From contig JBKHBH010000017.1 of the NCBI GenBank assembly GCA_046542505.1, positions 1-30,882 of the forward strand: a DNA stretch of 30,882 nucleotides, written 5' to 3'. The position numbers and the translations under genes are program-made. This DNA is from Thermovirgaceae bacterium. GTDB lineage: Bacteria; Synergistota; Synergistia; Synergistales; Thermovirgaceae. The notes beneath the pieces were generated by a model. The model was not told where the DNA came from. It ran no database searches and was given only the letters and a program-made list of their open reading frames with translations. Numbering within the stretch: position 1 is the first letter of the stretch; the number at the start of each line of letters is the position of its first letter. Positions 1 to 30,882 of the stretch are shown piece after piece.

Positions 1-285
1 CGGTATCAGAGGACCGATGATGTCCTTCGTGCCCTGCTTCGGAAAGAGGCCGCGGCGGCGCTTGTCGAAGAATCCGTCGCCCGGGAATACCTGAAAAAGG
101 TTGGGGATTTTGGCGAAAAGCTGGGGATTGCCTTCAGCCTTGAGGAAACGGGAGGCATGGCCTTCGGTTTCAGAAAAGACTCGACGATTCTCAGGGAGTC
201 CGTAAATGTCGTTTTGTCGCGCATGAAACAGGACGGCCGTCTGGATGATCTGAAGGAAAAGTGGTTCGGTGCCGTCATTCAGTGA
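1..285 (+). CDS. 3' end of a polar amino-acid ABC transporter substrate-binding protein (family 3), truncated by the window edge
   Basis: Own translation of frame +1: ...GMAFGFRKDSTILRESVNVVLSRMKQDGRLDDLKEKWFGAVIQ*, matching the typical SBP_bac_3 C-terminus (a.rK....L...vn..l..mk.dG....l..KWF). Stop TGA 283-285. Not in the ORF track because it has no start. Confidence 0.85.
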   Translation, partial: RYQRTDDVLRALLRKEAAAALVEESVAREYLKKVGDFGEKLGIAFSLEETGGMAFGFRKDSTILRESVNVVLSRMKQDGRLDDLKEKWFGAVIQ

Positions 286-784
286 GCAATTCGAGGAGGT
301 TTCTCGCAAAATCCAGAAGCAGTGTTTCTTCCGCTTTCGTTTCAATGGTGAGGGTCGATTCAGTGTCCAGCCGTACGGCGAGGCTGTAGCCGAGGACAGG
401 ATGGTTTTCTAAAATGGCATCTTTGCCGAGGATTTCAAGGGTTTTATAAGTTGCACCCGTTCCTGCGGGTCCGTCAGACCCTTCAGGATGGTTTTTCGGA
501 AAAGAAAGCCATTCCGTCCCGGGACCCTCGAGCATAATCGCCCTGACAAGCTCGGGACGGCCGTTTTTCCTGTAGGAGCGTTCTGTCATTCGACCTTCTT
601 CCTCTTTCTCTGACAAAAGTGTCCTCGTTTCGGCATTGTCGCCCGTCCATCCCGGGATGTCGGGAAGGGTCCGCTCCGGCGTGTTTGCCGATGTGGTTTG
701 GACACAGGTCAAAATACTGAGACATAAAAACAATGTCGCCAGCACAAGACAGGTGTTGCGTGATTTGGTGATTCTGTTTTTCAT
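275..784 (-). CDS. Hypothetical exported protein (169 aa) with N-terminal signal peptide
   Basis: Basic N-terminus plus hydrophobic stretch (CLVLATLFLCLSILTC), GGAGG RBS upstream (cctcc 790-794 on +). Overlaps the convergent SBP gene by 11 bp. Confidence 0.75.
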   Translation of the reverse strand: MKNRITKSRNTCLVLATLFLCLSILTCVQTTSANTPERTLPDIPGWTGDNAETRTLLSEKEEEGRMTERSYRKNGRPELVRAIMLEGPGTEWLSFPKNHPEGSDGPAGTGATYKTLEILGKDAILENHPVLGYSLAVRLDTESTLTIETKAEETLLLDFARNLLELLTE

Positions 785-830
785 GGCATCCTCCGAATTG
801 TAAAAGTACTCCCGCTAAACCTCGAGAAAA

Positions 831-839
831 TGGTATCAT
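831..839 (+). promoter_or_regulatory. Candidate extended -10 promoter (TGGTATCAT) for the miaB operon
   Basis: TGn-TATCAT about 65 bp upstream of the miaB start. No good -35. Confidence 0.4.
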
Positions 840-902
840 GACTTTTTGGTTTTCGCCTTTGTCATGGGACAAACTGGAAATGACCCGGGGAGGTTTTTCA
901 AA

Positions 903-2267
903 GTGTTCCGATTCGCCATACATGTCTACGGTTGCCAGATGAACGTCTATGACGCCGACAGGCTAAGGACTTCCCTACTTGAAAAGGGCTGGGAGGAGGT
1001 TGCCGAAGATGCTGCAGACATTGTCCTCTTTGTCACCTGCAGCATCAGGGCCAAGGCTGAACAGAAGGTCTGGAGCGAAATAGGCCGCCTGGAGCACCTC
1101 CATCGTTCACGGGAGGCTCCCCTCGTGGCGGTTGTCGGCTGCATGGGACAAAGGCTCGGGAAGGCCTTCCTGAACAGATTTTCGAACGTTCGTCTCGTCG
1201 CCGGTCCCCGAAGCCTCGGACGTGTTCCCGATGGCCTCGAGCAGGTGACCAAAGGTGGGAAGCCCCTGCTTATCATTGATGATCCGAAAGGCCTGGATGA
1301 TCTCGAATGCGCACCAGTGCGGCGGGAAAACCACTGGAAGGCCTTTCTGACCATAGCCCATGGGTGCGACAACTTTTGCACCTATTGCATCGTTCCCTAT
1401 GTCCGTGGACGGTTCAGGTCCAGGGACCCCGGCGAGATACTCAATGAAGTCCGGGAACTTGCCGCTGACGGTGTCAGGGAAATAAGCCTGATCGGGCAGA
1501 ACGTCAATTCTTACGGGGCGGATTTCGAAAACGGTTATTCCTTTGCTTCATTGCTCCGGGACGTGGCCGCAGAGAAGCTTGTGGACAGAATACGTTTCTA
1601 CACATCCCATCCCAAGGATTTTACTCCTGACATCGTTGAGGCCATGAGGGATAATCAGGAAATCTGTCCCGCAATCAATCTTCCGATACAGTCGGGGAGC
1701 GACAGGATTCTAAAGGCCATGCGACGTGGGTATTCCCTCGAGGAATATGCCACGATTGTGGAAATGATACGAAAAGGACTTCCTGAATCAGCTGTGACGA
1801 GCGATCTGATCGTCGGGTTCCCTGGGGAGACAGAGGAGGATTTCAAGGCTTCTGTGCAGGCACTAAAGCGATTCAGGTTCGATCTTTTGCATTCGGCGGC
1901 CTATTCGCCCCGGGAGGGGACCGTGGCATCCCTTATGGAGGACCAGGTTCCCGCCTGCGAAAAAAAACGTCGCCTGAACGAAGTCAACGGGATCCAGATG
2001 AAGATATCCGCCGAGATCAATGCTGCCCTTGTCGGAAGAACTTTCGAGATCCTTGTCGACGGCCCAGCCCCGAAGGGCGAGGGTCTCCTTCAGGGAAGAA
2101 CGGTGACGGACAAGGTCGTTATCGTTGAAGGCCCGGAATCTCTCCTCGGGCGTCTGGTGCAGGTGCGGATCGACAGGGCGGGGAAGTGGTATCTCCATGG
2201 AAGCGTGCTCCCCCGGGGAAACAGCGATGGAGGTCGATTTACCGATGAGGGATCTGACGAAGTTTAA
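903..2267 (+). CDS. miaB: tRNA-2-methylthio-N6-dimethylallyladenosine synthase (radical SAM methylthiotransferase)
   Basis: YGCQMN..D UPF0004 domain, CDNFCTYC radical-SAM motif, SDLIVGFPGET, C-terminal TRAM domain. Start placed at GTG 903 behind a GGGAGG RBS rather than at 846. Confidence 0.95.
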   Translation: MFRFAIHVYGCQMNVYDADRLRTSLLEKGWEEVAEDAADIVLFVTCSIRAKAEQKVWSEIGRLEHLHRSREAPLVAVVGCMGQRLGKAFLNRFSNVRLVAGPRSLGRVPDGLEQVTKGGKPLLIIDDPKGLDDLECAPVRRENHWKAFLTIAHGCDNFCTYCIVPYVRGRFRSRDPGEILNEVRELAADGVREISLIGQNVNSYGADFENGYSFASLLRDVAAEKLVDRIRFYTSHPKDFTPDIVEAMRDNQEICPAINLPIQSGSDRILKAMRRGYSLEEYATIVEMIRKGLPESAVTSDLIVGFPGETEEDFKASVQALKRFRFDLLHSAAYSPREGTVASLMEDQVPACEKKRRLNEVNGIQMKISAEINAALVGRTFEILVDGPAPKGEGLLQGRTVTDKVVIVEGPESLLGRLVQVRIDRAGKWYLHGSVLPRGNSDGGRFTDEGSDEV

Positions 2268-2925
2268 GGGAATTCTTTTCCTCCTCGGCGGGCTATTCAG
2301 CCTTGCTGCCGCGGCCATTCTCGTGCTTTTTTTCGCGGGAAAATGGGGTGGTGACGAGCCGAAACACGTGGCGGGCCCGGCATTGCACTTGTCCCGGGAA
2401 GATGTCGCTCCCGGTACTGGAACCAGCCCTTCCCCGCTGCAAGAAAAGACGGAAGAGCCTTGGGTTCTGTATATCACCGGTGCGGTACGTCGACCAGGCG
2501 TTTACAAACTGCCGCCGGGATCGAGAGTGTACGAGCTCGTTGAGCAGGCGGGAGGCCTGGCGGATTCAGCCGCTCCGGAGGCGTTTAACATGGCGGCACC
2601 GCTTGGAGACGGTATACATATACATGTTCCCGACCAGTCGGAGGCGGTCCCGTCTGGTTTTGACAATTCAATGCAAGATGTGACGACTTCAGGAGCCGGG
2701 ACGTTCGGAGTGCAGCGACATGAAAATGACCTTATAAACATAAATACGGCCGATGCAAAGACCCTTGAAAGGCTGCCCGGGATCGGTCCAAAGACTGCTG
2801 AAGCCATCATCCGTCACAGGAAACAAGAGGGTCCGTACAGATGCGTGGACGATTTGCTTTCAGTCAAGGGCATCGGGCCGGCGAAACTGGAAGCCATACG
2901 GGACCAGGTTCAGGCCGGACGCTGA
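2245..2925 (+). CDS. comEA: Competence DNA-binding protein ComEA (TM anchor, SLBB, helix-hairpin-helix)
   Basis: YITGAVRRPGVY SLBB domain, ININTA...LPGIGPKTAEAII...VKGIGPAKLE HhH pair. ATG 2245 follows GGAGG. Confidence 0.92.
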   Translation: MRDLTKFKGILFLLGGLFSLAAAAILVLFFAGKWGGDEPKHVAGPALHLSREDVAPGTGTSPSPLQEKTEEPWVLYITGAVRRPGVYKLPPGSRVYELVEQAGGLADSAAPEAFNMAAPLGDGIHIHVPDQSEAVPSGFDNSMQDVTTSGAGTFGVQRHENDLININTADAKTLERLPGIGPKTAEAIIRHRKQEGPYRCVDDLLSVKGIGPAKLEAIRDQVQAGR

Positions 2926-4331
2926 CGATTCTGGCCGAAGCCCCGGCTTTTACCCTTCTCGCAGGATGCGGTGTTTTCCTTTATGGCCTGGAGAGGGAAA
3001 TGCCGGCCTGGGCGGCTTGCGCTACGGGCGTTTTTGTCATCCTTTTTCTGGCCCTTTCCGGCACCGTCTCTCTCTGTCCGTGCCTTGCAGGCACAGTGGT
3101 TTTTTTGATTGGGATCTTCCTCGTTTTTTCGGTTACGGCTGAGACCAGACTCGAACTGCCGCCTGCAGACACATCGGTTTCAAGGGTTGAAACCACGGGA
3201 ACGGTCATCACCGAAAGAAGCTGGGGAAGCAGACGCGCCATCGTCATCAAAACGACCGAAGGCGTTTTCCTCTGCAAGCTGCCGACGACGGAGCTTTTTC
3301 GGGAGGGGGACCGGGTGGCCTTGGCGGGACGCGTTCGTTATTTTGAGCCCGCCCTTGATTCACGGAAGTTCGATGAAGAAACCTATTGGCGAGCGAGGGG
3401 CGTACTAGGGCAGGTGCAAAACCCGGAACTGGAGAAACAGGGCCGCTTTTGGTGGTCCTTTCCGGCCTGGAGGAATTTCCTGAAAGAGCGGGTTCTTTTG
3501 ACCGTACCGCAGTGTGCGAGAGGGTATATCCTGGCGGCCTGGCTTGGTGCCCGGGATCCCGACCTAGCGGAAAAACACCGGAAGTGGGGGACTTCGCACA
3601 TTCTTGCCATATCCGGTTTTCATGTCGGGATAGTAGCATTGGGCCTTCGAAAGATTGCAAGAGGACGTGTCCTGATTCCGTCCCTTTTCATGTGGGGGTA
3701 TGTTCTCCTGTCTGGTGGAGCGGCAAGCGCCCTTAGAGCCGCTTTGATGTTCCAGATCGCTTTTGCGGGCGACCTGCTTGGACGACCTGTGCGATCTGTG
3801 AACGCTGTTTCAGCGGCAGCAATGGCATCGCTTTTCTGGCGCCCCTGGTGGTTCTGGGATCTGGGCTGGCGCCTGTCGGTAACGGCTGCCCTGGTCCTAG
3901 GTTCCTTTGCTTCGAGGCACGGAACGAAATTTTTCTGGGTCGGGATTCCGCTGGTATGGTATGTGACAGGGGCTTTCATCTCGAGATCCTTTGGCGGTGT
4001 CCCTGTAGCGGGTATGATCATGAACACATTTGTCGTGCCGCTTTTCGCATTTTTGCTTCCGATGCTGTCGGTCTTGGTCCTGCCGCTGCTTTTCGGGGTC
4101 CCGGGACCGAAAATCGTTATCTGGCTCGCAGGGTTTTTTCTACGGGGCTTTCATGGTTTGGCGGGGGTCATTACACGTGTGATCCCTTTAGATATTGGAG
4201 CGGCTTTTTTCCCGGTGGAGGCAACATGCGCCCTTTTGGTTTATTTGTCATTCACCGGAGTGAATATAAAAGGGGCGAGGCCCATCGTCGCCAGTGTCTT
4301 TGCGGGGGCCTTTGCCGGGTTGTTTGTTTGA
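2922..4331 (+). CDS. comEC: ComEC/Rec2 competence channel, short form without the C-terminal metallo-beta-lactamase domain; start uncertain
   Basis: OB-like region (FDEETYWRARG), competence-domain motifs GTSHILAISGFHVG, SALRAALM, DLGWRLS, many TM segments. Start may be CTG 2922 (CTGA overlap with comEA stop) or ATG 3000. Confidence 0.88.
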   Translation: MTILAEAPAFTLLAGCGVFLYGLEREMPAWAACATGVFVILFLALSGTVSLCPCLAGTVVFLIGIFLVFSVTAETRLELPPADTSVSRVETTGTVITERSWGSRRAIVIKTTEGVFLCKLPTTELFREGDRVALAGRVRYFEPALDSRKFDEETYWRARGVLGQVQNPELEKQGRFWWSFPAWRNFLKERVLLTVPQCARGYILAAWLGARDPDLAEKHRKWGTSHILAISGFHVGIVALGLRKIARGRVLIPSLFMWGYVLLSGGAASALRAALMFQIAFAGDLLGRPVRSVNAVSAAAMASLFWRPWWFWDLGWRLSVTAALVLGSFASRHGTKFFWVGIPLVWYVTGAFISRSFGGVPVAGMIMNTFVVPLFAFLLPMLSVLVLPLLFGVPGPKIVIWLAGFFLRGFHGLAGVITRVIPLDIGAAFFPVEATCALLVYLSFTGVNIKGARPIVASVFAGAFAGLFV

Positions 4332-4375
4332 ATGAACAGGCTTTCTCCAGACCGGAAAGCCTTGGAGGTGGGGAC

Positions 4376-5140
4376 ATGCTGTTGGTTGTGGATATCGGAA
4401 ACACGCAGACGGTTATGGGAATTTTTAACGAAGATGAACTGATACGTCACTGGAGGTTGATATCGAAAACGAGAACAGCCGATGAAATAGGTGTCTATTT
4501 GTTGAGTCTGCTTGGTCTGACAGGAATCAATCCCGAGTCAATCAAGGGAGCCGTTTTATCAAGCGTGGTTCCGCCTCTGGACATGCCATGGTCTGAAGGG
4601 ATTGAGCGCTATCTGGATGTAAAGTGTCTTCGGGTGAACCACACCCTTGATCTGGGCATGACCGTTGATTACGAGACTCCAGGCGACGTAGGGGCCGACA
4701 GGCTCGTCAACGCCGTGGCTGGAACGGCGAAATACGGAAAACCCCTGATCATCGTTGATTTTGGAACGGCCATTACTCTTGATGCCGTATCGGAAAACGG
4801 GACATATCTCGGCGGTGTCATTGCGCCTGGTCTCGGGACCAGCGTGGACGCTCTCTTCGGCAAGACCGCGAAGCTCCCGAAGGTTTCCTTTGAGATCCCG
4901 GGGCAGGTCATCGGGAAAAATACGATGGAATCCATCCAGTCGGGTATCCTTCACGGTTTCGCGGGACTCGTGGACACCCTCGCTGGAAAAATCATGAACG
5001 AAATCGGCAAGGCTCCGGTTATCGCCACCGGAGGCGACGCGGAAAGACTCGCTCCGCTGTCGAAATCCATAGATGTCGTAGAGCCATGGATTACCCTTGA
5101 AGGACTCAGGATCATTTTTGACAGGAACAGAGGGCGATGA
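4376..5140 (+). CDS. coaX: Type III pantothenate kinase
   Basis: MLLVVDIGNT, VGADR, IVDFGTAIT, GGVIAPG, ATGG motifs. ATG 4376 behind GGAGGT; the 430-aa track ORF is over-extended. Confidence 0.95.
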   Translation: MLLVVDIGNTQTVMGIFNEDELIRHWRLISKTRTADEIGVYLLSLLGLTGINPESIKGAVLSSVVPPLDMPWSEGIERYLDVKCLRVNHTLDLGMTVDYETPGDVGADRLVNAVAGTAKYGKPLIIVDFGTAITLDAVSENGTYLGGVIAPGLGTSVDALFGKTAKLPKVSFEIPGQVIGKNTMESIQSGILHGFAGLVDTLAGKIMNEIGKAPVIATGGDAERLAPLSKSIDVVEPWITLEGLRIIFDRNRGR

Positions 5141-6156
5141 AATCAGGTGATGTAGCGGGCAGAAAGGCAATCGGGGGACTTGTGACGGCCAACCCTTTTT
5201 GGATAGCGCCCCTGGCGGGTATTACCGTACCTGCCGTCAGGCGGTTTTTTGTCCGGCAGGGGGCGGGCCTCACGCACACTGAAATGGTGAGCTGTGCCGG
5301 TATCCTGCATGGGAACCGCAAAACCTGCCGCATGCTCCGCAACGGGCGAGAAGGCGCCCCCACGGTTTTACAGCTGTTTGCCGGAAATGCGGAAATCCTT
5401 CGCAGGGGAGCAGAACGGGCCTTAAGTGACGGTTATGATTTTTTTGAGGTTTTTTCGATCAATATGGCGTGTCCCATGCCGAAGGTGGTCAAAAAGGGAG
5501 CCGGTGCGGCATTGCTGAAACGAAAGGACATCGCCTGCGACATGGTTAGTGAACTGAAAAAACTTGAACGGCCCGTGTGGGTCAAAATGCGCCTACTCTT
5601 CGAGGATGGGCTGCAGGACACGCTTCAATTCATAGAATCCATGCTTTACGCCGGAGCGGATCATGTGACACTGCACGGAAGGACCCCGGCGCAGCGCTAT
5701 GAAGGGGTTTCCGATATAGAATCGGTCCTTCGGGCCGCAAGGGAATTTCCGGGCAAAATCAGTGCCAGCGGGGATGTTTTTACTCCTGAAAAAGCGATGG
5801 AATACATTGCGGGCGGAGCCTGTGCAGTGCTTTTTGCCCGGGGGCTTTTGCGTGACGCATTTATCGTTGAAAGGTCAATACGTTTTAGCTCCTCCGGCAA
5901 GGAGATTGACAAAAACTGTCTCTTGCAAGAGGAGAAATTCGACAAGCTGCTGAAACTGGGAAAGGATCTTTATCTTGATGAGGGTGAAAAGACGGCCCTT
6001 GTCTTGCTTAAGCGGTTTCTCTCGAGTATTTTTAAAGGGTTGCCTGGCGCGTCACAGTTTCGTCGCGACGTGGCGCAGGCCTTTACATGGAACGAAATGA
6101 TGCAGGTGTTCCGGAAGTGGCGGAGCTTCCCCGAAAGGAGCGATTTCGATGTCTGA
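5137..6156 (+). CDS. dus: tRNA-dihydrouridine synthase (Dus family, DusB-like)
   Basis: APLAG, TEMVS, QLFAG, INMACP..KV..GAGAALL (catalytic Cys), KMR, LHGRT, SGDV. coaX-dus-lysS order is typical. Confidence 0.9.
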   Translation: MKSGDVAGRKAIGGLVTANPFWIAPLAGITVPAVRRFFVRQGAGLTHTEMVSCAGILHGNRKTCRMLRNGREGAPTVLQLFAGNAEILRRGAERALSDGYDFFEVFSINMACPMPKVVKKGAGAALLKRKDIACDMVSELKKLERPVWVKMRLLFEDGLQDTLQFIESMLYAGADHVTLHGRTPAQRYEGVSDIESVLRAAREFPGKISASGDVFTPEKAMEYIAGGACAVLFARGLLRDAFIVERSIRFSSSGKEIDKNCLLQEEKFDKLLKLGKDLYLDEGEKTALVLLKRFLSSIFKGLPGASQFRRDVAQAFTWNEMMQVFRKWRSFPERSDFDV

Positions 6157-7660
6157 TAACGTTGAAGGAAGAATGATGCCGGAAGACGAAATATTACGGC
6201 AGAGAACGGAAAAACTTGCCCGGCTGAAAAGCGAGGAGGGGTATGATCCGTTCCTCCATGAAAAATGGGATGTGAAGCACGCCCTTTCCGACGTAAAAAA
6301 AACCTATGAGTACCTGGGTGCAGATGAAAAAGCTGAAGAGGTCGAAATCATTACGGCGGGACGGCTGATGACGCTGCGGAAGCATGGAAAGGCTTCCTTT
6401 GCAGACATGGCCGACGAGACGGACCAGGTACAGTTGTATTTCCAGGTGGACGCGCTTGGGGAGGATTCCTACGTTTTCTTCAAGAAATGGGTTGATACCG
6501 GGGACATCCTGGGTGTTGTGGGTCATCCCTTCAGGACGAGAAGAGGAGAACTGTCGATTCTCGTCACGCGATTCGAGCTCCTCGCCAAGGCCATGCGTCC
6601 GCTCCCGGAAAAATGGCATGGCCTGAAGGATACGGAGATACGTTACAGGCAACGCTATGTTGACCTCATCGCCAACCCTGAAGTGCGTGAAACTTTCAGG
6701 CTGCGTGCCCGGATCATCAGCGCCCTGAGAAACGTTCTTGAGGAAGAGGGAACCATTGAAGTTGAAACGCCAATTCTGTCCTCGATCGCTGGAGGAGCCA
6801 ACGCCAGGCCCTTTGTGACCCATCATAATGCACTTGATATCGACCTGTATCTGCGCATAGCCACGGAGCTCTACCTCAAGAGGCTCATCGTGGGCATGTT
6901 CGGCAGAGTATACGAAATCGGGAAGAATTTTCGGAATGAAGGCATCGACATCATGCACAACCCGGAGTTCACGGCCCTTGAAGTGTATTGGGCCTACGCG
7001 GACTACAAGGACATCATGGATCTTACGGAACGCCTCGTAGTAGCCGCCGCTGACGCCACCGGAAACAGGAAAATCCGTTACCAGGGAACGGAAATCAATC
7101 TGGAACCGCCATTCAGGCGTGCGTCCATGGTCGATCTGGTAAAAGAGAAATGCGGATTCGATCTCCATGATACGGAAAGCGACGAAGAAGCGAGGAAATT
7201 TGCCCGCGACAAGGGAATCGAGATTGACGGCAGTGAGACGCGTTACGGCGTACTGGTGGAACTTTTCGAAACCTTTGTTGAGGATACGCTTATCCAGCCA
7301 ACCTTTGTTGTGGGTCTCCCCACAGAGGTGTCACCCTTGGCGAAAAAGGATCCGAAGGACCCGAATTTTACGAATCGGTTCGAACTGTACATTTATGGAA
7401 ACGAGGTCGCAAACGCCTTCAGCGAACTGAACGATCCTTTTGATCAGAAGGACCGGTTTCTCCAGCAGGCAAAAAGGAAGGCAGCGGGCGACGAAGAAGC
7501 ACACGTATATGATGAAGACTATGTAACGGCTCTTGAATACGGCCTTCCTCCCACAGGGGGCCTCGGCGTCGGGATCGACAGGCTGGTCATGTTCCTCACC
7601 GATTCACGTTCAATAAGGGATGTTATCCTCTTTCCGACGATGCGGCCGAGGACTTCGTGA
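6149..7660 (+). CDS. lysS: Lysine--tRNA ligase (class II)
   Basis: OB anticodon domain, PLPEKWHGL.D.E.RYRQRYVDL, FRNEG..HNPEFT, YGLPPTGGLGVGIDRLVM. Confidence 0.98.
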   Translation: MSDNVEGRMMPEDEILRQRTEKLARLKSEEGYDPFLHEKWDVKHALSDVKKTYEYLGADEKAEEVEIITAGRLMTLRKHGKASFADMADETDQVQLYFQVDALGEDSYVFFKKWVDTGDILGVVGHPFRTRRGELSILVTRFELLAKAMRPLPEKWHGLKDTEIRYRQRYVDLIANPEVRETFRLRARIISALRNVLEEEGTIEVETPILSSIAGGANARPFVTHHNALDIDLYLRIATELYLKRLIVGMFGRVYEIGKNFRNEGIDIMHNPEFTALEVYWAYADYKDIMDLTERLVVAAADATGNRKIRYQGTEINLEPPFRRASMVDLVKEKCGFDLHDTESDEEARKFARDKGIEIDGSETRYGVLVELFETFVEDTLIQPTFVVGLPTEVSPLAKKDPKDPNFTNRFELYIYGNEVANAFSELNDPFDQKDRFLQQAKRKAAGDEEAHVYDEDYVTALEYGLPPTGGLGVGIDRLVMFLTDSRSIRDVILFPTMRPRTS

Positions 7661-7675
7661 CATTATTTCAGGTGA

Positions 7676-9733
<2,058 letters not shown>

Positions 9734-9771
9734 TACATGTAGTACGGGCCAGCCAGAAGGAGGAGTCTTGT

Positions 9772-10077
9772 ATGGTTACGGAAGACGAAGTCAGGCATAT
9801 TGCCCGTCTGATCCGGCTGGAAGTGGCCGGTGAAGAAGTTGCGCGGTTGCAGCAACATTTCAATGAAATTCTTGAACATTTTCACTCCCTCGGCAAAGTG
9901 GATCTCACGGGGATAGACCCCTTCAATCCGGAGGAAGGACGGGCCTGCCCCTTGAGGGAAGATGAAGTGCTGCAATGGAATGGCAGGGATGCTGCAATCG
10001 GGGCGGCTCCGCTGAGCGAAGGGGATTTTTTCAAGGTGCCCCAAATCATGGGCGAGGTGGAAAACAATGATGCCTGA
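9772..10077 (+). CDS. gatC: Asp/Glu-tRNA amidotransferase subunit C
   Basis: EVRHIARL.RL, LRED, AP...GDFFKVPQI; directly upstream of gatA. Confidence 0.93.
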   Translation: MVTEDEVRHIARLIRLEVAGEEVARLQQHFNEILEHFHSLGKVDLTGIDPFNPEEGRACPLREDEVLQWNGRDAAIGAAPLSEGDFFKVPQIMGEVENNDA

Positions 10078-11536
10078 AACCCTGGGGGCGGCCGAAATTG
10101 CGTCCCGGGTTACACGTGGTGATATCAGCGCGGCGGACCTTGTAGAAGGCGTGTTCAGGATCATTGAAGCGAAGGAAGGGCAACTGAACGCACTCATCAC
10201 CCCATTAAAGGAAAGGGCCCGGAAAGAGGCCGAAGAACTTGACAGGCGAGCAAAGCTTGAAAGGCCCACAGGGGCTCTGTCCGGTGTTCCCGTGGTCATC
10301 AAGGACAACATGTGCACCGAAGGCATCCCGACAACCTGCGGGAGCAAAATCCTGGAAGGATGGAAGCCGCCCTACGATGCATGGGTTGTAAGGAAGCTGC
10401 GCGAAGCGGGTGCCGTCATTGTGGCGAAAAGCAACATGGACGAATTTGCCATGGGCAGTTCCACGGAACATTCTGCCTACGGTGCCGTGTCAAATCCCTG
10501 GGATATCGAACGGGTCCCCGGCGGCAGCTCGGGAGGAAGCGCGGCGTCCGTGTCCGCAGGATATGTTCCGGTAGCTTTGGGAAGCGATACGGGAGGCTCC
10601 ATACGTCAGCCTGCGGCATTCTGCGGAGTCTACGGTCTCAAACCGACCTATGGCCTCGTAAGCCGTTTCGGGCTCGTTGCGTTTGCCTCGTCGCTGGACC
10701 AGATAGGCCCTTTTGCGCGAAACGTCGAAGACCTGGCGCTCGTGTTGAGCGTCATAAGCCCTCACGATCCCCAGGATTCAACCTGCGTCGTCGGAAGGCG
10801 TCCCGGCTATGTTTCGGCTGCAGGAAATGGATCCCTTGCAGGCCTTAAAGTCGGAATCGTGCCTGAATTTTTCAACGATGCCGTGGATCAGGAACTTGTC
10901 GATGCGGTCCGCCGCACGGCGGACATATTTGAGGATGCAGGAGCATCCGTCGTTGATGTGCGGCTTCCGAATGCGGGAAAAGCCGGTTTGCCTTGTTATT
11001 ACATCATAGCCCCCGCCGAAGCCAGCTCCAACCTGGCGAGGTACGACGGTATCCGCTATGGATGCCGGGAAGATGCCGCCGACCTCATGGGCCAGTATCT
11101 GAAAACAAGGGGAGCGGGTTTAGGAAGCGAAGTCAAAAGAAGAATCCTGACGGGTACGTATGTGCTGAGTTCAGGCTACTACGACGCCTACTACCTGAGG
11201 GCACTGAAGGTCAGGAGGCTTATCTGCAGGGAATTTGACCAGGCTTTCGAGGGCGCCGATGTAATCCTGATGCCGACGACGCCGTCTTTGCCATTCCGGA
11301 AAGGAGAGCTCGTCGACGATCCGGTCCAGATGTACATGAGCGATGTCTTTACCTTGCCTGTCAACCTGGCCGGTCTGCCGGGACTTTCCGTGTACGCAGG
11401 AACGAGCCGAAACGGGTTGCCCCTGGGGGTACAGATTGTGGCCCCGCGGTGGGAAGAATGCCGGCTTCTGCAATGCGGCCGTGCCATTGAGAACGCTCTT
11501 GGTCAGGCGCCTCTTGCCGGAAGGGGGGACAGGTGA
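10067..11536 (+). CDS. gatA: Asp/Glu-tRNA amidotransferase subunit A
   Basis: Amidase signature IKDN, GGSSGGS, GSDTGGSIRQPA; SSNLARYDGIRYG; EVKRRI. Confidence 0.97.
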   Translation: MMPETLGAAEIASRVTRGDISAADLVEGVFRIIEAKEGQLNALITPLKERARKEAEELDRRAKLERPTGALSGVPVVIKDNMCTEGIPTTCGSKILEGWKPPYDAWVVRKLREAGAVIVAKSNMDEFAMGSSTEHSAYGAVSNPWDIERVPGGSSGGSAASVSAGYVPVALGSDTGGSIRQPAAFCGVYGLKPTYGLVSRFGLVAFASSLDQIGPFARNVEDLALVLSVISPHDPQDSTCVVGRRPGYVSAAGNGSLAGLKVGIVPEFFNDAVDQELVDAVRRTADIFEDAGASVVDVRLPNAGKAGLPCYYIIAPAEASSNLARYDGIRYGCREDAADLMGQYLKTRGAGLGSEVKRRILTGTYVLSSGYYDAYYLRALKVRRLICREFDQAFEGADVILMPTTPSLPFRKGELVDDPVQMYMSDVFTLPVNLAGLPGLSVYAGTSRNGLPLGVQIVAPRWEECRLLQCGRAIENALGQAPLAGRGDR

Positions 11537-12999
11537 TGGCTCAGGGAGCTCGGACGGTTATCGGACTTGAGGTCCACGTGCAGCTTTCGACGAAAAGCAA
11601 GATGTTCTGTCCCTGCAGCACCGATTATATCGGGACCGTTCCGAACACGAACATTTGCCCTGTCTGTCTTGGGCTTCCGGGGACCCTTCCGGTTTTAAAC
11701 GGCAGGGTTATCGAGTTCGCCATCAGGGGAGCCCTTGCTCTGGGGTCCAGTATCGCAGGCCGAACGTGGTTTCACAGGAAAAATTATTTTTATCCTGATC
11801 TGCCAAAAGCCTATCAGATCAGCCAGTATGACATCCCGCTGGCAAGCGGCGGATCTTTGGTCATCGAGACGGAAAACGGCAAGAAGAAAATAGGCATTAC
11901 CAGGCTTCATCTGGAAGAAGATGCAGGGAAGCTTGTCCATGAAGCGAAAGACGGGCGCCTGGCTGGATCAGCCGGCAGCCTCATCGACTACAACAGGGCC
12001 GGCGTTCCCCTTGTAGAGATCGTTTCCGAACCGGAGCTGGCCTCACCGGCGCAAGCGCGTGACTATGTGGTCCGGCTCCGACAGCTTGTGAGATATCTCG
12101 GGATTTCCGATGGGGACATGGAATCGGGGTCACTCAGGGTTGATGCAAATATCTCAAGGACCTTCCCGGACGGCCGTTTAGGTTCGAAGGTGGAAGTCAA
12201 GAACATGAATTCCCTTGCCGCTCTTGAAAAGGCTCTGGCACACGAAGAAGAACGTCAAGACGTGATCCTCTCAAAAGGCGGATCGATCATACAGGAGACA
12301 CGGCACTGGGACGATGTCGCCGGACGGACAGTTTCTTCCAGAGGGAAGGAAGAGGCTCATGACTACCGCTACTTCCCGGAGCCGGACCTTCCGCCGGTGG
12401 TCATAACGGAAGCCATGATAGCAAGGGTTTGCAAGAGCCTTCCGGAACTCCCGTGGGAAAAGGAGGAGCGCTTTTGCAAAGAGTACAGCCTGACGCGGGA
12501 GGAGACTGCGCTTTTGGTCTCCGGGAGAAAACTGGCGGAATACTTCGAAAAGACCGTCGCGGGAGGCGCCGATCCTAAACGAACGGCGAACTGGTTCCGA
12601 ACAGAAGTCCTGCGTTTGATGAATGAGGGAGGGTTCGACACGGGAGCACCACCGGTGCCGGCCATAACTCTGGCGGAACTTCTCAAGGCGGTGGATGAAA
12701 GCAGGCTCTCTAACACGGCGGCCAAGGACGTATGGGGAAAAATGCTCGATACCGGTTGCAGCGTGAGTGATGCCATGGAATCTCTCGGGCTCTCGGAAGG
12801 GACCGCCAGCGGAGACGAGTTGAGATCCATCATCAGGCGGGTCCTCGAAAACCAGCAGGAAGTGGTCGAGGAAATCCGTGCGGGAAGGGACCCGAAGGGC
12901 AAAAAACGGAAATTTCTCTTCGGACTTGTGATGCGCGAAACGAGAGGGCAGGCAGAACCTGCGGAAGTCGGGGAGACGCTGGAAGAGATGGTGCGTTGA
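11533..12999 (+). CDS. gatB: Asp/Glu-tRNA amidotransferase subunit B
   Basis: IGLEVHVQL, RKNYFYPDLPKAYQISQ, HLEEDAGK, DYNRAGVPLVEIVSEP, DYRYFPEPDL. Confidence 0.97.
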   Translation: MMAQGARTVIGLEVHVQLSTKSKMFCPCSTDYIGTVPNTNICPVCLGLPGTLPVLNGRVIEFAIRGALALGSSIAGRTWFHRKNYFYPDLPKAYQISQYDIPLASGGSLVIETENGKKKIGITRLHLEEDAGKLVHEAKDGRLAGSAGSLIDYNRAGVPLVEIVSEPELASPAQARDYVVRLRQLVRYLGISDGDMESGSLRVDANISRTFPDGRLGSKVEVKNMNSLAALEKALAHEEERQDVILSKGGSIIQETRHWDDVAGRTVSSRGKEEAHDYRYFPEPDLPPVVITEAMIARVCKSLPELPWEKEERFCKEYSLTREETALLVSGRKLAEYFEKTVAGGADPKRTANWFRTEVLRLMNEGGFDTGAPPVPAITLAELLKAVDESRLSNTAAKDVWGKMLDTGCSVSDAMESLGLSEGTASGDELRSIIRRVLENQQEVVEEIRAGRDPKGKKRKFLFGLVMRETRGQAEPAEVGETLEEMVR

Positions 13000-13024
13000 C
13001 GGGTTTTTTGCTGACCCTTAAGAT
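12996..13024 (+). promoter_or_regulatory. Sigma70-type promoter for the EF-G paralog, overlapping the gatB stop codon
   Basis: TTGACG (12996-13001), 17 bp spacer, TAAGAT (13019-13024). Confidence 0.7.
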
Positions 13025-13101
13025 AAGGCGTGCGCGACTGTTGACAATCAACATAGGGAAACCGTGTAACAGGTCTTTACATATAGAGGAGGTATCAGTG
13101 T

Positions 13102-15186
13102 ATGGCGACGCGGAGACCGGAAAACATCAGGACCGTGGCTCTTGTGGGCCATGGGGGATCAGGGAAGACAACCCTAATGGAGGCAATCGCCTTCGATCTG
13201 GGGATGACGGCGCGCCTTGGAAACGTGGAGGACGGCAATACCCTCAGTGACTTCGGCGCGGAGGAACAAAAACGGCAGATTTCAATCAACACCTCCGTTT
13301 TTTCCGTGGAACACAAGGAAAGGCATCTACACATTCTGGACTGTCCGGGCTATGCGGATTTTATCGGCGATCTCAGGTCGGCGATGAGGGTCACCGACAA
13401 TGCCGTCATCGTCGTCAGCGGTGTCCATGGGGTTGAAGTGCAAACCGAGAAGGCCTGGGAGTTTTCTGAAGACCTGGGTCTTGCCTCAGTCTTCTACATC
13501 AGCAAGATGGAACGAGAGAACGCCGATTTCCAGAAAACCCTGGGAACCATAAAAGACTTCCTCTCCGAAAAGGCTGTGCCGCTTTTTCTTCCCATCGGCA
13601 GCGAAGCCGGCTTCAAGGGGGTCATTGATCTCCTTGGGGAAAAGGCCTATGTCTACAAGGGTGATGGAAGCATGGAGTTTACCGAATCCGGTGTTCCGGA
13701 GGACATGCAAAGTGATGTCGAAACCGCCAGGGAGGCGCTTTTGGAAAAAATCGTCGAGTCCGACGATGAACTCATGATGCGCTACCTGGAGGGCGAAGAA
13801 ATCGGGCTTGACGAAATCATGCCGGCTCTCCGGAAAGCTGTGAGGGACAGGGAGCTTTTTCCCGTTATTCCCGGTTCGAGTGCCGCCAACATAGGAGTCC
13901 TTCAGTTGCTCGACAGCATTGTCGACGTCTGCCCGGCACCAGCGGACATGCCTCCAAGAAAAGCCGTTTCAGGCGAGGAAGAAATTGCCGTTGACAGTGA
14001 TCCTGAAGGTCCGTTCCGGGCCCTTTGCTTCAAGATCATGGTCGACCCATACGTCGGCAAGCTTTCCTTCCTTCGTGTCTTTTCGGGATCCCTCTCCAGC
14101 GAAAGCCCGATTTTTAATGTCAACAAGGAGGAGGAAGAGCGGATCAGCGCCTTCAAGCTGATGACAGGGAAGGAAGGTACGGACGTCAAGGAGATCGTTA
14201 CGGGAGATATCGTCGCCATACCAAAGCTTCACAGCACCGTCGTGGGTGACACCCTTGCCGTGAAAGGCGAAAAGGTGACCTTCCCGCCTATCCAGTTCCC
14301 CAAACCAGTCTATAGCGTTGCCGTCCTCCCGAAGAGCCGCAATGATGAAGACAAGCTCGCAACGGCACTCGGAAAAATGCTGGAAGAAGATCCCACGCTT
14401 CGATTCGAGAAGAATCCTGAAACTCTGGACAGTGTACTTTCGGGAATGGGTGACCTGCATATCGACATTCTCCTGTCAAAGATCAAGGAGCGCTACGGCG
14501 TCGAGCTTGACACGAAAACACCGAGGGTCCCGTACCGGGAGACCATAAAGAAGCCGGCGAAGGCGCAGGGAAAATACAAGAAGCAAACAGGCGGCAGGGG
14601 ACAGTATGGAGACGTCCACATTGAGTTCCAGCCGCTCCCCAGAGGCGAGGGATTCAAATTTGAAGACAAGATCGTCGGCGGCGCCGTGCCGAAATCCTAC
14701 ATTCCCGCCGTCGAAAAGGGTCTCAGAGAGGCAATTCAGAAGGGTGTTTTGGCTGGATTCCCGACCGTCGATGTCAAGGCGATCCTGTTTTTTGGATCAT
14801 ACCATGACGTGGATTCGTCGGAAATGGCCTTCAAGATAGCGGCGTCGATGGCCTTCAAGAAAGCCATATCGGAGGCATCGCCTATTCTGCTTGAACCGAT
14901 CATGAACGTCGAGGTTGTGGTCCCCGAAGAGTATCTAGGCGATGTCATGGGCGATTTCAACGGGCGACGCGGAAAGATCATGGGAATAGACAGCCGAGGC
15001 CACCTTCAGGTCGTCAAGGCACAGGTTCCCCTCGCGGAGATGTTCAGATATGCCATTATTCTCCGGTCGATGACCTCGGGACGGGGGAATTTCACAATGG
15101 AATGTTCCCACTACGAAGAGGTGCCGCAGGACATTACGAAAAAGATCATCGCCCAGGCTGAAGCTGAGGCAGAGGAAGAAAAGTAA
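13102..15186 (+). CDS. fusA2: Elongation factor G paralog (EF-G2/EF-G-like), outside the str operon
   Basis: Full five-domain EF-G layout (GMGDLH, YRETI, KQTGGRGQYG, GSYHDVDSSEMAF, GDVMGD...RRG) with divergent G-domain motifs (GHGGSGKT, RQISI, DCPGY, SKME). AGGAGGT RBS. Confidence 0.92.
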   Translation: MATRRPENIRTVALVGHGGSGKTTLMEAIAFDLGMTARLGNVEDGNTLSDFGAEEQKRQISINTSVFSVEHKERHLHILDCPGYADFIGDLRSAMRVTDNAVIVVSGVHGVEVQTEKAWEFSEDLGLASVFYISKMERENADFQKTLGTIKDFLSEKAVPLFLPIGSEAGFKGVIDLLGEKAYVYKGDGSMEFTESGVPEDMQSDVETAREALLEKIVESDDELMMRYLEGEEIGLDEIMPALRKAVRDRELFPVIPGSSAANIGVLQLLDSIVDVCPAPADMPPRKAVSGEEEIAVDSDPEGPFRALCFKIMVDPYVGKLSFLRVFSGSLSSESPIFNVNKEEEERISAFKLMTGKEGTDVKEIVTGDIVAIPKLHSTVVGDTLAVKGEKVTFPPIQFPKPVYSVAVLPKSRNDEDKLATALGKMLEEDPTLRFEKNPETLDSVLSGMGDLHIDILLSKIKERYGVELDTKTPRVPYRETIKKPAKAQGKYKKQTGGRGQYGDVHIEFQPLPRGEGFKFEDKIVGGAVPKSYIPAVEKGLREAIQKGVLAGFPTVDVKAILFFGSYHDVDSSEMAFKIAASMAFKKAISEASPILLEPIMNVEVVVPEEYLGDVMGDFNGRRGKIMGIDSRGHLQVVKAQVPLAEMFRYAIILRSMTSGRGNFTMECSHYEEVPQDITKKIIAQAEAEAEEEK

Positions 15187-15240
15187 GGAAAATAGAAACA
15201 AACAGTCACGAAGGTACCTTTTTGAATTGGTGGTAACATA

Positions 15241-15280
15241 TCAGGGCCGCTGCGATTCCCGCAGCGGCCCTGACGCTTTC
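15241..15280 (+). terminator. Strong hairpin after fusA2, probable intrinsic terminator (weak U-tract)
   Basis: TCAGGGCCGCTGCG-ATTCC-CGCAGCGGCCCTGA perfect 14-bp stem (15241-15273), then cgctttcattgttt. Confidence 0.6.
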
Positions 15281-15335
15281 ATTGTTTCGGGACGAGCCTC
15301 CGACTCCCCTGATATCTGTATGGAGAGTGACGAAA

Positions 15336-16139
15336 ATGAATAAAGCCGTGACGAAGAAAAAGGTGTGGAAACTCTGCCGCGTTGGAACAGCCGGTTTTTT
15401 CGAAGACGTTGTTCTGAAGGAAAAGATTGTTGCCCTGATAGTGGATGGCAGAGAAGAGGTGTCGGTCGTTCTTACCCCAGGCGAAGAGGACCTGTGGGCA
15501 TTGGGTCACCTGTTTTCTAGGAGGATGATTCTTTCCAGGAACGATATTGTTTTTCTGGAAATCGGTGCAAACCGGATTTCAATACAGAGGAAAGTGAAGC
15601 GCAAAGGACTTTCCATTCGACATCGTTTTGTTGATACCGCCTCATCGTGCCTCACCGAAGCCGTGAAGGAAAATCCAAAGACGAAAGACAAAAGGCTTCC
15701 ACTAGAAGTACGGTGGCACGTGCCATACGCACTCGTGGAAAAGGCGGTGCAGAATCTTTCAGCCGCCCCTCTTTTCAGGCAGACGGGCAGCGTTCACGTT
15801 GCGATTCTGGCGGACACGAAGGGCAGAACCCTTTGTTGCGTCGAAGATGTCGGGCGGCATAATGCTGTGGACAAAGCTGTAGGTTGGGCTGTCAAAAACG
15901 GAGTAAAAACAATGGATTGCTTTCTGGCCGTTTCAGGGCGGCTGCCCGCCGACATGGTTTGCAAGGCTTTCGGTGCCCAAATCCCGTTTGTGGCAAGTAT
16001 TTCGGCGGCAACTGCATCGGGAATTGAAGCCGCTGAAAGGTTTGGCATAACGCTAGTGGGTTTTGTGAGGGAAGGACGGATGAATGTTTATTCCGTCCCG
16101 GAGCGTTTCGCGGAACTGGGTTCCGTAAATGGCCGCTAA
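15336..16139 (+). CDS. fdhD: Formate dehydrogenase accessory sulfurtransferase FdhD
   Basis: LTP.EEDLWALGHLFS, LFRQTGSVH, EDVGRHNAVDKAVG, SGRLPADMV.K, SISAAT..G, TLVGFVR. Adjacent to the FDH operon. ATG 15336 behind GGAGAG. Confidence 0.93.
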   Translation: MNKAVTKKKVWKLCRVGTAGFFEDVVLKEKIVALIVDGREEVSVVLTPGEEDLWALGHLFSRRMILSRNDIVFLEIGANRISIQRKVKRKGLSIRHRFVDTASSCLTEAVKENPKTKDKRLPLEVRWHVPYALVEKAVQNLSAAPLFRQTGSVHVAILADTKGRTLCCVEDVGRHNAVDKAVGWAVKNGVKTMDCFLAVSGRLPADMVCKAFGAQIPFVASISAATASGIEAAERFGITLVGFVREGRMNVYSVPERFAELGSVNGR

Positions 16140-16149
16140 TGGACAGATG

Positions 16150-16199
16150 AAAAAAGGTGCGGGTTCTCCGGCTAGAACCCGCACCGGTTATCTTTTTTT
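16150..16199. terminator. Bidirectional intrinsic terminator between convergent fdhD and the FNT gene
   Basis: A6-GGTGCGGGTTCT-CCGGCT-AGAACCCGCACC 12-bp stem. The A-run on the left is the U-tract for the minus strand; a T-run lies to the right. Confidence 0.8.
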
Positions 16200-17025
16200 A
16201 TTTGACGTCTTCCAGCTTGTTGCGGAAGACGAGGAAGTAAAATACTGCGACGAAGAGGATACCTCCAAGCATATTCCCCAGGGTGACGGGGATAAGGTTG
16301 TGAAGGTAGCCGCCCAGGTCGACGTTCGCAAGTTTTTCCGGAGCGATTCCAGAAGCCGAAACCACAGTGTCACTGCCTTTGAGAAACATGCCAAGGGCCA
16401 TGAAATACATGTTGGCGATGCTGTGTTCGAAACCTGATGCGACAAAGGTCATGATGGGGAAGAAGATGGCGAATATCTTGCCTACGATGTCTGTGGCCGC
16501 CATACTCATCCATACAGCGAGGACGACGATCCAGTTGCAAAGGATGCCCCGGACGAAGGCCTGGCCGATGGGAAGATTCATTTTCCCCGTGGCTATGGAA
16601 AGGGCGTTGATCCCAACCTGGCCATTCCAGAGCCCGGAGTAATAGATTAGTGCCGCAATTAAAAGAGACCCCAAAAGGTTTCCCAGGTAAACAAAGATCC
16701 AGTTCTTGGCGACTCCCGAGAAAGGCTGGCATCCGGCGAAGGTGCCGAGGGACATCAGGCAGTTTCCTGTAAAAAGCTCGGCACCGCCGATAACGACCAT
16801 CATGAGTCCTACGGAAAATACGGCGCCACCCAGAAATTTGGAAACCCCCACGCCGACAAATTTTGCCGCGTCCTGTGTGACGACAGTTGAAAGGAATCCC
16901 CCGAAGGCAATATAAGCTCCCGCCAGGATCCCCATGAGCAACATTTGCTGAACGTTCCAACTGCTTTTGGCCTTTGCGACGGCGCATGCGCTTTTGGCCA
17001 GATCCACTGGTGATTTGAAATTCAT
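16198..17025 (-). CDS. fdhC: Formate/nitrite transporter family channel (FdhC/FocA-like)
   Basis: GILAGAYIAFG, FSVGL...GAELFTGN, GILCNWIVVLAVW, FVASGFEHSIANM, VTLGNMLGG motifs. Last gene of the FDH cluster. Confidence 0.93.
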   Translation of the reverse strand: MNFKSPVDLAKSACAVAKAKSSWNVQQMLLMGILAGAYIAFGGFLSTVVTQDAAKFVGVGVSKFLGGAVFSVGLMMVVIGGAELFTGNCLMSLGTFAGCQPFSGVAKNWIFVYLGNLLGSLLIAALIYYSGLWNGQVGINALSIATGKMNLPIGQAFVRGILCNWIVVLAVWMSMAATDIVGKIFAIFFPIMTFVASGFEHSIANMYFMALGMFLKGSDTVVSASGIAPEKLANVDLGGYLHNLIPVTLGNMLGGILFVAVFYFLVFRNKLEDVK

Positions 17026-17047
17026 GACAAACTCCCCCTTTGAATAA

Positions 17048-17065
17048 TTGTTCGTTTTTTAACAA
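17048..17065. promoter_or_regulatory. Candidate Rex operator upstream of the FNT gene
   Basis: TTGTTCGTTTTTTAACAA (minus strand TTGTTAAAAAACGAACAA), 2 mismatches to TTGTTAANNNNTTAACAA. Confidence 0.5.
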
Positions 17066-17071
17066 GATCTT

Positions 17072-17109
17072 GCCCAGGGAAACCGGACTCTTGACCGGTT
17101 CCCCTGGGC
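17072..17109 (-). other. Intercistronic 15-bp RNA stem-loop between the FDH large subunit and FNT genes
   Basis: Minus-strand RNA GCCCAGGGGAACCGG-UCAAGAGU-CCGGUUUCCCUGGGC pairs fully (one G-U). No U-tract follows. Confidence 0.7.
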
Positions 17110-17117
17110 TGAAACGA

Positions 17118-20100
17118 CTATGCTTTTATTACCTTGACGGCACTGATCTTGTAAGCAGGTGTTTCGGAATCAGGGTCGATCACTGCGGCGGTCAACATGT
17201 TTGCAGCAGCTTCTGCAAAATGGAAGGGCAAAAACACCATTTTCTGCGGAACCCTGTCGGTAAGTTTTATTTTCCCTTTCACTGAACCGCGTCTGGAAGT
17301 GACGATGATTTCTTCGCCGGGTCCCACACCGAGAGATTCGGCGTCAGCGGGGTTGAGCTCTATGAAGAGCTCCTTGATGTGGTCACCTGACGGGCCGCGA
17401 CGGCTCATGCTTCCCGTATGGTAATGGTAAAGAATGCGTCCCGTGGAAGCGAGGAAGGGGTATTCCTCGTCTGGCCATTCATGAGGAGCCTTCCATCTGC
17501 AGGGAGAGAAAACACCTTTTCCGTTCGGCCTGGCAAATTTGCCCACATGGAGATTCGGAGTTCCCGGGTGGTCCGGGGTTGGGCAGGGCCACGAAAGAGG
17601 AGCCTTATCGAGCCGGTCGTAACTCATTCCTGCGTAACTTGGAGTGCATCTGGCAATATCGTCGAAAATCTCCGAGGCGCTTTGATATTCCCACCCGGCT
17701 CCCAGTTTCCTTGCCAGGTTTGTGATGATTTTCCAATCGGTAAGAGCTTCATCGGGCGCTTCAACAGCCTTGCGGATACGCTGCACTGTACGGGTGGTAT
17801 TGGTGTAGGTCCCTTCCTTTTCAGCCCAGCATGCGGCAGGCAAAACAATGTCAGCCAGTTCCGCCGTTTCCGTCAGGAAGATGTCCTGAACAACGAGTAA
17901 AGACAGGTTTTGAAGACTGTGCCTGACATGTTCGCTGTCGGGGTCGCTGACCATAGGGTTTTCGCCCATGATGTAAAGGCCCTTCAAGTCACCGTTACCC
18001 GCCGCCTCCATCATTTTGACCACTGTCAGTCCTGACGACTCCGGCAGATCGCCGCATTTCCAGAGCTCTTTCATTCTTTTCCTGACGTCCTCGTCTGCCA
18101 CCTTTTGATACCCGGTATAGACGTTGGGGAGAGCACCCATGTCACATGCGCCCTGGACGTTGTTCTGTCCGCGCAAGGGGTTGACTCCCGTTCCGGGCCT
18201 TCCCATCATTCCGCACAACATTGCCAGATTGGCGAGAGACCGGACGTTGTCGGTGCCGCTCTGGTGCTGGGTAATACCCATGGTATAGAAAATGGCCGAA
18301 TCGGGCCCCTCCGCATATGTTCGTGCCGCTTTCTCGATAAGCCCGGCATCGACGCCGGTGATTTCGCTGGTCCTCTCCGGGGTGTATTCCTTCACTATTT
18401 CTTTCAGTGCTTCGAAATTTTCAACACGTTCTTTGAGAAACGTTTCGTCGTGCAGGTTATCCCGGAGGATGACGTGCATGAACCCGTTTATCAGTGCGAC
18501 GTCCGTTCCACTGGTTTGCCGGATATAGTGATCGGCATACCGGGACAGCTCTATGCTGCGGGGATCGCAGACGATAAGTTTTGCACCCTGCGATACCCGT
18601 TCCTTGATCCAGGAACCGATAACAGGGTGGGTTTCCGTTGTGTTCGATCCTATAACCAGCAGGACATCAGCCTGTTTCAGTGAGTCGAAATCGTTGGTCA
18701 TTGCGCCGCTTCCGAAGGTCTCGCCGAGACCTTTCACAGTGGCGCTGTGTCAGAGATGGGCACAGTGGTCGACGTTGTTTGTGCCCGCCACCTCCCTTGC
18801 GAAACGCTGGAAGAGATAATTTTCCTCGTTGGTGCATCTGGCCGAGGAGAAAAAGCCCAGCGCATCGGGACCATGCTTCTCTTTGATCTCGTTCATTCGC
18901 GTTGCAATAAAATCAAGGGCCTCAGACCACTCAATTTCACGGAACGTACCGTTTTCCTTGATGAGTGGTTTTTTCAGTCGATCTTCATTATGGACGAACC
19001 GCCACCCGAAGCGCCCTTTAACGCAATCGCGCCCCTTGTTCAACGATGTAAGGCTCTGGAAATCTGTCGTAACGTTGGCGATTTTCCCGGTTTTGGTATC
19101 TACATGTACATCGAGTTCGCACCCGACACCACAATATGAACAGACGGTCTTGACTGTTTTGGTGTATTCCGGCCGCGTGATTCCATGCTGTGTTTTTTCC
19201 ACGAGAGCCCCTGTCGGGCACACCTGAACGCAGAGGCCACAGTTGACACAGTCCGATTCATCGATCCCGCGGGAAACTCCGGGGCCAACGAAGGTCTCAA
19301 TGCCTCGTTTCTGGAAATCGATGGCATGGTAGATGGCCTGCTCTTCGCAAATACGGACACACTTTCCGCACTGGACGCATTTGTCCATGTTCCGCACGTA
19401 GAAGGGGTTTTCCTCTTCCGGCCGGTCCGGTCTGGAGAAAAGCTCTTTGGGGAACGCATCGGGCGACGCCTCGTATTCGATGCCGTAAGCTCTCAGCTTA
19501 CACTCATGTACGTCAGGGCACCCGCATTTCATGCACCGGCTGCCATCTTTTTTTACCTGTTCTTCCGTCAGGCCCATGTTGAACTCCTGGAAGGGCTTGA
19601 CAAGTCTCTTTGAGGCCTCAAAAAACGTGGGTTTTTCCTGGGGCTGCTTCTCTTCATCGAGGAAGTCTTCGGGCCCAAGGTCATCCCTGACAACATCGCA
19701 TTCGAAGGGACGGTGGGGGATGCCTTCTGAAATGTAGTGGTGAACGGATTCTGCAGTAAGATGGCCGTCACCGATCGCAGCTATCGCAATGTCCGGTCCC
19801 GTCTTCTGGTCGCCGCAAACGAACACCCCTTCGTCAGGGGTCGCGAAGTGTTCGTTTACAATCATTCGTTTGCCGTCATGAAGACCTTTCGGCAGAAGCG
19901 ATAGGTCCGTTCGTTGTCCGATGGCCGCAATGACGGTCTGCACTTCAAGAGTGAAAGTCTCTCCAGTCGGTACGGGTTTTCTGCGACCGGAGGCGTCAGG
20001 TTCGCCGAGAAACATTTTTTCGCAGACAATCCTCTCAACCTTTCCATCCCCCTCTACGGCTTTGGGAGCCGTCAGGAAAATGAATTCGACGCCTTCTTCC

Positions 20101-21221
20101 ATGGCTTCTTCAATCTCGATATCCTGGGCAGGCATTTCCTCGCGGCTTCTCCTGTATAGGACGGACACCTTTTCCGCGCCGCGGCGGAGGGCACATCTGG
20201 CGGCGTCCATGGCGGTGTTGCCGCCACCGATGACGGCCACATGCTTCCCGACGGTAACATCCTCGCCTGAGTTGACTTCGTAGAGAAAATCGATCCCTGC
20301 GAGAACGCCATCGAGATCCTCTCCCGGTACCCGCATTGGCATGGACGTCCAGCAGCCCATGGCCAGGACGACGGCGTCATTTTCTGACTTGAGGGATTCG
20401 AGAGTGATGTCTTTGCCAAAGGCCGTGTTCAGTTTGACGTCGATCCCGTGGTCCACAAGCCACTGGGTTTCCCTGTCGAGAATGGCCTGAGGGAGCCTGT
20501 AGTCCGGGATTCCGTAGCGCATCATTCCGCCGAGCTTGTTTTCTTTTTCGTACAGCGTAACCGAGTATCCCTTGAGACGAAGGAAGTACGCCGCTGAAAG
20601 GCCTCCGGGACCGCCGCCCACGACGGCGATCTTCTTGCCGTTTTCCGTTATTCCGGGTATTTCCCCCAATTGGTCGTTTTCGAGGGCCCAGTCTCCGATG
20701 AAACGCTTGATTTCCCTGATGGAGACAGGCTCGTCGTCGACGAAATTCCTGCGGCACTTTTCCTCGCATGGAGCGGGGCATACGCGGCCGATGCTCGCCG
20801 GCATGGTTATGTTTTGATGGAGGATATCCTGGGCCGCCTTGTAGTTCCCCTCGGCTGCGAGGTTGACGTACCCTTTGACGTCTCCCCTGGCCGGGCATGC
20901 GAGCTGGCAGGGAGGCCGGCAATCGCCGACATGGTCAGAGAGAAGCAATTCGAGGGCAAGTTTTCTCGCTCCGGTTACCCGCTCTGTATGGGTTTCAATC
21001 TCCATTCCGTCCTGAACAGGCATGGAACATGCGCGGACAAGGCTTTTGGAGCCTTTTATGTCCACAAGACAGAGTGAACAGCCTCCGTGAAGAGAGAGGT
21101 TCGGATCATAACACAGTGTCGGAATGTCTATGCCGTTTTCCTCGCAAAGCTCCAGGATCATTTGGCCCGGATATCCTTTTACTTCTTTCCCGTTCAGCGT
21201 AACTGTTAACCTACGGTCCAT
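17118..21221 (-). CDS. fdhA: Selenocysteine-containing formate dehydrogenase large subunit fused to NuoG-type Fe-S domains and a GltD/NfnB-like FAD/NADPH domain (~1367 aa; in-frame UGA at 18750-18752)
   Basis: ATG 21221 behind AGGAGG. [2Fe-2S] (TLC...GGCSLC...C), GGGPGG and GGGNTAMD/YRRS Rossmann motifs, 2x CxxCxxCxxxC, CSYCGVGC...CVKG, NNVDHCAHL-TGA-HSATV in frame with the downstream ORF, LRGQNNVQGACDMG, STGR..YHYHTG. Confidence 0.93.
18703..18749 (-). promoter_or_regulatory. Bacterial SECIS element immediately 3' of the Sec UGA
   Basis: After the UGA: CACA-GCGCC-ACUGUGA-AAGGUCUC-GGC-GAGACCUU-CGGAAGC-GGCGC. Perfect 8-bp upper stem, G-starting apical loop at +25, possible GCGCC/GGCGC lower stem. 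Confidence 0.8.
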
Positions 21222-21235
21222 GATAACGGCCCTCC

Positions 21236-23011
21236 TTACTCGACGCTGATCGCATTGACGGGGCAGACGGCCTTGCACTGCCCGCAGCGCACGCAAATGG
21301 AATCATCGATGACATGCGGTTCTTTAACTTTCCCGCTGATCGCATTGACAGGGCAGACCTGGGCACACTTCGTGCATCCAATGCAAACCGAGGGATCGAT
21401 AGTGTAATGTATAAGATTTGTGCATACCTTGGCAGGACATTTTTTGTCCTTGATGTGCGCTTCATATTCATGACGGAAATACTTGAGAGTCGTCAACACG
21501 GGGTTCGGCGCTGTCTGGCCGAGTCCGCAAAGGGAGCCGTCCTTGACCTTATAGGCCATGTCCTCAAGGAGGTCGAGGTCTTCGGGCTTCCCTTTCCCGT
21601 CGCAGATCCTTTCGAGGGTTTCGAGCATCCGCTTGGTCCCGATACGGCAGAAAGGACACTTGCCGCAGGATTCCTTCTGGACGAAGCTCAAAAAGAATTT
21701 GGCCACGTCGACGATACAGGTATCTTCATCCATGACGATCATGCCTCCGGAGCCCATTATGGCGCCCGTGGCGTTTATGGATTCATAGTCAACGGGGGTA
21801 TCGAGCTCGGACTCGGGCAGGCAGCCGCCCGAAGGCCCTCCAAGCTGGACGGCTTTGAAGGGCTTGTCACCGGGGATACCGCCGCCGACCTCAAAGATGA
21901 CGTCCCTGAGAGGCATCCCCATGGGGACTTCAACAAGGCCGCCCTTTCGGATTTTGCCTGTTAGGGCGAACACCTTTGTCCCACGGCTTTTACCCGTTCC
22001 GTACTGGTAAAAAGCGGCAGACCCGTTGCGGATGATCCAAGCCACATTGGCAAGGGTTTCCACGTTGTTGATGTTTGTGGGTTTTCCCCAGATGCCCTTG
22101 TTGGCAGGGAAGGGAGGCCTTGGCCTCGGCATGCCCCGTTTCCCTTCAATAGAGGCCATTAGCGCCGTTTCTTCTCCGCATACGAAGGCTCCGGCACCTT
22201 CCTTGATATAGATGTCGAAGGAAAAGCTGGTTCCCAGAATGTTGGTGCCGATAAACCCTCTTTCCTTGGCCTGTTCGATGGCGATATTCAGTCGTTTTAT
22301 GGCAAGAGGGTATTCGGCGCGACAGTATATGATGCCCTGGGATGCGCCTATAGCGTATCCGCAGACGAGCATGCCTTCAAGGACGCGGTGTGGATCTCCT
22401 TCGAGGACCGACCGGTCCATGAAGGCTCCCGGGTCGCCTTCGTCGGCGTTGCAAACAACATATTTCACGTCAGACTGAGCCTTCTGGGCGAATCTCCATT
22501 TGAGCCCCGTGGGGAACCCCGCTCCCCCGCGGCCCCTGAGACCGCTTTCAAGTATTTCCTCGATAACCGTATCAGGGTCCATTTTTTTAAGGGCCTTTTC
22601 AAGTCCCTTGTATCCAGCGGCCTGGATGTATTCATCTATGCTGGTGGGGTCGATCCTGCCGCAATTTTCGAGCACGATGCGTACCTGCTTGGAGACCATG
22701 GAGGTCTCTTCGGCTTCGAACTCCGTGCTCAGGACCACATTTTCTTCCAGTGGGGTTTTCCCTATCACGTGTTTTTCAAAGATTTCACGAGCCCTGTCGG
22801 CTGTCACTTCCCCGTAGAGTGTTTTAGTGCCACCCTGCTCGATTTCCACGAGAGGTTCACGGAAACACAAACCGATGCAGCCGACTTCCTGTATCTCGAC
22901 ATCTTCATGAGATGCGGTGGCTTCTCTGAGAGCCTCGTAGACAGGTCGTGCCCCGGCGGCGATACCGCAGCTTGCCATTCCCACCTTGATCAACGTTTTC
23001 GAGCTCATCAC
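21236..23011 (-). CDS. NuoF/HydB-like (BfuB/HylB-type) FMN- and NADH-binding subunit with extra Fe-S domains
   Basis: N-terminal thioredoxin-like Fe-S domain (SCGIAAGA...GCIGLC), GRGGAGFPTG, CNADEGDPGAFMDR, FVCGEETAL, GGPSGGC, ESCGKCPFCR...LCGLG, H....CPAKVC, C-terminal 2x[4Fe-4S]. Confidence 0.95.
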   Translation of the reverse strand: MMSSKTLIKVGMASCGIAAGARPVYEALREATASHEDVEIQEVGCIGLCFREPLVEIEQGGTKTLYGEVTADRAREIFEKHVIGKTPLEENVVLSTEFEAEETSMVSKQVRIVLENCGRIDPTSIDEYIQAAGYKGLEKALKKMDPDTVIEEILESGLRGRGGAGFPTGLKWRFAQKAQSDVKYVVCNADEGDPGAFMDRSVLEGDPHRVLEGMLVCGYAIGASQGIIYCRAEYPLAIKRLNIAIEQAKERGFIGTNILGTSFSFDIYIKEGAGAFVCGEETALMASIEGKRGMPRPRPPFPANKGIWGKPTNINNVETLANVAWIIRNGSAAFYQYGTGKSRGTKVFALTGKIRKGGLVEVPMGMPLRDVIFEVGGGIPGDKPFKAVQLGGPSGGCLPESELDTPVDYESINATGAIMGSGGMIVMDEDTCIVDVAKFFLSFVQKESCGKCPFCRIGTKRMLETLERICDGKGKPEDLDLLEDMAYKVKDGSLCGLGQTAPNPVLTTLKYFRHEYEAHIKDKKCPAKVCTNLIHYTIDPSVCIGCTKCAQVCPVNAISGKVKEPHVIDDSICVRCGQCKAVCPVNAISVE

Positions 23012-23502
23012 GCGGTGCCCCCCTTGTCTCTGTCCCTGTAGGTTTCGAGCACGTCTACCGCCTTTTCCGGGCTCAGTCTCCCGTGAACTTCACCGTTAAC
23101 CATCATGACCGGCGCAAGACTGCAACAGCCTAAACAGGCGACGAAGTGCAGCGAAAACATCCCGTCGTCAGTGGTACCCCCTTCTTTGATGCCCAGATGG
23201 CGCTCCAGCTGCTCGCCGATAAGGGATGAACCCTGTACGTGGCACGCCGTGCCCCGACAGAGGCGGATCACATATTTTCCCTCAGGTTGAAAGCGAAACA
23301 TGGAATAAAAAGAAGCGACGCCGAAAAGTTCCGCGGATGGAATGTTCAGCGACCGGGAAACATGGTCAATCGCCTCTTCAGGCAGATAGCCCAAGGTTTC
23401 CTGAATTTTTGAAAGGAGGGCGATTGTGGTGCCCTTCTTTCCGCGAAACAGCTCTATTATCGGATCGAGCCGCTCCTCGAGGTTTTCTGTTGCTAGTGTC
23501 AT
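23008..23502 (-). CDS. NuoE/HydC-like (BfuC-type) [2Fe-2S] subunit
   Basis: Q..LGYLP, GVASFYSMF, CRGTACH...CLGCCSLAP. ATG 23502 behind GGGAGGAG. Stop overlaps the next start. Confidence 0.95.
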   Translation of the reverse strand: MTLATENLEERLDPIIELFRGKKGTTIALLSKIQETLGYLPEEAIDHVSRSLNIPSAELFGVASFYSMFRFQPEGKYVIRLCRGTACHVQGSSLIGEQLERHLGIKEGGTTDDGMFSLHFVACLGCCSLAPVMMVNGEVHGRLSPEKAVDVLETYRDRDKGGTA

Positions 23503-23580
23503 GCACATCTCCTCCCGAATCCTAAGGGTTTGACCGGCTGCAGGCCGGTATGAAAGTCTGGAGGGAAAAAACCGAATCAA

Positions 23581-23598
23581 ATGTGTTTCTGTTCACAC
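23581..23598. promoter_or_regulatory. Weaker candidate Rex operator in the FDH operon leader
   Basis: ATGTGTTTCTGTTCACAC versus TTGTGAANNNNTTCACAA (4 mismatches, one near-perfect half-site). Confidence 0.3.
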
Positions 23599-23613
23599 GC
23601 AACGCACCTTCAC

Positions 23614-23631
23614 AAGTTATGATTATAACAA
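23614..23631 (-). promoter_or_regulatory. Extended -10 promoter of the FDH operon overlapped by a Rex-like palindrome
   Basis: Minus strand TTGTTATAATCATAACTT contains TG-T-TATAAT (23630-23622) and the dyad GTTAT-N4-ATAAC. Confidence 0.6.
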
Positions 23632-23727
23632 ACTTTTCGAATCAGTGAATACAAGGAAGGGGCGATCCTGTACAAATTTTCGCCGGAATTTGAATATATT
23701 GACACAAAGTACGTAGGGAAACCAGAC

Positions 23728-23755
23728 TTGACAGTCTTGTTGCCATTCGTATAAT
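23728..23755 (+). promoter_or_regulatory. Consensus sigma70 promoter for the glutaredoxin gene
   Basis: TTGACA (23728-33), 16 bp spacer, TATAAT (23750-55). Confidence 0.8.
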
Positions 23756-23821
23756 TACCACTGGAAGGTATATTTCGAAGGATAAACATACGGAGGTTTT
23801 TCTCGAAAAGGAGTGGTGACA

Positions 23822-24067
23822 TTGTCAAATGTAAAAGTGTACTCGACACCCACGTGCCCCTGGTGCACGAAAGTCAAGGAATATCTTGGATCTCTTGGTG
23901 TTGAATTTGAAAATATTGACGTGAGCAAGGACAGGGATGCCGCCATGGCCATGGTGAAAAAGACGCGGCAAATGGGTGTTCCTGTTACGGAAATCGGGGA
24001 AAACTACATCATCGGTTTCGACAAGGATTCTATCGACAAGGCGCTCGAGGAAGAAGGACTAAAGTAG
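23822..24067 (+). CDS. Glutaredoxin-like protein (NrdH/YruB family)
   Basis: VKVYSTPTCPWC, QMGVPV, IIGFD. TTG 23822 behind AGGAGTGGTGA. Confidence 0.92.
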   Translation: MSNVKVYSTPTCPWCTKVKEYLGSLGVEFENIDVSKDRDAAMAMVKKTRQMGVPVTEIGENYIIGFDKDSIDKALEEEGLK

Positions 24068-24089
24068 AAGGAACAAAAAGATTTTGTTG

Positions 24090-24124
24090 AAGCGGGCCTG
24101 CTGGTGCAGGCCCGCTTTGTTTTT
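24090..24124 (+). terminator. Intrinsic terminator after glutaredoxin
   Basis: AAGCGGGCCTGC-TGGT-GCAGGCCCGCTT followed by TGTTTTT. Confidence 0.85.
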
Positions 24125-24145
24125 CCCGAAGCCTTTCGCTACAAT
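24117..24145 (+). promoter_or_regulatory. Candidate promoter for pgi operon, -35 inside the terminator U-tract
   Basis: TTGTTT (24117-22), 17 bp spacer, TACAAT (24140-45). Confidence 0.5.
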
Positions 24146-24194
24146 GAAAATCATCAGGCCTTTCCCAAAGTTCCTTTTAAAACGGGGTGATGGA

Positions 24195-25574
24195 ATGGAC
24201 ATTCTTGAACTTTCTTACGGTGGAGCCTTCCCCGGCGGATCAAAAAACGAAGGGAAGAATCTTGCCCGTATTTTTGATGAACTGGAAGATTCCCTGAAGC
24301 TTGTACAATCGCAGCTGGAAGAGGGCGTGCGGGAGAAAAAGGACGGCTTCGGCTGGGTCCTGCTCCCGGAGGAACACCCTAATGCCGTCCTCGAAACCGC
24401 GGATCGGTTGAATGGCTACGATGCGGTCGTGCAAATAGGTATCGGAGGTTCCGCCCTCGGAAACCTTATGTTACAGAATGCCCTCGTTCACCCCTATTAC
24501 AACGAACTCTCCAGAGGGGAACGAGGGGGGCCGAGGTTTTATATGGCTGATAATGCTGATCCTGAAGGGACGTCAGCCATCTGGGAAATGATCGATCCTG
24601 ACCGCACAGCCTTCATCGTGGTGAGCAAGTCTGGGACAACAGCGGAAACCATGGCGAATTTCCTCTGGTTCTGGAACCGAATCAGCAGAAAGAACGGGAA
24701 GGAAGCCGCAAAACAGGTAACCGTAGTAACGGATCCTGAAAGAGGTGTGCTCAGGTCTTTCGCAAAGGAAACGGGGTGTCACTCATTGGTCATTCCTCCG
24801 GGAGTCGGCGGAAGATACTCGGTGCTGTCCGCCGTGGGACTTCTTTCTGCGGCATGTCAGGGAATTGATGTGAGAAGACTGCTTGGAGGCGCATCAGCGA
24901 TGCGAAGCAGGATCATCGCGGAAGAAAGTCTTGCGGCAAATCCCGCATGGATACTTGCTGCCTGTGGTTTCACCCATGCGAAAGCAGGAAGAAACATGAT
25001 GGTTCTCATGCCATATGCGGATTGCCTGCTGGATTTTACGGAATGGTTTGCCCAGCTTTGGGCCGAAAGCCTTGGGAAAGACGGGAAAGGAAGCACACCA
25101 GTCAGGGCGCTTGGCGCGATCGATCAGCACTCACAAGTGCAGCTGTATACGTCAGGACCGGATGACAAACTGTTTTTACTGATGAGCGTGGACGAACGGG
25201 ACCCTCTTTATCTGCCGGAATGTCATGAAACGGCCCTGGAGCCCTTGTCGTACCTGTCAGGCAAGACCATGGGCGGAATGCTGAATTCCGAGGCCCTCGC
25301 AACGACGGCATCGTTGATCAAGGCGAAAAGGCCCGTTTTGTGGATGCGCCTGCCGAAAATTGATGCCTTCCGAATGGGCGGACTTATATACCTGTTTGAG
25401 TATGCCACAGCCCTTGCCGGGGGGCTCATGGAGATCAACCCCTTTGACCAGCCTGGAGTTGAGCAGGGGAAACGCTATACTTACGGGCTCATGGGAAAAA
25501 GAGGTTTCGAGGAAGACGCGCGGGAAGCCGAAAAGTTCTTTAAAAAGGCCCTGGCAAGGACGTTGAAGGTATGA
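24195..25574 (+). CDS. pgi: Glucose-6-phosphate isomerase
   Basis: IGIGGSALG, VSKSGTTAET, VGGRYSVLS, QLWAESLGK, DQHSQVQ, NPFDQPGVEQGK. ATG 24195 behind GGGGTGA. Confidence 0.96.
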   Translation: MDILELSYGGAFPGGSKNEGKNLARIFDELEDSLKLVQSQLEEGVREKKDGFGWVLLPEEHPNAVLETADRLNGYDAVVQIGIGGSALGNLMLQNALVHPYYNELSRGERGGPRFYMADNADPEGTSAIWEMIDPDRTAFIVVSKSGTTAETMANFLWFWNRISRKNGKEAAKQVTVVTDPERGVLRSFAKETGCHSLVIPPGVGGRYSVLSAVGLLSAACQGIDVRRLLGGASAMRSRIIAEESLAANPAWILAACGFTHAKAGRNMMVLMPYADCLLDFTEWFAQLWAESLGKDGKGSTPVRALGAIDQHSQVQLYTSGPDDKLFLLMSVDERDPLYLPECHETALEPLSYLSGKTMGGMLNSEALATTASLIKAKRPVLWMRLPKIDAFRMGGLIYLFEYATALAGGLMEINPFDQPGVEQGKRYTYGLMGKRGFEEDAREAEKFFKKALARTLKV

Positions 25575-25590
25575 AGCGCGAGGTCCGTCC

Positions 25591-26436
25591 ATGAAAACTG
25601 CGAAGAGCCCAAAACAGGCCCGCGAAGCACTGAAAGGCCTGAAAGAGGGGATGCCCAAAGTGGTTGGACTGGTCCCGACCATGGGTTTCCTTCACGAAGG
25701 TCATCTGTCTCTCATCAGGCGGTGCAAAAAAGAATGCGAACTTTGCGTCGTATCGATCTTTGTCAATCCCATACAGTTTGGCCCTTCAGAGGATTATGAA
25801 GACTATCCGAGGGATTTCGAAAGGGATGTGGCGTTTCTCGAAAAAGAAGGGGTAGACCTCCTTTTCGCCCCTCCTGCGGAAGCCATGTACCTGAAAGGTG
25901 CCTCGACTGTGGTGCGGGAAACGAAACTGAGCAACGTCCTTTGCGGTGCTACTCGACCTGGACATTTCGAGGGCGTCTGTACCGTTGTTCTTAAACTGTA
26001 TAATATCCTGACACCTGACAGGATGTATTTCGGCGAAAAAGATTACCAACAGCTTGTGGTGATCAGGAAAATGATGAAAGATCTCAATGTCCCCGTTGAA
26101 ATCATCGGGTGTCCCACCGTCAGGGATTCAGACGGTATTGCCGTCAGTAGCAGAAACATCTATATGAAGCCCGAAGAGACAAAAGATGCTGCATATATCA
26201 ATGAAGCCCTTTGTGAGGCTGAAAAACGTTTTCACGAAGGAGAACGGAAGACCGAGGTTCTCGAGAAACTCGTCAGGACACGTCTTTCTCAGGCGAAAAG
26301 GATGTCTATTGAGTATGTGGAAGTCCGCGACGCAGAAAACCTTGAAAAAGTGGAAAAAATCACAAAGCCTGCTGTCGTTGCTGTCGCAGTCCGTGTCGGG
26401 AAGGCCCGCCTGATCGACAACAGGATATTGAGGTGA
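25591..26436 (+). CDS. panC: Pantoate--beta-alanine ligase
   Basis: VPTMGFLHEGH, SIFVNPIQF, RPGHFEGV, FGEKDYQQ, SSRN, RLIDN. Confidence 0.97.
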   Translation: MKTAKSPKQAREALKGLKEGMPKVVGLVPTMGFLHEGHLSLIRRCKKECELCVVSIFVNPIQFGPSEDYEDYPRDFERDVAFLEKEGVDLLFAPPAEAMYLKGASTVVRETKLSNVLCGATRPGHFEGVCTVVLKLYNILTPDRMYFGEKDYQQLVVIRKMMKDLNVPVEIIGCPTVRDSDGIAVSSRNIYMKPEETKDAAYINEALCEAEKRFHEGERKTEVLEKLVRTRLSQAKRMSIEYVEVRDAENLEKVEKITKPAVVAVAVRVGKARLIDNRILR

Positions 26437-26442
26437 GAGGAA

Positions 26443-27204
26443 GTGAAAGAATCTTTGCTGTATCTCGACGAAGTGTCAGTGACCCGAGGAGGCGCCGACA
26501 TTCTTCAGAATGTCACCCTTCAGGTCAGACCCAGGGAAATGACGGGGGTTTTAGGCAGAAACGGTGCCGGAAAGTCAAGTCTTGCCTACGCTGTTATGGG
26601 GATAAAGAGCTACAAGCCCCGGTCAGGACGGGTTTACTTTAATGGAAAGGACATAACGGACTGGAGCATTACGGACCGGGCGAAAGCCGGAGTGACCCTC
26701 GCGTGGCAGCACCCTGCCCGGTATGAGGGCATAAGTGTTCGGGAGTACCTTCGTCTTTCATCAGGCGGGAACGCCAAAGAGGATGAAATGAAAGAGGCCC
26801 TCTATCTTGTTCAGCTCGACGCGGGGTACCTCGACAGAATGGTGGACAAGAACCTTTCAGGCGGCGAACGCAAGCGCATTGAGCTGTCGTCGGTCTATAT
26901 GATGAAACCGGCCCTGACGATTCTCGACGAGCCGGATTCCGGGGTTGATCTGCTTGCCCTTGGAGAAATCACGCGATTATTCAGGAAAATGGTCGAAGAT
27001 GGTGGAAGCGTTCTGCTCATTACCCATCGTGAGGATGTTGCCGCCCGCTGTGACAGGTCTTACCTGATGTGCAACGGGAAAATCATGCTTGAGGGCAGCG
27101 CGGAGGCCGTCAGACGATACTTCATGTCACAGTGCCGTCCCTGTCCGGACCCTGATGCGGAGGAACATGCCAGCCTGGAGGAAGAGGAAAATGCAGGTCA
27201 CTGA
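26443..27204 (+). CDS. sufC: SufC-like ABC ATPase (SmsC-type)
   Basis: GRNGAGKS Walker A, LAWQHPARYEG, LSGGERKRIE, ILDEPDSGVD, ITH, C-terminal CRPC. Overlaps the sufB/D gene. Confidence 0.88.
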   Translation: MKESLLYLDEVSVTRGGADILQNVTLQVRPREMTGVLGRNGAGKSSLAYAVMGIKSYKPRSGRVYFNGKDITDWSITDRAKAGVTLAWQHPARYEGISVREYLRLSSGGNAKEDEMKEALYLVQLDAGYLDRMVDKNLSGGERKRIELSSVYMMKPALTILDEPDSGVDLLALGEITRLFRKMVEDGGSVLLITHREDVAARCDRSYLMCNGKIMLEGSAEAVRRYFMSQCRPCPDPDAEEHASLEEEENAGH

Positions 27205-28138
27205 CGAATACAAAAGCCTCGTGGAAATAGCCGGGAAAACAGGAGGGGTATCCGGGACCCTTGGTGAAGCCGATGCAATATACGTCGTCGTGCATGCTAA
27301 CAAGATTCTCGACAGGAACGTACTTCCCGGTGTCGACATACAGGCTGAGGAAACGGAAGACGGCATCGACGCGACGATTTCCGTTGACGACGGGGTAGTC
27401 ATCCCCAAGCCGGTACACTTGTGTTTCGGTCACCTGGGTGATTCCGGACGTCAGGTTATCAACAGCAAAATTTTTATCGGGAAAGGTGCCAGAGCGGATT
27501 TTCTTGCCCATTGTATTTTCCCGAACGCCGTCGAGTTTCTCCACGCCATGGAAGGTTCCATACATATCGGTGAAAATGGGTCGTTCAGCTACAAGGAAGT
27601 TCATGTCCATGGTCCTGAGGGCAAGATAGAAGTCCGTCCCGTCAGCAAGGTGATACTTGAAGACGGCGCCTCGTACTACGGAGATTTCACCCTTGTCGAA
27701 GGACGGGTCGGGGATCTGGACATAGACATTGACGTGGAAGCCGGAGGCGATTCCAGCCATGTGGAAGTAACGTCAAAGATTTACGGCAAACATGACGATA
27801 TCTGCCAGGTACGAGACGTGGTCAGGCTGACCGGCAAAAACAGCTCGGCCCTCGTAAAAGCAAGGGTCGTTCTCAAGGATTCCAGCAGCGGAAAGTTCCT
27901 CGGCCTGATAGACGGCGCGGCTCCGGGCGCACGCGGCCATGTGGACTGTACTGAAGTCATTCAGGGCAACGCGAAGGCCGAGGCTTCACCGGTCGTCATG
28001 GCATCCCATCCCGAAGCCGAGGTAACGCACGAAGCGGCTATCGGCAGGATCGCGGATGACAAGATAGAAGGTTTGATGGCGAAAGGGCTTGACGAAGATG
28101 AAGCGGTAGATGTCATCGTTTCGGGACTTCTCAGCTGA
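27191..28138 (+). CDS. sufB: SufB/SufD-family Fe-S scaffold protein, short archaeal/anaerobe type (SmsB-like, ~315 aa)
   Basis: PVHLCFG, AHCIFPNA, ARGHVDCTE, AEVTHEAAIGRI, LMAKGLDEDEA. ATG 27191. Confidence 0.88.
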   Translation: MQVTDEYKSLVEIAGKTGGVSGTLGEADAIYVVVHANKILDRNVLPGVDIQAEETEDGIDATISVDDGVVIPKPVHLCFGHLGDSGRQVINSKIFIGKGARADFLAHCIFPNAVEFLHAMEGSIHIGENGSFSYKEVHVHGPEGKIEVRPVSKVILEDGASYYGDFTLVEGRVGDLDIDIDVEAGGDSSHVEVTSKIYGKHDDICQVRDVVRLTGKNSSALVKARVVLKDSSSGKFLGLIDGAAPGARGHVDCTEVIQGNAKAEASPVVMASHPEAEVTHEAAIGRIADDKIEGLMAKGLDEDEAVDVIVSGLLS

Positions 28139-28150
28139 AGAGCCCGTGCT

Positions 28151-28921
28151 TCAGGAATTTGTCTTTTCGTCTACTTCGAGTCCCCAGACATCACTCTTTT
28201 TTACGTAAAGAAGGGCGTGGAGAACCTGTGATTTAAGCGAAGGGAAACGTGGTTCGAGAAAGGCCAAAAGCTCTTTCATTTCCTGGCGGCGTGTGTTTCC
28301 GTCATAAGGACATTTCGATTCCGTCACGGGAAGGCCCAGACGGAAGGATTCCTGTGAAATGGCATCTTCGGAAAGGTATATGAGCGGCCTGATAGCCCAG
28401 ACTTTTTTACGGCTTCTCCAGGAACAGGGAGAAAAGCATTTGAAACGCCCGGCGAGGAAAAGGTTCATCAGGACTGTTTCAACGGCATCATCAAGAGTAT
28501 GGCCCAGGGCGACGGAAGTGTATCTCTTTTCCGCAGCATGGCTGAAAAGAATGCCGTTCCTGAGGTTTGCACAAAGGCTGCAGGGGGAACGTTCCTCACG
28601 GTCCCGGATGATATCGAGAACAGGGTAGCCGAGGATTTCGTGGGGGACACCGACGCCGGCGCAGAATTCACGAAGTTTTTTAAAACCTTTTCCTTGCCCT
28701 GAGATATCAATCGTTACGGCGGCAAGATCAAATTCAAGAGGACCTGTTTCCTGCAATTCTCGCAGTGCCGAAACAAGAAAGAGGCTGTCCTTTCCTCCTG
28801 ACAAACCGACGAGAATACGGTCACCCTTGTGGATCATGTCATGGGCGGTGAGGGCCTTTGCAATCTTTCGCCGTACGCCCGGGCTCACCGCGGGAGAATC
28901 TGGCCCTGAAACGTTTTTCAC
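28151..28921 (-). CDS. ttcA: TtcA-family tRNA 2-thiocytidine biosynthesis protein (PP-loop)
   Basis: GLSGGKDS, SPCSLCANLR.G, ALGHTLDDAVET, IRPL, CPYDG.TRR. Confidence 0.88.
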   Translation of the reverse strand: MKNVSGPDSPAVSPGVRRKIAKALTAHDMIHKGDRILVGLSGGKDSLFLVSALRELQETGPLEFDLAAVTIDISGQGKGFKKLREFCAGVGVPHEILGYPVLDIIRDREERSPCSLCANLRNGILFSHAAEKRYTSVALGHTLDDAVETVLMNLFLAGRFKCFSPCSWRSRKKVWAIRPLIYLSEDAISQESFRLGLPVTESKCPYDGNTRRQEMKELLAFLEPRFPSLKSQVLHALLYVKKSDVWGLEVDEKTNS

Positions 28922-28972
28922 GCGATCGTCTTCCCCCTTTTCACTATTTCCTCTTCGGGTCGGGATACCGGG

Positions 28973-28981
28973 TGCTATAAT
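28973..28981 (+). promoter_or_regulatory. Extended -10 promoter for the response regulator
   Basis: TG-C-TATAAT about 95 bp upstream of GTG 29076. Confidence 0.6.
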
Positions 28982-29075
28982 TCTATTCCTGGAGCAAAAA
29001 GGCTACGACTGGAACACGGCAAAGAGAATAACACAGGAAGACGAAGGATGCGATAAACATCCCGGGGGTGTAAAG

Positions 29076-29744
29076 GTGAAAAAAACACGTATCGTGATCG
29101 CCGATTCGAGGAGGCTTTTTGCGGAAACTCTGGGTCGTGTCCTCGACGGCGAACATGACCTGCATGTTACGGGGTATGCAGCAGACGGCCTTGAAGCCCT
29201 GCACCTGGTTCGTGAACGAGCTCCGGACGTATTGGTTATCGGGGGATCCCTTCCAAAATATGATGGACCTGAAGTGATCAGGGAACTTTCTGGTTCCGGC
29301 GGGAAAACCCGGTTTCTTCTGCTTGCCGAGGAAGTTGCTCTCGACCGGCTGGCAGAACTCTACGAATCCGGTATACATGGATGCGTCCTCTTGACTTCGG
29401 GGATAGATGACCTTTTAAAGGCGGTCCGGGGTGTTTCAAGAGGAGGTTCTGGATTTGACACCCGTATAACCGGAGATCTTCCGGATATACTTTTAAGAGC
29501 AAGAAAGGAAACGGACCTCTTCGATGATTTGACTCCCCGGGAAAAGGAAGTCGTCTATTGGATCGGACAGGGATTCAACAACGCAAAAGTTGCAGAAACA
29601 ATGGTTCTTTCCGAAAAGACAGTCAAAAACCACGTTGGTCACATTCTCAAGAAGCTCGAGTTGCGTGACAGGACGCAGATTGCCGTACTGGCATGGAGCA
29701 CCGGACTGGCAGTAAAAACACCCGACCAAATAAGAAAAAACTAG
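29076..29744 (+). CDS. NarL/DegU-family transcription regulator with atypical (aspartate-less) receiver domain
   Basis: Receiver fold RIVIAD...PDVLVIG..LP..DG plus LuxR HTH LTPREKEV...G.NN..VAE.MVLSEKTVKNHV..ILKKL..RDRTQ. GTG 29076. Confidence 0.9.
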   Translation: MKKTRIVIADSRRLFAETLGRVLDGEHDLHVTGYAADGLEALHLVRERAPDVLVIGGSLPKYDGPEVIRELSGSGGKTRFLLLAEEVALDRLAELYESGIHGCVLLTSGIDDLLKAVRGVSRGGSGFDTRITGDLPDILLRARKETDLFDDLTPREKEVVYWIGQGFNNAKVAETMVLSEKTVKNHVGHILKKLELRDRTQIAVLAWSTGLAVKTPDQIRKN

Positions 29745-29761
29745 ACAGGTAGGGGATCAGG

Positions 29762-30829
29762 TTGTCGGTTCGCAAAGGTTTGGCTCTTTTTATTTCACTT
29801 ACCGCAGGAGTCAGTGCGATTGTTCTTTTGTCGAGCGTGGATTTCAGTACCTGGAAAATCATCCTGGGGGCTGACAAGTCCAGGCTCTTCGGCGTGTGTG
29901 GTCTCGTTCTGCTCTTCTGGAACCTGGACGCGCTGAAACTCTATTCCCTTGTACATGCGGCTGAAGAACGAATCCGCTACAGGTTCGCTTTTATCCTTAA
30001 CTGGCTGAGGTATTTCGGTTGCGCGATCACGCCTATGCAAAGCGGCGGCGGGCCGTTTCAGGTGTATTTCATGTTCAGGGCAGGGATCCCGATAGGCAAA
30101 GGCGTTGCCATAACGCTGGTATCGACGCTAATGACCCTTTTTCAGGTCGGACTTATCATTCCTCTCGTGATTTTTTTCAAGCCGGAAATGCTCAAGGGAC
30201 GATTCATTCTTCAGGGAGTTCTGGGGTATGTCGTTATTTTCGTCGTCGGGACCTGGCTTCTGGTCGTACTGAGTCTTGTGAGACCCTCGTTGATAAAAAA
30301 ATGGGCCGGCATGTTTTTGATGCTGCTCAAACGCTCGGGAATCGTAAAACCACGGCGTGTACTGTGGGCCCTCCGTAGAATTCACAGGGAAATCGACAAC
30401 TATAACAAAAACTTTCAACTCTTTTTTTCGAAAGGATTTCCGCTTTTTCTCATCGCCTTCGTGATCTCATGGATGCAAATGGTTGCCATGTTTTCCATAC
30501 TCCCATGCCTGATCTGGGCCGTAGGCATCGAGGTAAACTTCGGGGAGGCATTTATGGCGCAGGCGTTGTTCCTGTTTATCCTGTATTTCGTTCCGACGCC
30601 TGGAGCAAGTGGTATCGCCGAAGGAGGGGGAGCGGCCATATTCAGCTTCCTCGTTCCCTGGAACGTGGCGGGAGTCCTGACCATCACATGGAGGTTCTTT
30701 ACGGAATACCTTTCGATCGCAATGGGGACTGTCGTTGCCGTCCGTTTGATCGGGTGGGGACAAACGGAGGCTTTATCACAGGTGGAAAGTGCCGAAAACG
30801 AAATGTATGAGGCGGGTAAGAATGGATAA
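29762..30829 (+). CDS. Lysylphosphatidylglycerol synthase TM-domain/flippase-like membrane protein (UPF0104)
   Basis: Multi-TM protein with ITPMQSGGGPFQ, PTPGASGIAEGG, WRFFT.Y motifs. Confidence 0.85.
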   Translation: MSVRKGLALFISLTAGVSAIVLLSSVDFSTWKIILGADKSRLFGVCGLVLLFWNLDALKLYSLVHAAEERIRYRFAFILNWLRYFGCAITPMQSGGGPFQVYFMFRAGIPIGKGVAITLVSTLMTLFQVGLIIPLVIFFKPEMLKGRFILQGVLGYVVIFVVGTWLLVVLSLVRPSLIKKWAGMFLMLLKRSGIVKPRRVLWALRRIHREIDNYNKNFQLFFSKGFPLFLIAFVISWMQMVAMFSILPCLIWAVGIEVNFGEAFMAQALFLFILYFVPTPGASGIAEGGGAAIFSFLVPWNVAGVLTITWRFFTEYLSIAMGTVVAVRLIGWGQTEALSQVESAENEMYEAGKNG

Positions 30830-30882
30830 CCTGCAAAACCTGGCTTTCAAATACAGGGGCGGAATCTGGACGGTCCTTTTTG
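30822..30882 (+). CDS. Start of a probable membrane protein, truncated by window end
   Basis: ATG 30822 overlapping the upstream stop, open frame MDNLQNLAFKYRGGIWTVLF, GAGGCGG upstream. Confidence 0.6.
   Translation, partial: MDNLQNLAFKYRGGIWTVLF

Follow-up and report, generated by a model that had tools for sequence, protein, structure and literature searches.

The closest solved relatives of the locus described here are StnABC from Sporomusa ovata (8oh5/8oh9) and the NfnABC complexes from Caldicellulosiruptor saccharolyticus (9bov/9bp5) and Thermococcus sibiricus (9n5u), all of the Nfn-Bfu class, Type 1. Their genes follow the order C-B-A, and their A chains (StnC/NfnA; 963-1178 aa) hold a GltD domain inserted in a NuoG-like frame as well as an inactive FdhF-like domain, whose pterin site is incomplete and whose branch has been termed an evolutionary remnant that is non-functional. 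In solved NfnABC, electrons from NADPH pass along FAD-A7-A6-A3-A2-A1 into the FMN core, and clusters A5-A4 join this path at A2 as a dead end (PMC11829005). A pterin site next to A5 feeds BfuBC in Type 1 Fdh-Bfu enzymes (predicted, for example, in Carboxydothermus hydrogenoformans) and in the Type 3 Fdh-Hyl of Gottschalkia acidurici (PMC9304861); their A chains are about 900 aa long and lack a GltD/FAD/NADP(H) domain, formate is the sole third substrate of the Type 1 enzymes, and BfuB comes from another tree branch. Two third substrates are already known in FdhFeFe-Bfu (H2 and formate; PMC9304861), represented by HytABCDE-FdhA of Clostridium autoethanogenum, which interconverts H2/CO2 and formate directly and carries its second head, an H-cluster, on separate subunits. 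Finally, an FDH with a GltD/NfnL-like FAD subunit gives formate:NADP+ activity in Thermococcus onnurineus Fdh3 (PMC8965080) and Moorella thermoacetica FdhAB (PMC5736913), in both cases as separate subunits with no BfuBC core, and NADP+ and ferredoxin did not act synergistically in Fdh3 (PMC8965080).

We compared these systems to a locus from Thermovirgaceae bacterium (Synergistota; GCA_046542505.1), taking as the window the whole 30,882-nt stretch of contig JBKHBH010000017.1. A minus-strand operon in the order bfuC-bfuB-bfuA-focA contains the three coupled genes that the original prediction had described as NuoE-like, NuoF-like and a subunit of ~1367 aa, and their coordinates proved exact: bfuC (StnA/NfnC/HydC-like; 23008..23502, 164 aa), bfuB (StnB/NfnB/HydB-like; 23011/23008-21236, 590 aa), whose start overlaps the bfuC stop, and bfuA (21221-17118, 1367 aa with one in-frame TGA at codon 824), whose Shine-Dalgarno sequence overlaps the bfuB stop. 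The flanking genes were likewise as predicted, with a FocA-like formate/nitrite channel of the FNT family (16198..17025, minus strand, 275 aa) directly after bfuA as the last gene of the operon, and fdhD, encoding a sulfurtransferase for FDH maturation (15282..16139, plus strand), convergent to focA; a convergent fdhD is also present at two further loci (L237 and L455).

BfuA shares the layout of StnC and NfnA, and Pfam returned the named domains in the order Fer2_4, Fer4_20, Pyr_redox_2, Fer4 dicluster, Molybdop_Fe4S4, Molybdopterin and Molydop_binding. Residues 1-500 (19722..21221, minus strand) comprise an N-terminal [2Fe-2S] domain with an inserted GltD/NfnL-like FAD/NADP(H) domain, which is complete within residues 100-500 and carries the motifs GGGPGG (202), GGGNTAMD (332) and YRRS (356). 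K172 corresponds to StnC K170, the Lys ligand of A7, and R242 to StnC R239, a pair matching the StnC-type FAD site, which predicts a non-bifurcating flavin; Val115 aligns to StnC C114, mutation of which halves Stn activity. Residues 501-680 (19182..19721, minus strand), with a CxxCxCxxxxxC motif and a 2x[4Fe-4S] region, form the putative shared wire. Residues 1-1200 were modeled with AlphaFold from 108 sequences, without cofactors and without domain IV (pLDDT 91.3, pTM 0.82); the model superposed full length on StnC and NfnA (TM 0.86-0.88) and, over 518 columns, fitted Escherichia coli FdhF to 2.1 A. A single-sequence fold of residues 168-1367 reached a pLDDT of 37 and was discarded.

The remaining part of the chain (residues 681-1367; 17118..19181, minus strand) is a complete Mo/W-bisPGD formate dehydrogenase module. 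It scored 868.7 with the TIGR01591 Fdh-alpha model (cut-off 666.25) and carries the FdhF-type sequence set, namely the proximal [4Fe-4S] ligands and Lys (C694-C697-C701-C733-K735), U824-H825, LRGQNN at 1016 with R1017, and the C-terminal domain IV (TGR 1260, HYHT 1266). All motifs named in the original prediction were thereby located, in both modules. Sequence and fold place this pterin site next to A5, as in Fdh-Bfu, whereas the typical Nfn-Bfu/Stn member has an FdhF-like domain with no pterin or FDH activity. By its residues, the source enzyme is therefore Stn-like on one side and not a typical Nfn-Bfu/Stn member; its FAD/NADP(H) domain also separates it from Type 1 Fdh-Bfu.

Several signals identify the in-frame TGA (18750..18752, minus strand) as a codon for selenocysteine 824. 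A bacterial SECIS hairpin (18703..18745, minus strand; -23.9 kcal/mol, z -3.7) lies directly behind it, and the SECIS core was kept in all 20 TGA-bearing loci compared to none of four Cys-bearing loci. Synonymous sites in four hairpin codons were identical in 16 of 16 loci, and the source genome encodes selA, selB and tRNA-Sec. The expectation that the UGA split hides this architecture from annotation pipelines held in part: five clusters in databases are truncated at 823 aa, but Cys orthologs appear there at full length under the name 'formate dehydrogenase major subunit'. The source genome (G000) also contains the pterin genes moaA and moaC, two moeA-like genes and a MobA-like gene. We identified no tungstate-specific transporter in it; a PF12849 search returned only a phosphate-binding protein and a PF13531 search no clear ModA/WtpA, and the FDH head may hold either Mo or W.

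We consider it probable that the three subunits form a cytoplasmic Type 1 Bfu heterotrimer, in which the A subunit has a Y-shaped iron-sulfur wire serving two catalytic heads and links four substrates. The four-substrate node of the original prediction (formate/CO2, NADP(H), NAD(H) and ferredoxin) is retained as the best reading, with predicted cofactor loading, activities, coupling and physiological direction. In the source enzyme, the A5-A4 branch would end in a complete Sec-containing Mo/W-bisPGD site, and electrons would pass between formate and NADP(H) directly via A5-A4-A2-A3-A6-A7, bypassing the bifurcating gate. With formate at an E0' of -420 mV and NADPH at about -380 mV in vivo, this exchange would lie near equilibrium, slightly towards NADP+ reduction. 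BfuBC would bifurcate either formate or NADPH to NAD+ and ferredoxin and, in reverse, NADH and reduced ferredoxin would reduce CO2 or NADP+. A single operon would thus cover jobs split by sister families between separate Fdh-Bfu and Nfn-Bfu operons; seven sister-family genomes carried genes of the two types at separate loci. In this apparent amino-acid fermenter, formate could supply NADPH, for example for glycine/sarcosine-type reductases, or NADH and ferredoxin electrons might instead be disposed of as formate through the FocA-like channel. No FeFe hydrogenase or RnfC was found above cut-off in the 93.5%-complete genome, where absence from the assembly is not proof.

An alternative that we regard as unlikely is that one core serves two activities that do not communicate, formate and NADPH each being bifurcated to NAD+ and ferredoxin while direct formate-to-NADP+ transfer is slowed by the potentials of clusters or their spacing at A2-A4 or A7. 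A7 has an unusual Lys ligand that tunes electron flow. The main reading also meets an objection, in that the branch clusters of StnC are structural and StnC had no formate:MV activity (PMC7483475, PMC10482914), so the A4/A5 branch could conduct poorly. Against the two-activity alternative, the two branches join at A2, which lies upstream of the gate, and A chains lacking BfuBC kept both heads intact in all 20 Desulfobacterota regions and all six gammaproteobacterial regions examined. Such chains need a working head-to-head path, so formate-to-NADP transfer should work within the chain.

It is also improbable that just one head matters, the enzyme being either an ordinary Nfn-Bfu/Stn with a recent, little-used FDH graft or an Fdh-Bfu with a passenger FAD domain. 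Modules have been swapped and lost repeatedly: Sec-His, Arg and domain IV are gone from the 1241-aa relatives. The FDH site has been lost in two same-family genomes and, secondarily, in a Thermovirga lienii-type relative, which means that some lineages can do without the FDH head. Against this, both halves of bfuA are under strong purifying selection, with dN/dS compared to the closest relative (G005) of 0.054 for the GltD half and 0.07 for the FDH half, and the ligands and motifs agree with the original prediction of two intact active sites in one chain. The SECIS element is conserved at synonymous sites, focA and fdhD moved together with the FDH head, and the 93.5%-complete assembly yielded no further FDH or GltD/NfnB gene.

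For the proposed four-substrate trimer to bifurcate, BfuB and BfuC must be more than a plain NAD(H) diaphorase, and the BC core bears sequence hallmarks of bifurcating Bfu enzymes. BfuC has the C1 [2Fe-2S] ligands (C82, C87, C123 and C127), and BfuB combines an N-terminal thioredoxin-like B5 domain (C14, C44 and C48), the B1 ligands (C448, C451, C454 and C494), a B2 site (C431, H518, C524 and C529, with C469 at the fifth position) and two CxxCxxCxxxCP motifs at 542 and 572 for the C-terminal B3/B4 ferredoxin clusters. The B2 site of three Cys and one His is missing from non-bifurcating homologs (Bfu family, Schut et al. 2022), and the loops of the FMN/NAD domain (ADEGDPGAFMDR at 188 and EGAGAFVCGEE at 270) are of the bifurcating type (PGAFM, GAFV), matching the upper block of Supplementary Fig. 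10 in the same study. The best solved matches of BfuB were StnB (8oh5_B) and NfnB (9bov_B and 9n5u_B), all three from bifurcating enzymes. Sequence features predict bifurcation without proving it, and related dual chains in two Bacillota genomes (L450 and L451) adjoin a B subunit that lacks the ferredoxin domain. Nevertheless, with the B2, B3, B4 and B5 ligands all in place, a non-bifurcating trimer acting as a formate:NAD(P)+ oxidoreductase or transhydrogenase is highly unlikely. It is barely credible that the pterin site uses a substrate other than formate/CO2 (assigned from family membership), that the TGA is a true stop in a broken gene, or that the locus is an assembly chimera (Logan contigs of four DNA runs covered it only piecewise, and among the reads a contig of run X1, possibly the source sample itself, was the only one to span the module junction), given the above-cut-off TIGR01591 score, the Sec-His-Arg triad and adjoining focA and fdhD, the conserved SECIS and Sec machinery, and the same BfuA mosaic in a second species (G005, 92% identity).

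To place the architecture in a wider context, we examined its distribution. Among the best 120 matches, 110 were full-length with an intact Cys-His-Arg site, and the fused A chain occurred in Gammaproteobacteria, Desulfobacterota and Chloroflexota, usually without BfuBC where the context was read. A scan of genome contigs with a full-length alignment and a metagenome scan with P0011 gave mostly plain FDHs among the matches listed and are not a census. The complete trimer was seen in one Synergistota family and at two other loci; the architecture is thus rare for the trimer and widespread for the A-chain layout. As the original prediction had anticipated, we found no characterized enzyme or Bfu class with this layout in the PDB or in the literature covered, which lay largely outside subscription journals; Figs S7-S8 of PMC12018979 compile NfnL-like domains from proteins with a formate dehydrogenase annotation, which could matter for the novelty of the layout.

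The source copy itself is a mosaic, joined on the C-terminal side of the wire region at about residues 690-780. In trees (FastTree or quick IQ-TREE on hand-picked subsets), its FDH half grouped with stand-alone Fdh-Bfu enzymes of another family, and an AU test on FDH halves gave a p value of 0.034 for a family-defined group, run after the first tree had been inspected. Stand-alone Synergistota Fdh-BfuA proteins are 73-78% identical to this half, have the same SECIS and are followed by focA; in sister families, too, stand-alone Fdh-Bfu operons have focA at this place. As judged by sequence, the FDH head and focA derive from this operon type. The suggestion of an ancestral-like link fails for the source copy, and we rejected a pure ancestral relic on the same grounds; the family as a whole may nevertheless have kept its layout from an older dual ancestor. 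Grafts of this kind are seen again in other phyla, with Stn-like N-halves bearing an intact FDH head found repeatedly across several phyla, and the decayed C-halves of Synergistota Nfn-BfuA had very long branches and weakly best scores against Synergistota FDH halves.

A broader reading joins three proposals, and we judge its chances to be evenly balanced. The source enzyme would be the working form of the Stn/NfnABC 'remnant' branch, in which a bifurcating core carries a single-chain formate:NADP+ oxidoreductase and formate, NADPH, NADH and ferredoxin are equilibrated by one enzyme. It would also represent one stage of a cycle, observed in several phyla, in which an Nfn-Bfu regains a live FDH domain when its dead one recombines at the shared iron-sulfur region with a local FDH gene, and the domain subsequently decays again. 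The BfuBC-less chains, common in Vibrio, Shewanella, Aeromonas, Desulfobacterota and other groups, would form an uncharacterized family of NADP-dependent metal formate dehydrogenases made of one polypeptide each; they are candidates for formate-driven NADPH regeneration, or for CO2 reduction, from a single gene. Two structure papers left the A4/A5 (C1/C2) branch unexplained as a remnant, and the source enzyme makes this question testable, as does a natural series within one order (intact Sec, intact Cys, freshly truncated 1241-aa and fully decayed forms). Among Bfu enzymes it would be the first whose two third substrates are served by a single chain, and a bifurcating gate with two inputs on a mid-potential wire would test gate tightness. 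Models of formate and NADPH flow would be affected for Synergistota and other anaerobic-digester organisms, where gene callers split the Sec forms and annotation labels them plain oxidoreductases.

Finally, we searched the locus for regulatory signals. A sigma-70-like promoter candidate with an extended -10 (23622..23649, minus strand) lies ~120 nt upstream of bfuC as a consensus match only, with four promoter-type sites found in the region compared to 5.1 expected by chance. A Rex-type operator was rejected (one match, within bfuB, versus 1.5 expected). A 12-bp terminator-like hairpin (16156..16185) is common to the convergent focA and fdhD, and a strong hairpin lies between bfuA and focA (17071..17109, minus strand; -33.7 kcal/mol, z -7).

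The bfuC-bfuB-bfuA operon runs from 23502 to 17118 on the minus strand, and ORF reading showed the interval given for the three coupled genes in the original prediction (17118..23502) to be exact. bfuC is NuoE-like (164 aa); bfuB is NuoF-like (590 aa) and overlaps the bfuC stop; the ribosome-binding site of bfuA (1367 aa) in turn overlaps the bfuB stop. Pfam analysis of the read-through A subunit recovered the proposed Fer4_20, Pyr_redox_2, 2x[4Fe-4S], Molybdopterin and Molydop_binding domains: a [2Fe-2S] domain is followed by the GltD-type Fer4_20 plus Pyr_redox_2 block at 101-486, with the 2x[4Fe-4S] block, Molybdop_Fe4S4, Molybdopterin and Molydop_binding C-terminal to it. The NCBIfam Fdh-alpha model scored 868.7 (cut-off 666.25), and all motifs named originally were located in the sequence. 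The flanking genes were also as described, with the formate channel gene focA on the same strand 3' of bfuA and fdhD convergent; focA and fdhD have a terminator-like hairpin in common. A second, very stable hairpin without a T-run behind it lies between bfuA and focA (17071-17109) and may set the enzyme:channel mRNA ratio. Back-to-back with the operon is a divergent glutaredoxin-like gene (CPWC motif) preceded by a 12/12 match to the sigma-70 consensus (23728-24067). The window also carries an EF-G-like gene (13102-15186); as another EF-G-length GTPase is encoded elsewhere in the genome, it may represent the EF-G2-type paralogue.

The single in-frame TGA of bfuA, codon 824, aligns to a Cys of orthologues directly before His825 and is a codon for selenocysteine. 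A hairpin lies 3' of the TGA (z -3.7), and its SECIS core was found at 20 of 20 TGA loci and at none of four Cys loci. Synonymous positions of four hairpin codons were identical in all 16 loci compared; codons farther 3' agreed in 0-10 of 16. The genome carries selA, selB and tRNA-Sec. Translation table 11 divides bfuA into two ORFs. The expectation that such a split would hide the enzyme from annotation pipelines held for Sec forms, which end at 823 aa in databases (5 of the 120 listed matches), but not for Cys forms, which are deposited full-length.

bfuCBA shows every Bfu hallmark that can be checked by sequence. Among solved structures, the B subunit matched StnB and two NfnB chains best; its B2 ligands are C431, H518, C524 and C529, the variable fifth position is also a Cys, and two C-terminal ferredoxin motifs and the N-terminal B5 cysteines are present. 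Its PGAFM and GAFV loops are as in the bifurcating members described in the available text of Schut et al. 2022 (PMC9304861), and the BC core is assigned to the bifurcating type on these motifs.

Both active sites of the A chain look intact, as originally proposed. The N-terminal half aligns to StnC and NfnA, with K172/R242 equivalent to StnC K170/R239 and the A7 cysteines kept; StnC C114 is replaced by Val. These alignments end at about residue 1200, and the C-terminal half aligns to true FDHs as far as domain IV. An AlphaFold model of residues 1-1200 (108 sequences; pLDDT 91.3, pTM 0.82) matched 8oh5_C and 9bov_A with TM scores of 0.86-0.88; its superposition on E. coli FdhF covered 518 columns at 2.1 A. 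Compared with the closest relative (G005, same family), the GltD half had a dN/dS of 0.074/1.38 and the FDH half one of 0.026/0.36. Judged from alignments, model and selection, the two heads both look alive. Among the structure matches listed for the A subunit, none had two intact heads in one solved chain.

The A subunit departs from Stn/NfnABC, which lack a pterin, and from Type 1 Fdh-Bfu, which lacks an FAD domain, and is therefore a hybrid of two named classes; this hybrid class is absent from the Bfu classification table in the available text of PMC9304861. Each idea is precedented separately: the same text describes two third substrates on one Bfu (FdhFeFe-Bfu), and NADP-dependent FDHs with separate FDH and GltD-like subunits appear in the accessible parts of PMC8965080 and PMC5736913. 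NfnL-like domains also occur in proteins annotated as FDH (PMC12018979, accessible text), and the available portions of PMC2702500, PMC6085437, PMC8371737, PMC10356935 and PMC13714276 contain nothing on the window architecture. The statement that no biochemical characterisation is known agrees with the literature searched, which left subscription journals mostly outside coverage. The observed two-headed architecture is real, and a variant on a known Bfu kind.

A protein search with the A chain returned 4984 matches, of which the best 120 were examined (7999 candidates were scored). Among these 120, 110 were at least 1300 aa long and all 110 kept Cys-His and the catalytic Arg; the fused chain is therefore widespread. 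Named hosts among the 110 included Vibrio, Shewanella, Aeromonas, Photobacterium, Ferrimonas, Clostridiales, Thermoplasmata and Zhurongbacter.

Gene context was then compared by genome group, the counts being samples and not a census. In the gammaproteobacterial order of G041, 17 of 151 genomes matched, all 17 with an intact site and none with BfuB within 1.5 kb; BfuB was also absent from all six regions read at 18 kb. Desulfobacterota (82 of 301 genomes) yielded 13 intact loci without upstream BfuB, 6 decayed with BfuB and 11 with neither pattern among the 30 best, and no BfuB or BfuC in 20 larger regions chosen for an intact-type frame. Bacillota (55 of 301 genomes) had no intact site and 29 upstream BfuB genes in the 30 best loci. 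In Synergistota (268 genomes), the phylum to which named relatives assign the window, 73 matches lay outside the window's family, and 18 of 18 genomes read among them showed a decayed site with BfuB. This combination is the Stn type. In the window's family (19 genomes), 12 chains were full or nearly full and intact (9 Sec, 3 Cys); for the remaining seven, one was intact to the contig end, two had only the FDH part, at contig ends, two were truncated and two showed none. BfuB lay upstream in every locus of this family with sequence available there. Among loci sampled outside the family, an intact site with complete BfuB was found at L452 (Chloroflexota) and L361 (a metagenome), and two Bacillota genomes had an intact dual chain beside a short B subunit.

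Intact GltD-FDH chains (Cys- or Sec-His-Arg) without neighbouring BfuB/BfuC occur at loci L185-L201 and L222-L227 (order of G041), L202-L221 (Desulfobacterota), and L353, L355, L356, L377 and L454. Genome-wide, G041 has only an ordinary NuoF; L102, from the same order, is from Aeromonas sobria. This BfuBC-free chain is a candidate one-polypeptide NADP-dependent formate dehydrogenase, and no characterised example was found in the literature searched.

The alternative raised in the original prediction, an ancestral-like link between Fdh-Hyl and Stn, fails for the window copy, which by identity bins, trees and synonymous divergence is a recent mosaic. Over residues 1-700 it is 78-94% identical per 100-residue bin to same-genus Cys orthologues (second orthologue, 74-91%); beyond residue 700 identity is 55-73% to these and 70-83% to a stand-alone Fdh-Bfu of family f8. 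The GltD half falls within a Synergistota Nfn-BfuA clade (SH-aLRT 100). The FDH halves of the window and G005 fall within the stand-alone Fdh-Bfu clade beside f8 (97, 99), separate from the remaining family members (100), and constraining the family's FDH halves to one group was rejected (p-AU 0.034, for a family-defined group tested after a first tree). Relative to G005, synonymous sites of the FDH half have diverged four times less than those of the GltD half, which points to a recent exchange. Seven sister-family genomes have separate Fdh-Bfu-type (~900 aa) and Nfn-Bfu-type (1080-1150 aa) loci, with focA at the Fdh-Bfu loci read; the window's focA and convergent fdhD are of the same operon type.

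Elsewhere, intact chains of Chloroflexota and Bacillota nest among Stn-like N-terminal halves and their FDH halves group with local FDHs; in the GltD tree the intact forms are not one clade (9 changes, p-AU 6e-5), and the 1241-aa relatives have lost the FDH site again. From these swaps, grafts and re-loss it follows that modules were exchanged both ways at the shared iron-sulfur region. Decayed FDH halves are too divergent for tree placement, so the family's first dual enzyme could be a graft or a survival. Same-family forms of 1241-1243 aa (clusters P0003 and P0004; L013, L014, L229, L235) lack Sec-His, Arg and domain IV yet retain 47-53% identity to intact FDH halves, that is, they are in early decay; one P0004 protein bears the name of Thermovirga lienii DSM 17291 and is given as a potential StnC in the available text of PMC7483475. 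In two genera of the family (L230, L231, L232) the dual A subunit follows another BC module, with a separate small thioredoxin-like gene and a BfuB only 66% identical on its own branch; the BC end has therefore been swapped too.

According to the accessible text of PMC11829005, electrons in C. saccharolyticus NfnABC follow FAD-A7-A6-A3-A2-A1 to the B1-FMN-C1 site, and clusters A4-A5 join A2 as a dead end at an incomplete pterin site. The StnC branch is likewise termed a remnant and its FAD non-bifurcating (PMC10482914, in part), and StnC lacks FDH activity (PMC7483475, in part). A working pterin next to A5 would let the formate and NADPH heads converge upstream of the bifurcating gate. Formate (-420 mV) and NADPH (~-380 mV in vivo, per the available text of PMC9304861) could then exchange electrons directly, and either could feed NAD+ plus ferredoxin via BfuBC, reversibly. 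The direct formate-NADPH path is supported because many A chains occur without BC. We consider a two-headed formate/NADP(H) A subunit on a bifurcating BfuBC the best explanation and a fairly probable one; the broader proposal, that the four-substrate node works, that Stn has been re-armed repeatedly and that single-chain NADP-FDHs form a large family not yet characterised, stands evenly balanced.

The genome (93.5% complete) encodes Fhs, GcvP-like genes, two glycine/sarcosine-type reductase B genes with component C, an NiFe hydrogenase adjoining a second BfuABC, and one more complex that is group-4-like. Searches of it for an FeFe hydrogenase, RnfC, another FDH and another GltD/NfnB found none. 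This would leave the enzyme as the sole FDH and sole Nfn-type connection of the cell, either producing NADPH from formate or disposing of electrons by formate export. Two more molybdopterin oxidoreductases of 654-674 aa (G000:C5 and G000:C50; L460, L461) score below every named-family cut-off, and one is near an aldehyde:ferredoxin oxidoreductase-like gene.

Other layouts combine related modules. At 27 Chloroflexota loci (L275-L301), an N-terminal-domain-plus-GltD chain follows a short NuoF-like gene that has no B2 motif, and the 1.5 kb read 3' of the chain contained no FDH match. The three catalytic modules of the window's complex recur in another arrangement as a NuoE-like gene, a BfuB running into a GltD domain and then an intact FdhA (L048, L049, L064, L105, L367-L370, L375, L389, L391, L402, L412, L415, L420, L422, L425, L426, L433, L436, L437); this BfuB lacks the ferredoxin domain, and most keep B2-type ligands. 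At L450 (G1282) and L451 (G1278), a Sec dual A subunit sits beside a short BfuB that has no ferredoxin domain, with a second C/B-GltD operon coming next; the A subunit is possibly part of a non-bifurcating formate:NAD/NADP enzyme.
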